64,000 nucleotides of DNA. It comes from an uncultured virus (IMG/VR IMGVR_UViG_3300031370_000004) (Duplodnaviria; Heunggongvirae; Uroviricota; Caudoviricetes). Location: positions 1 to 64,000 of the IMG/VR virus record IMGVR_UViG_3300031370_000004; one strand, given 5' to 3'. Within the stretch, counting starts at the first letter, position 1, and every line of letters starts with the position of its first letter. Positions 1 through 64,000 of the stretch are shown here, in pieces. The position numbers and the translations under genes are program-made. The notes beneath the pieces were generated by a model that was given only the letters and a program-made list of their open reading frames with translations, had not been told where the DNA came from and made no database searches.

Positions 1-1150
1 CCCGGCGCTCACCGGTACGCCAACAGGGCCGACCGCAGCGGCGGGCACTAACACCACGCAGCTGTCCACCACGGCGTTCGTGCAGGCTGCGATCACAGCC
101 CTGAACACCACGATCAACACCGCCCTGAACCTCAAGGCGCCGCTGGCCAGCCCGGCCCTGACCGGCACGCCGACCGCGCCGACCGCAGCGCAGACGGCCA
201 ACAACACCCAGATCGCTACCACGGCATTCGTGAAGGCGGCGCTGGCAGCCCTGGTGGATTCCGCACCGGGAACCCTGGATACCCTGAACGAACTGGCAAC
301 GGCGCTGGGTAACGATCCTAACTTTGCCACTACCATGACCAACCTGCTGGCGCTTAAAGCCCCGCTGGCCAGTCCGGCGCTCACCGGCACGCCGACCGCG
401 CCGACCGTTGCGCAGACCGTCAATAACACGCAGATCGCTACCACGGCATTCGTGCAGGCCGCGATCGCCGCGCTTAACACCACGATCAACACCGCCCTGA
501 ACCTCAAGGCCCCGCTGGCCAGCCCGGCGCTCACCGGCACGCCAACCGCACCGACCGCAGCGCAGACGGCCAACAACACCCAGATCGCCACCACAGCATT
601 TGTGAAGGCGGCGCTGGCAGCTCTGGTGGATTCCGCACCGGGAACCCTGGATACCCTGAACGAGCTGGCAACGGCGCTGGGCAATGACCCTAATTTCGCA
701 ACAACAGTCACTAATGCGTTAGCGGGTAAGCAGCCTATTCATGCGGCATTAACGTCTTTCTCAGGGCTTGTTGGAGCTGCCAATAAGTTGCCTTATTTCG
801 TCGGTAAGGATCTATTGGTGTTGGCCGACTTTACGGCTTTTGCTAGGACCTTACTTTCACGCAGTAGCGCAGCGCTGGTACGCGCGGATTTGAACATTCT
901 TTCAGGTCCAGGTTGGTACAAGCTAGGCGATCTACTGATCCAGTACGGAACAATAGATTTCACTGGTGCAACAACCAAAACAGTCAACTTCCCAATCAGA
1001 TACCCAACAAAGGTGGATCAGGTAATTGTATCTGATGCGGGATGGGGTGGCGGGAATACGTGGGGCGCGACCGAACAACAACCGATCGGCTTCACTGCAC
1101 ATGTCAATGTCGCTGATGAGGGCGGTCAGTGGATTTCTTTCGGGAGCTAA
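1..1150 (+). CDS. Tail fibre protein, 5'-truncated by the window edge
   Basis: Repeated KAPLASPALTGTPTAPT...TQIATTAFV and SAPGTLDTLNELATALGNDPNFATT motifs typical of phage tail fibres. C-terminal LLIQYG...TVNFPIRYP gp53-like domain. Followed by an assembly chaperone. Confidence 0.9.
   Translation, partial: PALTGTPTGPTAAAGTNTTQLSTTAFVQAAITALNTTINTALNLKAPLASPALTGTPTAPTAAQTANNTQIATTAFVKAALAALVDSAPGTLDTLNELATALGNDPNFATTMTNLLALKAPLASPALTGTPTAPTVAQTVNNTQIATTAFVQAAIAALNTTINTALNLKAPLASPALTGTPTAPTAAQTANNTQIATTAFVKAALAALVDSAPGTLDTLNELATALGNDPNFATTVTNALAGKQPIHAALTSFSGLVGAANKLPYFVGKDLLVLADFTAFARTLLSRSSAALVRADLNILSGPGWYKLGDLLIQYGTIDFTGATTKTVNFPIRYPTKVDQVIVSDAGWGGGNTWGATEQQPIGFTAHVNVADEGGQWISFGS
79..700 (+). 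repeat. In-frame 372-bp (124-aa) tandem duplication within the tail fibre gene
   Basis: CGTGCAGGC(T/C)GCGATC... begins at both 79 and 451. The copies are near-identical until ~700. Confidence 0.9.
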
Positions 1151-1151
1151 T

Positions 1152-1589
1152 ATGAGTGAATATGTTTATAGCGCAAATGAGAATGCATTTTTCCCAAACT
1201 CTTTAAGAGATTCTTATGAGCAGGCTGGAACATGGCCTTTCGACGGGTTGGAGGTGAGCATTGAAATTGCTGGCGAATTTATGGGAAATCCTCCCCCTGG
1301 TAAGCAACGTGCCGCAGGGGCTAACGGAATGCCCTGTTGGGAGGACATTCCACCACCCACGCCTGAGCAGACAAAAGCGGCGGCAATTGCAAAAGCAACA
1401 GCCTTGCGCAAAGAGGCGGATTCGGTAATAGCCCCCCTGAAAGATGCATTAGACGGCGGTTATATTGACGAGAAAGATAAACCCTGGCTGATGGAATGGC
1501 AGAAGTATCGATATGCTCTAACGAAAATCGACCCTTCCACTATTCAGGCCGACGAATGGCCTAAAGCACCGGTAGAATCGGCCACATAA
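1152..1589 (+). CDS. Tail fibre assembly chaperone (Tfa-like)
   Basis: ATG at 1152 directly after the fibre stop. YSANENAFF...GMPCWEDIPPPT...WQKYRYAL...WPKAP signature. Confidence 0.88.
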   Translation: MSEYVYSANENAFFPNSLRDSYEQAGTWPFDGLEVSIEIAGEFMGNPPPGKQRAAGANGMPCWEDIPPPTPEQTKAAAIAKATALRKEADSVIAPLKDALDGGYIDEKDKPWLMEWQKYRYALTKIDPSTIQADEWPKAPVESAT

Positions 1590-1595
1590 TCTCTG

Positions 1596-1622
1596 AAGCC
1601 ATGGGTATGTCCATGGCTTTTA
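1596..1622 (+). terminator. Rho-independent terminator
   Basis: AAGCCATGG-N6-CCATGGCTT followed by T residues. Confidence 0.7.
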
Positions 1623-1833
1623 ATTCATACCTATCAGCTATTCATTCATCATGTAAACGGCTGTAATTAGTAGGCCTTTCATCCTAAGCCCTGCCAAACG
1701 AAACTTGTTCAATGCGAAATGCATGCACCCACCAGCAACAAACACGAATCTTTAATTTTCATATAAAAACACCTACCGCACATTCGATACTCTACGACCA
1801 TCACGGCAATGGCCATAAAGGGGGGTGTGCGTG

Positions 1834-2184
1834 ATGTTCCCAATAGATGCGGAATTGTCACATGTTGCCGTCGTTCTGTTGTTGTCGGTGCTAAGCGGAA
1901 TAGGCGCATTTCTGCACGGACGGCGAGAGGGGAGGCTGACAGGCTCGAGTTTTAAGGGCCTGCTGCTCGACTTCATGACAGAAATCATCATCGCGGTAAT
2001 TGCTGGCCTCATTGCGTTCTACATAGGCCAGATCCGGCAGCTTGATAAGCCACTGATCTACTTGTCAGTGCTGCTGGCAAGTAACAACGGGCAGGAGATG
2101 ATCAGCACAATTAAACGCCTCAATATGGACACCATTGTGCAGGTCATTTCCAAAATACTGACTAAAAAGGGTACGGAAAAATGA
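1834..2184 (+). CDS. lydA: Holin, LydA-like
   Basis: Small protein with 2-3 hydrophobic segments, first in the dar operon as in P1. Confidence 0.7.
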   Translation: MFPIDAELSHVAVVLLLSVLSGIGAFLHGRREGRLTGSSFKGLLLDFMTEIIIAVIAGLIAFYIGQIRQLDKPLIYLSVLLASNNGQEMISTIKRLNMDTIVQVISKILTKKGTEK

Positions 2185-2606
2185 TCGAGTATGTCGTTGC
2201 AGCATTGAGCATTGCCGCAGTAATTGACAGGTTCGTTATTCGCCGGACAGCCGTTACAGACCTGCTGCTCGGAGAGCTGGAGTTTACTTCACAAGCCGTC
2301 AGGATCCCATTTTCATTTCGTCCTACGAGAAAACGCTTTCGCGGGGCTCAGGTATCGTATGACTTTCGGGACGTAAAAAACCCCACAACTGTCATTACAG
2401 GTCGCAGTCGCCCACTTGAGCGGGGAATGAGGGGGGTGAACAGCGAATATCTTTATATATCACGCCAAAAAATTCACTCACCTGGCAAGTGGATCATGAC
2501 GGTTCGGGTAGTTCATGGAGACTCTCTATGGAATCCCTTATACCGGATATTCCCGATGGAGTATGTGGAAAGCCGTATTTGTACTATTGATAGCCTTGAG
2601 GGGTAA
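2181..2606 (+). CDS. lydB: Antiholin, LydB-like
   Basis: 141 aa, N-terminal hydrophobic helix, overlaps lydA. P1 synteny. Confidence 0.65.
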   Translation: MIEYVVAALSIAAVIDRFVIRRTAVTDLLLGELEFTSQAVRIPFSFRPTRKRFRGAQVSYDFRDVKNPTTVITGRSRPLERGMRGVNSEYLYISRQKIHSPGKWIMTVRVVHGDSLWNPLYRIFPMEYVESRICTIDSLEG

Positions 2607-2607
2607 T

Positions 2608-3234
2608 ATGTCTTTAGTTTCTAGAAATGGGAAAAGTTATGCCTCCCTTGATTTCTCTCAAATAACGGAGAAAGGGCTTAAGCCCCTTATTGATGCGTTA
2701 AACCGAAATAACGTTACCGTAATTCAAACCTCTGCCAGCAATAAGGCAACGCGGAAAGATTCGATTCAGGTAAAGCAGGCAACAATCACGCTTCAGGATG
2801 GGCAGGAGTTACTTTTCCAGATCAACGATACCGGCGATATTTCAATGGTGAAGCTAAACGGGAAAGTCATTCCGGTACACATTGGTGAGAGCATTGCTGA
2901 TGTAGCCCGTTCAGCTGGCACCGCCGCAGCCCGGAACTCCAAAAAATTCACCGATGCTTTGGCGGCTAAAGCCAAAAGAGCCATCAGTGCTGACCTCAAT
3001 AAAAAAGCTTCTGTTAAATCAACTGCACAGCAAATACAGGAAGTGAAAGGCCAGTTAGCAGATAAAAAAACGTCAAACATAGCTCTTGAAGAGCAAATTA
3101 AAGGCGTGTCTTCGCAAAAAGACAAATTATCAGCACGAATAGAGCAAGCTAAAACGGAATTAGCTCAGGAGAAATCAACGGGCACGCAGCTTGAGATGCA
3201 ATTAAAAGAACTGGAGAAAACGCTTAATGTTTAA
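2608..3234 (+). CDS. hdf: Hdf-like (DarA N-terminal-like domain) antirestriction/head component
   Basis: LQDGQELLFQINDTGDISMVKLNGKVIP motif and C-terminal coiled coil. Lies between lydB and darA. Confidence 0.75.
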   Translation: MSLVSRNGKSYASLDFSQITEKGLKPLIDALNRNNVTVIQTSASNKATRKDSIQVKQATITLQDGQELLFQINDTGDISMVKLNGKVIPVHIGESIADVARSAGTAAARNSKKFTDALAAKAKRAISADLNKKASVKSTAQQIQEVKGQLADKKTSNIALEEQIKGVSSQKDKLSARIEQAKTELAQEKSTGTQLEMQLKELEKTLNV

Positions 3235-5206
3235 TAGTGAGCTTATTAATCGTGATTGCGCTATTCGCATAGTTAATTTCCACGATCATTCACCGCGGCA
3301 GCTTACTCCCGATACTGTCGAAGCGTTGCTGGAGAGTAATAGCATTCTGGAAAAGATCACTATTCAGGATCTGGAAAAATCCAGCTTTGGCAGTTATTCG
3401 TCTGATGAAAGTGAAGCGCTGCTTGAAGCCATCTCGACAACACGTAATCGCATCGCGCAAACCATGCGCGCGTTTATACGGGCGCTCAATCAGAAAATGG
3501 GCGGTACCGGCATCACCGCTGGAGATGACACTGCTGGCAGCGCAGATGACGGTACGAAAACGTTAGGCGGGGCCAGTATCGGGCGGGTTCGTCGTGTTGC
3601 CGGCTTTGCTGTTATGCCTGCGATGATCTCTCTTAGTGACGGGCAAGTGGTTACCGTAATGTTCCATAGCCCATCCGGGGATCAAGACAAAATACTCCCC
3701 GGTGATGTCCTGGTCGCGTTCCAGTTTTTGTTAAATAAAAAGGACGTCACTCACGTTGTCGCGCCCATGGGCGGGCGCGATATGTCATTGGCACAGGTCA
3801 CGATGACGTTGTCGAACATCATCGAGCGCAACACGCAAAAATTCCAGCGGAACCAGAAACGTCAGCAGCGCATGAAAGCCGATCTCGCTGAGGCCCAGCA
3901 GCAGTTTGAGGCAGAGAATGAGCAGGAGCTGGCGCTACAAAGTTCTCTCGGGGAAGGGAAAGGGCAGGCGACCAACCTGGAGATCAGCCTTAACAGCCTG
4001 CAGGTGGATATTGAGCATCAGCAGGACTACAACGCGGAACTTCGTACCCGTATTGCGGAAATGAGTGAACAAATAAAAACACGCTCAGGCGGAAATGGCG
4101 GCGGGAACGTTGGCGATAATAGCAGCGCAGAAGGCCCAGCAGCTACAGTACAGCTGTCGGACATACAGACCGGCGCAATGTGGCCAACATTAAAAAAAGC
4201 CTCCGTAAGCGGTGCTAACGCTATCTGGTACACGCAATCGAATGAATTCGACATCAAAGCATCTGCCAAAATCTCCATCAACGGCGCAGCGCCCGGGGAG
4301 GCTGCCAAAAAATTATATGCGCAATATCAGGCAGCGCGCGATGCCGGTTACTCGTTCACGTATTTCCGCATTTCGGGGCTACAGGGTATTTACGTTTTCG
4401 TCAAAGATAACGAAGTGCTCACAAAGGCTGGTGCCATGGCGCTGGTGAAACCAGACGGAGATGCCGGGGCGTCTGATGTTGTGACTCCGCCACCAGCTGC
4501 TGATACCGATACTGCCAATGCCGGGAAATTCCGTTACGCGCTACGTAACCGTCCCGCCGGTATCGGCGCCGTGCCGCCAGGCCAGGCTGGATTGCTGCCA
4601 CGCCCTCCAGAAAGCGATCCGTATTATGAGTATGCCCGCCACGGAATTATTACTTATGACACCGCCTTAAGTGACGAGCAAATTTCTCAGTTTGAGCTGC
4701 TTTATCTGCCTCGAGTGGAGGAATACCCGCAGCTGGCCAAAAACTTTGCGGCTGACGCCCTGGGCACTTATGCGCAGCAATACATTGAGATGGCCGCAGA
4801 AGATCCTGACACGTTTGAAAAAACGGTACGCATTAAGTTCAGAAACAGCCTGCCGAATGTGGCCTATCCGCTGGGAGAGATGAAAGCCACGTTCCTGGCT
4901 GACGTAGTCGGGGCATTACAGGCAATGGTTCAGCCACCAGAAGAAGAAAACCCACCAGGCGGAGAGAGCGAGGCGGATAAAATGGCAAACCAGGCGATCG
5001 AGTATCTGAAGTCGGTAGTTGTGATGGCCTCCAGCGACATGCAGGAGATCCGGGCGGCGCGTGGCCATGTTCGTGAAGCTATCGCCACACTGCAGGCAGC
5101 AGGGCGATTTGATGAGAATGAAGAGCTCGTAAATCAGGCGGCACAGCGGCTATCTGATCTGCTGGTGGAAATCCAGCGCGCTGGCGCCGCGGGGGTAGCA
5201 GCATGA
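3227..5206 (+). CDS. darA: Defence-against-restriction protein DarA
   Basis: LSDGQVVTVMFHSP...FQFLLNKKDVTHVVAP N-terminal domain, coiled coil, FRYALRNRPAGIGAVP...RHGIITY C-terminal domain. Confidence 0.9.
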   Translation: MFNSELINRDCAIRIVNFHDHSPRQLTPDTVEALLESNSILEKITIQDLEKSSFGSYSSDESEALLEAISTTRNRIAQTMRAFIRALNQKMGGTGITAGDDTAGSADDGTKTLGGASIGRVRRVAGFAVMPAMISLSDGQVVTVMFHSPSGDQDKILPGDVLVAFQFLLNKKDVTHVVAPMGGRDMSLAQVTMTLSNIIERNTQKFQRNQKRQQRMKADLAEAQQQFEAENEQELALQSSLGEGKGQATNLEISLNSLQVDIEHQQDYNAELRTRIAEMSEQIKTRSGGNGGGNVGDNSSAEGPAATVQLSDIQTGAMWPTLKKASVSGANAIWYTQSNEFDIKASAKISINGAAPGEAAKKLYAQYQAARDAGYSFTYFRISGLQGIYVFVKDNEVLTKAGAMALVKPDGDAGASDVVTPPPAADTDTANAGKFRYALRNRPAGIGAVPPGQAGLLPRPPESDPYYEYARHGIITYDTALSDEQISQFELLYLPRVEEYPQLAKNFAADALGTYAQQYIEMAAEDPDTFEKTVRIKFRNSLPNVAYPLGEMKATFLADVVGALQAMVQPPEEENPPGGESEADKMANQAIEYLKSVVVMASSDMQEIRAARGHVREAIATLQAAGRFDENEELVNQAAQRLSDLLVEIQRAGAAGVAA

Positions 5207-5553
5207 CTCTGACGGCTATTGAACGCCTGGACCTTTTGGACCAGCTTGATGAACTCATGGTGAAAGCGAGTAGCGCAAAGGGCCTGGACTTACTCGATAT
5301 CAATGACCAGATCGACGACGTTATGACACGGCTCGGTTACGGCAGCGCGGCACCGACAGATGTGACGCCAGTGCCGGTGATGATCCCTGATTTGGTGACT
5401 GACTTTCTGGCCGATAAATTCGTTAATCAACCCCTGGACGATTTTCTCCTCACGCTCTACAAACTTGAGCAGTTTGTCGGTACTCAGGTGACATTCGATC
5501 AGGTGAAAATCCACTCGGCAAACTGGGTCGCCAGTGCCGGGCTGGCGGCATAG
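5203..5553 (+). CDS. ddrA: DdrA-like protein
   Basis: MTLTAIERLDLLDQLDEL start. Overlaps the darA stop as in P1. Confidence 0.75.
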   Translation: MTLTAIERLDLLDQLDELMVKASSAKGLDLLDINDQIDDVMTRLGYGSAAPTDVTPVPVMIPDLVTDFLADKFVNQPLDDFLLTLYKLEQFVGTQVTFDQVKIHSANWVASAGLAA

Positions 5554-5563
5554 GAGGTTACGG

Positions 5564-7732
5564 ATGTCAGTCTTTGATAACTTCCCCTATGTCGGGCATA
5601 CAACCACGATCAGTACCCTTGCCGGCCAGCATGTTGATGTCTCTTATGCTGTCGCGGAAGTAGAGGATCTGGTCATTTCAAACCGGCTCGATGGCAGCAT
5701 AAACGGAGATTATCCGCAGGAGTTACAGCCGCGCGATCGCACCTCACTGGAAAGCAAGCTGCAGGTTAATCGTATTGCACACAATCTCCAGCCAGAGGGT
5801 ATGGCTGAATCAGAAACCAGCGCAAACGGCGCACCGATAGTCGGGTCGGACCGGATTGTGGAATCCGGGAATGGCCGCACGCTGGGGCTCTGGCGCGCGT
5901 ACGCAAGCGATCAGGCTGAAGAGTACCGCAACTGGCTTCTGTCCAATGCCAGTGCGTATGGGCTGCAGGCGGATGCTGTTGCTGAGTTGGGTAAACCGGT
6001 GCTGGTGCGTATTCGTCTCACTGATGTTGATCGTGCCCAGTTTGCGAAAGATTCAAATACCCAAAACAGCGTGCCCGATAAGCCGTTTTTCGAAAAGGTT
6101 ATGCCCGGCAATCTGCCGATCGACAAGAAGGCGCTTAAAAACGCCTCTCAGCTGCTCAATAGCTGCAGCAACCTGGAACAGGTTATAAGCCTTCTGCAAG
6201 CTCTGGCGCTCGCTGGAGCCCCAGAACGAGACGGTTTTGCCTACCGTCTCGGTGTTACGATTAAAAATGCCACTGACACGCTGAAAAGAACCACCCCTGA
6301 AAATACTGCCGCGCTGACGTCATACCAGGGGCTGGTAAAAAGATTGCTGGGATCAGGGCCAGACGATGTCATAGCAAAACTCGACCATCAGAGTCGCCGG
6401 GATTTTTACGAGATCCTGGGCATAAATACTTACCAGACGAAAGCATCAGACTGGCGCATGCGCTTCTCCAACGGTGAGTTGTGGCAGCTCGGCGGCCTGC
6501 TAAAGCAATTTGCTGCTGCAGCGGAAGATGAGCGGCCTGACCTTGCTCGCCAGATGACTTCGTTAATGACTAAATACTGCGGGCGCGGTCGAACTTTCGA
6601 CATGACCTACCTCGGTGTGTTGCGGCAGCTCATACCTGCGGAAATGAGCGGGAAGCGCCCCGGCGAAGTGCATAACATGGTGATGATTTATTCGAAGCAG
6701 TTTGGTTCGAAGGCTTTGTCCGCAGAGGATGCAGATAAACGGATGGTCGAAAACAGTGCTGCCGGTCGTGCCGAACTTGAGAAACTGGCAATCATTGAGC
6801 GTGCGCGCGCAGCTCGCGATGCTATCCGTACAGAGGCACAAGAGCTTTCCGCGATGATGCAAGGTGCTCTAGACCAGTCGGAGATCCGTAATGCTCTGGA
6901 CTGGTCACCAGCCCTGAAGGGAATGACTAATTATGATCCAGCCAAAGATAAAGTATTTGGCGCACGCTACAGCCCTTTAAGCCATTTGCTACGCTCGATG
7001 GAATATGCGTCCACCCAGGCAACCATTGAGCGAATTTCCCGAATCAACCCAGCTGTAGCGCAGCGTATTACTGACTTTTATGCAAATTATCAGGTAGCCA
7101 GAGACGATATTAGTGGGGCCTTCAAAGCTCATATTGATGGCGTTATAGAGCGTTCACAAATTAGTGATGCCCAGGCTGATGAATGGCTTAAAACGATAGA
7201 TATCAGCAAAAGTGCGATCAGAGATTTTGACGCGCGCTGGGGGAAAGGATCCATCCAGGGAGAGCTGAAAAAAATTTACCGGTTGACCAATGGCAATCTG
7301 AAATCGTTACGGAAGATATCATTTAAAAAAAATGCCCGGGCATATGCCTCTGTATCAACTGGCGAGGTGGTGCTGGCAAGCACCAATGACCTATCGGTTT
7401 TATGGCATGAAGTCGGGCACCATTTTGAATTTTCCAATCCAGATCGGCTGGAGAAAGCCAAAGCCTTCCTGCGTAAACGCATGGGGCCGAAAGAGGGCTA
7501 TATGCTGATTGAGGGTACAAATGATGAGGCTGCGATAAATGACTCTCTGAGCGAGAGCTATATTGGCCGGGTTTACGGTAATAAAACCCTAAGCGGTACC
7601 GATGCAACGGAAGTCTACTCCATGGCTTTCCAGTGCATTTTGGATAAACGTTATTGTGCTAACTCGGTCATCAATAATGATGAACTCCTGGACTTCTTAC
7701 TCGGTGAAATTTCAGAGGTACAGAACGCATGA
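5564..7732 (+). CDS. ddrB: DdrB-like protein with N-terminal ParB-like domain and C-terminal zincin motif
   Basis: YPQELQPRDR...GAPIV...VESGNGRT N-terminus and LWHEVGHHFE (HExxH) near the C-terminus. RBS AGGAGG before ATG 5564. Confidence 0.8.
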   Translation: MSVFDNFPYVGHTTTISTLAGQHVDVSYAVAEVEDLVISNRLDGSINGDYPQELQPRDRTSLESKLQVNRIAHNLQPEGMAESETSANGAPIVGSDRIVESGNGRTLGLWRAYASDQAEEYRNWLLSNASAYGLQADAVAELGKPVLVRIRLTDVDRAQFAKDSNTQNSVPDKPFFEKVMPGNLPIDKKALKNASQLLNSCSNLEQVISLLQALALAGAPERDGFAYRLGVTIKNATDTLKRTTPENTAALTSYQGLVKRLLGSGPDDVIAKLDHQSRRDFYEILGINTYQTKASDWRMRFSNGELWQLGGLLKQFAAAAEDERPDLARQMTSLMTKYCGRGRTFDMTYLGVLRQLIPAEMSGKRPGEVHNMVMIYSKQFGSKALSAEDADKRMVENSAAGRAELEKLAIIERARAARDAIRTEAQELSAMMQGALDQSEIRNALDWSPALKGMTNYDPAKDKVFGARYSPLSHLLRSMEYASTQATIERISRINPAVAQRITDFYANYQVARDDISGAFKAHIDGVIERSQISDAQADEWLKTIDISKSAIRDFDARWGKGSIQGELKKIYRLTNGNLKSLRKISFKKNARAYASVSTGEVVLASTNDLSVLWHEVGHHFEFSNPDRLEKAKAFLRKRMGPKEGYMLIEGTNDEAAINDSLSESYIGRVYGNKTLSGTDATEVYSMAFQCILDKRYCANSVINNDELLDFLLGEISEVQNA

Positions 7733-8040
7733 ATGTTACGATCACGTATGGCGCTGCAACGGCCACAATTCAGTTTGAAACAGATGTGATTACTGTGCCG
7801 AACACATTCAGGCTGGTGGGGGATATTTCAAGGACGGATCTGCTGCACGATGTTTCAGTATCCGGTGCAAATGCAGCGATGGGGTACACCCTGGATGCAG
7901 AAGACTGCACCAGTTTAACATTGCTCAGAACTCTGGAGTTTATGGGTTACCAGGTCGCATGGCCGGAGGCGTGGCGCGCTCAGGCTAAAAGGTTTGACGA
8001 TGAGGAGCAGGATGCTGCTGATTTTGGTATCGTGAATTAA
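7729..8040 (+). CDS. hxr: Hxr-like protein
   Basis: 103 aa, last gene of the dar operon. Assigned mainly by synteny. Confidence 0.5.
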   Translation: MNVTITYGAATATIQFETDVITVPNTFRLVGDISRTDLLHDVSVSGANAAMGYTLDAEDCTSLTLLRTLEFMGYQVAWPEAWRAQAKRFDDEEQDAADFGIVN

Positions 8041-8112
8041 TCTCTGTTTCCTCAGGCATATAGGCATCCGTTTGGGGCCTATATGCTTTTCCACTGATGC
8101 TGATGAAGGCAC

Positions 8113-8365
8113 ATATCCACTTATCCACACCCTAGATCCTATAAAGTGATCCCACACAGATCCCAAACAGATCCAAAACAGATCCCCAGGCTCGTCCAGG
8201 CCGCGCCGCGTCTCGCTTAAACGGGGGTTGCCATGTGTCATAACATGCAAAACATGTGTCATGGCATGCAGAATATGTGTGACAGCATGAAAAATATGTG
8301 TCATAACATGCTAAAGCGTGTGTCACATCATGTAGCCTTCACGGTTATCCCCACTCTGTGTGTAA
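8113..8365. promoter_or_regulatory. Plasmid origin oriR: DnaA boxes, five GATCC 7-mers, GC spacer, five iterons
   Basis: TTATCCACA at 8121-8129. (A/T)GATCC at 8134, 8147, 8158, 8169, 8180. GC-rich 8188-8230. Iterons CATGTGTCATAACATG-like at 8232, 8253, 8274, 8295, 8317 (21-22 bp period). TTATCCCCA at 8345. Same layout as P1 oriR. Confidence 0.92.
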
Positions 8366-8451
8366 CGCTCATATCTATATGTATTTAAAGAGAAAATCAT
8401 AAATTAACATCTTCAGTTATAAACTGAGGACCAGGCCAAGGATTGAGCGTT

Positions 8452-9327
8452 ATGAACAACTCTGAAATTGATGCAATTTTTATCGCTGACGCGCTAAAAA
8501 ACCCGGAAGAAGTTGCCAAGCAGCTGACAGTTACCTCGAATTCGACGGTTCAGCCTGCTGTGCTTCTTCGGCTGGGCATTTTTGTTCCGGGAACCCGCTC
8601 AGTCGCGAAGGGTGAAAAGCAGGAAGTCGATGTGTCCTCAGCCTTTTCGAGCCTGGAGTTTTCACGGAAGGAAGGTTATGACCAGATCGTGATTCGAGGA
8701 GAACGGCTTAATATTACGACAGATTTCAGCGTGTGGATGGGTATCATCGCCGCGTTCAGTATGCATGGGATCAGCAGCAACACAATAAGCCTCCCGTTCA
8801 CTGAGTTCGCCAAATTGTGTGGCGTGGACTCCCGCCAGTGCAATGCACGCTCGCGCAAACGGATCTTCGACTCTCTTGCCAAAATTGGTACAAAGGTTGT
8901 TCAGTTTCATCGTCGCGAAGATGGAAAAAGGTTTTTCACGCATCTGCTGAAACTGGCTGAACTTGAGCCAAAGGAAGATGTAGTGCTTTTGCAGGCCGAT
9001 GAGCGCCTTTGGGAGATATACCAGGCCGACTACACCATTCTGTTAAGGAAGCACCCCTATCATCTCCTGAAAGGGAAGGAAGTGGCGCAAACGCTGTATA
9101 CCTACATCGCCAGCCTGCCGGATAATCCTGCTCCTATCGCTTTCAGCCGCATCAGGGAGCGCCTTTTGCTAACGTCATCTGTGCCTGAGCAGACTCGCAT
9201 GATTAAGATGGCGCTGGAATCCATGGCAAAAATTGAGTACATCGAGTATTCGATCAGCAAGAAGGGCAAGGAAAGCTTCCTGCTCATTCACAAAAGAAAT
9301 AAAAAACTCAAAGCGATAGATGCCTAA
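8452..9327 (+). CDS. repA: Plasmid replication initiator, P1 RepA/RepFIB-like family
   Basis: TVQPAVLLRLGIFVP, EGYDQIVIRGERLNITTDFSVWMGII and AQTLYTYIASLP motifs. Flanked by iteron arrays. Confidence 0.95.
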   Translation: MNNSEIDAIFIADALKNPEEVAKQLTVTSNSTVQPAVLLRLGIFVPGTRSVAKGEKQEVDVSSAFSSLEFSRKEGYDQIVIRGERLNITTDFSVWMGIIAAFSMHGISSNTISLPFTEFAKLCGVDSRQCNARSRKRIFDSLAKIGTKVVQFHRREDGKRFFTHLLKLAELEPKEDVVLLQADERLWEIYQADYTILLRKHPYHLLKGKEVAQTLYTYIASLPDNPAPIAFSRIRERLLLTSSVPEQTRMIKMALESMAKIEYIEYSISKKGKESFLLIHKRNKKLKAIDA

Positions 9328-9635
9328 CATGTGTCATAGCATGTAATGGGGCCAAAAATATGTGTCACAGCCTGTGCCGTGTGGGAAATGTGTGTTTCGT
9401 GATGCTCTGGGACTCATAAACATGTGTTAGGTTATGCGGGGCAGGGGGTTGGTGCTCTTTTTTTCGGCTATAACCCGCCTGGGAAGGCCAGTTTTGCATG
9501 TTATGACACACATTTTTCATGTAGAGCATGCTGTGACACATGGTTTTGGTGGTTAGCATGCCATGACACATGTTTCAGGTGTCCGCCACGCATGCTGTGA
9601 CACATGTCTCTCTTTTCAGCATGTCATGACACATG
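9328..9635. repeat. incA-like copy-control iteron array (~9 iterons)
   Basis: Direct copies at 9328, 9359, ~9389 (degenerate) and 9421. Inverted copies CATG(C/T)NNTGACACA at 9497, 9527, 9557, 9591, 9620. Spacing ~30 bp within each set. Confidence 0.9.
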
Positions 9636-9647
9636 TTTTGAATCATC

Positions 9648-9875
9648 TCAACGCCCGGTTAAGAGCATGCCGGATAAATCTGTGCCTTCCCCTTCGTGGT
9701 TGAATACACTCCCACAGACAGGCCTAATCCCCTCTACCAGTGAACCTCTTGCCTGACACACCATGATCGTCGGGTATACCTCATCACTGATCACCTCATC
9801 CTGATTGAATTCATTGCCGCAATGATTAACGAAAAGCATAAAACCAATAAAGACCTGGGTTACAAAGGGTAGCAT
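9648..9875 (-). CDS. Small cysteine-containing hypothetical protein
   Basis: 75 aa, AGGAGG RBS upstream on the minus strand, hydrophobic N-terminus. Confidence 0.5.
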   Translation of the reverse strand: MLPFVTQVFIGFMLFVNHCGNEFNQDEVISDEVYPTIMVCQARGSLVEGIRPVCGSVFNHEGEGTDLSGMLLTGR

Positions 9876-10023
9876 CGTGGAGCCTCCTGCAGGATATGGT
9901 CTGGAGGTTATAAAAGATTAGTGTTTATTGCAAAGAAAAGGCGCTTGCGCGCCTTATAACCACAATGAGTAAGTGAGTGCATTTCTGCGATCCCAATCTA
10001 ATCGATGTATGGCAGGAGTGAAA

Positions 10024-10503
10024 ATGTCTAATCGCACCGCGTTTTTAACCGCACTATCTGTTTCAGAAGCAACCAGTACCAGCCGGGCGACGAAATGCCG
10101 TGGCTATGATGTGATCGTGACCGGACAGGATGGGAAACCTGAGATCTTCACTGATTTCTCAACCCATCCCTTTGCTGGTGGCCGGGCGGCAAAAACGCTT
10201 AATTCGAAAGGCCTTAAATCTACGGCATCTGGCCGGTACCAACATCTGGTCCGGGACTGGGAGCATTACAAGGCGCTGCTGAAGCTGCCAGATTTCGGCC
10301 CTGAATCTCAGGATAAATGGGCGCTGCAGCTGATAAAGGAGTGTCGTGCGCTGGATGACGTGGACGCTGGCCGCTTTGAACTGGCGATAAGCAAATGTCG
10401 CAAAATCTGGGCAAGTCTACCGGGTGCTGGTTACGGCCAGAAGGAGCACCCGATAGAGTTCCTGATTAACGCGTACCGTAATGCTGGCGGAACGCTGGCG
10501 TAG
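10024..10503 (+). CDS. Endolysin, lambda R-type
   Basis: STASGRYQ, LPDFGPESQD and IWASLPGAGYGQKEH motifs. RBS AGGAG. Confidence 0.92.
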   Translation: MSNRTAFLTALSVSEATSTSRATKCRGYDVIVTGQDGKPEIFTDFSTHPFAGGRAAKTLNSKGLKSTASGRYQHLVRDWEHYKALLKLPDFGPESQDKWALQLIKECRALDDVDAGRFELAISKCRKIWASLPGAGYGQKEHPIEFLINAYRNAGGTLA

Positions 10504-10509
10504 CGAGTA

Positions 10510-11109
10510 TCAGGAACGACGTTTTTTTATGTGAATAGAGGGGCGGCCTTTGCCAGCTCCTTTTTTCTTTGGTACCGGAACGCGCCAGAAAGGCCTGAAC
10601 AGCGGTAAGCCATGCTCTTTCCGGTAATCGCATATTTTCCGCCACGAAAACATGCGCTCTTCGCGGGTTATCTTCTCTACTGGCTTACCGTTAATGTCGT
10701 AACGGAAAACGTTATTGGTGTTGGCCACCAGCATGTAATAGGCCTGGCAACGGCAGTACGTGTGTAATGCCAGATTCAGCTTATTGAGCGGCACGCGGAT
10801 ATGCCGTGCGTCGAGATCGTCCAGCATGTCATCACGGATGCCGTTTTTAAGCGGTATCCGCAGGCCATTTCGAAACAGGGCTGGCCAGAGTTGTTTCAGA
10901 AAACGTAGGCGCGCCTGATTTTTGCGTAACGTTTCAGGCGAGGCGTGAGAGACAAACGTTTTTTTAAGCTCGTCGATTTCTGCCCGGCGGGCGGCTTTTT
11001 TCTGCGCCTTTTCTTCCGCAGAAAGTTTGCGTGCTGGCTTACGCTTTTCAGTGTGTCCGGTTTTGCCTGATCTACTGCGCAGGCTCAGAGTATTGCGTCT
11101 GTCTTCCAT
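10510..11109 (-). CDS. ProQ/FinO-family RNA chaperone
   Basis: WPALF...PLKNGIRDDM...ALHTYCRCQAYY...RYDINGKPVEKIT ProQ/FinO core with a basic N-terminus. Confidence 0.85.
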   Translation of the reverse strand: MEDRRNTLSLRSRSGKTGHTEKRKPARKLSAEEKAQKKAARRAEIDELKKTFVSHASPETLRKNQARLRFLKQLWPALFRNGLRIPLKNGIRDDMLDDLDARHIRVPLNKLNLALHTYCRCQAYYMLVANTNNVFRYDINGKPVEKITREERMFSWRKICDYRKEHGLPLFRPFWRVPVPKKKGAGKGRPSIHIKKRRS

Positions 11110-11118
11110 TATTGCTCC

Positions 11119-12063
11119 TTAGATTGAATTAAGTTTTTTGCGGATTTCCGCCAGTCGTTGTTGGCCTATGGCTCTCGATTGCTCGCGAGAGGGGAGATCC
11201 TGATAGGTCTGGTCAAATTCTCTGTTGGCTTGCTCAAAGCGGCCATGGTTAAAACTGGTTGAGGCTGCTCCTGTACTCTTCGGCTTACCGGAAGTTTTCG
11301 CTTTCACCCAGCCCACAGCACGCTTAACAGCGGCTTTGGAGATGAGCTCGTGTATGGCGGTCTGCTCTAAGCAGCGTAGTTGCTTATGCTGCCCGGCGTC
11401 ATGATTCTGGACGGCAGTACGTTGACGTCGGACGTCGTCAAATTCAACCGGCGCGTTATCAGGTTCGTCACGATACGCGAATATGCTGCTGTCCTCTTCG
11501 GGGATATTATTTTTTTTCTGGTGATCACTACTAACTAATAATTGGGTGCAATTCCTGGAGCCTCGGGGGATCAACTTCTGAGGGGCTTTTTTAGAGTCAG
11601 AAAAAAGCCTGGAGGTGAGCGCCAGCAGCGCTTTAAGGAAGCCCGAAAGTAATTTCTCAAACTGCTCCTGAGCACTTTTGCGGGTGGTGTCTGCATGTTG
11701 TCGGAATTTGCTGGCTGCCACCAAAAAAGCTTTCGTAAAGGTGTACTCATTGGTCATCTGACGGCCAGATTTGAAAACCTCCCGCCGGGTCAGGATCCCC
11801 GATTTAACGGCAAGTTTCAGGTGCGACCTGACCGTGTTTTCGCTTTGATAAGTCTCTCTGCTCATCGTCCCGATACTTTTGAACAGCTTATAGCCGCTTG
11901 AGGCGCAGGCATCTGCACAAACTCGCAGTAGAGTGTTCGCAGCAGGCATTGATAATACAGAGGGGGGAATGGCTTTAATCGCCTCGCAGAGGCCATAACT
12001 GTTTAAACGTCCACTACTGGTAAAAGATGCAGTGGTTGTATTGATATTAACCAATGATTTCAT
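11119..12063 (-). CDS. repL: Lytic replication initiator, RepL-like
   Basis: N-terminal winged HTH (MSRETYQSENTVRSHLKLAVKSGIL...NEYTFTKAFL) resembling P1 RepL. Confidence 0.75.
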   Translation of the reverse strand: MKSLVNINTTTASFTSSGRLNSYGLCEAIKAIPPSVLSMPAANTLLRVCADACASSGYKLFKSIGTMSRETYQSENTVRSHLKLAVKSGILTRREVFKSGRQMTNEYTFTKAFLVAASKFRQHADTTRKSAQEQFEKLLSGFLKALLALTSRLFSDSKKAPQKLIPRGSRNCTQLLVSSDHQKKNNIPEEDSSIFAYRDEPDNAPVEFDDVRRQRTAVQNHDAGQHKQLRCLEQTAIHELISKAAVKRAVGWVKAKTSGKPKSTGAASTSFNHGRFEQANREFDQTYQDLPSREQSRAIGQQRLAEIRKKLNSI

Positions 12064-12075
12064 TATTATGCACTC

Positions 12076-12134
12076 AGGAATTACATTTCAATTTGAATTT
12101 TTTTAAGGGCAACTCGATGAGTTGCCTTTTTTTT
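12076..12134 (+). ncRNA. Candidate ~60-nt antisense (countertranscript) RNA to the repL leader
   Basis: + strand promoter TTGATA(12041)-N17-TATTAT(12064) and terminator GGGCAACTC-GAT-GAGTTGCCT followed by a T run (12107-12134). Confidence 0.55.
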
Positions 12135-12272
12135 GTGCTAACTATCCCGCGCCAGTCTTTGCTGGTGGATTTTCGGGGTAGGCCGGATGATAGATCGATC
12201 TGAATCACCAGATCAACAACAAACACTAAACAATTAAGGCGGCATGATGCCGCCTTAATGATGGTGCTATTG

Positions 12273-13346
12273 TTAAAAGTTCAGATTTGGCTCTTTGAAG
12301 GAGATGGTCGGTACGTGTTCAGCAGCTGTGGTTTTCTCAGCTGCCGGTGGGTTTTTGCGGTCGATTGGTAAGGTGGAGATCGCTGTTCTGCGGAGCCCTT
12401 CGAACATGCCTTTGACAATTTTCAGGTCTTCCGGGGTGTCCATGCTCCTGAATGCTTCGCGCTGGGTTTCGGTAACAAACACCGGTAAAGACTCCAGCAT
12501 GTCATCAAGAAACGCATCGCGTGCCGCTACCTTACTGTGACTCTCCTGCAGCTGGGTTTGCAGAGCCTGAATTTCTGCTGCGTGTTCCGTTTTCAGGCCT
12601 TCGAGCATCCCTTCGTTCCCCGCTGATTTAGCTTTCTCTTCATCCAGCTGCGTGGCGAGATCGATAATCTCCCCGCGGGCTTCCAGCAGAGCAATTTCCG
12701 CTTCCTCAACAAGTAGCGGGTTAACCAGGGAAATTTCTTGTTCACCAATTTTGTGAAAATGGCTCGCCACATCTTTGGCCCCAGCTTCTGTAAAGCCACG
12801 ACTTTGCAGGCTTTCCAGCAATTTACCTTCCTGCTCATCAGCGGATTCATTCATGTAGGCCGGGTGATCGAGCGACACGAAATTAGGGTTTTTGACGTAG
12901 TCCATGCCGAAGAAACGTGTAGGAATGGACACAGTGCCATCCTTTCCGCTGGTGGCCCAGGACCATCCGCCCGCGCGCGACTCCAGCAGCCCGGCGATAA
13001 TGCGGCCCGGCTCGTTATCAAAAATTTCCTGGGTGTGCGTAATGATCCCTTCGTCATCGATGGAGAGATGAACAGTGCGACAACCCGGCACGTTATCAAT
13101 GAGAACCGGGCGGCCTTCAACCATTACTACAGCGGTTTCAGGAACATCCAGCCCCGCCAGCTGACGGCGGCCATGGCCATAATAGCCATACAGCTCCCCT
13201 AGCTTCAGACCTTCCTGCGTTTCAGCGTTTTCAAACATCGATTTAACGGCTGAGAGCAGGTAGTTGCGTCCGTTCTGCCGTCCCTTACGGGCATTTTTAT
13301 AAAGGCAGAAACGATCCGTATGTTGCAACAGAACTTTAGTGGTCAA
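12273..13346 (-). CDS. pro: Prohead protease / head processing protein
   Basis: GELYGYYGHGRRQ, GGWSWATSG and FFGMDYVKNPNF motifs. Downstream of the portal as in P1. Confidence 0.85.
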   Translation of the reverse strand: MTTKVLLQHTDRFCLYKNARKGRQNGRNYLLSAVKSMFENAETQEGLKLGELYGYYGHGRRQLAGLDVPETAVVMVEGRPVLIDNVPGCRTVHLSIDDEGIITHTQEIFDNEPGRIIAGLLESRAGGWSWATSGKDGTVSIPTRFFGMDYVKNPNFVSLDHPAYMNESADEQEGKLLESLQSRGFTEAGAKDVASHFHKIGEQEISLVNPLLVEEAEIALLEARGEIIDLATQLDEEKAKSAGNEGMLEGLKTEHAAEIQALQTQLQESHSKVAARDAFLDDMLESLPVFVTETQREAFRSMDTPEDLKIVKGMFEGLRRTAISTLPIDRKNPPAAEKTTAAEHVPTISFKEPNLNF

Positions 13347-13363
13347 AATAAAACCTCCGGTTA

Positions 13364-15028
13364 TTACACATCACCGAGCACCCGGCTGCGGCGCTCTTCA
13401 TCAAGGGTAAGTAGCGACTCAAAAAGGTTTTTATGCTCGTCGTTGTCGCTCGCTTTTTTTATTTCGGTTATCAGTTTCACCACCACGTCATCGCCCAGGT
13501 TCAGGATATTGCCGAACAGCAGCTGCTTGAATGTCTCGGATTTTGAGAGCACATCGTTGTTGCTGATGGCATCAATGATCGTCGTGACGACGCTGGCATA
13601 GTTGGCCCGGCTATCAGCAGCATCATTTTCTTCCTGCTGAAGAGCGGTATTTGCAGAGTTAAAACGAATCGAATACGGACGATCCTGAGGCGTCCAGACT
13701 TTCCCGTATTTGTAGGCCATGTGGATATCGACGGTGCGATGAATACTCGTTTCACACGCCATGCGTATCCACTGGCTACGGGCGGCAGCCTGAATAGAGG
13801 TGCGCAAGAATCCCCCTTCACCCAGCCCACCAGACATTTGATCGGCCCAGCCTAGCAGGGAGTAATCGAGGCCGACGGAACCGGCCATCATTTTGAGATA
13901 CATCATCACGTCGTCAATGCCGGAGATGTTGGGATCGATGCTGAAAGTATCGATGCCCATTTGCTGTTTCCCGTCACCGAGCACAGGGATGACGGTATTG
14001 GTGACTGTCGGTGACCATCGCCCGCGCATAGCGCGCCCCTCCATCAGATCGGCGGAGCGCTTCAGCACATGGCTGATGGTGTGCTGGTATTTGGCGGCTT
14101 GAGCGGGATCCAGCGAGTTCATGGCCACGGAGAGTAAGCGGTCAATTTTTGCTGAGTTCATCCTTGCTGAACGAACCGCGCGGATTGCCTCTTTAAGGTT
14201 TTCATACGACTCGAACGCTGGCTCAATCAGGCTACAGCCATAGTTTTGGGTTTCTGTTGGCGTCCGCGCCATCGGGTTGCCCAGCAGGTTGTAGCTTTCT
14301 GCTCCTGAATAAGTTGGAATGACTGTCGCGCGCGGGCGCCATCCGGCGATGCGCATCGGTATCAGATCCCAGGGCTCGGCCAGTACCTTGCCGCCGTATT
14401 CCGACTTAAGGTAGTCGCCGGTGAACCCGGCCAACTGGCCACCAATGTGATATTCCCGAATGAACTGGGGAAGGGTGTAGTAGTTACATTCAAGCGATAA
14501 AATGCCGACACCCGGCTCCGCATGTGGGCGAATGAATGAAACCCCCAGGACAGCGGCAACCTGTGCAAACAGCGCAATGTTTTCGTTAAGCATGCTGCCC
14601 AGATCGCTGTTTAACTCTTCACAGATTTTCTGCGCAGCTAACACATCGGCCTTACCTCCTTTCTGAAGAGGCTGGAAAGTGAGAATACTATTCGTTTTTT
14701 TGTCGTACGACAGCGCGTGCGTCAGGTGAATGTTCAGTGCCGTGGCGAGTGTGGGATAGGTCGCCATCTCTTCCAGCAGCGGATATTTCAAAAAGCGATC
14801 GTCAGGCAGAGATATGTCATCCCGCATGGCCCCGCCCACTCCTACCAGGTTATTGCCTTCTTTCGCTTCCCGTCCGAGCAGGTCGAACATGCCGGACGAC
14901 CGAGTAAAAACGTGCCCGCCGCCGGAGGTCATGAGCCCCGAAAGCATTGAAGGTGATCGATCAGAGGCGGCTGCTGGCAGGCGGGCGGTTAGGGCTTTAC
15001 GGACGTCGGATTGTGCGATTAGTTTCAT
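13364..15028 (-). CDS. prt: Portal protein
   Basis: 554 aa, GWADQMSGGLGEGGFLRT motif, divergent from darB as in P1. Confidence 0.85.
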   Translation of the reverse strand: MKLIAQSDVRKALTARLPAAASDRSPSMLSGLMTSGGGHVFTRSSGMFDLLGREAKEGNNLVGVGGAMRDDISLPDDRFLKYPLLEEMATYPTLATALNIHLTHALSYDKKTNSILTFQPLQKGGKADVLAAQKICEELNSDLGSMLNENIALFAQVAAVLGVSFIRPHAEPGVGILSLECNYYTLPQFIREYHIGGQLAGFTGDYLKSEYGGKVLAEPWDLIPMRIAGWRPRATVIPTYSGAESYNLLGNPMARTPTETQNYGCSLIEPAFESYENLKEAIRAVRSARMNSAKIDRLLSVAMNSLDPAQAAKYQHTISHVLKRSADLMEGRAMRGRWSPTVTNTVIPVLGDGKQQMGIDTFSIDPNISGIDDVMMYLKMMAGSVGLDYSLLGWADQMSGGLGEGGFLRTSIQAAARSQWIRMACETSIHRTVDIHMAYKYGKVWTPQDRPYSIRFNSANTALQQEENDAADSRANYASVVTTIIDAISNNDVLSKSETFKQLLFGNILNLGDDVVVKLITEIKKASDNDEHKNLFESLLTLDEERRSRVLGDV

Positions 15029-15107
15029 CAGTCCAGCGAACCTTGTGTAAGATTATAAAGTTTAGTGTTTATTGCATCTTAATCAAAGTACGCTGGAGTT
15101 GGGCAAT

Positions 15108-18100
15108 ATGAATTTTGACCTTGATAATCCGCTTACGCTGGGTGTTATGGCGTGCCGTAACCTCCCGGAGTTGGTTCGGTATCTTAAATCGCTGGGAGAA
15201 GTGAAGGCACCTGTTCGCTTCGGGGTGGAAAAAATTGCCGGCAAGTCCTGGGACTCCCTCAGGAAATCGGCAAACGCCGCGGCTATAGCGCTGCTAAACG
15301 AACTGCAACCCGGTGCGGCATTAAGCGATGAGCAGCGCCAGACACTGGCTGGCTATACCGGCAATGGCGGTATCGGTGGAACGGAAAGTGAATACTACAC
15401 ACCGCAGCCGATCGCAGAGGGCATTTGGGAAGCCCTGAAACTCTACGGCGCCGATACAGGAAACGTGCTGGAGCCTTCCGCAGGTGTCGGGGTTTTCCAT
15501 GAAGCTAAGCCTCGCGGCGTGCTGATGACCGCGGCAGAGATTGATACCATTTCGGGGACCATTAACCAGCTTTTGCACCCTGGCGATTCCATCGCAATTT
15601 CTCCCTTTGAGCAGCTGGCTTCTTCCAGCCCGGATAACTTCTTTGATCACTGCGTGGCCAACGTGCCATTCGGGAACAACCGCGGCGCATTTGCCAACCT
15701 CGATCCAGCCTATGCCGGTGAGAAAAATATTGGCCGTTACTTTGTGCTTCGCCTTCTGGACAAAATTAAGCCGGGCGGGTACGCCGGGATCATTGTGCCT
15801 TACGGCATGACCAGCGGGAGCGATATGAAGCGCCTGCGAGAAGAGGTGAGCCGCAAGGCTGAATTCCTCGGAGCGCACCGGCTGCCAACCGGGACCTTTG
15901 ATGCGTCAGGTACCTCTACCGTCGTGGATATCTGGATGCTGAGAAAGCACCCGGAGGAACTGGCAGACTTCATTGCCCAGGCTGATGAGCAGCTGCTGCA
16001 GACTGCGAATGTGATGTGGCCGACTTACATCACCGGAAAGTGGTTTGAGCATGAGGGTAAGCGCTTTGTTCACGGTGAGCAGGAAAAAGCTTTCCGCGGG
16101 ATCACCGTTAAAAACGGACAGGTCAACAACGCCGCGATGAAAGAACGGCTGATCCACAAGTTTGAAAGCCGTATTGACTGGTCGCTTCTTCAGGTTGAGC
16201 CACCAGCGATTATGCGCGCTGCTGAGGATGAATCTCGCTTCATTAACCGCCAGTGGTACCGCTTCCGGGGTGGAATGTGGGTGCTTGACGATACCCAGCG
16301 TGAAAAATCTCTGGATCCGGCCACGTATGGCGCGCCAACGCATGAGGCGCTGTCTCGCCTGCTTTCTACTGAGGAGGGCATTCTGTCCCTTTCCTGGGCA
16401 CAGATTCAGGCTGCGTCTACAGACTACCCGCAATACTTCAGCCAGCAGACCGCCGGCGTATTGAGCTGGGTTAAAACGCAGAAGCCTAAACACCAGGAAC
16501 GACTTTTCCGCGGTGCAATGGTCGGGATCCGTATCCAGACCTATCGGGGCGTTTTAACAACCGGTCATGTGTCGGATGAGCAGCTGGAATCACTGCGGCA
16601 GGATCTCGTGAGTCTGGTCAACGGCGAGATGAGTAAGTTTGGCAACCCGAACCAGGGCATGATTAGCAAGGTTAGTGGTAATGGCGCGGGGCCATGGTTC
16701 GCGTTCAAATCCTCGATACGTCATGACGGTTCGCACTCTGACCTGCTCAGCGGCACGATCAACACCGAGAAGGGCAGCAGCTTCAATTCTACCGATTATG
16801 CTGACACAGTGCGTCATCTCTTCAGTGAAGTGGATCTTGTTCCGGTCAGTGTGGAAGAGTTCCGCAAGACCTTCACCGGCGAACTGCCTGCTGATGATAA
16901 TGACCTGCTGGATATCCTGGCGACACAGGACGGCATCGCCATTACCCCGGATGGGAATATTGTACCGTTTGACCGCGCAACCAGTGGCGATATCGGTTTA
17001 AACAATGCCGCCCTGCGCGGGGCGATCTCTGTCATGCCAGAAGGGCCGCAGCGCCAGAACATGCTGCGCCAGCTACAGGGGATCCAGGATAAAAGAAAAT
17101 GGACCGACGTTGATGATATTGCGTTTAAGCTAAATTCTCGCTGGTTTGACCGCACTCTCATCCTGCAATTCCTGCAGGAAAACGGCTATACAGAGTTTCT
17201 GTATGCTGACCGCATCGAAACCGATGAAAACGCCCGCCTGATCTCTGACACGAACTACCATGGCCGGGATGGGGTATTTACTGGTTACCGCTACGGCACA
17301 ATCCAGGGCCGCGACAAAGAGACGGGGCTGCCGGTCTACAAATGGGGCAAGCGCTCCGCTAAAGATGGTGACGGATTCCCGGCGCAGCTGGAAAAATATC
17401 TCAATGGCCAGAAACCAGCGGGGGTGAATGGAGCTGCATATATGGCTCGCATTCAAGGACTGGAAGAGCAGTTTAACGCCTGGATCCGTCAGCACGACGA
17501 GATTGATAACCTTGTCGCTGACTATAACGATGCATTCAACGCCTTTATCCCTTATGAACAGTCTGATGCACCGTTAAATTTAAAGGGTGTCAGCGGCAAC
17601 ATTGAGTCGTTTGGGTACCAGAACAAGGAGGTAAGGCGCCTGTCTGAGGATGGTCGGGGCATTTTAGGCTTCGGCACCGGGCTCGGTAAAACGCTCACCG
17701 CGCTGGCGCTTGAGGCCTACAATTTTGAATGCGGGCGTAGTAAACGTACTGCCATTGTGGTGCCAAAGTCTGTACTGGAAAACTGGTACCACGAAGCGAA
17801 GAATTTCTATTCACCGGAGGCGTTTGCCAGCATCCTGTTTATCGGCCTCGATCCGGTTCGTGGCGGTGATGGGGCGATCGCTCAGGTCGAGATGCGTAAC
17901 GAGGCTGGCGCTGTAATTACCGACCCGAAAACCGGCGCGCCAAAAATGCGTGATGCGCTGGTGGAAGTGGACGAAGCGACAATCAAAGCCCGGATGCATG
18001 CCATCCCTCAGTCCAACTATCGTTCAGTGGTCATGACCAAAGAGCAATATGCCCGCATACCTCTGAAAGAAGAGACGGTCCGCGATCATGCGCATGACGT

Positions 18101-21100
18101 GCTCCACCAGCTCGTTGATGCAGGACGACTTACCGCGGTGCCGGAAAATCATCGTGAGGCCAATAAGCGTAATAACGTGCTGGCGAAAAACTCCGACACC
18201 GGCACAACCAAAGAATACGACTATCCGTATTTTGAGGACATGGGCTTTGATAACGTCATTGCTGATGAAGGACATAACTACCGCAACAGCTATTCCGCCG
18301 GGCGTGAGGCTGCGCAGTTAGCATATCTCCCGTTGCCGTCGGTGGCGAAGTCGGCGCGCGATATGGCTGTAAAAAACGCTTATCTGATGGCTCAGAATAA
18401 CGGTCGAGGTTGTGTACTGCTCTCAGCAACGCCAGTCGTAAACTCCCCCATCGATGCGTTTAACATGCTTTCCCACGTAGTCAGCATGCAGGAATGGTCC
18501 CGAATGGGGATCCACACCCCGGATGATTTTGTGAAGGTGTTCGGCAAGACAGACCGGGTACTGTTCCAGAAAATCAGCGGTGAAATTGAAGAGCGTGACG
18601 GGCTGGTGGGCTTCCAGAACCTGGATGGTTTACGCGGTATCTTCCACCGCTGGACGACATTAAAAACCTCTCAGGACGTTGCTCAGGACGTCAAAATACC
18701 CGAGCTGGATGAGAATATTCAACCGGCACCGATGACTGATGAGCAGGCGGAGCTGTATGAGACACTGCGTGTTCGTGCAGAGAAGCTGTCATTGGGTATT
18801 ACCGACAAATACACGGTCGATGAAGATGGTGAACTCGTTAAACCGGACTCCATATTTGCAATCATCCGCGATATGGACCGTGTCTGTACGGACGTCGATC
18901 TGTATAAGCGCCAGATCACTTTCCGTTTCCCGGCGGACAGTATGGCTGCTGTTCAGCAGCTCTGTGATGACCTGCCTAAGTCCGCAGGCAGCGATGATGA
19001 CGAAGACGGTTATGCATCCAGCGGGCGCGGAGTCGTCACTGCAAAAGGTGATTTCTGTGAGCTGGTGGTGCCTGAGGTATATGAGCAGGCAGTGTTATCG
19101 CGGATCGCTAAATTTGGCATAGATGAAACCACGATCTCGCATCCGGTACCGCCGAAATACTCGGTGCTGGTTGAAAATCTTCGGGAAGGGCTGAAGCGCG
19201 GTAAACAGATCATCTTCACCGATGAAAAGAGCCAGCACAGCAAGCTGAAGCGTATTCTCTGCTCCGCCCTGGGCATGGCCGCTGAGCAGATCGGTATTCT
19301 TAATGCGACCACTGTGGCGGATGCCGGTAAAAAATCGAAAAAAGTTAAGGCTGTGAAACCGCCAAAAGAACTGCCGGAGGAGCCAACCGAGGAGCAACTG
19401 GCGACATACTATGAGCAGAAGCAGGCTTATGAGGCTTATATCTCAGCCCAGAATGAAGTCTCCCTTGGCGGCCTCGAGCAAATTGCTGCGGATTACCAGG
19501 AGGGCCGGACGCAGATCATTATCTGCAATAAAAAGGCTGAAGTAGGCATTAACCTGCATAAGGGCACGTCAGATGTCCACCATCTCACGCTGCCGTGGAC
19601 GCCAGCCAGTATCGACCAGCGTAATGGCCGCGGCGCTCGCGTGGGATCCACGCATGACAGCGTACGGGTGCATTATTACTGTGGCAAAGGCTCCTTTGAT
19701 GAGTTCCGTCTCAAGACGCTGCGCCGTAAAAAAGACTGGATCCGCGAAATACTGACATCTGACAAAGCGACCGCAGACAACGCAGACGCCGACAGCGTGC
19801 TGGAAATGCAGCTGCTGCTGGCATCCAACCCTGAAGAGCGCGAGCGCCGCATTCGTGAGCAACAGGAAGCGATCAAAGCTGCTGCTCTGCAGGCTGCAAA
19901 ATCCCGGGCAAACATCAACCTCGTTAACTACATGAAGGCGCAACACGCGGCAGCCAGCAGCTCTGACAGAGAAGAAACGATCCTGCATGACCTGAATATC
20001 GAACTGACAAAGCTCAACGCTGAAGTGGAAGAAGCTCGAAGAGAGATGGAAGAGATACAGGCGAAACTTGCGAAAGAGGTCGCTGGTGAAAACCTCAGCT
20101 ACAAAGTGCGGGCTTTTGGTGAGCGAATCCGTGCTGCCAATACTTATCTGACCGATAAGCTTAAAGCCCAGGGGGCGGCCCGCCGGAGCGTGAACCTGCA
20201 ACAGCGGCGCCTGAATAGGATTAGTGATGCAGAAAAGAAAATTAAGCAACTGCGGCCGGTCATTTCGGACGCCATAAAAAATGGCCTGCTTGACGTCGAT
20301 ACTGACGTGATCGACCACGGCGCCAGCATGCTGATCGTCAATGGACGCACCTTTAAGATCGGGCAGTTCTATCCGGTTTCTTCTGGTTACCGGGATCGCG
20401 TATATGACGACGCTGTAGAAAGAGCCGCGTACTCCCGAATAATCAGCATCGATTTTGATTTTCAGACGGCTACGCTGGTGGCTGTCAGCGATCCGAACAG
20501 CATTACGCCACACAAGCGAGTGATTAACGTGCTTTCGTTGCCGCAACCAGTGGACCTGTCCCCGGATGAAGTCTCAATCCTGACGAAGATTAGCGGCGGT
20601 ATTTCAATCACGCGCGTACCAGAGCTGCTGACCAAAGCAGATTTCTATCGCTATCTGGGGCAGGGAGTGTTGCGCCTTACCGATGACAAAGGTCTGATAT
20701 GGAACGGCTCGCAATACCAGCTGGAAACCCTGAGTGAGCAGGGATATGTGTCGCCCTCCCGGGCGAGAATTATCCGTAGTGACGCCTGGTATAAGGCCAA
20801 CGGTGCGAAAATTGTGTACCCGGATCGGGATGATGACTCTCTGAAAAATGCCATTGCCAGCTGGTTCCGTGGCGCGGTGGCGGGAGACAGAAGCAATTCA
20901 CGTTCGTTTATGATTGCCCTTTTTGGTCCCCAGTACACAACGGCCATCGAATCGTATGGTGAAAATGCCTCAGCCGACCAGATTGCACTTTATGTCGCTG
21001 ACTGGATTAAGCGAGTCGGTGATGAAATTGCATCTCGTGGCGGTTCGGCCACTGGTGAGAGCAGTAAATACGTCGCTTTTTATCGGGAAACGGGGAAGTA

Positions 21101-21947
21101 TTTAAGCGAGTCAGAGTGGGAAAATGGGCGCTCCTATCTTCGCTTTGAGCCACCAGCGCAGTTTTCCAACCAGGATGCCTTCGAGCGCGCCCGCATTATT
21201 GCCGTCAATGAGCTGATCAGCCAGAGCAAGAATAATACGCTGGCGGCGTCCCGCGCGCAGGCACAGGAGGAACTGGAAGAGATAAGGGCAGCAGTCACTG
21301 CAGGGACGATCCAGCAGGCAGATAGCATGGCGCGTGTCTTGTCTGGAACATCCCAGGTAGCGAATGTATATGCCCTTAGCTTCAAGCGAGGTGCGATTGA
21401 TCTGCGTGAATGCTTCATTGACGCCGTCCTGGCCGGGTTGCTTCGCCAGGATGAAATAACTGCAGCGGATATGGAAAGGGTATTCGATACCAACCCATTG
21501 ATTAAGAAAATCAACGAGACGGTGAGCAGGCTCTCGGCTGAAGACCGTCAGCGCGTGGTGGACGAGTGGCAGCTGAAAGCTGGGACGGTGACCCAGGAGG
21601 AACTGGAGGCCCGCCGGGCAGAGCGTGAAGAGAAAGAGGCGAGCCGTAACGACATGGATAAACGCCTGTCCAATTTGGGGATCACCTCCAGGGTGAATGG
21701 TTCGGATATCAAGCTGACCTACAAACGCCGGAATATGGGCTCCTTTGGGCCGGGTAAAGCGCGAGGGTTCTTTGATCCTAAGGGTAAGGAAGGGCAGCTC
21801 TTTGCAGCAAAAGACAAGCTTAAAGAGAAATTCAACGCGAAGTTCCAGGGCGGCGGATCAGAAGGCAGTGACTTCCCCGGCAGCTGGTGGCTGATCTCCA
21901 CCGATTTTTCGCTGTCCGATATTCTGGACGTAATTGAAACGGCTTAA
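15108..21947 (+). CDS. darB: DarB: N6 DNA methyltransferase plus SNF2-like helicase, virion-injected antirestriction protein
   Basis: YYTP, VLEPSAGVG and NVPF (MTase). GFGTGLGKT, IADEGHNY, LLSATP and QRNGRGAR (SF2 helicase). Confidence 0.95.
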   Translation: MNFDLDNPLTLGVMACRNLPELVRYLKSLGEVKAPVRFGVEKIAGKSWDSLRKSANAAAIALLNELQPGAALSDEQRQTLAGYTGNGGIGGTESEYYTPQPIAEGIWEALKLYGADTGNVLEPSAGVGVFHEAKPRGVLMTAAEIDTISGTINQLLHPGDSIAISPFEQLASSSPDNFFDHCVANVPFGNNRGAFANLDPAYAGEKNIGRYFVLRLLDKIKPGGYAGIIVPYGMTSGSDMKRLREEVSRKAEFLGAHRLPTGTFDASGTSTVVDIWMLRKHPEELADFIAQADEQLLQTANVMWPTYITGKWFEHEGKRFVHGEQEKAFRGITVKNGQVNNAAMKERLIHKFESRIDWSLLQVEPPAIMRAAEDESRFINRQWYRFRGGMWVLDDTQREKSLDPATYGAPTHEALSRLLSTEEGILSLSWAQIQAASTDYPQYFSQQTAGVLSWVKTQKPKHQERLFRGAMVGIRIQTYRGVLTTGHVSDEQLESLRQDLVSLVNGEMSKFGNPNQGMISKVSGNGAGPWFAFKSSIRHDGSHSDLLSGTINTEKGSSFNSTDYADTVRHLFSEVDLVPVSVEEFRKTFTGELPADDNDLLDILATQDGIAITPDGNIVPFDRATSGDIGLNNAALRGAISVMPEGPQRQNMLRQLQGIQDKRKWTDVDDIAFKLNSRWFDRTLILQFLQENGYTEFLYADRIETDENARLISDTNYHGRDGVFTGYRYGTIQGRDKETGLPVYKWGKRSAKDGDGFPAQLEKYLNGQKPAGVNGAAYMARIQGLEEQFNAWIRQHDEIDNLVADYNDAFNAFIPYEQSDAPLNLKGVSGNIESFGYQNKEVRRLSEDGRGILGFGTGLGKTLTALALEAYNFECGRSKRTAIVVPKSVLENWYHEAKNFYSPEAFASILFIGLDPVRGGDGAIAQVEMRNEAGAVITDPKTGAPKMRDALVEVDEATIKARMHAIPQSNYRSVVMTKEQYARIPLKEETVRDHAHDVLHQLVDAGRLTAVPENHREANKRNNVLAKNSDTGTTKEYDYPYFEDMGFDNVIADEGHNYRNSYSAGREAAQLAYLPLPSVAKSARDMAVKNAYLMAQNNGRGCVLLSATPVVNSPIDAFNMLSHVVSMQEWSRMGIHTPDDFVKVFGKTDRVLFQKISGEIEERDGLVGFQNLDGLRGIFHRWTTLKTSQDVAQDVKIPELDENIQPAPMTDEQAELYETLRVRAEKLSLGITDKYTVDEDGELVKPDSIFAIIRDMDRVCTDVDLYKRQITFRFPADSMAAVQQLCDDLPKSAGSDDDEDGYASSGRGVVTAKGDFCELVVPEVYEQAVLSRIAKFGIDETTISHPVPPKYSVLVENLREGLKRGKQIIFTDEKSQHSKLKRILCSALGMAAEQIGILNATTVADAGKKSKKVKAVKPPKELPEEPTEEQLATYYEQKQAYEAYISAQNEVSLGGLEQIAADYQEGRTQIIICNKKAEVGINLHKGTSDVHHLTLPWTPASIDQRNGRGARVGSTHDSVRVHYYCGKGSFDEFRLKTLRRKKDWIREILTSDKATADNADADSVLEMQLLLASNPEERERRIREQQEAIKAAALQAAKSRANINLVNYMKAQHAAASSSDREETILHDLNIELTKLNAEVEEARREMEEIQAKLAKEVAGENLSYKVRAFGERIRAANTYLTDKLKAQGAARRSVNLQQRRLNRISDAEKKIKQLRPVISDAIKNGLLDVDTDVIDHGASMLIVNGRTFKIGQFYPVSSGYRDRVYDDAVERAAYSRIISIDFDFQTATLVAVSDPNSITPHKRVINVLSLPQPVDLSPDEVSILTKISGGISITRVPELLTKADFYRYLGQGVLRLTDDKGLIWNGSQYQLETLSEQGYVSPSRARIIRSDAWYKANGAKIVYPDRDDDSLKNAIASWFRGAVAGDRSNSRSFMIALFGPQYTTAIESYGENASADQIALYVADWIKRVGDEIASRGGSATGESSKYVAFYRETGKYLSESEWENGRSYLRFEPPAQFSNQDAFERARIIAVNELISQSKNNTLAASRAQAQEELEEIRAAVTAGTIQQADSMARVLSGTSQVANVYALSFKRGAIDLRECFIDAVLAGLLRQDEITAADMERVFDTNPLIKKINETVSRLSAEDRQRVVDEWQLKAGTVTQEELEARRAEREEKEASRNDMDKRLSNLGITSRVNGSDIKLTYKRRNMGSFGPGKARGFFDPKGKEGQLFAAKDKLKEKFNAKFQGGGSEGSDFPGSWWLISTDFSLSDILDVIETA

Positions 21948-21985
21948 TGACTCAGGAGTGTGCCGGGTGACCGGCACAACATCGC

Positions 21986-22453
21986 ATGGCGACATTGTTA
22001 GACACCCTCAGGCCAAACGTGGCCTATCTGCAGCAGACACTAATTCGCTCTCTGAATGGGCGAAGTGAGCAAAAATTTGTGGCAGATTATATAATTGCGC
22101 TAAAACAGCGCCTTCGCATCGAGCCTCGATTGTACCGGGCTTACGGCCCGTACTGGCCTGCGGTAAAAAGCATCCTGATCGGTCACGGGGCAAAATTGCC
22201 TAATAGGTCTGTAGATGTGGATGTTAAAGCCGATTACAGCTATCCCAGAGAGGCATTAACCCTGGTGGCAGCGGCGCTCTACGAAGAGGCAAGGCTCGAG
22301 CGAGGGCTCTATTATTCATCTCGCCATTTTCTGCCGTTGATAGCGACAGCTGATGATGACGAGGATTATTTGTATGTGTCTTTAGATGAGGGACAGGAAT
22401 TTGCGCACGCGGAAAAAAGCAGCAAGCCAGGGGGTGACCCGGGCATATCTTGA
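21986..22453 (+). CDS. ulx: Ulx-like protein
   Basis: YRAYGPYWPAVKSIL motif. Follows darB as in P1. Confidence 0.7.
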   Translation: MATLLDTLRPNVAYLQQTLIRSLNGRSEQKFVADYIIALKQRLRIEPRLYRAYGPYWPAVKSILIGHGAKLPNRSVDVDVKADYSYPREALTLVAAALYEEARLERGLYYSSRHFLPLIATADDDEDYLYVSLDEGQEFAHAEKSSKPGGDPGIS

Positions 22454-22664
22454 TGAGTTCGCCCAGCGTTATGGGGTAGTCCTCAACCAGAACGAAGTAA
22501 GCCGGGTATTTTCGCTTAACAAGGTCGGTGATGATAACGCGATGGTGTTTGTTCTTGATCCGCACACCACAAAACCTGTTCGCCATCTACGGGAATACAA
22601 CCGGACAGAGTGGGAAGCAGCGATATTGCACAACGTAATTCGCTTAAACGAGAAAGACAAATGA
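22386..22664 (+). CDS. lxc: Lxc (Bof)-like corepressor
   Basis: TRAYLDEFAQRYGV...EWEAAILHNVIRLN resembles recalled P1 Lxc. Synteny after ulx. Confidence 0.7.
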   Translation: MRDRNLRTRKKAASQGVTRAYLDEFAQRYGVVLNQNEVSRVFSLNKVGDDNAMVFVLDPHTTKPVRHLREYNRTEWEAAILHNVIRLNEKDK

Positions 22665-23167
22665 TGCGAAAACTATTAGGGATCACATTACTGCTGGCGG
22701 TCGCGCAGACCGCCAGCGCTTCGCTTACAGAGGCGTGCGACCGCACAGTGAAGGCGCAGGGAAATCTGGCCGCGGCAGTAAAATTTCAGGACAAGAATTT
22801 TTTAATTAAAGCGGCAGCAGCAGGTGATGCGCTGGGGTACGACGATGCCTGGTACAACCAGGAACTGACACGCATGCGGCTTAATGCTCAGGACCGGGAC
22901 AGCATGCAGTACATTGGTCTGGAAAAATCACCTGAATATAAACCGATGTACGATCGCTATATGAAAACCTGCATGACAGTGCCCTCCCAATACCTTACAC
23001 GCTTCAATAACCTTGTGGCCAAAGGATGGATTTCACAGGGAGAGGTAGAGCAGGCTGAAAAAGCCGGCCTTTCGAATGTGGAAGGTATGCGCCCTCAGCA
23101 GGGGGGCGGATTGAAAGCCAGGGCAGAGAGCGGTCGCGCGCTTCTGGAGCAGCACAAAGCGCAATAA
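22661..23167 (+). CDS. Secreted/periplasmic hypothetical protein
   Basis: Sec signal MMRKLLGITLLLAVAQTASA, with two Cys in the mature part. Confidence 0.7.
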   Translation: MMRKLLGITLLLAVAQTASASLTEACDRTVKAQGNLAAAVKFQDKNFLIKAAAAGDALGYDDAWYNQELTRMRLNAQDRDSMQYIGLEKSPEYKPMYDRYMKTCMTVPSQYLTRFNNLVAKGWISQGEVEQAEKAGLSNVEGMRPQQGGGLKARAESGRALLEQHKAQ

Positions 23168-23316
23168 CGCACGATTAAAAATCACTGAATTCCTTCAAAA
23201 TCTCCCCTTACTCGCAATAAACACTAAATATTTTCTTGACCAGGGTTACGCCTGCAGCTAGATTGCATATTGTGCAAGATGCAATTGCACCTATATCAAT
23301 CTAAGAGGCAAACAAT

Positions 23317-23472
23317 ATGGTCGATTTCGTAAATCACGCGGGCAAGCCGCGCCGCTCACGCTATTCCAGATTCACTGAAAGCCTGTCTAAAGCTGGTGCC
23401 GGTTTCTGCATTATTTTCACTGTCATGTATGTGCTGATGTTCATCTATGAGCATGCTCATTTTCATCTGTGA
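23317..23472 (+). CDS. 51-aa single-pass membrane peptide (below the ORF-track cutoff)
   Basis: MVDFVNHAGKPRRSRYSRFTESLSKAGAGFCIIFTVMYVLMFIYEHAHFHL. GAGG RBS, with a TTGACC...TAGATT promoter-like pair and an operator upstream. Confidence 0.55.
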   Translation: MVDFVNHAGKPRRSRYSRFTESLSKAGAGFCIIFTVMYVLMFIYEHAHFHL

Positions 23473-23520
23473 CATCGCTACAGCACCCTGAAAAGGGTGC
23501 TTTTTTTATGGAACCAACCT

Positions 23521-23793
23521 ATGACATTTCCCGGAAAACGTTTCTCTAACGCATTGAAGGCCAGTGGTAAAACGCAGGATGACGCTGCGTATGAAATGGG
23601 GATCAGCCCCAGCAAGCTAAGCCGTTACCTGACGCAAAAACTACCGTTATCAGTTGATCTGGCAAAAAGATTTAGTGTTTATTTTGGTGTGGATTTCATA
23701 ACAATTATTTCAGAGCAGGCCGAATATGAGCTTCAAAGCCTGCCTGCTGAGAGTTTTACCCTTATAAAGCCGTTGAGTGATAAAAATGAGTGA
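23521..23793 (+). CDS. XRE/HigA-like HTH regulator
   Basis: TQDDAAYEMGISPSKLSRYL...LSVDLAKRFSVYFGV. Confidence 0.8.
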   Translation: MTFPGKRFSNALKASGKTQDDAAYEMGISPSKLSRYLTQKLPLSVDLAKRFSVYFGVDFITIISEQAEYELQSLPAESFTLIKPLSDKNE

Positions 23794-24016
23794 TACCCTG
23801 GATTTGGTAACCGAACATACTGATCTGCTCCTGAGTGCAGGCGTTCAGACAGTGAAAAACAACCTGGCTGTCAGAAAATTCCCGCCATGCGGCACCTGCT
23901 ATTACTGCCAGGAAAAGGTAAAGGACGGGCAGGTTTTTTGTGATGACGATTGCGCATCAGATCACCACGCACAGCTTCAGGCAGCGGTTCGTAAGCATGG
24001 CCATCACCGATGCTGA
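23786..24016 (+). CDS. Small zinc-finger protein (TraR/DUF2116-like)
   Basis: CYYC...FCDDDC motif. Confidence 0.7.
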   Translation: MSDTLDLVTEHTDLLLSAGVQTVKNNLAVRKFPPCGTCYYCQEKVKDGQVFCDDDCASDHHAQLQAAVRKHGHHRC

Positions 24017-24549
24017 GATTCCAGTCTGAAGAGGAATTCCAGGCCTTTCAGAAGCAGCGGAGCGCTGGCGCGAAGCTGAAAGTGCCGAAGGTATTCCAGG
24101 AAAGCAAAAAGAACCTGTCACCGCATGCGGTGGCGATGGCCTATCTGGCATCCCACCCGGATGATTTTGAAGGGAAGCAGGAGCATTACGAACAGTGCCG
24201 TGTATTCTACGAAATAGAGCGTCAGCGCCCCGATATTTATGAAGCGCTCTATGCAGTGCCTAATGGCGGTTTGCGCGGTAAGGCCACAGCCGGGAGGCAG
24301 AAGGCTGAAGGGCTAAAAAAAGGCGAATTGGACATCAATCTGGATATGGCCCGGGGCGTATACCATGGACTCAGGCTTGAGCTGAAGTGGGGTGGAAACA
24401 AGCCGACTAAGGAACAGTTGGCCGCGATTGCCAGGCACCGGCGAAACGGGTATTTTGCTGCGCCTGTCTGGGGTGCTGATGACGCCATAAAGCTGATTTT
24501 AGCCTACTGTGATCTATCCGCCGGTGATACCCTGGAGATTGAAAGTTAA
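24010..24549 (+). CDS. VRR-NUC domain nuclease
   Basis: YAVPNGGLR...EGLKKGELD...LELK...PTKEQ. Confidence 0.85.
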   Translation: MLRFQSEEEFQAFQKQRSAGAKLKVPKVFQESKKNLSPHAVAMAYLASHPDDFEGKQEHYEQCRVFYEIERQRPDIYEALYAVPNGGLRGKATAGRQKAEGLKKGELDINLDMARGVYHGLRLELKWGGNKPTKEQLAAIARHRRNGYFAAPVWGADDAIKLILAYCDLSAGDTLEIES

Positions 24550-24725
24550 ATCACGAATGTTTGTGCATGCTTCAAATGTTTAGTGTTATTTGCGTTTCAC
24601 GTTCATTATTATCCCGTACATCTTAAACACGGTGCTTCGCTGGCACCGTCACTTCAGCGGGGCTGTATGTTGAACGTCATTCAGATTACTCACGCACCAA
24701 AGCCATCAAGAGACAGCTTCGGTCT

Positions 24726-25310
24726 GTGATAACAGAAAAAACCTTCATCTGCGCCGCCAGCGGGCCCTCTTTGCTCCGCAGTGACTGTGAGCTGGTTGCT
24801 GCGTCAGGGTTGCCGGTGATTGCCGTAAACAACACCTGGCAGCAATTTTCTAACCTGTATGCCTTGTGCGCCGGTGATCTGGCCTGGTGGGTGCAGCATT
24901 ACGATGCTGTACCCGCTAAGGATTTCCGGCGAATCACCGCCAGTAAATCAGCGAAATCACGTTTTCCCGATCTGGAGTACCGTCGGTACTGCGCCAGCCG
25001 GGAATCTTTCAACAGTGGTGCAATGGCCATCGAGTTTGCGGCGGAACAGGGGGCTGAAACTATTCTCCTGATCGGCTATGACTGCAGCCTCAAATATGGT
25101 CAGCACTGGCATGGAACGCACTCCCAAACGTTGAGAAATCCTTCCCAACACTCGATCGACAAGTGGCAATCAGAGTTCCTGCGCACGCGGGAAAAATGGC
25201 CGCATGTGGATATCATAAACTGCAGCCGATACACGGAGCTGAAATGTTACCAATTAAAAAATCTGGAAAAGGCACTCGAGTCATCATTGTTGGCTCGGGC
25301 CCAAGCGTAA
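24726..25310 (+). CDS. Maf/MptE-like (sialyltransferase-like Rossmann fold) protein
   Basis: ICAASGPSL, VIAVNN, NSG and ILLIGYDC motifs. Confidence 0.65.
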   Translation: MITEKTFICAASGPSLLRSDCELVAASGLPVIAVNNTWQQFSNLYALCAGDLAWWVQHYDAVPAKDFRRITASKSAKSRFPDLEYRRYCASRESFNSGAMAIEFAAEQGAETILLIGYDCSLKYGQHWHGTHSQTLRNPSQHSIDKWQSEFLRTREKWPHVDIINCSRYTELKCYQLKNLEKALESSLLARAQA

Positions 25311-25873
25311 AAAATTTCAAGGTTCCCCGCGGAGTTCCAACGATTGCCATTAATGGGGCGGTGGACTGGATAGAACGCGCGAGCTTCTTCTTTACCCTCG
25401 ATCCTTCTGATGAGAATAAGCGCCGCATGGCCAATCGCCGCCGTGGAACTCAGTATGTTTGCGCCTTACCGGATGGCGCACCGGATATCCCGGGTGTGCA
25501 CCGTTTAACGCGCGTAGGCGATCAGACCACACGCGGACCTGAACCTGAGAATCACGGCAGCCCGGAGTGGTGGTTATGGCGCTGGTCGGCAATGCCGGGG
25601 CTGTCGGAAGAGCCAGGCAAGATCCATAGTGGCAATTCGGCATACGGCGCGCTGGGGCTGGCTTACAGCCTCGGATACACCGACGTGGCGCTGGTGGGCG
25701 TGGATGGCACACAGGAAGCCCGTTATCCGGGGGGCGGGGAGCCAAAGAACCTGTCACACATCGGGCTGCTTTTCGCGTCGGCCCTGCCGCAGATCCGCGT
25801 TGTTTCGTGTGGGCAGTTGTCGAGCATCCCTCAGATGTCCCTTAAAGACTGGCTGGCCAGCACTCAGGAGTAA
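25244..25873 (+). CDS. Second Maf/MptE-like putative glycosyltransferase
   Basis: IIVGSGPS, IAINGA, GNSAYGALGLAY and LVGVDG motifs. Confidence 0.65.
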   Translation: MLPIKKSGKGTRVIIVGSGPSVKNFKVPRGVPTIAINGAVDWIERASFFFTLDPSDENKRRMANRRRGTQYVCALPDGAPDIPGVHRLTRVGDQTTRGPEPENHGSPEWWLWRWSAMPGLSEEPGKIHSGNSAYGALGLAYSLGYTDVALVGVDGTQEARYPGGGEPKNLSHIGLLFASALPQIRVVSCGQLSSIPQMSLKDWLASTQE

Positions 25874-25877
25874 GTGG

Positions 25878-26594
25878 ATGAAAATAGCAACGGTGCTGCG
25901 CTCGGGAGGGGATTACAACATCAGTCATGTAAAGTGGTTGAAGAACCAGCTGCCTGATGACGCAGACGTGATTTGTTTCAGTGATTTCAAATTTACCATT
26001 CCCGGCGTGCAGGTCGTGCCGTTGTTACATGACTGGTCCAGATGCAAAGGCTGGTGGGCGAAAATCGAGCTTTTCCGCCCAGACATCAAAGAAGATTTTC
26101 TTTACCTCGACCTGGATACCGTGATCGTTGGGGACGTATCTGAAATTCTGACTTTTACCTGCGAGCAAATGGTAATGCTGTCGGACTTTTACCGTCCTGC
26201 CAATCTGATGTCGTCGATTATGTGGATACCGCACCAGGTGAAAGAAGAGATCTGGAAAACCTTCTTCTCCGATCCGAAGCACTACATCAATCACTGTAAA
26301 CAGGCTGACTGCTGGGGAGATCAGGGTTTTATACAGCTGGTCATTGGCGATTCGTTGCGCTGGCAGGATCTTTTCCCGGGCTGGTTCGTGAGTTACAAGG
26401 CGCAGGTCGTCAGCCGGGACCAAAGCAAGTGGGCTCACCGGCGTTTCTCAGCTGGTAACGGCTCACTCCCGGATGACGCCCGTATAGTGGTTTTCCATGG
26501 TCAACCGCGACCGTTCCATGTGATCGAGCCATGGATGCCACCAGCGCCGTTTTGCGACACAAAAGGCTTGCCAAATGCAGGTGTTGCTTTATGA
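25878..26594 (+). CDS. GT-A fold (GT8-like) glycosyltransferase
   Basis: WWAKIELF, YLDLD (DxD), GDQGFI and VVFHGQPRP motifs. Confidence 0.8.
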   Translation: MKIATVLRSGGDYNISHVKWLKNQLPDDADVICFSDFKFTIPGVQVVPLLHDWSRCKGWWAKIELFRPDIKEDFLYLDLDTVIVGDVSEILTFTCEQMVMLSDFYRPANLMSSIMWIPHQVKEEIWKTFFSDPKHYINHCKQADCWGDQGFIQLVIGDSLRWQDLFPGWFVSYKAQVVSRDQSKWAHRRFSAGNGSLPDDARIVVFHGQPRPFHVIEPWMPPAPFCDTKGLPNAGVAL

Positions 26595-26630
26595 TTTCCG
26601 TAAAAGTTTAGTGTTTATTGTGGCGGGTAC

Positions 26631-26858
26631 ATGCAACTCCTAAGAAAACTTTTCGCAGCGCGTTTGTACTACTGGCATTTCAGCGTGTCATTCAATGGCC
26701 GCATGGAGGAGCTGGTGGTGGGCTATCCAGACCGATTGATGACGTCAGCGCGGATGGTTTTCTTGCTGCGGCAGCGGGGCCTGCCTGATGACGCTGTAAT
26801 CATCTCATTCTCGTATATGGGAAAGATGACAGAAAACCAAGTAACAAGCCTTGTTTAA
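26631..26858 (+). CDS. Hypothetical protein (P1 pmg-region-like)
   Basis: 75-aa ORF directly after an operator site. Confidence 0.55.
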   Translation: MQLLRKLFAARLYYWHFSVSFNGRMEELVVGYPDRLMTSARMVFLLRQRGLPDDAVIISFSYMGKMTENQVTSLV

Positions 26859-26873
26859 CATAGAGAAAATACC

Positions 26874-28133
26874 ATGAGTCAAATCGAAAATATGCCACAA
26901 AACGACGTGAATCTCGGCACGATCGCCTTAGAAGGGATTCAGGGCCTGCAGGCACAACTACGCTCGGCCTTGCGCAGGGTAGCTGGGGATGATCTCTCCA
27001 TGCGATTTATCAACAACGCCATCGATAGCGCAGAAACTCTGCTTGCCGACCTGATTATTGAATACAACAGGGATAGCGAAGAATTCAACCAGTTGTCCGC
27101 TCAACTGGATGACAAAGACACTGCGGTCAGACTGGCGCATCGGCAAATCGAAGAACTGCAGCGCTCTATGGCCGGGGCATCTGACGAGGTGCGCGAACAG
27201 TTCGAGAAACAGCTTTTTGATGCCGGTGAAAAGGTCAGAGTGCTGGAGCGTGAAAAGCTCGATTTAGCCGGGCGTGTGGCCGATATGGAGATCGCCCTTA
27301 AAACGACGCGTACTTCAGAGCAAACGATCCGTCGTGAGCTCAAAAGGCTGCAGGACATGGAGCCAGAGAAGAAAATTGAGCAGCTGGCTAATTATAAAAA
27401 AGAAACCCATGAGCTGCGCGCAAAAGTGCGTGATCTGGGCTCCGAGTTGACGCGCGAGCAGCGGGAACGGGTTCGTCTCTCCACTGAGGGACAGACAATG
27501 GCCCAGGCGTTAGGGGAATTGCGCAACCATAATCTGCTGCTGGCTAACGACGTCAAAAAAATCAATGGAGCAAGCCAGTACGACTGGAACTTTGATAATC
27601 ACGCGGGTGAACCTCGTCGCTTCTGGTTGCACCGCTATGCCTACGGGATCTCAAACAAGCCGGGAATGAACAATGGCATCCCGAAGATGCTGTACGGCGT
27701 AAATTTTAGTTATGTGATTTTCTCCTGCCGCGGTTATGGGATAAACGTACTGCCAAACGAGTGGATGGCGCCGTCCTATAACCCGTTTGAGGAGTTTGAA
27801 GTGGATAAACCTTCTGATATCGAGCAGGTGATGACCAGCATCTTTGAATCAGAGCTGGAGAACGTTTACCCACAGATGATTAAACGAGCCATCTGGGCGC
27901 GCACCGTCAGTCTGGCCGATGTGCCGGATATGCCGAAAAAAGCCCTGAAACTATTTGAAGGCACCCATTACAAGACGCTTTACGACGTTGTTTCACAATC
28001 GCCATTGAGATTGCTGCTCATTAAGGGGATCGGGAAAGAACTGGCCGGAACGATCGGTAAAGTGTGCCTCTACGAAGTAAGCCGGTGGATGGATATTAAC
28101 GGTGATATCGAGGATATCAGCGTCAAAATGTGA
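26874..28133 (+). CDS. Coiled-coil protein with C-terminal HhH motif (PmgS-like by synteny)
   Basis: Long heptad region and LLIKGIGKE HhH-like tail. Confidence 0.65.
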   Translation: MSQIENMPQNDVNLGTIALEGIQGLQAQLRSALRRVAGDDLSMRFINNAIDSAETLLADLIIEYNRDSEEFNQLSAQLDDKDTAVRLAHRQIEELQRSMAGASDEVREQFEKQLFDAGEKVRVLEREKLDLAGRVADMEIALKTTRTSEQTIRRELKRLQDMEPEKKIEQLANYKKETHELRAKVRDLGSELTREQRERVRLSTEGQTMAQALGELRNHNLLLANDVKKINGASQYDWNFDNHAGEPRRFWLHRYAYGISNKPGMNNGIPKMLYGVNFSYVIFSCRGYGINVLPNEWMAPSYNPFEEFEVDKPSDIEQVMTSIFESELENVYPQMIKRAIWARTVSLADVPDMPKKALKLFEGTHYKTLYDVVSQSPLRLLLIKGIGKELAGTIGKVCLYEVSRWMDINGDIEDISVKM

Positions 28134-28137
28134 ACAC

Positions 28138-28162
28138 AGCCCGGGTTCCCGGGCTTTTTTTA
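28138..28162 (+). terminator. Rho-independent terminator
   Basis: AGCCCGGG-TT-CCCGGGCT followed by a T run. Confidence 0.7.
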
Positions 28163-28180
28163 TACTCATTCGAGGTAAGT

Positions 28181-28465
28181 ATGAAGAAATCCCCAAATGG
28201 TCTGACGACGTCGGAAATGCTCTTGTGGCTCGAAAAGGAGGCGCAGGATGTAAAGCTAAGCTCAAATGGCCACGATGACGACGTGCATCTTGTCGTGTAT
28301 ACCAAATCGTACGGTCGCCGGGTTTATACCGGATCGCGAGATGTGGCGATTAAGAGCGCCTATGATTTTATTTCGGCAGACCTCAAAAGCTACCATGAGC
28401 GCGTACGTCAGTATTTTTCTGACCCACTCATTGAGGATCAGCAGCAAGAGACGCAGTCCTCATGA
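28181..28465 (+). CDS. Hypothetical protein
   Basis: GAGG RBS, overlaps the start of the kdsB-like gene. Confidence 0.55.
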   Translation: MKKSPNGLTTSEMLLWLEKEAQDVKLSSNGHDDDVHLVVYTKSYGRRVYTGSRDVAIKSAYDFISADLKSYHERVRQYFSDPLIEDQQQETQSS

Positions 28466-29250
28466 CCTCAGAGCCGTTTATCGTCATGATACCGGCGCGT
28501 TACGGCGCTGGTAGATGCCCAGGAAAAGCACTGGCTGAAATCCAGGGCAGGACGATGATCAGCGGTGTCATAGCCAGCGCGCTCCGTTCGCTGGCTGCCC
28601 GGGTGATCGTCGTAACGGACCATAACGATATCGGTTCAGCAGCAAAAAACACCGGAGCTGAAGTCCTCACCTTCACTGGCAATTATAAGAGCGGCACGGA
28701 CCGGCTGGCCGCCGCCTGCAATATGCTCGGGATTGATGATACTCAGCTGGTGGTCAGTCTTCCCTGTGACATGCCAATGGTTGACCCGGTATTACTTAAT
28801 TTACTGGCACAGGATTACATTCAGAGCGGTTGCGTTGTCGGCACGCTGGGCGAGCTGGTGGAGCGAGACAATTTACATACCCTGTCAGATCCCACGCAGG
28901 TGAAAGTGGTAACGGATGTCTGCGATCGCGCTATTTATTTTTCCCGCGCATCCATCCCCTTTGATCGGAACCAGGCCAGCATCAAAAATCCGCTGTTGAA
29001 TGAGCTGTATCTTCGCCATATAGGGATCTACGCCTACCGAACGCACGCTATAAAGCACCTTTCTGCGTTCGGTGTCAGTCCACTGGAGGAGATGGAGGAT
29101 ATCGAAGCGTTGCGACCTCTTACCCAGGGGCTAAGCGTTTCCGTTTTAACCGTGCGCAATACAGGCTGCTTTAGCCTCGGAACCGCAGGCGCCATCGAGC
29201 GTCATAATCAATTGGCATCAGGAGCGAGTAAATGGCCAGCAGAGGCGTAA
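28462..29250 (+). CDS. kdsB: KdsB-like (CMP-Kdo synthetase) protein with degenerate catalytic motifs
   Basis: [38 protein letters not shown] and SPLE motifs. Confidence 0.85.
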
Positions 29251-29717
29251 ACAAGGTAATTCTCGTCGGGAACCTGGGTAAGGATCCCGAAATACGTTAC
29301 AAGCCGGGCGGCGGTGGGGCTATTGCCACGCTGACACTGGCGACGTCCGAATCCTGGCGCGATAAAGCGACCGGTGAGATGAAGGAGCAGACCGAATGGC
29401 ACCGCGTTGTGCTGTTTGGCAAACTGGCCGAAGTGGCCGGTGAATATCTGCGTAAAGGCTCCCAGGTCTATATCGAAGGCCAGCTGCGTACTCGTAAATG
29501 GACCGATCAGTCCGGCGCAGAAAAATACACCACTGAAGTGGTGGTGAACGTCGGCGGCACCATGCAGATGCTGGGTGGCCGTCAGGGCGGTGGCGCATCA
29601 GCAGGTAACGATCAGCACCAGGGCGGCTGGGGCCAGGCAAACCAACCTCAGCAGCAGTCCACCCCGGCGCAGTCTAATGAGCCGCCAATGGACTTTGACG
29701 ACGACATACCCTTTTAG
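29232..29717 (+). CDS. ssb: Single-stranded DNA-binding protein
   Basis: [16 protein letters not shown]...DFDDDIPF. Confidence 0.98.
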
Positions 29718-29740
29718 CGCATACCGGTTAAGAAACCCTG

Positions 29741-29766
29741 AAAGCCCCGCAAGCCGGGGCTTTTTT
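29741..29766 (+). terminator. Rho-independent terminator after ssb
   Basis: AAGCCCCG-N5-CGGGGCTT followed by T residues. Confidence 0.75.
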
Positions 29767-29866
29767 ATGCGTGAATTTCATCTCAGCCCCTACGCAGGAG
29801 ATCGCAACTGGCAATATTTGGCTGTATATTACGCATAATAAAAGTTTAGTGTTTAGTGGTGATCCA

Positions 29867-30175
29867 ATGGCAGAGAAAACTTTAACCATGGCGCAGCTGT
29901 CGGCCATGCATGACGAAGAAATCAGGCAGGCAATGGCTCAGCATCAGACACGAATGCGTCTGATGGCAGCCCGGCACCGTTCTGAACTGATGGCCATCGC
30001 TCTTGCTGGTAAAGAGGGGGACTTTATCCAGACGCTTGCCGGCATGGTCAAAGCTCCTCTTGAGGTTATCGCGCAGGTTGAAGGCGGCGGGCCGGAGCAG
30101 GGGGATGCTTTATCACTAATCCGGCTGCTGGAGCAGGTCATGCAGGATAATTTTGAAGTCAGTGCTGGCTGCTGA
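29867..30175 (+). CDS. Hypothetical helical protein
   Basis: ATG just downstream of an operator motif. Confidence 0.55.
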   Translation: MAEKTLTMAQLSAMHDEEIRQAMAQHQTRMRLMAARHRSELMAIALAGKEGDFIQTLAGMVKAPLEVIAQVEGGGPEQGDALSLIRLLEQVMQDNFEVSAGC

Positions 30176-30349
30176 GCGCAGCAGCGACACCGTTAACAAC
30201 CTACAGAATTTGGAAACACTAAATAAAACGTTTTGCATTGCAGAAACTGCAAAACCAGTTGCAAAGGAAATGAATAAGGGCTTATTATCCCTTTCGAGCA
30301 ACAAACACTAAATAAAATTTGTTTAGTAACGTCAATCTGAGAACACATT

Positions 30350-31087
30350 ATGACAAAGCAACCGACTGGCGGGGCATTAATGGCCCGCGCTACCCCAGCA
30401 GATATTGAGCGCTCCTCGGCGGTAACCCGCGCCGCTCAGCGTCTTCAGTACAGCTGGTGGACGCCTGCAAAGGCTGCCCCTTCGATTGATTCGATAAGTG
30501 ATATCCCGCGTGAATGGCGCCTGTTCTTTGGTCGCTGTGTACAACTGATCGTCGATAACGGCTCTTACAACCGTATCAACGATGGCTATCTTTCTCTTTT
30601 GTCTGCGACCGACCCGGACAAAGAATACCTGGCATTGCACCCCTCATTGCGTGAATCGCTGAGCCTTTCGTCGCTTGTTCCTGTTTACGAGTCAGCGCTT
30701 CAGGAAGCGAACCAAAAAATCTCGCAATTGTACGACATCATTTTTCAGGAAATCCCTGGCCTTTCCCCGTCGCTTAAAGGCGCCCCGGATCTTTCCGCTG
30801 AATATGAAAACGAACTGCGCAGCGAACTGCGCGAGCTGCTTAACGAGCATATGGTCAGCGCCCTGGCTGTCGATGAGTCTGCGACCGACTTACCAGAATC
30901 GTCCTGGCTTAAGCAGACATGGCCAGCGGAAGTAAGCGTCGTTTTTTCCGCCGTTCCTGGCGCGGATGCGCTGAGCGAGCATCACAAACATCGCCTCAAT
31001 AGCCACATAAACCGCATGTTGCTTGAGCGCATGCCCACCGCCAGCATCATAAATGCGGCCACCAGCCTGATAAAAGGGATGGAATAA
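30350..31087 (+). CDS. Hypothetical protein
   Basis: 245-aa ORF downstream of promoter TTGCAA(30259)-N18-TATTAT and operator motifs. Confidence 0.65.
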   Translation: MTKQPTGGALMARATPADIERSSAVTRAAQRLQYSWWTPAKAAPSIDSISDIPREWRLFFGRCVQLIVDNGSYNRINDGYLSLLSATDPDKEYLALHPSLRESLSLSSLVPVYESALQEANQKISQLYDIIFQEIPGLSPSLKGAPDLSAEYENELRSELRELLNEHMVSALAVDESATDLPESSWLKQTWPAEVSVVFSAVPGADALSEHHKHRLNSHINRMLLERMPTASIINAATSLIKGME

Positions 31088-31091
31088 GACC

Positions 31092-33134
31092 ATGAAAACG
31101 AGAGAAATCATTGTTGATAATTTTGCTGGTGGCGGTGGCGCATCAACGGGCATTGAACTGGCTACGGGGCGTAGCGTGCATATCGCTATCAACCACGATA
31201 CCAACGCGATCGCAATGCACTCGACTAACCACCCTGAAACCGTGCACTACTGCGAGTCAGTGTTCGATATTAACCCTGTCCAGGCATGTGCTGGTAAGCC
31301 GGTTGGCCTGGCCTGGTTTTCGCCAGACTGCCGCCATTTTTCTAAAGCAAAAGGCGGTAAGCCGGTTGAGAAAGAGATCCGCGGTCTGGCATGGATCGTT
31401 ATCCGTTGGGCTATGGCTGTTCGCCCACGCGTAATGATGCTTGAGAACGTTGAGGAATTTAAGACATGGGGGCCGCTTATCACAACCGGCGCCAGCCCTG
31501 AGTTGCCAGCCGAGGAGTTACCTAATTTTTGTGGTCCCGCCTGGCCGGGATACTGCTTCCCTGATCCTGAGCGCGCCGGTGAAACCTTTAATGCGTTCGT
31601 CGGCATGCTGTCCGCAGGGATAAGCGCTGATCACCCGGCGCTGCAGGAGTGTTGCGATTTTTTAGAAATCAGCACAGATAGCATCCAGGCGCAGCAGCTG
31701 GTGAACGGGCTCGGTTACAAGGTCGATTTTCGTGAGCTGCGCGCGTGTGACTATGGCACTCCAACGATTCGTAAGCGCTTCTTTATGGTCATGCGCTGCG
31801 ACAACCAGCCGATCGTCTGGCCAGCTGTAACCCACGGCGATCCTAAAACAGCTGCCGTTAAAAGTGGCCTGCTACAGCCATGGCGCACCGCGGCGGAATG
31901 TATCGACTGGTCAATCATCGCGCCTTCTATCTTTGGCCGCAAAAAGGCATTGGCGGAGAACACGCTTAAACGCATTGCTCGCGGCATTCAGCGCTTCGTT
32001 ATTGATAGCGACACGCCATTCATCGTGAAGTGCAACCACACAGGTGCTGGTTATGACGTTTTCCGTGGGCAGGATATTCAGGAACCACTGCAAACCATCA
32101 CGAAGAAACATGGTTACGCGATCGCGGTACCGCATCTGACAAAATTCCGCACCGGCGCGACCGGACAGCCAGTTACTGAACCGGTACCAACGGTAACTGC
32201 TGGCGCGTCAGCGCGCCCAGGCGGGAATGGGCATGCGCTGGGCATTGTAGATGCCACGCTGGCACCTTTCATGGCCGGTAACGGCGGCAGCGAGTACCAG
32301 GCGAAGCCGCGCCCACTTGATAAACCCGTTCATACCATCCTGAAAGAGTCTCGGGCATGTGTTGTTGCGCCAGTTATTGCCCGGCAGTTCGGGGCCAGCA
32401 TTGGCCACCGCGCTGACGAGCCGAGCGCGACGATCACCGCGGGCGGCGGCGGGAAGAGTCAGCTTATTACTCCGACGCTCATCCAGGTTGGTTATGGCGA
32501 GCGACCAGGGCAGGCGCCCCGGGTTCCCGGGCTGGATAAGCCGCTGGGCACCGTTGTTGCTGGTGGTGGTAAGCATGCGGTCATTGGCGCTTTTCTGGCG
32601 AAGCACTATGGCGGGAATTATCAGGGCGCCGGGGTGGGCATGGATGAGCCTATGCATTCCGTGACGACGGTAGATCACCACGCCGCAGTAACGTCACATC
32701 TGGTCATGCTTCGCGGCACCTGCCGGGACGGACGGGTGGTAGATGCTCCGGCGCCAGGATTAACCGCTGGTGGCCTGCATGTAGGAAGCGTCGAAGCCAG
32801 TCTTGCAACTGATGGGTATGACGAGCAACGCGCAGCGCAGACGCTGGCATTTCTGCGCCAATACTGCGGCGAGGATTCTGACGGGCTGGTGACTATAGAT
32901 GGCGTGGTGTACCGCATTGTCGATATCGGCATGCGCATGCTGCAGCCCAAAGAACTCTATCGGGCCCAGGGTTTCCCGGACTGGTACATCATCGATCGCG
33001 ATTTCCGCGGCACCAAATACGCAAAAGACAAGCAAGTGGCGCGTTGTGGCAATGCCGTCCCTCCGCAGCTGGTTGAGGCACTCGTCAGAGCCAACCTCCC
33101 GGATATGTGCCAGCTGACCGATCAGGTTGCATAA
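31092..33134 (+). CDS. Orphan DNA cytosine-C5 methyltransferase with long repetitive variable region
   Basis: DNFAGGGG, SPDC, ENV, RKRFF and CGNAVPP motifs. Confidence 0.93.
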   Translation: MKTREIIVDNFAGGGGASTGIELATGRSVHIAINHDTNAIAMHSTNHPETVHYCESVFDINPVQACAGKPVGLAWFSPDCRHFSKAKGGKPVEKEIRGLAWIVIRWAMAVRPRVMMLENVEEFKTWGPLITTGASPELPAEELPNFCGPAWPGYCFPDPERAGETFNAFVGMLSAGISADHPALQECCDFLEISTDSIQAQQLVNGLGYKVDFRELRACDYGTPTIRKRFFMVMRCDNQPIVWPAVTHGDPKTAAVKSGLLQPWRTAAECIDWSIIAPSIFGRKKALAENTLKRIARGIQRFVIDSDTPFIVKCNHTGAGYDVFRGQDIQEPLQTITKKHGYAIAVPHLTKFRTGATGQPVTEPVPTVTAGASARPGGNGHALGIVDATLAPFMAGNGGSEYQAKPRPLDKPVHTILKESRACVVAPVIARQFGASIGHRADEPSATITAGGGGKSQLITPTLIQVGYGERPGQAPRVPGLDKPLGTVVAGGGKHAVIGAFLAKHYGGNYQGAGVGMDEPMHSVTTVDHHAAVTSHLVMLRGTCRDGRVVDAPAPGLTAGGLHVGSVEASLATDGYDEQRAAQTLAFLRQYCGEDSDGLVTIDGVVYRIVDIGMRMLQPKELYRAQGFPDWYIIDRDFRGTKYAKDKQVARCGNAVPPQLVEALVRANLPDMCQLTDQVA

Positions 33135-33148
33135 CGGGGAATGACAAG

Positions 33149-33805
33149 ATGAAAAAGCCATTAAGCGATCGCTTCTACATGATGTGCCTGCGGGAAACCG
33201 TGGGCAGTAATGCCTCATTCCATCGTCAGGACGGCAAGGGTTACAGCACCAACGTCAGCGAGGCACATGTTTATACGCTGGCCGAAGCGCAACGGGACTG
33301 GGAACTAGGCCGTGAAATCGATCAGCCGGTTTCCGCCGATGCTGTCGATGCGCTGACGGTATTTCACGTTGACCATCAGCACATCCCAGGCGAAAGCGTG
33401 ATAGAGCCGTGCTGCACTGAGTATGTCGCTTTTCTCAAGGGCGAATGGAACGGTAACGACGTGTACTGGTTATCGGATCTGTTGCCAACCGATGATTTCA
33501 GCAAAGCCCGGGTATTCAGCGAACCGGTCACTCAAGAGCGCAATCTTGTCTGGCTGCCCCGCGCGCTGGCTGAGGCCAAAAAACGCCCGACGTTCAATAT
33601 CAACCTGCTGAATCCCCGCCAGATGATCCAGGGCGCAGGCCTTCGAGTTCCTGACTGGTTAAAGAAACAGAGAAGGCGCAAGGCACCCAGCGATAAGGTC
33701 CGTTGGAACTGTCCGCACTGCGGAAGAATTACCTGGCAGTACAACCCTTACGATTTTGAAGGGTGTAACGACATCACCTGCGAGGGCTGGAGGCGCCCAT
33801 GGTGA
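33149..33805 (+). CDS. Hypothetical phage protein with C-terminal zinc ribbon
   Basis: CPHC...C...C at the C-terminus. Confidence 0.7.
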   Translation: MKKPLSDRFYMMCLRETVGSNASFHRQDGKGYSTNVSEAHVYTLAEAQRDWELGREIDQPVSADAVDALTVFHVDHQHIPGESVIEPCCTEYVAFLKGEWNGNDVYWLSDLLPTDDFSKARVFSEPVTQERNLVWLPRALAEAKKRPTFNINLLNPRQMIQGAGLRVPDWLKKQRRRKAPSDKVRWNCPHCGRITWQYNPYDFEGCNDITCEGWRRPW

Positions 33806-34161
33806 GTTCCAGCGAGCAAATGGATAAAGACCAGCAGGCTGCGCTGCACCGCCAGCTGGTTCGCCTCGGAGACATGATTGGTGATGGGCTGGCTGATGAG
33901 CCTGGCGGGCGCTGGATCCGCCAGGAGTATCGACGAGTCATGAGGGCTTTAGGGCATGAGGTGCCGCGGCGCCGTCGGCCACCAGATCCACAAATGACCG
34001 AGCAGATAAACACCAGAATGAGCCAGCGTATCACAGAAGTTAAATGCCCTGTCTGCCAGACCCTCAGCCTTAAGCAATCCAGATCGGGATCCATGAGGGC
34101 AAATTGTCAGAGTTGTGGGCGAAGTATCCAGTTACTCAGGAAAGGCAGGGCAAAAAAATGA
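33799..34161 (+). CDS. Zinc-ribbon hypothetical protein
   Basis: CPVC...CQSC. Overlaps both neighbours. Confidence 0.65.
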   Translation: MVSSSEQMDKDQQAALHRQLVRLGDMIGDGLADEPGGRWIRQEYRRVMRALGHEVPRRRRPPDPQMTEQINTRMSQRITEVKCPVCQTLSLKQSRSGSMRANCQSCGRSIQLLRKGRAKK

Positions 34162-34529
34162 CCGAACAGAGACTTACGATATCAGCGCTACAGGATATGC
34201 AAGCCATCATGGCCGCCGCTCAACATCCACACGTCGCTCAAGCGATCGGTGAGCTGATCACCCTGCGTGAACTGGAAGAGCGCATAGAGGCGGTAATGAA
34301 GCCAGATTGCCCGGGGTTTGAGTCTGCGTGCAGAGCACTGTGGGATCGTGAACCGCATCATCTCCTTGCCCGTCACGGTTATCCAGTGGATTTCGATTCC
34401 CAACCGGCGGCCATAAAAGCCGGACTTAAACGCCAGGTTATGACGGTGCTGAGGACAATTTCCGCAGAGGTGAAAGGTGGTGAACTGGCTGAAATCTATC
34501 TTAAGCAACAACCCGGAGCGAAATCATGA
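34158..34529 (+). CDS. Hypothetical protein
   Basis: ATGA overlap coupling. Confidence 0.6.
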   Translation: MTEQRLTISALQDMQAIMAAAQHPHVAQAIGELITLRELEERIEAVMKPDCPGFESACRALWDREPHHLLARHGYPVDFDSQPAAIKAGLKRQVMTVLRTISAEVKGGELAEIYLKQQPGAKS

Positions 34530-34729
34530 GCAAAGTTAAAACCCATACCGGCATCGTCGTAACCAAAGACGGCGATAAAAAAGTGAAGCTGCATGAGACG
34601 CCGACGACCTGGTGTGCAGGCCCACGAGAAACCTACCGCAAAGAAGATGGTCGCCGCAGCGGGGCACCGATGACCGCCCGCCGCCTGAAGCTGGCCACCA
34701 TCAAACCCATTGCCGGTGATAACGCATGA
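34526..34729 (+). CDS. Small basic hypothetical protein
   Basis: ATGA overlap coupling, GGAG RBS. Confidence 0.6.
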   Translation: MSKVKTHTGIVVTKDGDKKVKLHETPTTWCAGPRETYRKEDGRRSGAPMTARRLKLATIKPIAGDNA

Positions 34730-34965
34730 TCACCGGTCGCTATGTCCTGTATCTGACCTGCGATTGCCGTGACTGCGCCGAGCTGAAGGCGCTGGCTACC
34801 GAGATCGGGGTTGGCTCGCTGGTAAAGCCAAAGCTGGAAGTGTTTGAAAGCACGTCTCGCACCGCAGCACACGAAAAAGCCATCGAAGCGGGCTGGCAAA
34901 TCAGCAAAAACCGTGAACGCGCAACCGCGCCGGGCCATATCAGAGCAAGAAGGAAAAAATCATGA
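34726..34965 (+). CDS. Small hypothetical protein
   Basis: ATGA overlap coupling, CDCRDC motif. Confidence 0.55.
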   Translation: MITGRYVLYLTCDCRDCAELKALATEIGVGSLVKPKLEVFESTSRTAAHEKAIEAGWQISKNRERATAPGHIRARRKKS

Positions 34966-35558
34966 CCCAATTAAAAAACGAACGCCTTGAACTCATCCGT
35001 GACGTTACGGTTTCCCCTGAGGTAAGGGCAATGGCATGTGAGCTGCTGGAGTTGCGTGCCCAAAATGCAAAGCTGGTGGCGGAGAGCGCGGCCCTGAAAT
35101 CAGGCTGCTCGTTTTTCTCATACGGCTCTGAGCACAATTTCGAATGGCATAAAACGGCAGAGGAAGCGATTGAATCAGCAGAGGGGGCCATTGCCGACTA
35201 TCGCGGCGAGGCCTGCGATGGCTGGAGTGAAGAGGTAGACAGCGTTTGCTGGGGTTTAATCATACAGACCGCCACAAAAGTTGGCGAGCGCCCGCGCACA
35301 GAAGATGACAGCTGCGATCCGGCGATCGCTACGGTTTGCGATTACGCCCTGTTGCCAAATATCGATTATGCCGAGGCTGGTACTTTCTTTGCGGCAGTGC
35401 AGGCTCAGGGGGTGGAGAGGTTCGCGAAGCACAACGATGAATGGGCCGAGCATTATGAAAAGCAAGGCGCTCGCGATGGAAGTGCGGATCGCCGTCGGAG
35501 CATCGCTAACGACGCTCATCGTTTTGCCGCCAGACTTCGCCAGGAGGAAGCCCTGTGA
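34962..35558 (+). CDS. Eae/Ead-like modular protein
   Basis: LVAESAALK...FFAAVQAQGVERFA...FAARLRQE framing motifs. Confidence 0.65.
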   Translation: MTQLKNERLELIRDVTVSPEVRAMACELLELRAQNAKLVAESAALKSGCSFFSYGSEHNFEWHKTAEEAIESAEGAIADYRGEACDGWSEEVDSVCWGLIIQTATKVGERPRTEDDSCDPAIATVCDYALLPNIDYAEAGTFFAAVQAQGVERFAKHNDEWAEHYEKQGARDGSADRRRSIANDAHRFAARLRQEEAL

Positions 35559-36277
35559 GCCAGCGCCGCGAACGCGACCTTATGTGTCGCTTCATATCGG
35601 AGGTATGCCATCACCGCATGACCGTCCTGCAGGATAACGACGTATACCGCCACCTGCGTTTCAAGGAGCCCGGCACCTCTTGTTATTACTTCGACATCGT
35701 CACCTGGCCCGGGTATCTGGCCGTCACCGGCGATATGGGAACGTGGACGTTCAGCCGCAATCACGACATGTTCAGATTCTTTGGGGGAGCCTTTGAAAAG
35801 GGGATCAATGCGGGCTACTGGTCTGAAAAGCTGGAAGCTGGTGCGGGCCGTTCAGCGCATGACGTCCTGGCGCAGGAATACGATCACGATGAATTTTGCG
35901 TGAGCCTGAAAGAACAGCTCAGCTCTTACTTTGAAGAGGGCGAAGAAGATGTGACGGACGTTGACTGGGACGACGAAAGCGACGAGCCGGACAGCGACAA
36001 GGCCCGCATTCGTGAAATCGTACGCGACCTGTGCCGTGAGGACTACCGAAGCGACGTATTAGCGTATCACGCCGTTTATGAAGCGTACTGGCCTAAGTGT
36101 GTGGATACATGGGAGCTGTGCAGCGACATAACCTACAAAAAATACAGTGTCCACTTCCTCTGGATTCTTCATGCAATCGTCTGGGGTATCGGTAAATACC
36201 ACAACTCGAAGCTGGTGGACCGGGCTATGGCCACCAGCCTGGCATTCAATAATATTCGCGGGGAGGCCGCACAATGA
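35555..36277 (+). CDS. Conserved hypothetical phage protein
   Basis: YRHLRFKEPGTSCYYFDIVTWPGYLAVTGDMG...YWSEKL. Confidence 0.7.
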   Translation: MSQRRERDLMCRFISEVCHHRMTVLQDNDVYRHLRFKEPGTSCYYFDIVTWPGYLAVTGDMGTWTFSRNHDMFRFFGGAFEKGINAGYWSEKLEAGAGRSAHDVLAQEYDHDEFCVSLKEQLSSYFEEGEEDVTDVDWDDESDEPDSDKARIREIVRDLCREDYRSDVLAYHAVYEAYWPKCVDTWELCSDITYKKYSVHFLWILHAIVWGIGKYHNSKLVDRAMATSLAFNNIRGEAAQ

Positions 36278-37185
36278 GCAAGTTAACCGATAGCTTCATC
36301 CTGAGAGCGGTATGGTATGCCGTTCTTAAGAAATTGCCGGTGGCCGTTACGCAAAACTACTTCGGAGATGGGCGCATTGTCGGGCTTTGCCCAAATGAAC
36401 AAAGCTGGATGCGCAGCAGCACGCAAATTTGCACCAGCTCCCGTAAGTCTCTGGGCCTTACGCTCAGCGAAGGCCAGTCCATGATCCGCATTAAAAAGCT
36501 GATCGCGGCGGGGCGGCTGGTGCGAGAAAGCGCGCTGTCGGGCGGGACGTTTTATTTCTGGCTGCCGGGCAACATCAACCAGGCGGCTTTCGAGCGCTGC
36601 CTGCAGCTGATGCACGACGAGGGATTAACGGAAAAAGCAGCCACCATCGCTAATTACGATGAGATTGTGAAACGGGTGCGCGAAAAGCTCATGGCGGAGT
36701 TTGGGGAGATCGAGCTGTCCGCAGATCTGGAGATCTCCGGCAAAACCGAGCAGGCGAAGAGCCTCCCACAAGATACGGGTTTTCGGCCTGATGGTGGCGA
36801 CATTGGGACGGGCCGTATCAGAGAAATAGCGAACAACCCATACGGCGACGAAGAGAAGTGGCGGATGGCGAAGTTGCTGCTGCGCTTCATGGGTGAGGAT
36901 AAAGACTGTCTACCGCGCGCCGCCGAGGCAGTAACGCTGGCACCACTTAACGACGATCTAATTGAAATTCTCGGACGCCCGAACTTCCTGTGCAGCCCGA
37001 TCGCTGAATGCCTGCGCATCGGTGGCGCTGACATTATGCGTAAGGCAGAACACGAGCAGGCGGCGGCTATTCACTGGATGCTCAACCTCTATCTTACCCA
37101 CGGTAGCGAGTGGCGCAGTGCCGCGCATGCCGAGCTGCAGCTGATTGACGCGAGCAACCAGCCTGCTCAGGAGGCTGCACAATGA
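36274..37185 (+). CDS. Multi-module hypothetical protein
   Basis: C-terminal ILGRPNF...KAEHEQAAAIHW module. ATGA overlaps. Confidence 0.65.
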   Translation: MSKLTDSFILRAVWYAVLKKLPVAVTQNYFGDGRIVGLCPNEQSWMRSSTQICTSSRKSLGLTLSEGQSMIRIKKLIAAGRLVRESALSGGTFYFWLPGNINQAAFERCLQLMHDEGLTEKAATIANYDEIVKRVREKLMAEFGEIELSADLEISGKTEQAKSLPQDTGFRPDGGDIGTGRIREIANNPYGDEEKWRMAKLLLRFMGEDKDCLPRAAEAVTLAPLNDDLIEILGRPNFLCSPIAECLRIGGADIMRKAEHEQAAAIHWMLNLYLTHGSEWRSAAHAELQLIDASNQPAQEAAQ

Positions 37186-37493
37186 GCACCATTATCTCAA
37201 AAAACCTACATATCACCATGCCCGACGACAGCGTGTGGGCGGTTCCCGTCCAGATGATCGCCACGCACCGCGCCGAGCATTACGCCCCGGAGTTCGGCGG
37301 CGATGTCCAGCGCAGCCTGGCCGAAGACACCCTCCCGTTGTTCCGTTCGGACGATTACGAAATTAAGGACTGGGCCGCCAACAACATGAACTGGGATGAC
37401 GTTAAGCACGCTGCCCGCTGCGTGACGCCGGGTAGCGTGGACTACGACGAAGGCTGGGCCAACGGCGAAAAGAGTGTGGAGGAGGCGGAGTGA
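37182..37493 (+). CDS. Hypothetical protein
   Basis: DWAANNMNWDDV motif. Coupled to neighbours. Confidence 0.65.
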   Translation: MSTIISKNLHITMPDDSVWAVPVQMIATHRAEHYAPEFGGDVQRSLAEDTLPLFRSDDYEIKDWAANNMNWDDVKHAARCVTPGSVDYDEGWANGEKSVEEAE

Positions 37494-37807
37494 GCCTCTT
37501 CCAGTGCGAAAATTGCGGGTGCTGTGAGAATACCGCGCTGTCCTCGCAGGGCTTTAAAGGCCCCTTTGCGGACTTTTTCGACTGGAGCTATGCGCCGGAA
37601 CGCAGGGGCATGTTGCTGTGCTCGGTCTGCGGGCCGGTGAAGTTCGCCAGCGGTGAGGCGACCGAATACGGTCAGTGGCATAACCGGTTCCCGCGCACCT
37701 TCCTGCCCAAAGGGCAGTTTGTCACGAACAGCGTCGGCAACCTCGCGCATCGTGAAACAGGCGATGAGGATTTTGCGAAGTACGCAGTGGAGGCCGTTAC
37801 ACAATGA
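37490..37807 (+). CDS. Zinc-binding hypothetical protein
   Basis: FQCENCGCCENTA...LCSVC...GQWHNRF. Confidence 0.65.
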   Translation: MSLFQCENCGCCENTALSSQGFKGPFADFFDWSYAPERRGMLLCSVCGPVKFASGEATEYGQWHNRFPRTFLPKGQFVTNSVGNLAHRETGDEDFAKYAVEAVTQ

Positions 37808-38085
37808 GCCAGAAGCTCACACTTCAATCAATGAACTTCAAACCAAAAATTCACAAATGGGGCGGCTGGTGGTGGTGCCAGGCGATCGGACTTCTAGGCG
37901 TGGGGGCCACGCCACGCGATGCATGGGAAGACATGCACGATGAATGGCGTAGGGATGATGTTTTTTCTGAGTTAACCGCCAGACAACGTTTTCTTATCAG
38001 TAGTTTAGAAAACAGAAAGGTTATCCGATTAAGGAATGGTAATCGCCTCGCCATACAAAATATTCGTGACGGAGGAATTAAGTGA
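37804..38085 (+). CDS. Hypothetical protein
   Basis: Coupled ORF with an AT-richer 3' half. Confidence 0.55.
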   Translation: MSQKLTLQSMNFKPKIHKWGGWWWCQAIGLLGVGATPRDAWEDMHDEWRRDDVFSELTARQRFLISSLENRKVIRLRNGNRLAIQNIRDGGIK

Positions 38086-38195
38086 TAGCGACGATTGGAA
38101 CGATTCTTGTCTGGGCGCTGATGATTATTGGCGGTATTGCCGGTGTGATTTGTGCAGTCGTCGGCTTAATGGTTTTGTGCAACATCAAACGGTAA
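38082..38195 (+). CDS. 37-aa hydrophobic membrane peptide (below the ORF-track cutoff)
   Basis: GTG start overlapping the previous stop, GGAGG RBS. MIATIGTILVWALMIIGGIAGVICAVVGLMVLCNIKR. Confidence 0.55.
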   Translation: MIATIGTILVWALMIIGGIAGVICAVVGLMVLCNIKR

Positions 38196-38205
38196 GGGCA
38201 TCAGC

Positions 38206-38709
38206 ATGAACAACAGAGAGCAATTAGCGAAAGATAACGGGATGACCATCGAGTTCGTGAATTGGTTCTTCGACAACAAGAAGGACGGATGTGGAACCGC
38301 CTGGTTCATGATGATGGCCGCTATGTGGGAAGGGTGGAAAGCGCAGGAAGAAAATGGCACGGCGCTGGCTGCGGAGAATGCGAGGTTGAAGGCTAAGGGC
38401 CGAGAGCTGCTGGATGAGGCATGCAAGGTCTACGAGAAATTCAACACCACCATAAACCCGGAAACTGGTGATTTCATGGATGGGCAGACACTTCATGAGT
38501 TCCAGTTTGTACTGGATGTTGATACCCCGGCCACCGACGCCTTCATGGCTGAAGTTCGGGCGCAGGGTGCTGATGCAGTTGCTGACCAGCACAGGAGAAA
38601 ATATGAAGAACTCAAGCCAATAAACGTGTTTTTCGCTGAAGAACACAAAGAAGCGCAGGGGGTTGCCGAATTTGTCGCCGCCCAACTGCGCCAGGAGGCA
38701 GCCCAATGA
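38206..38709 (+). CDS. Eae/Ead-like modular protein
   Basis: LAAENARLK...TPATDAFMAEVRAQGAD...FVAAQLRQEAAQ. Confidence 0.7.
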   Translation: MNNREQLAKDNGMTIEFVNWFFDNKKDGCGTAWFMMMAAMWEGWKAQEENGTALAAENARLKAKGRELLDEACKVYEKFNTTINPETGDFMDGQTLHEFQFVLDVDTPATDAFMAEVRAQGADAVADQHRRKYEELKPINVFFAEEHKEAQGVAEFVAAQLRQEAAQ

Positions 38710-39107
38710 CCAACAAACAGGCGCTGCGTGAAGCGGCAATCAAAGCAAAAGAGTTAGGGAATATTTCACGATATACCAAAGCGATGGTTGCCCGGTTGGA
38801 ATTCAAAGAGGCGGCAACGCCGGATGCCGTGCTGGCTCTGCTGGATGAGCTGGATAATCGCGAAAAACTTCGAGCGGCAGCAAACCGCGTTGTAAACCAG
38901 CAGGATATTGAGCTGCAGGAGCTTCGGCAGCGTGTGGCTGAGTTGGAGCAGAGCCACACGAAATTGCGTGAATCCATGGCTACGATTCACAACACGATCC
39001 GCATGGATGGCGCGCAAACGTCACTGGCAGTAATTCTTAATGCTGCGAAGCGTGCGTATGACCAATCAGCTACTGCCGCTGGCATCCGCACCAGCTGGGA
39101 GGGGTGA
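38706..39107 (+). CDS. Ead/Ea22-like protein
   Basis: KQALREAA...ATPDAVLALLDEL signature plus coiled coil. Confidence 0.75.
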   Translation: MTNKQALREAAIKAKELGNISRYTKAMVARLEFKEAATPDAVLALLDELDNREKLRAAANRVVNQQDIELQELRQRVAELEQSHTKLRESMATIHNTIRMDGAQTSLAVILNAAKRAYDQSATAAGIRTSWEG

Positions 39108-39108
39108 T

Positions 39109-39534
39109 ATGGCTGCTGAGGCCAAAATTTATGAAACCCACCTGGCACCGGTAAACAAAATGGCGGCAATCGTAACGGGTAAGGGATTTGAGTATCAACC
39201 TGACTGCCAGATTAACGGTGATGAGTATATCGGGCCTCCAGAAACAGTGCCGGTGAAAGCGCTTGCTATGAATCCTTCTTTTGTTGATCTAACGGGCAGA
39301 AAGAAGGGGAGATTTACTGTAATTGGCCTGATGAAAGAGAAAAAGGGCAGTTGGGTAGTCAGGTGTGTGTGCGGAACGTATACCACGCGCTCTGCAAAAT
39401 CTATCAAAGGGGCGGACAGCAACCCTAATGCGCACTTGGATGCATGCCGCCGGTGCATGCACGAAGCGTATCGCAAGCGGGAATACATTTACCGGACCAC
39501 GGGAAAAGATGTCGATCTCTCGGAGGTATTTTGA
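39109..39534 (+). CDS. Hypothetical protein with zinc-binding motifs
   Basis: DLTGRKKGRFTVIG...WVVRCVCG...CRRC. Confidence 0.6.
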   Translation: MAAEAKIYETHLAPVNKMAAIVTGKGFEYQPDCQINGDEYIGPPETVPVKALAMNPSFVDLTGRKKGRFTVIGLMKEKKGSWVVRCVCGTYTTRSAKSIKGADSNPNAHLDACRRCMHEAYRKREYIYRTTGKDVDLSEVF

Positions 39535-39848
39535 TGGCGGTTAAGAATCTTCAACTGGCCGTCAAAGGCGAATACTTCGACGCAATGAAGCGTGGCGAGA
39601 AGGTGGAAGAGTACCGCCTGGTCAATTCGTATTGGAGTAAGCGCCTGATTGAAGCAACCAGCGGTCTGCCGAGGGAGTTTGATCGCCTGATCATCACAAA
39701 AGGTTACCCGGACCGAAATGACGAGAGCCGCCGAATCGATGTTCTCTACCGTGGCTACGAAATCAAGACAATCACACATCCGCACTTTGGCCCCGCGCCG
39801 GTGAGGGTATTTGCGATAAAGGTATCGCTAAGGCTCACCCATGACTGA
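39534..39848 (+). CDS. ASCH-domain protein
   Basis: LQLAVKGEYFDAMKRGEKVEEYR (GxKxxExR). Confidence 0.85.
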   Translation: MAVKNLQLAVKGEYFDAMKRGEKVEEYRLVNSYWSKRLIEATSGLPREFDRLIITKGYPDRNDESRRIDVLYRGYEIKTITHPHFGPAPVRVFAIKVSLRLTHD

Positions 39849-40875
39849 ATTAAGCAAAGAATATTTAAAGAAAATAATCGATAGCGCGAACGAAGTGATC
39901 ACGGCGCTGGCCGATGAAAACCCGGACCTGTGCAAAGAGAACACGGACGGGATGATCCACGCGTGGGATTACCTGAATGATGACGTGGCCACGCCTCAGG
40001 TAGTGCGTAATATGGCCCACCAGCTGCTTGCCGGCATGGAGCAAGAGCCACTGTATCAGGTGAGGTATGGCGAGCACTGGCGGGACCTGGATAAAGTGCA
40101 GTACGACGATCACGTTAAACTCGGAGCTGAAAGCCTGCGCATTCTCTACGCCGCCCCGTCAGCGCCGGTAGCGATGAAAGACCATCAGATTCGCGACCTG
40201 GTAAATGAGCTGCGCGATATCGCCATCGAATATCACGGCACCCAGCAACTACGTGAACGCATTGCTCACACAGTCCGCGCCGCCATGCTCCAGGGTAAAG
40301 CCGAAATTCAGAAGCAAGGGTTAACTGCCTGGTACGGATCCATGCCTGAATCAAACGGTAAAACTAACTGGACCGCGATTTTGCATCGAAAAGACCAGCG
40401 CCAGTGGGAAGGCATCACAGTAGACCGCTCTGAGTATCCTGATCGTGTTCGATACGAAGCTGACAGAATGCGTCACCTGATTGGTGAGTTAGCGGATGCG
40501 CCGGATATTTTGACGTACGATGCCGACGCACACAGCGGATATGTTGAACAACCAGCGGATGCCGAGGGGCTGGAGCGGCGTGTTAACGATCTGAGCTCGG
40601 TTGTGCAGCAGCGCAATGGGGAATGTGATCGCCTGGTCATCGAGCAGCAGAATTTGGTGATGTTGATAAAGGTACTGTGCCGCTCATTGAAGAAATATAA
40701 CCACAGCAGTGAGCTTGTAAAGCGCGCAACCAGTTACCTCACCAGGGGAGGTTTTATAAGCGCAGCAGATTGTCTGCGTGGTGAGTTGCCTGGCAATTCA
40801 GAGCAACTGGACAATGCCCCTGCGCAATTTGAGGCGCTAGGAAAGCTGGTGGCCATTCCTGGTGATACAGCATAA
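39841..40875 (+). CDS. Eaa-like mosaic multi-module protein
   Basis: LLAGMEQEP, LYAAPSAPV and RAAMLQG linker motifs. Confidence 0.7.
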   Translation: MTELSKEYLKKIIDSANEVITALADENPDLCKENTDGMIHAWDYLNDDVATPQVVRNMAHQLLAGMEQEPLYQVRYGEHWRDLDKVQYDDHVKLGAESLRILYAAPSAPVAMKDHQIRDLVNELRDIAIEYHGTQQLRERIAHTVRAAMLQGKAEIQKQGLTAWYGSMPESNGKTNWTAILHRKDQRQWEGITVDRSEYPDRVRYEADRMRHLIGELADAPDILTYDADAHSGYVEQPADAEGLERRVNDLSSVVQQRNGECDRLVIEQQNLVMLIKVLCRSLKKYNHSSELVKRATSYLTRGGFISAADCLRGELPGNSEQLDNAPAQFEALGKLVAIPGDTA

Positions 40876-40885
40876 GCAGTTAAAG

Positions 40886-40912
40886 AAGGCCCGATTCACA
40901 CGGGCTTTTTTT
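40886..40912 (+). terminator. Rho-independent terminator
   Basis: AAGGCCCG-N7-CGGGCTTT followed by T residues. Confidence 0.75.
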
Positions 40913-41037
40913 ACTCAAACCGTTTTGTATCACAAAACAGATTGCAAATGGTGAGTGCCGCGCGTATATTTCTTTTCAGGCGATAAAACATCCCCTGCGA
41001 ATCGGCGCTTACCGAAATAGAGATTAAGGATCACCAA

Positions 41038-42456
41038 ATGAAACTGTCCCGCCAGAGCACCACTGAATCCGATAAATTCCATAAAGAAAGCTCTCCGTTC
41101 GGCGTCCGTTCCTCTGAGTTGCTGCGCGGTCGTAAGCATCATTTTCTGGTTGAAAAAGCCACTGAGGCTGAGCTGGAAGCGATGGATGATCTGCTGCGCG
41201 GAACAGAGTTTGGTAAATACTGTGATGATTGCCCAGTATACGATGAAGGTTATTCCTGTGGCTGGTGGATCGATATCGAAGATGTCCCGGCGTTTAAGGC
41301 TGAATACAAACGCCTGAAAGGTGAAGTCGCTGCCCGTATCGAGCAGAGCAAAGCGAAAGCGGTAGACGAAGCCCTGGCCGCGATGACTTTTACCGATGTG
41401 GCCACCATTGCCCGCGTTGCCTATAACGTCCGCACTGAGCTGCTGACCGAAAATGCCACCGTTAACAGCCTGCGTAACCCTGACTACTTCACCCCCGCCG
41501 CTAACCCGTTCCATCGTGGACGTAACGTGCTGACGGCTGACCTGTGGGCGCTGGTGGCACAATGCTTGATTATCGGCAAAAACGAGACGTGCGCCTCTCT
41601 TCACCTCCTGGAGAAGAAAGCTAACGCGGAGGTCGAGCGCCGTCATGAAGCTGACGAACCGCGCCGTGTTGCCGAAGTCATACGCGCTGAATTCTGGCTG
41701 GGCAACCCGGTACGCCAGCGTGAGGATCTGGAGCTGGCCGAGGCACTGGCACGCAAAATTGACCGCCTGATCGGTAACGCTGATCAGCTGCCGGAGTTTG
41801 GGCGGAAGTATGGCCTTACTCCTGACGATTTTGACTTTGTGCTGTCGCAGACTGAGCGCCTGCATCCGGGTATGCTGGCAGCTGATATTGAGGCGGCTCA
41901 CGGTGAAGCACTGGCGGTTAACTCCGCGCTTGACCATTCATTACCGGAATTCAGCACACCGGCATTGCAGCGTTTCTGGCCCGCCCACACCGCAGGTCTG
42001 AAAATGTTAATTATCAATGCTGCACACGCCGCAGCGCTGGAAGAAAACGACGAATTCGACGGCATTATTCGCGACGGCCTAACCCCTGAACAGCGTGCAA
42101 TCCATAACAGCCGAATGGGGATCGACATTTACGGCGAAGGCTTCAAAGAAATAGTAGGGGCTGCGCACGACGAAGCGCTGGCAATCAACTATGTGCTGGA
42201 CGCAATGCCCGACGGCGCTGGTTCGCTTAATGGATACGTGGTGCAGCATGCCGAAGGTACATTCCATAAGGTCTGCGAAAGTAACCGGACCCATAACCCG
42301 CTACAGGCGAGCTACTTTAGCCCAGAGGACCACCAGCAGGGCCGGATGAAGCAATTTTGTATGAACGGAGAGAGAATCGTGAGATTGGGTGATGCCTGCC
42401 GCTCTGTGGCCGGTCACGCGAAATCCCCTATACACCAACCCCATAAAAAGGAGTGA
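41038..42456 (+). CDS. Large hypothetical protein with internal AAH(G/A/D)(E/A)AL repeats
   Basis: 472 aa. Own promoter TTGCAA(40942)-N17-TATATT and AAGGA RBS. Confidence 0.75.
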   Translation: MKLSRQSTTESDKFHKESSPFGVRSSELLRGRKHHFLVEKATEAELEAMDDLLRGTEFGKYCDDCPVYDEGYSCGWWIDIEDVPAFKAEYKRLKGEVAARIEQSKAKAVDEALAAMTFTDVATIARVAYNVRTELLTENATVNSLRNPDYFTPAANPFHRGRNVLTADLWALVAQCLIIGKNETCASLHLLEKKANAEVERRHEADEPRRVAEVIRAEFWLGNPVRQREDLELAEALARKIDRLIGNADQLPEFGRKYGLTPDDFDFVLSQTERLHPGMLAADIEAAHGEALAVNSALDHSLPEFSTPALQRFWPAHTAGLKMLIINAAHAAALEENDEFDGIIRDGLTPEQRAIHNSRMGIDIYGEGFKEIVGAAHDEALAINYVLDAMPDGAGSLNGYVVQHAEGTFHKVCESNRTHNPLQASYFSPEDHQQGRMKQFCMNGERIVRLGDACRSVAGHAKSPIHQPHKKE

Positions 42457-42459
42457 GGA

Positions 42460-42696
42460 TTGAAAAAAAATAAAGTTGCCCCTGATGAGCTTTATCAGGG
42501 GCTGCGCGGCAACCAGAACGCCGCCAAAGAAGTACGCCGCGAAGCCGTTATTCACTCGCGCACAACCCCGGAAAAGAAGGTTCGTTATATCCGCCTGGCA
42601 AACGAGCGAGGCGTAAAACTCTCTGAGTGGGTTGATAGCGCACTTGAGAAATATGCCGACGAGCAGGAAGCCAAAAATGAGCAAAATAACACCTGA
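42460..42696 (+). CDS. Ribbon-helix-helix-like small DNA-binding protein
   Basis: IHSRTTPEKKVRYIRLANERGVKLSEWV. Confidence 0.65.
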   Translation: MKKNKVAPDELYQGLRGNQNAAKEVRREAVIHSRTTPEKKVRYIRLANERGVKLSEWVDSALEKYADEQEAKNEQNNT

Positions 42697-43375
42697 GCAG
42701 ATTCATAACGCGATGTTCAGCTCCCAAGAGGGCTATGTTGCCTATGTGATTGACTCCATCGAGTTTGACCTTGGTCGCATTCTTGCCGACGAAGAGCAGC
42801 GATCAGTTGCGCAATTTGTCGATGGGGTGATCACCACTAATGCCAACGTGAAAGAGGCCGGAGAAGTGGCCCGCGCCGCGCTGGACTACATCGACGCGAT
42901 CCCAGCTGAAATCGTCGCAACGTTCCCGGTAATGCCGGGCTTTGACCGAGACTGGGCCGAAAAGGTGCTGGCTGGTGGCGTGCCTGGCGACGTGCTGGAG
43001 CAGGCGGCACCGATTGACCGTCACCATATGGTCGATATGTCCGGCATTGAGCTGCCCGAAGATGCGGAGCGTAAAGAGGCATTTATTGACGCTATGAGGG
43101 CGCGGGATATGGGTGGATTTACCGACACACAATTAATCGCACACATCATGGACAAGGCCGCGCGTATAAAGCCTGATCGCCAAATTGATAACGAGCACCG
43201 CAAAGAGGCGCTGATGAATTTGCGCATACTTGAAATTGCGCTTGCCGCGCTGATGGCCCCGGACGATGTGCCGCGTCCGGTAATGGACGGTATTTGCGAT
43301 ATGAGTGACGGCGGCGTTGATGCGCAGGGTATCTGGGATCTGTGTAAGGCTGCAATTATCAATGGCGTTGCGTAA
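42677..43375 (+). CDS. Mosaic hypothetical protein
   Basis: MPGFDRDWA module and LEIALAALMA linker. Confidence 0.65.
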   Translation: MSKITPEQIHNAMFSSQEGYVAYVIDSIEFDLGRILADEEQRSVAQFVDGVITTNANVKEAGEVARAALDYIDAIPAEIVATFPVMPGFDRDWAEKVLAGGVPGDVLEQAAPIDRHHMVDMSGIELPEDAERKEAFIDAMRARDMGGFTDTQLIAHIMDKAARIKPDRQIDNEHRKEALMNLRILEIALAALMAPDDVPRPVMDGICDMSDGGVDAQGIWDLCKAAIINGVA

Positions 43376-43731
43376 TGGCTAATGAGTTCAAGCGCCTCAC
43401 TCAGAAAGAGAAGGACAAGCTGCGCCGTAAAGCCCTCGAAGCCCTGGCGAACGAGAACTATGGCGACGACGGCGACGGTTTCCATGAGCATGCCACCGCG
43501 CAGGCAGTGATCGCGCTGGTGGATGAAATCGCCGCCCTGAAAGCAGCGAAGAATAAACTCGATTTTACCCCAGCGCAGCTGGAGGCCATTAAGCGGATGA
43601 CCGATGACATGGCCTCAATGATTGGCTGCGGTGAAGATAAATCAGACGAGATCTGGCGCAAGAACGTGAAGCTAATTGATCGGATGTTAGAGAAAAACGG
43701 CCATAAGCGATATTTCAAAGGTGAGGACTAA
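43375..43731 (+). CDS. Ead/Ea22-like protein
   Basis: ATAQAVIALVDEI motif. Confidence 0.6.
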   Translation: MANEFKRLTQKEKDKLRRKALEALANENYGDDGDGFHEHATAQAVIALVDEIAALKAAKNKLDFTPAQLEAIKRMTDDMASMIGCGEDKSDEIWRKNVKLIDRMLEKNGHKRYFKGED

Positions 43732-43734
43732 CCG

Positions 43735-44028
43735 ATGTTAACCAAAGAGCATTTGATATGGTGCGCTCAAGAGCGCATTGGGGCTGCGCGGGAGATCGCC
43801 GAAACTACACCATCACCTGCTGAACGTTCCGCGTGTGAGGTGAGCATTGCCTTGCTTAATGCAGCACTGGCATCGCTGACGGCTGAGCCAGTGGGGTGGA
43901 CTGACGAAGTAGAGTTGCGTGATGTTGACCGAGGCGGCTGCGGATACCTGTTCACCTGCAAGCCTGTCACACCTCACGCCGATGAGCGCCGCGTGATAAA
44001 ACTTTACCGCCTGCCGGAGATCGAATAA
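43735..44028 (+). CDS. Eaa-like protein
   Basis: ALASLTAEPVGW linker. Confidence 0.6.
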   Translation: MLTKEHLIWCAQERIGAAREIAETTPSPAERSACEVSIALLNAALASLTAEPVGWTDEVELRDVDRGGCGYLFTCKPVTPHADERRVIKLYRLPEIE

Positions 44029-44462
44029 TGCAATTCACCAAAAAGCAGTTGATAGCAAGGGCGCGTAGGGTGTCAGAGATAAACGACCGACACATTGCCG
44101 CAGCGCCTGACGCTTCCGGGCTAGCAATGGATAACGCCCTATTTGAAATCGCACTGGCGGCACTGACGGCTGAACCAGTTTATTTCGTTGAAATAGAAGG
44201 CGACCAGGACATAAACGCTGGGCGTGTTACAGAGGGGAAACGTCCCGATTTAGGGCTGCTGCCGGACGGGATTAATCACCTCTACGCTGCCCCGCCAGCG
44301 CCGGTAGTGCCTGATGGCGTGCTTAACAGTCTTGAACATGAGGCAAATCACGTCACTGACTGGCATCACATGGATGAGCACTCATGCAAGGTAAATCGCC
44401 GCGACCTGCTGACGTTGGTTAATGCCTGCCGCGCCGCCATGCAACCAAAGGACGGTAAATAA
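44028..44462 (+). CDS. Eaa-like protein
   Basis: FEIALAALTAEPV, LYAAPPAPVVPD and NACRAAM linkers. Confidence 0.65.
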   Translation: MQFTKKQLIARARRVSEINDRHIAAAPDASGLAMDNALFEIALAALTAEPVYFVEIEGDQDINAGRVTEGKRPDLGLLPDGINHLYAAPPAPVVPDGVLNSLEHEANHVTDWHHMDEHSCKVNRRDLLTLVNACRAAMQPKDGK

Positions 44463-44878
44463 TGGATCCTACAAACGAGCTGTTAATCAAGATTGCCAGA
44501 ATCCGTATCGAGGAGGCGCAGACGCAACTTAACTACGGCGCTCCGGCCCAGGTGCTGGATGCCGCCCGGGTAGATTTGCGCCTGGCTGAATTGGCGCTGG
44601 TGGCACTGCAAGAGCAGGGGAAACCACCAGCCCAGCCGGTTGCCGAAGTAGTGGCATGGTCACACCCACAGAGTCCTCGCACATGCGATATCCGCGCGTT
44701 ACGCCCTGACATTGCGCCAGGGCTATTGTATGCCGCGCCGCCAGTGCAGATGGAAGCCAAAGCAGATTACACCCTGTACGAGTGTACGGGCTGCGAACAT
44801 CTTTCAGTCGATCACCACCCGACGTCTTGTGATTGTGGCTCAACGGTCTGGACTGCGATCCCAGTGGTGCGTAAATGA
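44462..44878 (+). CDS. Eaa-like protein with C-terminal zinc ribbon
   Basis: ELALVAL...QPVA, LYAAPP and CTGC...CDCG motifs. Confidence 0.6.
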   Translation: MDPTNELLIKIARIRIEEAQTQLNYGAPAQVLDAARVDLRLAELALVALQEQGKPPAQPVAEVVAWSHPQSPRTCDIRALRPDIAPGLLYAAPPVQMEAKADYTLYECTGCEHLSVDHHPTSCDCGSTVWTAIPVVRK

Positions 44879-45168
44879 GTAAACGCGAAGAGCTGCTTGC
44901 CCGTCATAGCCAGCGCCTCAACAAAATGATGCTGGAGCACCAGCAGGAGATCCACGACCTGATCGCCCAACAGCAACGCGAACTGGCCGCGCTGATGATT
45001 GCCGAGGATGACGCGCAGCGGGCGCTGGACGTGCTGAGTATCGTGAAAGCCCCGTTGCAGCATACCGCAAACGGATACTCGCAGCTGGCAGATACAGAAG
45101 ATGCGCGTTGCCTGGTGCGGATTATTAACGAGACTATGAACGAAATCCGCGAGAGATATAAGCAATGA
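44875..45168 (+). CDS. Hypothetical helical protein
   Basis: ATGA overlap coupling. Confidence 0.6.
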   Translation: MSKREELLARHSQRLNKMMLEHQQEIHDLIAQQQRELAALMIAEDDAQRALDVLSIVKAPLQHTANGYSQLADTEDARCLVRIINETMNEIRERYKQ

Positions 45169-45231
45169 GCAAGCCAATAACGGAAGAACGCCTGAAAGAG
45201 CTTAGCACAGCAACAAATCCGGTTGCCGGCA

Positions 45232-45534
45232 ATGCCAACTAAAGCAGATTTACAGGCCAAATGTGCGTTACTCGAGGCAGAGGTTGTCGATCTTCAACGG
45301 CAGCTGCTGCGCATGGAGCGAGAGTTAAGCGGCCAGCTACTGCCGGAAGAGATCGAGCCTAAGGACATGCCCACCCCGCTGCGAGCGCAGATGAAGCGGC
45401 ATAAGGTCCCCTGGGAAGCGTTCTGGTGCTATGACCATGAGCGCTGGCTGGATGAACTGAGCAGCAGCTTCCCGCATGACATCTACGGAACATGCCCGGC
45501 ATGCAGGGGGGAACATGCCGAGAACAGCGATTGA
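45232..45534 (+). CDS. Hypothetical protein
   Basis: Coiled-coil N-terminus and CYDH...CPAC motif. Confidence 0.6.
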   Translation: MPTKADLQAKCALLEAEVVDLQRQLLRMERELSGQLLPEEIEPKDMPTPLRAQMKRHKVPWEAFWCYDHERWLDELSSSFPHDIYGTCPACRGEHAENSD

Positions 45535-45775
45535 GAGAGTGGGGAATATTCATGGCCACCAATATAGCTGGTGGCAACCCGGCAGCGTTTACATCTGCGG
45601 AATATGCGGCACAGCAGAGCACCGGAATGGTCGGTACTGGTGGGCTGGGCGCTGGTCTAAGGTGGAGCCGCCATGCGGCAACAGTTCGCCAGCACCGCGG
45701 GAGAGGTACAACAGTGCCAACCTTGATCCTGAATGGCCGGACAGCCCGGATATGGCGGTGGAACAGGGCGGGTGA
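45515..45775 (+). CDS. Small zinc-binding hypothetical protein
   Basis: H...CGICG...C, purine-rich RBS. Confidence 0.5.
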   Translation: MPRTAIERVGNIHGHQYSWWQPGSVYICGICGTAEHRNGRYWWAGRWSKVEPPCGNSSPAPRERYNSANLDPEWPDSPDMAVEQGG

Positions 45776-45929
45776 GGCCTAATTTCTGAGATACCTAGCG
45801 CCCAGAATCCCGAGCAAACAGGTATGGAATGGCATTACTCATTTGCATGTGTTGACAAGCAAATGGGGAGGGTATCACTATGTCCTTGTTGTCACATGGC
45901 AAAGATAAAAGCGCTTAAGGATTCCAGTA

Positions 45930-46154
45930 ATGAACGATAAGGCAGCAGCGCGTGATCCACGCAGCTTAAACTCGATGAAAGACGTAGCACCAGCCACTGC
46001 TCATGTGCATATGCGCGTTACGCCCGATCGCAAAATCCGCTATGTGAGACAAGCGGAGAAAGAGGGGCTTAAACTCGCTGAGTGGATACAGAAACACATG
46101 GATGCCGTATGTAATGCTGCCGGTACGCCAGATACCTCGCAACACTGGGAGTAA
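45930..46154 (+). CDS. Ribbon-helix-helix-like protein, paralogue of 42460-42696
   Basis: VHMRVTPDRKIRYVRQAEKEGLKLAEWI. TTGACA at ~45852 upstream and AAGGA RBS. Confidence 0.65.
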   Translation: MNDKAAARDPRSLNSMKDVAPATAHVHMRVTPDRKIRYVRQAEKEGLKLAEWIQKHMDAVCNAAGTPDTSQHWE

Positions 46155-46472
46155 ATACGCAGCGCTGTGAGTTCACCTGGTGGGGGTGGTGCGGAAGCTC
46201 AGGACGGGTACCAAAATGCAGTAATTAAAGTTTAGTGTATTTGATATCGAGATCAAGCGACCTTCCGGCACATCACACTTGCCGCCATGCAGGAAAATAG
46301 CTACTCTACGGCTGAGGATGGCTTTGTGGCATTCTCAGATTTGACACATACCTATAAGGCGCACTTAAGCGCCTTTTTTCTTATACCTGCCTCAAAAAGC
46401 GCATAGTTTTTGCGGATAGCGCTGCTTATAATCCGACCAGATATTAATTTAGTGTTATTTGCTGGCGGCTCA

Positions 46473-46868
46473 ATGAAGAAACCCCAAAAGGTAAGCTCCT
46501 GGGAGATATCTCGCTTCATGCTTGAGAATGGCGGCGCCTTAACTGCCCCTGACGTCGCTGATATCATGCGAAGAAAATACCCTGATATGCACGTCGAACA
46601 GCGCGCCGTTTACCTGATCATGCGCTCAATCTGCTTCTCGAACTACTCCCACGCGATCGTTGATAAATCGGTCCGGCCCATGACGTTCAGGCTGGTATCG
46701 ATGGATTCGCGTTTCTTCAAAGGGAGGATGGCCTACGATCGGATGGATGAAGTTTCGAAGGAAATGGTGTCCGGTAACCGAATGGATAAGGAGGAGCAAA
46801 CCCGGGAGTTACACCGGTTTGCCCGCTCCTGTTTTGATGCGATGGTCAGGCGCTGCCGAACTTCTTAA
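46473..46868 (+). CDS. lpa: Late promoter activator, Lpa-like
   Basis: SSWEISRFM...KYPDMHVEQRAVYL...SNYS...RPMTF resembles recalled P1 Lpa. Operator immediately upstream; lies upstream of pacA. Confidence 0.7.
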   Translation: MKKPQKVSSWEISRFMLENGGALTAPDVADIMRRKYPDMHVEQRAVYLIMRSICFSNYSHAIVDKSVRPMTFRLVSMDSRFFKGRMAYDRMDEVSKEMVSGNRMDKEEQTRELHRFARSCFDAMVRRCRTS

Positions 46869-47334
46869 ATCGTTTTGTTACGGTTGTTGCAGCGGTGATC
46901 TCCTGGGAGTCACCGGCAACAGGCTGCTCATCTTCCTGATTTACCTGCGCGGGTTCGTCCTGCGCCTGCGTTGTCACTGTTTCAGCTGGCTTTGGCTCTT
47001 CCGCTGGTGGCGTTGCCGGCAAACTGCTGGTGGCCGCCGGGATTGTCGAAATATCCACATCCAGTCGCAGCTGAAAAGCCTGCAGGATCATCATTTGCTT
47101 TTCCATCTGTGACGCAAGGTGGAACTTTTGCGTATCCAGGAAGGCAAAGACATTACTCAGCCCGGCCTCTTCAACCATCGCGCCGCTACGCAGGGTATCT
47201 GTGAGGATGGCGCGCTTCACTATGCTGGTGCGTTCGCCTTTAAATCGCTCGTGTAACCGAGCGATAGAAGGGGACTGGCGAGCGGCCTGCGTGATATCCA
47301 GCTGTAATGTCTGGCGCTTAGGGCGTTCAGCCAT
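46846..47334 (-). CDS. ParR/StbB-like centromere-binding adaptor
   Basis: Directly downstream of the actin-like gene. Short beta-helix-helix N-terminus, disordered linker, basic C-terminal tip. Confidence 0.55.
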   Translation of the reverse strand: MAERPKRQTLQLDITQAARQSPSIARLHERFKGERTSIVKRAILTDTLRSGAMVEEAGLSNVFAFLDTQKFHLASQMEKQMMILQAFQLRLDVDISTIPAATSSLPATPPAEEPKPAETVTTQAQDEPAQVNQEDEQPVAGDSQEITAATTVTKRFKKFGSA

Positions 47335-47336
47335 AA

Positions 47337-48407
47337 TTATTCATTCTCCAGTTCCTGATGCTCACCGAGGGCAAGCAGATGAACACCACGTACAACTGCC
47401 ATCTCCGGCTGCTCCGGGATATACACGTACTGGTGCCACTCTTCAGCATAGTTCGGTAAATAGCTCAGTCTGCCGCCCAGCCAGTTCGCGCCGCCACCAA
47501 CGACCAGCAGCACGTCAATATCAGAAAGGTTGCGATGCAGCGCCCGGATGTCGGAGCGGATCAGGCTTGCCAGCTCCTGCGCGGCGATCTTCACCAGCTT
47601 CTCAATATTGATGCGCTTTGATGCCATCGCGGGTGCGCTGGAACCGATGTAGCCGTTTTCAATAATCGTATCGAGCGCTGCCGGGTTGATTTCTTTCGCC
47701 TCAACAATGCCCAGCTCCTGCTCGTGCTCCATCAGCAGCGCATGGAAGCGTTTAATCAGCATGTGGATGCCGTTCTCTGTCGTCAGGCGGCTAATCACGT
47801 CGTCGTTATCGTCCAGCATGGCGAGATCGCAAGTGAAGCGACCGATGTCTACAACGATGGAATGGCGCACGCCTTCCATGGCCGGGTTTTCTGAACCATC
47901 ATCTGCGACAGATGCAGAAACAAAGGCAGGCACAGCTTCGGGCCAGATTTTTACTTCCAGAATTCGCGGAGGTGTAACTTTACCGGTGTAGTTTTTCACC
48001 GGCAGCATCAGAGACTTTTTCTTCGCCTCGATGCGCTCGTGGTTAATACCGTTTTCGCCGTAGAACTGATCTGCAGGCAGGGTATCAGCAAGGATAATAT
48101 CGCGGCCTTCCAGCCCGGCTTTCACAAGGGCGTCAACAACCAGCACGCGGTTAGCGTCAGAAATTTGATACTGGGGATCGCAGGTGTCAACCAGGTCCAT
48201 GCGGGAGCCGGTGGAGGTGACAGAATAGAGTTCACCCTCTGCAGTGTGCCAGGTGCTATTGGACTCTTTACTGCCTTGCTGGAGATGGCCGCGGCGAATC
48301 ACCGAGCGCATGATGAACTGATGTGCTTTGCCGTCTTCATTAAGATAACGAACAGCAATATTTCCAGAACCGCCATCGATAGCCACTAACACAGGCTTCT
48401 GCTTCAT
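47337..48407 (-). CDS. parM: ParM/StbA actin-like partition ATPase
   Basis: AIDGGSG, PEAVPA, VVDIGRFTCD and VVGGGA actin-fold motifs. Confidence 0.9.
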   Translation of the reverse strand: MKQKPVLVAIDGGSGNIAVRYLNEDGKAHQFIMRSVIRRGHLQQGSKESNSTWHTAEGELYSVTSTGSRMDLVDTCDPQYQISDANRVLVVDALVKAGLEGRDIILADTLPADQFYGENGINHERIEAKKKSLMLPVKNYTGKVTPPRILEVKIWPEAVPAFVSASVADDGSENPAMEGVRHSIVVDIGRFTCDLAMLDDNDDVISRLTTENGIHMLIKRFHALLMEHEQELGIVEAKEINPAALDTIIENGYIGSSAPAMASKRINIEKLVKIAAQELASLIRSDIRALHRNLSDIDVLLVVGGGANWLGGRLSYLPNYAEEWHQYVYIPEQPEMAVVRGVHLLALGEHQELENE

Positions 48408-48536
48408 AAATTGCTCCTTAGATTGAATAAAAAGGTGTTTTACAGCAGCGAAAATATTGCAGAAACACATTAATTTTGCAACAAAAAACCATTCAAATTG
48501 CAGCGTAGCGCGACATTTTTAGCCTCCCGCCTCAGC

Positions 48537-48837
48537 TGATCACCAGCATGATCACCTAATGATCAGTCACTGATCAAAGCCACCTTACTTTCGTTATGAT
48601 CAATTTAGTGTCTGTTGCATTGAAGATGGCCTGCATGACCTGGGACGAACATAAAGAAAACTATAAGTTACTGCTCGCTGCCTCTCCGGGTATGACCATA
48701 GCCGAATACGCCGCCCAGCATGGGTTGAACGCTAATACAGCGCGGCGTTACCTGAGGAGTAATGAGGGGCAACCAGCAGGGCAAAAGAAGGTGATCAAGC
48801 TGGGTGGTGATCATTCGAATGATCAAACCGGTGATCA
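48537..48837. promoter_or_regulatory. pac (packaging initiation) region with clustered TGATCA hexamers
   Basis: TGATCA at 48537, 48549, 48560, 48571, 48597 and at 48792, 48808, 48820, 48832. P1 pac uses Dam-methylated TGATCA/G clusters at pacA. Confidence 0.8.
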
Positions 48838-49828
48838 CTCCAAAAAGCAGCCAAAAACACAAACCAAAACCGCACGAACCGCCAGCCGCACCGCCGGGAA
48901 GCCCAGTAAATCAGGGGCTTCTCAGGCAAGGGGCAAGAAGGCGGTCGCCACCCCGACCATGGAATTGATGGGAAAAGTGATCGCTGAGGTTCGTGATCAG
49001 GTCCCTGATTACAATCCTGCCAGTGCGCTCGATGACGCCCGGAACGTTGATCCCAACTTATTCCTTTTACCGACCCCGGAAGATATGGCCGCCGCCCGGC
49101 AGCTGCTTGAGGAGGCCGGTGCTGACAAAGTTGAAATGCTGATGATTGAAAAATCGCTGGCGCACATGCTGCTGATTGAGCGCGGGCGGCAGCAAATCAT
49201 TCAGCTCTACGGGGAAACGAAATCTAATGCGGATGATGAGGGCACGCCGCCGATCATGAAGCTGATGGGCGTGTTTCTTTCAGCCTCAGGTGCGATTGCG
49301 GACCTGTCCCGGACAATGGCCCAGCTTCGCCAGTCCTACCATAAGGAACAGCGCGAACAGGAAAAGCATGACCAGAAAATAGGTGAGCCAGCGATCATCA
49401 AGCGCGCCTACAACAAGAAGAAAAGCGAGGGCTGGAGCGCGCAGGAAACTGCGGAATACATCGAAATGAACGGGGCGAAAGTGCCGCCATTCCTGCTGGA
49501 GCTGGTTCGCGCCGAGCTGAAAGCCCCACCAGCGAAAGATGACACACCGGCAGACGTCAGCATGGAAGAGCTCGAACGTATGTCCCGTGAACGGCAGGCC
49601 ATCACTAAAGCCAGCCTGCAGGACATGATCGAGAAGAAACGTAACCTTGTGGCCGACATAGTGGAGACGCTGGGAGTAGGGGATCTCGATGAGGAGGGCA
49701 ACCTGAATGATATCGAGCTGGCCGCGCCGTTCGGCCCGGGTGAAGAGGCTGACGAAGAGCTGAACGAATCGCTGTATGGCGACGGCGAATTCGATGACGC
49801 GCGAGGTCATGACTACGATGGCGCCTAA
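48635..49828 (+). CDS. pacA: Terminase small subunit PacA
   Basis: MTWDEHK...[21 protein letters not shown], like P1 PacA. Confidence 0.9.
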
Positions 49829-51311
49829 GGTAATCAAATCGGCAGTAACAGATCCGCGCTGGCTGGATATGGTGGTGAAGTACCGTTACGACTGGGTGAC
49901 GGCCATTGAAGTGCTCTTCGGTCGCGAGCTGACCTGGCAGCAGATGCTGGTGGTCCAGGAGGCGCAGGAAACGGGTAACTGGGTATCGGTTACATCCGGG
50001 CACGGTACCGGGAAATCTGACGTCACCGGCGCCATGATCCTCTGTTTCCAGATGTTCTACCCGGGCGCCCGTACCATCATCGTGGCCAACAAAATAAAAC
50101 AGGTCATGACCGGCGTTTTCAAATACATGAAAATGCACTGGGCAACAGCCTGCAAGCGCTTTCCATGGCTCGCTGAATACTTTGTACTGACAGATACCTG
50201 CTTTTACGAGATCACCAACAAAGGTGTCTGGGAAGTGGTGCCGAAGGGTTTCCGCCTGGGCAACGAAGAAGCACTAGCCGGTGAGCACGCAGAGCACCTG
50301 TGGTATATCGTCGATGAGGCCTCCGGCGTCAGCGATAAGGCATTTGGTATCATTGAGGGGGCGCTGACGCAGGAAGATAACCGGCTGATGCTGATCTCCC
50401 AGCCGACGCGTCCGAGCGGGCGCTTTTACGATTCGCATCACAGCCTGGCGAAAGGCCCGCACAACCCGAAAGGGCTGTTTACCTCGATCATGCTGAATTC
50501 TGAGGAATCGCCACTGGTCACCCTGAAGGCGATCCGGCAGTTCCTGGCAAAATACGGCGGGCGTAATAACCCGGAATATCAGATTAAGGTGCTGGGGCGG
50601 TTCCCCAAAACCACCAGCGATTATCTACTGGGGCGAGATGAATGCGAGAGCGCCCAGAGGCGCAAGGTACTGCTCCCGAAAGGCTGGGGCTGGGTGGCCT
50701 GCTGCGACGTGGGGAACGGGCGAGACAAGTCCATATTAAGTATTTTCCGGGTGAGCGGCAGCGGCCTGACGCGGCGAGTTGTGCCTTATAAGGTATACGA
50801 AATGGATACCACGATCACGCCGACGAAGTTCGCTGACTTCATTTACGCTAAATGTGACCCTTCTGTATTCCCGAACATCACGATAGTAGTCGATGGTGAC
50901 GGCGTCGGCTCTGCAACAGCTGACAAACTCTATGAGAATTACGGGATCGACGTGCAGCGCATTCGCTGGGGCTTCCCAATGCACAGCAGAAGCGACCGCA
51001 AGCGCTTTGTGAACCAGCGTGCCTACGCGAACATCATGGCGCAGTTCGCCATTCGCCAGGGAAGGATGCGCCTTGACCGGGATGATAAAACGGTCGAGCA
51101 GGCATCGAAGATCCCAATCCTGCTGAATGAGCACGGGCAATGGCTGGTTATGAAGAAAGAAGTGATGCGGCAGAAGCTAAACATCAAGTCGCCGGACCGG
51201 TGGGATACATATTGCTTTGCCATGCTGGCAAACTACGTTCCGGCGAATGAGGTTCTTAGTCAGGATGGCATGCATGAAAGGGACGAAGCGCTGGCGCTGC
51301 TGGCGAGTTAA
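49818..51311 (+). CDS. pacB: Terminase large subunit PacB
   Basis: SGHGTGKS Walker A, IVDEASG Walker B, nuclease DVGNG and SPDRWD. Confidence 0.95.
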
Positions 51312-52144
51312 CTCCCTTCTCGCTTTGATGATGCGGTGCCTGCAACGGCATCCTTCATCATGCGCTTCTGTCGGCTCTTTCGTTCTGATGCTGCTCTTAA
51401 CTGGCGTTTATTTTTTTCACGATATTCCGCCAGGCGATCGCGAACCTTTTCCACCTCTTCGACCAGATACAGCTTCGTGTCTGGCCACATCGCCGTTGGT
51501 ATGCCCTCAATCATGTCATAAGGGCTGGTGGATTCGCGCTCACGCGTGGGTTTCGTAGAAAGTCTCAGCTGGTCGTTATTCACGATAAACAACCCATGGG
51601 AAGAGACGCGCTCCAGCTCCAGCTCGGTGCTGCCCTCATAAGCGATATTGGCGATCGTATCTTTGAACCCCTCACGGCGCATATACATCCGCGCATCGCC
51701 CGGGAAAGTTGATAGCAACTCAATTTCCTTATGCAGCTGCGCACACAGCTCATCGCATTCAGGCTTTGCCCGCGACCGGCGGATCTTCGCCTGCATGGCC
51801 TCAATCACTTTCGATACCGGCCAGTTACGAACGGTAACCGCATCAAGCTCGTACACACGCACTCGCGTGGCACCAGCGATCATTTTTGGATAGGGCTTAA
51901 ATACCTGAGGTGGAATATGCAGATCGGGGAACTCTTCCAGCTTCTCTGCGTAATCAACCCATTTTTGAATTTTGGCGCTGTATGTAGAATGCTCGTCCGG
52001 CTGCAACAGCACAACAGGGCGAAAAACTTCGCCGTACCGGCTTGTAATTTTATATTCAGCTCGATGAAGTGCCTCATCAAGGAATTCCCTTCGAAAGGTC
52101 ATGAATTCCAGATACAGGCGTTCCGCGAGGTTGTAGTCAGTCAT
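51308..52144 (-). CDS. c1: Primary repressor, C1-like
   Basis: [34 protein letters not shown] and WPDTKLY match recalled P1 C1. Convergent with pacB as in P1. Confidence 0.88.
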
Positions 52145-52307
52145 GTTTTTTCTACCCTGCATGAAGAACGGTATGTAAGTGAGCGATGACAATGTATAAA
52201 AAATATAGTGTTTTTTAAAGCAGTGCACGCCCTTTCAGGGGAGAAAGAGTAAAAAAAGCGCGATCGACCTCGCAGAAAAGTAAGCCGCGCCTAACTGGGG
52301 GGAGAGA

Positions 52308-52532
52308 TCAGGCCAGGATACTGGCGTTAAGCTCTAAACGGGCGAGAAAAGCAGAGATAAGGCAACGTATTGTTTTCAGGAGACTATTTTGCATCTCAGC
52401 CGATTCACGGCGGTATCCATTCACGATCATGATGTGAGAGGAAATGATTAAAACAAACTTACGACTTGATGCTGGTTCTCCGCAGAGTCTATACGCGTCC
52501 TCAACATCCTTCATTGTTACTTCGCGGGCCAA
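52308..52532 (-). CDS. Possible Coi-like C1 inactivator
   Basis: TTG start after GAGGT RBS, immediately upstream of c1 and preceded by an operator. Weak pattern similarity (TxxDV, PA, IxxH, YR, LxxTIxxL) to recalled P1 Coi. Confidence 0.4.
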   Translation of the reverse strand: MAREVTMKDVEDAYRLCGEPASSRKFVLIISSHIMIVNGYRRESAEMQNSLLKTIRCLISAFLARLELNASILA

Positions 52533-52881
52533 TTGCCACCTCACCGATAAATGTTTAGTGCTTATTAAAACTGTATTGCGTCAATTTATATCATTAGGAT
52601 TGCTCTGAATAAATGTAAAAGTTGACACAATAGGCGACTATTTGACCAGTCAGTTTATAAGTGCAACAAAGTCCTCATAGATTGTGAGCTTCGTAGCAAA
52701 ATCAACCCGAAAATAGCGCCGAGATACCAATTATTTAAATTAATCTCTTCGGCACTAACGGGTTAGCCCTTAAGGGATAACAATAATGCCTTCGATTTTC
52801 ATGAATTCGGTCCATAGACAGGGATTATCGCAATCGCGGTGGCTATGGCGCGTTACAAACCGATACAGCACTTATCCACAG

Positions 52882-52915
52882 TCAACTTTATATAATTCCC
52901 ATTATGTATAGTTGA
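52882..52915. other. Candidate lox-type recombination site (13-8-13)
   Basis: TCAACTTTATATA-ATTCCCAT-TATGTATAGTTGA with 11/13 arm symmetry. Lies between c1 and cre as loxP does in P1. Confidence 0.7.
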
Positions 52916-52975
52916 TATTTGAGTGATCACTGTTACATGTTGTCGATATTTAAGACCCGATATTTACTATTACCA

Positions 52976-53299
52976 TCAGTGACTATTAGCGAACGTACTC
53001 TGTTCAGTTTTGTGAAGGTAAATTTCTGTCGCTTTCTCACGGCCAGCATCGGTGAGCGAGAATGCCAGTTGCAGACTCTGGTTGCGGAACTTTTTAAGGT
53101 GACCGGACATCACCAGTTTTCGGCAGGACAAATTGTAGTTGTTCCGGTGCGTGGTAAAACCCTGGGTGTTGTCATTGATCATCTTCAGCAGCCGGGCACC
53201 AGGAACTGGCCCGGTCATGCCTTTCAATTCCAGGGCGTACAAAAGGAAAAGCGTATTTTTTTGAATTTCAGAGAAACGCTGGGCGGGTTTGGTTGCCAT
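52976..53299 (-). CDS. Winged-helix-like hypothetical protein
   Basis: 107 aa, AAGGA RBS, ...FSLTDAGREKA wing motif. Confidence 0.65.
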   Translation of the reverse strand: MATKPAQRFSEIQKNTLFLLYALELKGMTGPVPGARLLKMINDNTQGFTTHRNNYNLSCRKLVMSGHLKKFRNQSLQLAFSLTDAGREKATEIYLHKTEQSTFANSH

Positions 53300-53619
53300 T
53301 TTATATCCTTAATAATTGCCGCAATGATTAACGACACATTACCCCAGATGCGCGTACGTGAAAATTAGAATTTTTCGGGGGCTCTTCTACGCCAGAATTC
53401 ACGTAGCGCACCAAAAAACACGAGCGTAATACGGGAAAAATTTATTACCGCCGCGCGACCGCATACAAAAAACCGCTGAAGTCCCGGCTCAACTGGCCCT
53501 GGCGCTTTCGGCATCATGATGTTTTCAGGCTGGTGGCCCGCTGTTGGGTAAAAACCGCAAAACGAGTTGTTGACTCACAGATCGTCAACGGTGTAGATTC
53601 AATAAACACTAAACATTTA

Positions 53620-54850
53620 GTTACAGCCACAACCCTTCCGAGGGTGCAACAGAAAAGCGCGTTTGGTCTGAAAAGTTAAGCGCCCTTTTCGTTGTAGCGC
53701 GGTGGCTCCTACGCTTCAGCCGGGTGACGTTTCCCGATAGCCGTCTGCGTCCACTGCAATAGTGTGGGCGCACCCGTAAGGCCATTGGATTTTCGGTAAA
53801 GGCATTTTCACCGCCAGCGCCGAACGACAGCGTGTTGGGCATGCATGCGCCAGTGGCCTTTCGGGTGTGAGTAAAAGTTCACGGTGCAAACGTGACGCAA
53901 GACTGGCGAGATTGCTTTTTCCTCTGAGGACGCCAGCGGCCAGGTTGACCAGTCGCCTGAGTGGCCGCGCCGGGTAAGCACCGGCAACTGCAGGACATTG
54001 CGGCTTCTTTGAGAAGCGCCGGACGCGTAACCGGCTGAAATAAAAACTGAGGTGACAGCTGGAGAGACAGCACCACAACCAAAGAGCGCGGGCGTGAAAA
54101 ACTGTACCTACAGGCGGCGGAATTACGGTTCCCGGCCAAGCCGCATAGCTGAGGGGATCGCTCTTTTTGATTGTGGTGAATGCACAGGCTGATGTGCAGC
54201 GGACTTTTAATCCGTGCGGGTACTGGCACAACCAGTCCGAAAGCCGGAGATCGGCACCGGCCACCACAAGCAGTAAAGCCCAGACGATATCTGAGTGGCT
54301 TAAAAAACAGATGGGAGCTGGTGGAAACCCAGCACACAACGGAGTGAATCATTCTTGCCTCTGGTCCGGTTTCGCGACTGGTGGGGGCGGGTAGCCACAC
54401 AAGCCGCAGCGCGAAGCGGCCCGAGTGGAGTTAAGCGCGGGGAACCTTATCGGGGAAGTGAAACCCTGGGGGGATGATTCACCCCGTTGTGGAGAATTGC
54501 AGTTGAAAAGACAACCAGAAGATCAGCATCTGGCCCATAACCACCTGTCACCCACTTCACTGGGTGTCGCCGGACGAAAGTAACCGGCAAAGCCCATTGC
54601 TATTATCACCAAAACTTCCATGAATTGCTGTGTGTAGACGTTGCCCATCCCGTGATGGGCTTTTTTTCTGAATATTTTGAGCTCTGAGCAGTAGCTCCCT
54701 GACAACGGAGCGCACAACCGAAAGCCCGGTCGCGACAAGGTTTTCGGTTGTGGTAATGCACCTAGCGGATGTGACGTTTGATGATGTATTGAAAGAGTGG
54801 ACAGACGTCGGGGCTTGCCCCAGGTGGAGGCACCACCGCCACAACATAAC
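53620..54850 (+). ncRNA. Long structured non-coding RNA region with repeated tRNA-like modules
   Basis: No credible ORF. Promoter TTGACT(53570)-N18-TAGATT with an operator over the start. Four 14-20 bp long-range stems, three cloverleaf-like elements and many 5-bp T-arm-like hairpins. Confidence 0.7.
54643..54667 (+). terminator. Internal rho-independent terminator
   Basis: GCCCATC-CCGT-GATGGGC followed by T7. Confidence 0.75.
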
Positions 54851-54931
54851 CACAGGCACGATCGATAAACGGTGTCCTGGCGTTTAATGCCAATTCACGC
54901 AAAGGCAGACGAACTGCCAGAAGGTGAGCCA

Positions 54932-55132
54932 ATGAGTTATTCACGTTGTACCTACTGCGGCTCAACGCTGCACACCGTAGCGAATTGCCCAAAAACATGG
55001 GGAGGTTCAGCCCGCCGTGCGAACCTGCGCTGCGGTTACTGCGGCAAGTCTGGCCACAATTCTAATGCCTGCCCGTCTAATGCAAGCAGCGGGAACCGTC
55101 GTCGTCTGAATGATGATTACTATCTCGATTAA
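54932..55132 (+). CDS. Double CCHC zinc-knuckle protein
   Basis: CTYCGSTLHTVANC and CGYCGKSGHNSNAC (CX2CX4HX4C twice). Confidence 0.85.
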   Translation: MSYSRCTYCGSTLHTVANCPKTWGGSARRANLRCGYCGKSGHNSNACPSNASSGNRRRLNDDYYLD

Positions 55133-55143
55133 GGGTCATAACT

Positions 55144-55437
55144 ATGAGTGAAGCAATTCCCCAAGATGGCAGCACCGTCAAAGGCTACCGCACGTTAACA
55201 CCAGGCGACATTGAGCGCATGAACCGCCTGAAGGACGTTAGTCGTCACTTTTGCAGTCTTCTCGATACCGAGCGCGAGGAGCTGATGGCTGCACGCAATG
55301 GCCCAGCACTGTTAAGCACAGAGCAGGCGCGCGAGATTGATGACGCCCTGCGCTGCCTGTCGGTCGCACGCACAAAAATGCAGGAAGCCTGTATGTGGGG
55401 CTGTCGTGCTATTGCGCGGCCTGACGCTGATTGTTAG
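55144..55437 (+). CDS. acb2: Acb2-like cyclic-nucleotide sponge (anti-CBASS)
   Basis: KGYRTL...ERMNRLK...ARTKMQEACMWGCRAIARP matches the Acb2 family pattern. Confidence 0.8.
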   Translation: MSEAIPQDGSTVKGYRTLTPGDIERMNRLKDVSRHFCSLLDTEREELMAARNGPALLSTEQAREIDDALRCLSVARTKMQEACMWGCRAIARPDADC

Positions 55438-55486
55438 CCGGTAAGCACCCGGCACCACGCGTTTTCCAACTACCAGGGGCACTAAA

Positions 55487-55927
55487 ATGCAGCAATATGT
55501 GAGCACTAAGATCGTCAATGGCACGCCTATGACGCGTCAGGAGTACATCAATTTACGCGGTTGGACGCTGCCAGAAAACGAGAATGGCGCAGATGAGGGC
55601 TATCTCGTCGAGTATCACGATGGTGGCCAGCCTAATACCGACAGCCACAAAGGCTATATCAGCTGGAGTCCAAAAGACGTTTTTGAGCGTGCCTCTCTCC
55701 CGCTCGGCAATATTGAAGGTCTTGCTCCGCACCACCAGCGTATGCTGGCCGAACGTGCGCAGTTATGCGATCGCATTACCAAGCTAAACGGCTTCATTGG
55801 TACGCGTCAGTTTCTGGATCTCGAACCGTTAGATCAATCCCGCTTGCAGTCGCAACTAAATGTTATGGCACATTATCGGCAGGAACTGGATGAGCGTTTA
55901 TTTGCGCTGAAAAACGAACCAGCCTGA
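55487..55927 (+). CDS. Two-domain phage protein, candidate immune-signal sponge
   Basis: N-domain PMTRQEY...RGW...EGYLVEY...YISWSPKDVFE and helical C-domain HQRMLAE...L..RI.KL..F...QL..M..Y...L..R. Confidence 0.6.
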   Translation: MQQYVSTKIVNGTPMTRQEYINLRGWTLPENENGADEGYLVEYHDGGQPNTDSHKGYISWSPKDVFERASLPLGNIEGLAPHHQRMLAERAQLCDRITKLNGFIGTRQFLDLEPLDQSRLQSQLNVMAHYRQELDERLFALKNEPA

Positions 55928-55955
55928 TCGGTAGGCGGGCACAAGTCAGCAATCA

Positions 55956-56031
55956 GGCCCCTTAACTCAGCGGTGAGAGTAAGCCCCTCATAAGGGCCGA
56001 GTCGCCGGTTCGAATCCGGCAGGGGCCACCA
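55956..56031 (+). tRNA. trnI: tRNA with CAT anticodon, Ile2 (lysidine) type
   Basis: GGCCCCT/AGGGGCC acceptor stem as in ileX, loop CTCATAA, TTCGAAT T-loop, encoded CCA. Confidence 0.92.
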
Positions 56032-56060
56032 TTTCACGTATGTTTTCAACGCCTATATTT

Positions 56061-56088
56061 AAGGCCACCTTCGCCGGTGGCCTTTTTG
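56061..56088 (+). terminator. Rho-independent terminator closing the island
   Basis: AAGGCCACC-N6-GGTGGCCTT followed by T residues. Confidence 0.8.
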
Positions 56089-56178
56089 TTATCTCAAATA
56101 GATAATGACAAACACTAAATATTTACTTATTATTTGCCGGGTGTTATCCAAAATAGATAACCCCGCAAGGAGAGCTGA

Positions 56179-56412
56179 ATGAGCAAAACGATTGATCAGG
56201 TAGCCAAAGAGCATTTTGGCGGCGTACTGTCCGACATGGCCAAGGCAAACGGCGTTACGCGCCAGCTGCTGAGCCGATGGAAAAAGAAAGGTTGGGTGAT
56301 CAGCAACGGAATGATTATGCGCCCCTACCGTCAGCTGGTGGATGCCAATGGCAACGCCATTCACGATGAGCCAGACCAGGAGGCGGGCACCGAAAACAAA
56401 CATAATAATTAG
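56179..56412 (+). CDS. Small Cro-like HTH protein
   Basis: LSDMAKANGVTRQLLSRW, AAGGAG RBS. Confidence 0.7.
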   Translation: MSKTIDQVAKEHFGGVLSDMAKANGVTRQLLSRWKKKGWVISNGMIMRPYRQLVDANGNAIHDEPDQEAGTENKHNN

Positions 56413-56481
56413 CGCGCCAGCTCCGCTATGATGACGGAACACCGGCGCAATTGATTACAGCACATCGCAAGGATATGAGAC

Positions 56482-57531
56482 ATGAACAAGGCTTTGCCCG
56501 CCTCCCCTACCCCCACCAGCAGCGTTTTGGTGCTGCCGGACGATGAAAGGATCGATGCAGATGTTAAACGCAACCTGGCGGCGCTGGTGCGCGATAAAAA
56601 CGCCTTTGCGGATAACACATGGTCAAGCTTTGAGTCTGTCATAAGCTTGTGGGCGCGCTGGTGTGCCGATAAGAAACTCCAGTGGCTCCCGATCGAAGCT
56701 GAATGCATGCGCGAGTATCTGATGGAGATGCACACAAACGGGCTGTCTGTCGCCACCGTTCGCCAGCACTACTCCATGATGTGCAAACTGCACAGGCATG
56801 CCGGGCTCCCTTCCCTCGTTGATAATCCCGCCGTCAATCTGGCCATGAAGAATATCACCCGCACCGCCGTTCAGGGTGGCGAACGGACCGGGCAGGCGAT
56901 CCCTTTCCGTTTGCGCGACCTCCACCAGCTGGCGCAGGCATACGGCATGTCTAAGGACCTGGCGGATAAGCGAGACCTGGCGTTTCTTTCCGTGGCCTAT
57001 AACACGCTGTTGCGTATTTCGGAGTTAAGCCGCGTGACGCTGCGGGACGTCGAAAACGGGCCAGACGGACGCTATGTGCTGCGTATTGGTTACACTAAAA
57101 CGACGCTCACCCCTGACGGCGTGGTGCGTACGCTGAGTAAAGACGTTTCAAGGAGGCTGAAAAACTGGATCGATGCTTCCGGCATCACCGACCAGGATCA
57201 ATACATTTTCTGTCCGGTAGACCGCTGGGGTAAGCCACGTCTTAAAGCCAAATCCCCCTTAACGAATGCTGCGATGGAGAAGATTTTCTCACGCGCCTGG
57301 CGGATGATCCGCGGCCTGCCGGGCGAGCCTGATGATAAGGGCCGGTATGCGGTCTGGACGGGCCATAGTGCCCGGGTAGGCGCAGCACAGGATATGACGG
57401 CGTCGGGGAGTTCCCTGGCGAACGTCATGAAGCAAGGCGGCTGGAAACGCGTCGATATGGTGATGCGCTACATCCGCAACCTGGAAGATGCAGACAATGA
57501 TCTCAACAGGATGTTAGAGGGCGACAGGTAG
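56482..57531 (+). CDS. cre: Cre-family tyrosine recombinase
   Basis: AFADNTW, GERTGQAIPF, AYNTLLRISE, TKT, WTGHSARVGAAQDM and GGW...VMRYIRNL motifs. Confidence 0.95.
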   Translation: MNKALPASPTPTSSVLVLPDDERIDADVKRNLAALVRDKNAFADNTWSSFESVISLWARWCADKKLQWLPIEAECMREYLMEMHTNGLSVATVRQHYSMMCKLHRHAGLPSLVDNPAVNLAMKNITRTAVQGGERTGQAIPFRLRDLHQLAQAYGMSKDLADKRDLAFLSVAYNTLLRISELSRVTLRDVENGPDGRYVLRIGYTKTTLTPDGVVRTLSKDVSRRLKNWIDASGITDQDQYIFCPVDRWGKPRLKAKSPLTNAAMEKIFSRAWRMIRGLPGEPDDKGRYAVWTGHSARVGAAQDMTASGSSLANVMKQGGWKRVDMVMRYIRNLEDADNDLNRMLEGDR

Positions 57532-57563
57532 CCCGCACCATACTATCAATCTAAGGAGCAACC

Positions 57564-57848
57564 ATGAAAATCACTGAGCTACGCCTCAGCACGTTAAGGG
57601 CAATCGAGGTCCATAAAGAGAGCAAAACGGCGGCGGAACTGGTGCCGTTGATCCAAAGGCCAAACGACAAAATCACGTACATGCATGCGGTCTATCGCTG
57701 CGTGCGTGACCTCATTAGCGGCGGTGCGCTGGTGGAGGAAAAGGACATCCTAAAGCTCACGGAGCTGGGCCACGACATGCTGGACCAGGCACAAAAGAAG
57801 ACAGACCCCGACCCTATTTTTTTTGTGCCGATAAAACCGAAAAAATAA
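57564..57848 (+). CDS. Winged-helix-like hypothetical protein
   Basis: AAGGAG RBS, ...LKLTELGHDML motif. Confidence 0.65.
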   Translation: MKITELRLSTLRAIEVHKESKTAAELVPLIQRPNDKITYMHAVYRCVRDLISGGALVEEKDILKLTELGHDMLDQAQKKTDPDPIFFVPIKPKK

Positions 57849-57864
57849 ACACTAAATTTATATT

Positions 57865-58167
57865 ATGAGCAATAAAGCAACGTTTATCATTGGTTCCACA
57901 ACCGTCCACCTTATCGCCGGACATAAGGCGGGCGGCGCCGCGGTTGCTTGCGTTGTTGAGCTGGAACTGTCTGAGCTCCAGTCTCTCACCGTTTATTACC
58001 CAATGGGCAGCATTACGGCTGCCCAGCGCTTTGTTTCAACGGCAACGGCTGAAACGGCGGAGCGCGGGTACAAAAAAGTTATGGAGGAGCATGGCGCCGT
58101 GCTGGAGCTGGTCAATAAGTGCTTTTCCTCTCACCTCCCGGACTGGAAGCGTCTCGGGAAAAATTAA
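57865..58167 (+). CDS. Hypothetical protein
   Basis: ATG just after an operator motif. Confidence 0.6.
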   Translation: MSNKATFIIGSTTVHLIAGHKAGGAAVACVVELELSELQSLTVYYPMGSITAAQRFVSTATAETAERGYKKVMEEHGAVLELVNKCFSSHLPDWKRLGKN

Positions 58168-58181
58168 CCAGAAGGATCCTT

Positions 58182-58541
58182 ATGAAAACGACAATTGTGA
58201 CCGCCTTCAGGAACTCTAAGTTCACGCTCGCGCTGATTGCCTGCTACGGGTTCTGCTATACGCAGCTCCCCTCACCCGGCGGGGAGATCTGGGCGCAGAT
58301 GTTTTCCGTACTCGCCTGGACCTCGGTTTACTGCACCAGCCTCCATCGCTTTAACAGTGATCGCGTGGCGCTGCAACGCCATATTGACGCCGTCAATGCC
58401 GCTCGTGAACGCCGGGTTTTAAAAGAGGCGATCGCCCGGGGCGTTATCCATGGCGACATGCTGGAGGATAAGCGTCTTGCAGGTCTGTTTGCGCATTGCC
58501 TTGTAGAAAACATGGCGCTGGCTGAAGGAAAAAAAGCATGA
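58182..58541 (+). CDS. Hypothetical membrane protein
   Basis: Two hydrophobic segments, AAGGA RBS. Confidence 0.6.
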   Translation: MKTTIVTAFRNSKFTLALIACYGFCYTQLPSPGGEIWAQMFSVLAWTSVYCTSLHRFNSDRVALQRHIDAVNAARERRVLKEAIARGVIHGDMLEDKRLAGLFAHCLVENMALAEGKKA

Positions 58542-58993
58542 AGATCTCCCGCAGGCAGATGCGTTTTTTTCTGGCGGCAGCGTGCGCGGTTCCCGTCGAA
58601 CTCAATTCGCCGTACACGCACTTTTCTTCCGTTGACGCTGCCGGCCACTACTCGGGCGAAGATATTTGCTCCGACAGTAAGGTGCTCAAGCAACTTGCCG
58701 GCATGGGCATGATCCGCTGCGTGGGCGACGAAGATGATTTCTGCGTCGAGTTTGCCGATCGCGGCGACTTCCTCAGTGCGTGGCGCGCTGGAGCCCGCGC
58801 GGCAGAACGCGGAGAAGGCATTGAATACAGTGCTTATAACGCCAACGGCATGGCATTTGTCGCTGGCCACCAGCACTGGCATGAGCATGCCCGCCCGGGC
58901 CGGATACCGTACAAGGCGGAATATCACCGTGCCTGCCATGGTTTTACGTGTGTAGATACCGGCGAAGAATGGGATCAGGCCTGCTATGGATAA
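58538..58993 (+). CDS. Hypothetical protein
   Basis: ATGA overlap with the previous gene. Confidence 0.6.
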   Translation: MKISRRQMRFFLAAACAVPVELNSPYTHFSSVDAAGHYSGEDICSDSKVLKQLAGMGMIRCVGDEDDFCVEFADRGDFLSAWRAGARAAERGEGIEYSAYNANGMAFVAGHQHWHEHARPGRIPYKAEYHRACHGFTCVDTGEEWDQACYG

Positions 58994-59180
58994 GGTAATA
59001 GGCTTTGCCCTGCTCGCCTTTGGTGCGTATCTGGCGCTGGTGGTCGGCCATAAGGCCATCTCTGTTGTGCTGATTCTGGCAGATGACTGCCTTCACGTAC
59101 TGATGAAGATTTTCAGGGTGCGCCGATCGAAACGTCGGGGCGCAGCTGCTGCCCGGGGCACCCCAAAAACACGCAGCTAA
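58986..59180 (+). CDS. Small membrane protein with basic tail
   Basis: Hydrophobic N-terminus, overlaps the previous gene. Confidence 0.45.
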   Translation: MDKVIGFALLAFGAYLALVVGHKAISVVLILADDCLHVLMKIFRVRRSKRRGAAAARGTPKTRS

Positions 59181-59359
59181 AACACTAAACTTTTACTTTG
59201 CGCAAAAAGGAAAGGCCACCATGAAAGGCGGCCTTATGGGAACTATCAATCTAAGAGCAACACCACTGAGAAGTGGCAATCGACTCTCAACACAAAGCAT
59301 ACCGAATAAGGATCTTTGTGTCTAACCGACAGGCTAAAAAGCCGTAAAGAGTGAACAAA

Positions 59360-59962
59360 ATGGCGAAAACGAGCGAAGAAAAATTGCAAAACATGCTGGC
59401 CTCCCGGAAGAGGTCGCAGGAACGCGCCAGGGAGAAGGCGCAGAAGAAATTAGCCGATCCTGAGTGGCGGCAGCAGCAGTTTGCAAAGCAGCTCGCCCAG
59501 CACCAGGCCAGCATTGAACGGCAGAGGGAGAAAGCCAAAAACCCGGTTACACGCACGCAGTCGCAGGCAGCCAAAAAGGCGAAGGCATCCCGTAAAAAGT
59601 CCTATGGCAGCAAAGGGCGCACGCCGACGGCTGAAGAACGCCGGTACATGTCCCTTCTCGGTGCCCTTCCCTGCATCCCCTGCCACGTTCACGGGAAAAC
59701 AACGTTTCCTGTGAGCCTGCACCATACGGATGGTCGCGTGGCGCCAGACGCTCATAAACGGTGTCTGCCGATTTGCGATCACCACCACCAGCACGCGGCA
59801 CCCAAAGAGGTTCGTCTGGAATTCCCCTGGCTGGTGCCGGTGCATGCTGATGGTTCCGTCGGCGGCAAGGCAGAGTTTGAGCGGCACAACGGGAGTCAGG
59901 ATTCATTACTGCAACTCGCTTATGAGATGGCTGGTATTGACCACCTGAAAAACACTAATTAA
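59360..59962 (+). CDS. ref: Ref, RecA-dependent HNH-type nuclease
   Basis: Charged N-terminus, then KGRTPTAEE...LPCIPC...SLHHTDGR...LPICDHHHQ...PWLVPVHADG. Confidence 0.9.
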   Translation: MAKTSEEKLQNMLASRKRSQERAREKAQKKLADPEWRQQQFAKQLAQHQASIERQREKAKNPVTRTQSQAAKKAKASRKKSYGSKGRTPTAEERRYMSLLGALPCIPCHVHGKTTFPVSLHHTDGRVAPDAHKRCLPICDHHHQHAAPKEVRLEFPWLVPVHADGSVGGKAEFERHNGSQDSLLQLAYEMAGIDHLKNTN

Positions 59963-60072
59963 TATGTAATTGATTTGGAATTATTAGCTGTAATGCATGT
60001 CACTTATAAACCGCCGCTCTGTGGCGGTTTTTTATTTTCACCGCAACATAACACTAAACTTTTAAATGCTGT

Positions 60073-60771
60073 GTGAGTTCAATTAGTATTGCTCAATTGA
60101 TGCGCCAGCGGCGCGCCAGCCCGGAGGTTTACGTGTCTGATAAAAAAATTCTGGCCATCTGCCTGTCAGTATCCCCACCTGTAGCGATCGAGGCGATTTG
60201 GTTCAAAAACAAGCTCACCATGAACACACCCATACCGCTGCAGCCTAACCGCACGGCACTGGAAGCGTCGGTGACCAAAATGTTGCAGGAGTACGAGGAA
60301 AGAGGGTTTGAAGTGCTGGTGGAAGAAGCGACGATTTTTGCCAGCGCTCGCGGTGCCCGGCGGATCCGGCTGGGCACGAACGACGAAACAGGGAAACCGT
60401 TGCTGCTAACCGCACTCAATATTTATCGTGAACTGAAAATGCAGTCAGCGATAAACCTACCGAAAGGCCAGCCCGGCTATGAGCTCCCGGACAGCATCTT
60501 TGACGCCGATAAAGACGCCCGCGGGAACAATATTTATCACGTCGATTGGGCGAACCTGCGCCCTACGCATGTGCTGACCATGCTGTGCTGCTATGCCACG
60601 CAGTTTCATAACCCGGACAGCTCATACTTCCTCTCCCGGATGTTCAGCGACATCGAGGATGCCGCGCCCAGTGACCGCTACGCACCGTTGAAATCCATCA
60701 TTCAGCACGCGTTAACGGATGAAACGGAAATGTCTGTCAGCCCACTCACCGGCCAGGGGAATTACCTGTGA
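60073..60771 (+). CDS. mat: Mat-like particle maturation protein
   Basis: Follows ref as in P1, similar size. Call rests mainly on synteny. Confidence 0.55.
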   Translation: MSSISIAQLMRQRRASPEVYVSDKKILAICLSVSPPVAIEAIWFKNKLTMNTPIPLQPNRTALEASVTKMLQEYEERGFEVLVEEATIFASARGARRIRLGTNDETGKPLLLTALNIYRELKMQSAINLPKGQPGYELPDSIFDADKDARGNNIYHVDWANLRPTHVLTMLCCYATQFHNPDSSYFLSRMFSDIEDAAPSDRYAPLKSIIQHALTDETEMSVSPLTGQGNYL

Positions 60772-61106
60772 CGCTCTCACGTCTGGATAACCAGCAGATA
60801 GCCGACCCGATCCAGCGGTCGTACCTGCACCGCGTGGTGCGCGACAAGTCCCTCACCTTCGATCTTGATCTCATTACGCACTTTATCGCGCTGGATGAGC
60901 AGTACCGGCCAGACCTGGTGAGTTACCGGGTTTACAAAACGCCCGAGCTTCAGTGGATGGTAACGCTCATTTACGGCAATGAAGATCCGGCGGCGGCCAT
61001 GAAGGCGGGAACGGAGCTGCGCCTGCCGCCCCTGGCCTGGGTGCGCGAACAAATCCGGCATTATGCCAACGGCGGCGAAGTGGCCGGAACTCTGATAGAG
61101 GAATAA
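60768..61106 (+). CDS. Baseplate protein, P1 gp26-like
   Basis: DEQYRPDLVSYRVY...LQW...LRLPP. Confidence 0.7.
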   Translation: MTLSRLDNQQIADPIQRSYLHRVVRDKSLTFDLDLITHFIALDEQYRPDLVSYRVYKTPELQWMVTLIYGNEDPAAAMKAGTELRLPPLAWVREQIRHYANGGEVAGTLIEE

Positions 61107-61108
61107 CG

Positions 61109-61870
61109 GTGGATTCAAAGCCAAATACAACGCACACCCACGCGGAGTTAAACGATATCGCCCGTCGCTGGCTCCTACGGCCAGAATCAGGGCGCGGCCC
61201 GGGCTGTAAGGTTGCGTTTACCGAAGTGGGCGCCGTGGGCGACGGCGAACGTGCAGACGCATGGGGTTATCGCTGGGGCTCGGAAGGCGGTAGCGTGCTG
61301 GTGGAGTCCAAAGTCAGCCGCAGCGATTTCCTGCGCGATCGCCATAAGCCCCACCGGCAGCCGATGCACGGTGTAGGCCTCGGTGATTACCGTTATTACA
61401 TCTGCCCGGAGGGGTTGATTAATATCAGCGACCTCCCGGACCGCTGGGGGTTGCTATGGGTGAATAAGCGGGGGCATGTGAAGGTGCTGGCGGGCCACGT
61501 TACCAGCTCGTTTGCGGTGCCGACACTCTGGAACGGGGAAATCGTTGAGCGACACAGCCTGCGCGATTACGCCCCATTCTGGCGCCATGAGTCCGATCAG
61601 GACGCCGAACGCGGGCTGATGGCCTACATGCTGGCGCGCGTGGGCGATCCTGACGCACTGCTGCAGGAGCAGCGCGGATATCTTCGACTGAACGCGCAGC
61701 AAACCAGCCAAATCATAGCTCTTGAGAAGGCAGCCCGCGCCGACCGGCAGACAATAGCCCGGATGCGACGTACGCTGCTGAAGGCCGGGCTGGAAGATCC
61801 TGTCCTGCCAACATCCCGCGGCACTCCAGTGTTTATGCTGGATGAGGAGGCAGGCAATGCCAGCAGCTGA
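61109..61870 (+). CDS. PD-(D/E)XK (MmcB-like) putative nuclease
   Basis: ERADAWG...LVESKVSRSDFLRD...GDYRYY...WGLL. Confidence 0.7.
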   Translation: MDSKPNTTHTHAELNDIARRWLLRPESGRGPGCKVAFTEVGAVGDGERADAWGYRWGSEGGSVLVESKVSRSDFLRDRHKPHRQPMHGVGLGDYRYYICPEGLINISDLPDRWGLLWVNKRGHVKVLAGHVTSSFAVPTLWNGEIVERHSLRDYAPFWRHESDQDAERGLMAYMLARVGDPDALLQEQRGYLRLNAQQTSQIIALEKAARADRQTIARMRRTLLKAGLEDPVLPTSRGTPVFMLDEEAGNASS

Positions 61871-63059
61871 TTTTGAGCGCCAGCAGGATGGCCGGTACGT
61901 CACCGACGGCCTTTCAGCGCGTGATTTCGAGCGAGTATTTAACCTGATCTCGAAGCACCAGCGGAAAGCCCGTCGAAAGGCAAAGCGCACCCTGACACCG
62001 GCGCGGATGCGTAACAAGGATCTTGAGGAGTTTCTGAAGCTCGGCAAGAAATCGGATGGCACGATCTTTACGCCAGAGGACATGAAGCGGTTTATCGAAA
62101 GCCGCACCAGCATCCGCGGCAAATTCGACAGCTCAACGGCGGGGATCACCTACGCACAGCTGGTGGCTCAGTCCACCAGTATTGATATTAAGCGCGCCAA
62201 TAACAGAGTGGACGATGGTACCGGCATCAAGGCAGCCACCTTCCTGGGCCTTAAGCAAGACGTCGCGATAATCAGCGTTAAAGCCTCAGATGAGTCAGTG
62301 CATGCGCATCACCGCGTAAAAATCCGGTTTGAAGGATGGGATCAGGCGGTGGAAGAGCTGGGGGATGAGAAAACCTCCGCCGCGGTTATTGTGCGGCAGC
62401 TGTGCGCCGGGCGCGTCTCCTTTGATTGCGATTGTGGCCGCCATCAATACTGGTACCGCTACATCGCGACTGCCGGTAATTATGCGCTGGCCCCACCCAA
62501 AGAATATGCCTTTCCAAAAGTACGAAACCCAGACCTGACCGGCGTTGCCTGCAAGCATGTGATCCACAGTATGACGCGCTTTCAATCGGCCACCTGGCAG
62601 GCACAGATCCGCAAGCAGCTGGAGCAAAACGCTAAACAGGTCGCTTTTGGAGATGACAAGAAAAAAACCACACGATTTTTCACTGAGGATGAGCTCAAGA
62701 AGCTATCCCGCAACCGCTCGTCTACGACAGACCAGGCAAAGCAGCGGAGTGCATTCACTAAATACCAGGCGGCACAGAAGTCACTGCAGAAGACCATCAC
62801 CAGGTCGGGATCATCGCTCGATGCCCTGCGCAAGAAATTAAGCAAAATGCGTAAGTCTGGTGAGGCTACTCGCGCTGAACTGGAGAAAGAGCGCGCCGCC
62901 CGCAGGGCACTGGAGGATCGGTTACTCAAGGATCAGATAGCCCTCAGGAAACAGGCGTTTATTGATGCCCTGCTGATGGCCGGTATGAGCGAGAAAGACG
63001 CAGAAGCGAAATTCAAGATATGGCTGGATAACGAACTTAAAAAGGCGGCGAAGAAATGA
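61857..63059 (+). CDS. P1 gp25-like tail protein with SWIM zinc finger
   Basis: FDCDCGRHQYWYRY...NPDLTGVACKH. Confidence 0.8.
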   Translation: MPAADFERQQDGRYVTDGLSARDFERVFNLISKHQRKARRKAKRTLTPARMRNKDLEEFLKLGKKSDGTIFTPEDMKRFIESRTSIRGKFDSSTAGITYAQLVAQSTSIDIKRANNRVDDGTGIKAATFLGLKQDVAIISVKASDESVHAHHRVKIRFEGWDQAVEELGDEKTSAAVIVRQLCAGRVSFDCDCGRHQYWYRYIATAGNYALAPPKEYAFPKVRNPDLTGVACKHVIHSMTRFQSATWQAQIRKQLEQNAKQVAFGDDKKKTTRFFTEDELKKLSRNRSSTTDQAKQRSAFTKYQAAQKSLQKTITRSGSSLDALRKKLSKMRKSGEATRAELEKERAARRALEDRLLKDQIALRKQAFIDALLMAGMSEKDAEAKFKIWLDNELKKAAKK

Positions 63060-63793
63060 AGTATGACGAGGACTTTTTAGGCGGCTGGGATGAGCCGGTA
63101 GCTGGCCAGCGCGTAGAGGCACCCGCACCAGCGCCAGCCCCTGAACCTGCCGGTGCGGTAGAGCTGGTGGACGACGAAGAGCAGCAGCTGGATAGCAGCG
63201 GTGAGGCTGAGTCTCCGGCACCCGATGAAGAAGACGGAGAGCAGCTGGGCAACGTGGTGCTGCCCGATCACTTCGAGCCTGCGGATAGCGCCGATCGCCC
63301 TATCGATTCCTCTATGCGCACACGCTATCACGGACACGGTGAATTTAATGACCTGCTGCGCGCAGACTGGATTGCGGCCATTGAACTGGACCCTGATGCG
63401 TTCGACGCACTGCTGTATCGCGCAACCCGCCACCAGCCCGACGCCAACGATCAGCCATCCACTCCGCAGGTAGCGGAAGTATTTGACCCTAACCAGGCAT
63501 TGCTGGACTACCAGCACCCGGAAAAAGTGGCTGTACTCGACTGCCCGGATGAAATGGAGTCGTTTATGGGGATGTACGACGGCAGCGATAACACCGGCGC
63601 CGGAGTGGATGCACTGATCCTGCGCACCAGCGGTTTGAATGTGCCAGTGGGCAGTGTATTTGAGTGGCAGGAGCAGCTGACCGGCGACCGCTACCGCCGC
63701 GTCTGGTGGTATGTACACCGCATATTCAATTACGGGACGGCAAACGTCGGTAGCCTGTTTTATTGCATCCCTTTCCGTAGCCAGGAGCTTTGA
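63056..63793 (+). CDS. P1 gp7-like tail/head protein
   Basis: Acidic N-terminus, LDCPDEMESF, WWYVHRIFNYGTA. Synteny with gp25 and gp24. Confidence 0.65.
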   Translation: MKYDEDFLGGWDEPVAGQRVEAPAPAPAPEPAGAVELVDDEEQQLDSSGEAESPAPDEEDGEQLGNVVLPDHFEPADSADRPIDSSMRTRYHGHGEFNDLLRADWIAAIELDPDAFDALLYRATRHQPDANDQPSTPQVAEVFDPNQALLDYQHPEKVAVLDCPDEMESFMGMYDGSDNTGAGVDALILRTSGLNVPVGSVFEWQEQLTGDRYRRVWWYVHRIFNYGTANVGSLFYCIPFRSQEL

Positions 63794-63796
63794 TTG

Positions 63797-64000
63797 ATGA
63801 ACGAAATCGTGCTGAGTCGCTTCAAAACGCTGGAGCTGACACCGAACGGCAAGCGTGAGATCTCATCGTTATCTGATGTGGATAACGGATTCACCGCCAA
63901 AATCCTGGATGCATTTGATGGGTTGACGTTCTCAGCTCCCACGCGCGAAGCGAAGGCGATGACCGAATTTCTCCAGCGCGCAAAGAGCGATCAGATAAGC
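63797..64000 (+). CDS. P1 gp24-like protein, 3'-truncated by the window edge
   Basis: Open from ATG 63797 (MNEIVLSRFKTLELTPNGKREI...). Synteny. Confidence 0.55.
   Translation, partial: MNEIVLSRFKTLELTPNGKREISSLSDVDNGFTAKILDAFDGLTFSAPTREAKAMTEFLQRAKSDQIS

Follow-up and report, generated by a model that had tools for sequence, protein, structure and literature searches.

RprA is an Rcs-controlled, Hfq-dependent small RNA (sRNA) of enterobacteria. The leader of the P1 ban operon is controlled by C1, and the C4 antisense RNA of P1 and P7, which carries antisense loops, is tRNA-like and a substrate of RNase P. Phage HK022 is known for RNA-based antitermination. In P1/D6-type phage-plasmids, the region after pmgS presumably carries tRNA-Asn and tRNA-Thr.

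STnc100 and PasD1/PasD2 are Hfq-dependent sRNAs encoded by lambdoid prophages, the hosts being Salmonella and pathogenic E. coli, and their function is given as unknown (PMC8550237; bioRxiv 10.64898/2026.05.13.724894). PasD is described as visible on Northern blots, with RIL-seq partners and an Hfq dependence that was shown in EPEC (PMC8550237), and as structurally related to STnc100 (bioRxiv 10.64898/2026.05.13.724894). Their function being unknown, analogy with STnc100/PasD yields a mode of action and not a target. Neither a tRNA-like reading nor an array context for these RNAs was found in literature searches on these themes.

Organisation of the array

The locus described here is a gene-free stretch of approximately 1.3 kb in a P1-like phage-plasmid, located at 53.6–54.85 kb of the window (the whole 64-kb stretch of DNA that was analysed) and made up of a string of folded RNA modules. 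The modules are real, conserved and structured on the + strand, and the operator, the terminator and the family links presented below stand on the same footing. A first-pass annotation had seen a repeating modular non-coding architecture; the locus is indeed modular and non-coding, but what follow one another in it are at least nine different modules and not copies of one unit. Each module was also found separately elsewhere, in P1/D6-like plasmids, lambdoid Klebsiella and E. coli phages, N4-like phages and Acinetobacter phages. A short junction, CACAAC/GTTGTG, bounds all cassettes, and the same GUUGUG strand has two possible partners, an upstream one that closes a hairpin cassette and a downstream one that closes a unit, giving two alternative folds. 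All four arm pairs of the long stems annotated earlier were returned by the inverted-repeat scan, and the three cloverleaf-like units were present where they had been placed.

The view that the stretch holds no credible ORF also stood. Mechanical ORFs exist on both strands (minus, 207, 173 and 100 aa; plus, 75 aa), none with a family match: a Pfam search with six array ORFs gave no match up to E 0.1, and a PHROGs search with the array ORFs gave three marginal matches alone (E 0.026–0.066).

Thermodynamic z-scores of the modules ranged from −1.4 to −4.9 for the + strand, with similar values for the minus strand; thermodynamics therefore does not discriminate the strand. G-U pairs were frequent in the covariation tables of unit types 1 and 2 and of module Mc, which argues for a + strand RNA because the other strand would have C-A mismatches. 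In D6, Bp4, an Enterobacter plasmid (L002) and an Acinetobacter phage (L006), true tRNA genes and the modules share one strand, as do Mc and the tRNA in 7/7 of the Mc loci having a tRNA (60 loci scanned).

Structure and covariation of units A, B and C

Units A (type 1, 54170–54270), B (type 3, 54486–54541) and C (type 2, 54747–54845), all on the + strand, are alike in three respects: the closing stem is of the GTTGTGG...CCACAAC type, the linker reads AAT(T)GC, and a 5-bp hairpin lies directly against the 3′ closing strand. The loops of this 3′ hairpin are AGATCGGCA, AGATCAGCA and AGGCA. On the + strand, units A and C fold into multi-branch, cloverleaf-like structures (z −3.1 and −2.6) in which the 5-bp hairpin ends 0–1 nt short of the 3′ strand of a 7–9-bp closing stem and a 2–3-nt linker leads into a D-like hairpin, an arrangement supported by covariation. 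Unit A is a tRNA-shaped scaffold with a hypervariable centre and a class-II-like cloverleaf, in whose second hairpin a 5-bp stem carries the 7-nt loop CUUUUAA (U at position 2, purine at position 6). Unit B, a mini scaffold, comprises a closing stem, a small hairpin and a T-like hairpin; copies of it occur in D6, in IMG/VR loci and in an Enterobacter plasmid and, judged by eye, differ in the small hairpin stem.

The covarying stem with a conserved loop reported in the first-pass annotation was a comparison of three unit types within the window and not of orthologues, but covariation was seen once homologues were collected, and sets of 43 (A), 27 (C) and 71 (Mc) sequences support RNA structure. 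For the 43 type 1 sequences, which were collected with the closing stem fixed by the search pattern, 95.1% of cells were paired (slid controls, 25–55%), and nine pairs were changed on both sides versus 1.7 in shuffles, with 0/500 shuffles as high. The D-like and T-like loops of this type form a Watson–Crick kiss, GCUGA with UCAGC, that is supported by covariation. In the 27 type 2 sequences, 89% of cells were paired, 12/19 pairs were changed on both sides, and the both-side-changed cells numbered 46 versus 11.5 in shuffles, a value reached by none of the 500 shuffles. A model (R1) made from 25 type 2 units of other phages, with the window's own copy left out, matched unit C over its full length (41.2 bits, E 2.8e-7) and unit A with 25.7 bits (E 7.8e-4). 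Over the 64 kb it gave + strand matches only and nothing beyond these two; unit B was not matched.

Relationship to STnc100/PasD and RprA

At gathering scores, the Rfam scan gave tRNA-Met only and no full match for the array modules; at E up to 10, the interval 53300–55200 returned a sub-threshold RprA match and noise only. In that interval the STnc100 model (RF02076) had no match up to E 10, and its best score in the whole phage record was 16.4 bits, outside the array (gathering score 47). Copies in other phages scored 78.7, 62.1 and 55.3 bits with this model and are bona fide members, and type 2 units, graded below the members, scored 46.3 to 34.7 bits. Positions 31–147 of the Rfam STnc100 consensus comprise a closing stem, an AAU linker, a first hairpin and an AGGCA-loop hairpin, as in unit C.

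On these sequence comparisons, unit C is a distant relative of Rfam STnc100/PasD. The two are alike in core fold (7–9-bp closing stem, AAU linker, AGGCA-loop 5-bp hairpin) and both are phage-borne, whereas unit C is without its own terminator tail, the usual Hfq-binding end, and is one link in a longer chain of modules that follows a P1-type operator. In relatives of unit C, the equivalent unit is followed by an RprA-like seed and terminator. Units A and B are further variants, with a 9-nt loop and the loop-loop kiss or in mini form.

An RprA-like small RNA at 54568–54670 (+) consists of a 5′ hairpin, the seed GAAUUGCUGUGUGUAG and an intrinsic terminator. It matched RF00034 with 46.9 bits, below the gathering score of 70 (E 3e-4, model positions 1–108); the 16-nt seed segment is identical to that of RprA, with high posterior probability, and the terminator follows as in RprA. 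The piece differs from RprA in having an unrelated 5′ half and a phage carrier and, in relatives, in being joined to the 3′ end of a type 2 unit. Among 458 collected loci, 87 have the RprA-like seed with differing terminator stems. The earlier statement that the array belongs to no described family is thus only partly right, as the scaffold of unit C is the core of STnc100/PasD and 54568–54670 is RprA-like.

The Rfam C4 antisense RNA model gave no match at gathering score in the window and none up to E 10 in the region. C4 of P1/P7 is alike in concept alone, as a regulatory RNA cut from a C1-controlled transcript via a tRNA-like domain.

Hairpin cassettes

S0 (53647–53695, +), read from the sequence, is the first stem-closed hairpin (base CAAC/GTTG), and its apical part (53659–53683) was flagged as terminator-like by the terminator scan. 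S1 (53771–53867, +) is a long hairpin cassette with 18-nt arms (53771–53788 and 53850–53867) that are 89% complementary and a fold of −48.5 kcal/mol (z −4.9). Ma (53878–53986, +) ends in a 5-bp hairpin with a loop ending in GCA and is conserved in Enterobacter and Citrobacter P1-like plasmids at 83–89% identity, with 85% in Enterobacter plasmid L002 (4001–4115).

Mb (54071–54178, +) is a stem-closed cassette with a conserved internal loop and 20-nt arms (54071–54090 and 54159–54178, 85% complementary). It has 13 distinct true copies, and copies occur in five Acinetobacter phages at 82–85% identity; in L006, the one that was read, it stands directly after tRNA-Arg and the base of its stem is compensated.

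Mc (54275–54336, +) has two hairpins, the second with a 7-nt loop, and the 3′ end CACACAAC. Exact matches in IMG/VR number more than 120, as a lower bound, and Mc accounts for most of the 84 phage records matched. Across its 71 sequences, 98.9% of cells were paired, six pairs had changes on both sides, and the both-side-changed cells numbered 43 versus 7.1 in shuffles (0/500 shuffles as high). For a second pairing, of its ATCTG with a downstream CAGAT, the downstream variants CTGAT and CGGAT are not compensated, but the search pattern had fixed the 5′ partner, and these variants therefore carry no weight either way.

Md (54329–54493, +) is a long-stem-closed RNA of approximately 150 nt with 18-nt arms (54335–54352 and 54474–54491, 94% complementary) and 91.5% identity to an Enterobacter plasmid. 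Nine distinct variants, read by eye, show compensatory changes and have different neighbours, at least four on the left and at least four on the right. S4 (54713–54752, +) is a short hairpin (base CACAAC/GTTGTG) with 20-nt arms (54713–54732 and 54733–54752, 85% complementary), and its 3′ strand is common with unit C. The 3′ strands of the spacer stems and the small GAAAGA-loop hairpins may resemble NusB/E boxA and boxB, respectively.

Transcription signals and genomic context

The sigma-70-like promoter annotated earlier was found at 53570–53599 (+; TTGACT-18 nt-TAGATT, 9/12 matches), but such sites are not above chance in the region (four found versus 3.5 expected). The phage operator that had been placed over its start is well supported. 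This 17-bp site of a C1-type repressor regulon (53599–53615, +) overlaps the −10 hexamer and the start site, and the 17-mer has 10 matches with up to three mismatches in the 64-kb window versus 0.07 expected, a count reached in 0/100 shuffles. A c1-like gene (51308–52228) was identified by a phrog_1678 match.

A strong intrinsic terminator at 54643–54660, followed by a T run (to ~54667), splits the array in two, which contradicts the proposal of a single polycistronic precursor. This internal terminator is absent from the first-pass annotation. The terminator scan found none between 54846 and the next gene, and the promoter scan found no other promoter for the genes downstream of the internal terminator.

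The first gene after the array (54932–55132, +; Shine-Dalgarno sequence and likely start ATG at 54932) encodes a small protein in which the CX2CX4HX4C zinc knuckle occurs twice (zf-CCHC 19.9 bits, just below the cut-off of 20.8) and has 159 relatives in IMG/VR. The array lies upstream of this gene in only 2/80 related loci, both near-identical copies (L009, L010), so that protein and array do not move as a pair. The next gene (55144–55437, +) encodes an Acb2/Tad1 hairpin-domain protein of the anti-CBASS/anti-Thoeris sponge family (PF24729, 63.4 bits, cut-off 27), which bears out the anti-defence gene expected downstream. The operon ends at 55956–56084 (+) with tRNA-Met(CAT) at 55956–56031 (RF00005, 62.2 bits; ARAGORN) and an intrinsic terminator (56061–56084). 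This tRNA, 1.1 kb downstream of the array, is the sole one called; none lies inside the array.

The known P1/D6-type tRNA clusters differ in setting. In D6 and the Enterobacter plasmid, types 1, 2 and 3, the RprA-like piece and Md are interleaved with true tRNAs in a gene-free region of ~2 kb on one strand, whereas the array here lies in the c1-cre interval and heads a small operon with the Acb2/Tad1 gene.

Proposed function and alternative explanations

We tentatively favour the explanation that the stretch is an early, repressor-controlled RNA-gene array that is processed into multiple sRNAs. When the C1-type repressor leaves the operator, the + strand would be transcribed from the promoter at 53570–53599. 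The transcript would fold co-transcriptionally, with cassettes S0, S1, Ma, Mb, Md and S4 alternating with units A, B and C and the widespread Mc. Most transcripts would stop at 54643–54667 and so give the RprA-like 3′ sRNA, whose single-stranded seed, terminator hairpin and U-tail would form the usual Hfq-binding end. RNase P may cut at the 5′ edge of the acceptor-like stems and RNase III within the 18–20-bp stems, and RNase E plus exonucleases may trim the 3′ trailers. The tRNA-like scaffold (closing stem on 5-bp hairpin, D-like hairpin) would act as processing signal and stabiliser, with the type 1 loop-loop kiss as a putative mimic of the tRNA elbow and the hypervariable centre as the presumed working part. 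By analogy, because STnc100/PasD are Hfq-bound relatives and the RprA-like piece carries a seed, this centre would most likely pair with host or phage RNAs. We infer transcription, processing, Hfq dependence and base-pairing function alike. The hypervariable centres could also be neutral filler, the scaffold alone being functional.

The first-pass annotation had read the units as tRNA mimics, and they may on this basis be decoys that, early in infection, bait or inhibit host defences cutting or sensing tRNAs or structured RNAs, which we consider unlikely. The tRNA-like outline with covariation stood: in units A and C an acceptor-like stem is stacked on a 5-bp T-like stem with a D-like arm after the linker, the loop-loop contact is elbow-like, and a sister unit with the same acceptor-like start is called a 129-nt 'tRNA-Met' by the NCBI annotation pipeline. 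The mimicry itself fared less well, as ARAGORN and the Rfam tRNA model (RF00005) rejected units A, B and C, with no tRNA match in the array up to E 10. The T-like loops AGAUCGGCA, AGAUCAGCA and AGGCA (AGAUCRGCA and AGGCA in general form) have no T-loop consensus, the D/T contact of type 1 is the Watson–Crick kiss instead of the T-loop/D-loop consensus, and encoded CCA was not found in the units. The class-II-like cloverleaf of unit A with its loop CUUUUAA would suit a decoy, but a minimum-energy fold with an anticodon-like second hairpin was obtained for only 3/43 type 1 units, unit A among them, and in the closest relative of unit A (in the lambdoid locus L227) the corresponding loop is 9 nt long; anticodon mimicry was rejected as a trait of the family. 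Hypervariable centres fit an arms race, anti-defence genes adjoin arrays (Acb2/Tad1 here, Tad2 in an E. coli plasmid having the same Md cassette), and arrays are intermingled with true tRNA genes in D6, in Bp4 and in an Acinetobacter phage. Against this, a true tRNA occurs within 700 nt in only 7/60 Mc loci scanned, and the characterised relatives are Hfq-bound RNAs with mRNA partners (PMC8550237).

Alternatively, the folded chain may be a cis-acting leader that serves the downstream operon through terminator read-through, processing sites or stability of the mRNA 5′ end, a reading that we regard as doubtful. It would account for the position of the array, which separates a repressor-controlled promoter from the first genes here and likewise in L227, where promoter, array with RprA-like terminator and first ORF follow each other (L099 and L101 are similar), for a strong terminator upstream of genes with no other promoter found, and for Mc between a regulator gene and an exonuclease gene in a Klebsiella phage. 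It sits poorly with the same modules where there is no downstream operon, as inside tRNA clusters and in SopranoGao, where they follow the lysis genes at the genome end, and the RprA-like seed kept with varying terminators looks like a trans-acting sRNA. A scan of the right 20.7 kb of HK022 with eight module motifs, a motif scan only, found none save one chance GTTGTGG.

The preferred reading of a processed sRNA array can be widened, speculatively and with low confidence, to an unrecognised and very widespread phage system of exchangeable RNA cassettes, in which tRNA-shaped kiss-elbow scaffolds carry hypervariable cargo and an anti-host repertoire is expressed first after derepression. The universal CACAAC/GUUGUG junction would then be acceptor-like stem, spacer-hairpin base, RNase punctuation and shuffling microhomology at once; cassettes would be shuffled between unrelated phages, from Acinetobacter to enterobacterial ones, and the cargo would be a fast-evolving repertoire against host defences or host regulators. 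If the modules are processed and stable, many temperate phages and phage-plasmids would spend 1–2 kb of their earliest transcripts on shuffled structured RNAs, of whose module types one is named (STnc100/PasD) and the function is known for none. The tRNA-like scaffold, supported by covariation and built around a hypervariable centre, points to a natural scaffold for RNA display and gives a handle on what STnc100/PasD-type RNAs do, and the adjacency to Acb2/Tad1 here and Tad2 in a relative makes a host-takeover or counter-defence role directly testable.

DNA-level or decaying elements with no RNA function (recombination sites, single-strand DNA hairpins, mobile mini-cassettes or eroded tRNA genes) are very improbable: the varied neighbours of Md, a contig from another run that joins the 3′ end of unit C directly to the RprA-like seed, and a junction that could act as recombination microhomology all speak of shuffling, but shuffling at common junctions is compatible with RNA function, helices are kept by compensatory changes with frequent strand-specific G-U pairs, orientation relative to tRNA genes and terminators is constant, and relatives are proven RNAs (PMC8550237).

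Self-complementarity and other sequencing runs

Targets in the phage's own genome were rejected, as 12-mers shared with it in antisense or sense numbered 17 after removal of operator repeats, not above shuffles (mean 13.9, maximum 24). Contigs from four other sequencing runs, probably of DNA, contained scattered array modules only, and the S1 stretch is also present in contigs of other runs (records 2, 11 and 18).

Modular composition and distribution

Judged from its sequence, the array (53.6–54.85 kb, + strand) is a chain of different modules rather than one repeat. The architecture described in the first-pass annotation was recovered: an inverted-repeat scan returned the four long stems at the positions given there, with 85–94% complementarity, units A (54170–54270), B (54486–54541) and C (54747–54845) share a closing stem, a linker and a terminal hairpin, and the predicted folds of units A and C are cloverleaf-like and multi-branched. 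BLAST of 53500–54950 found no record with at least 80% coverage, and returned 55–165-nt pieces in 84 phage and 105 plasmid records. Module Ma (53878–53986) recurs in Citrobacter and Enterobacter plasmids; Mb (54071–54178) in five Acinetobacter phages at 82–85%, directly after a tRNA-Arg in one inspected; Mc (54275–54336) in SopranoGao, N4-like Gamaleyaviruses (beside a tRNA-like gene) and lambdoid Klebsiella phages; Md (54329–54493) in Enterobacter and Serratia plasmids; and unit C in D6 and about 90 D6-like plasmids.

Phage D6 and an Enterobacter plasmid carry the array's module types interspersed among true tRNA genes, within a gene-free stretch of ~2 kb located 3' of a pmgS-like gene. ARAGORN and Rfam agreed in placing these tRNAs on the same strand as the modules; the annotation table of D6 (L001) disagrees with both, listing its tRNA genes on the other strand. 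Among loci carrying Mc, a tRNA was present in 7 of the 60 scanned, co-oriented with the modules in all seven.

All units start with GUUGUG(G) and end with (C)CACAAC, and all spacer hairpins start with CACAAC and end with GUUGUG, so the same 3' strand is able to close either the upstream hairpin or the downstream unit. Both pairings seem to be used, since some CACAAC-based hairpins have no later partner and are followed by a true tRNA or an ORF. Cassettes reassort at these junctions, with four kinds of left neighbor and four kinds of right neighbor among nine Md variants. The junctions may be processing punctuation, a folding switch or mere recombination microhomology.

Covariation of the modules

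The unit A family (type 1) comprised 43 distinct units, collected from IMG/VR and from phage records, with a common 5' 29 nt and 3' 30 nt flanking unalignable centers of 20–140 nt. A model combining the closing, D-like and T-like stems with a kiss of five pairs that joins the loops GCUGA (D-like) and UCAGC (T-like) paired 95.1% of cells across these units, and paired cells dropped to 25–55% in slid controls. Both-side changes occurred in nine pairs versus 1.7 in shuffles; three of these were in the kiss, which was fully compensated in two loci. The type 1 closing stem showed no double changes because its 5' strand was fixed by the search pattern. In the unit C family (type 2, 27 units), 12 of 19 pairs changed on both sides (46 cells versus 11.5), and six of these pairs belong to the closing stem. 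Mc (71 distinct copies) had both-side changes in six pairs, amounting to 43 cells versus 7.1 in shuffles; the search pattern covers its inner helix, which is invariant for that reason. Of 93 distinct pattern matches to Mb, 13 were distinct true copies, and the base of the stem was compensated in that of an Acinetobacter phage; the nine Md variants, read by eye, had a few compensatory changes. The shuffle statistics ignore kinship and, as the tool warns, related sequences can exceed shuffles without structure; the slid controls, together with the large number of independent pair types, meet most of this concern. The RNA structure of these modules is supported by covariation.

Relationship to STnc100/PasD and RprA

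The Rfam STnc100 model aligned to a D6 unit over positions 31–147, where its consensus is exactly the type 2 scaffold. Clear members, in lambdoid phages, scored 78.7, 62.1 and 55.3 bits (gathering score 47), and scores graded down through type 2 units at 46.3–34.7 bits; unit C itself was left unscored by the Rfam model. A covariance model was constructed from 25 type 2-like units, with unit C and the corresponding D6 unit excluded. On both strands of the whole window it gave exactly two matches, a full-length one to unit C (41.2 bits, E 2.8e-7) and one to unit A (25.7 bits, E 7.8e-4). By these matches, both units are diverged members of one scaffold superfamily taking in STnc100. PasD1 and PasD2 were found in EPEC by Hfq RIL-seq, with Hfq dependence confirmed by Northern blot (PMC8550237). 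A structural relationship between PasD and STnc100 is described in a 2026 preprint, according to which the function of both is not elucidated (10.64898/2026.05.13.724894), and a 2025 paper that includes no functional tests reports STnc100 from vesicles and from a site downstream of stx2 (PMC12370729).

The segment 54568–54670 scored below threshold for RprA in Rfam; it contains a 16-nt seed segment identical to that of RprA, and a terminator. This strong intrinsic terminator (54643–54660), overlooked by the first-pass annotation, ends the RprA-like RNA and splits the array in two. The same seed followed units in 87 of 458 loci, with several different terminator stems, a count that is not a frequency because the loci were picked for carrying modules. 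In a contig from another metagenome (run X23), the terminal hairpin and closing strand of unit C (window 54821–54848) are joined straight to the RprA-like seed and terminator (54622–54649), and an Enterobacter plasmid (L002, 4190–4375) has the same order, a type 2 unit and then an RprA-like tail; the two are therefore one unit in relatives.

tRNA likeness of the units

The units resemble tRNAs in an acceptor-like stem stacked on a 5-bp hairpin, a 2–3-nt linker with a D-like arm, and an elbow-like loop contact; their proximity to real tRNAs, and their shared orientation with them, also speak for tRNA likeness. The T-like loops of units A–C are not T-loops, and neither ARAGORN nor Rfam accepted these units as tRNAs. 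Sister units share this acceptor-like start, yet their D and T arms are canonical. One of them, on the E. coli CH468 plasmid (L459, 1659–1787), follows an Md cassette, beginning at the GTTGTGG junction, and is labeled a 129-nt tRNA-Met by the NCBI annotation pipeline; its canonical arms flank an insert of ~50 nt. This plasmid also carries a Tad2 anti-Thoeris gene 0.8 kb downstream (2607–3164). An anticodon-like second hairpin was found in 3 of 43 type 1 units, including unit A (loop CUUUUAA), whose nearest relative has a 9-nt loop there. We conclude that the family has a tRNA-shaped scaffold and does not conserve anticodon mimicry.

Genome context and transcription signals

The source record is a 90.4-kb IMG/VR virus with terminal repeats, whose gene content marks it as a P1/D6-like phage-plasmid: the window encodes a ParM-type partition protein, a PacA/PacB-like terminase, a c1-like gene (51308–52228, minus strand), a Cre-like integrase, Ref and tail genes. 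The array falls within the interval bounded by the c1-like gene and the integrase. Pfam gave no match to any of six mechanical ORFs in the array region, and PHROGs gave only marginal ones, in agreement with the earlier view that it holds no credible ORF. Directly 3' lies the gene of a 66-aa zinc-knuckle protein (54932–55132, likely start 54932) with two retrovirus-type CX2CX4HX4C motifs and 159 relatives among IMG/VR phages; its Pfam zinc-knuckle matches were sub-threshold only, and gene and array did not co-travel among related loci. An Acb2/Tad1-domain protein (PF24729, 63.4 bits), a crAss001_48-related protein, and a tRNA-Met followed by a terminator are also encoded downstream.

A promoter overlapped by a phage operator had been proposed at the head of the array. 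The promoter hexamers are present but unremarkable alone, and the operator is convincing: the 17-mer across −10/+1 recurs, with 10 copies in the window versus 0.07 expected, as expected if it served a dispersed C1-type regulon. The copies (CAATAAACACTAAAC core) lie at 9915, 12216, 15059, 23214, 24577, 26605, 29843, 30298, 52552 and 53599, and make up a dispersed repressor regulon in the style of P1, whose operator sequence is its own. One copy directly precedes a 2291-aa DarB-like ORF and another adjoins the c1-like gene.

Possible function of the array

We tentatively favor an early multi-sRNA transcript cut by host RNases at its tRNA-like and long-stem signals. The scaffold would supply stability and processing, and the variable centers and RprA-like seed would act by base pairing, as Hfq-bound relatives suggest. 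The anti-defense neighborhood and the CUUUUAA loop of unit A speak for tRNA-mimic decoys, which we consider unlikely. A cis-acting leader or antitermination element, to which the internal terminator, no second promoter being apparent, and the similar position of arrays behind the early promoters of lambdoid phages would point, is similarly doubtful. Readings as a DNA-level element or junk fit the compensatory and G-U-rich pair tables poorly and are highly improbable.

Additional elements in related arrays

The arrays of D6 (L001, ~4390–4435) and Bp4 (L003, ~1290–1330) contain a short frame resembling a tmRNA degradation tag, beginning AND and ending AA-stop. The Rfam permuted-tmRNA model matched weakly (24.1 and 33.4 bits versus a gathering score of 47), and ARAGORN called no tmRNA in either array. 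In Acinetobacter phage vB_AbaSI_2 (L006, 1687–1734), a hammerhead-like core lies ~180 nt upstream of the tRNA-Arg and Mb cassette (Hammerhead_HH9, 22.5 bits, under the gathering score of 52). A conserved element of ~35 nt, not present in the window, stands at the head of lambdoid phage arrays, immediately after the start of a divergent gene (L090, L108, L109, L111, L116, L121, L122, L177, L192, L207, L226 and L227; 14 occurrences, 12 distinct contexts). It has two interleaved complementary pairs, ACCAC..GTGGT and GCCTG..CAGGC, in a pseudoknot-like arrangement.
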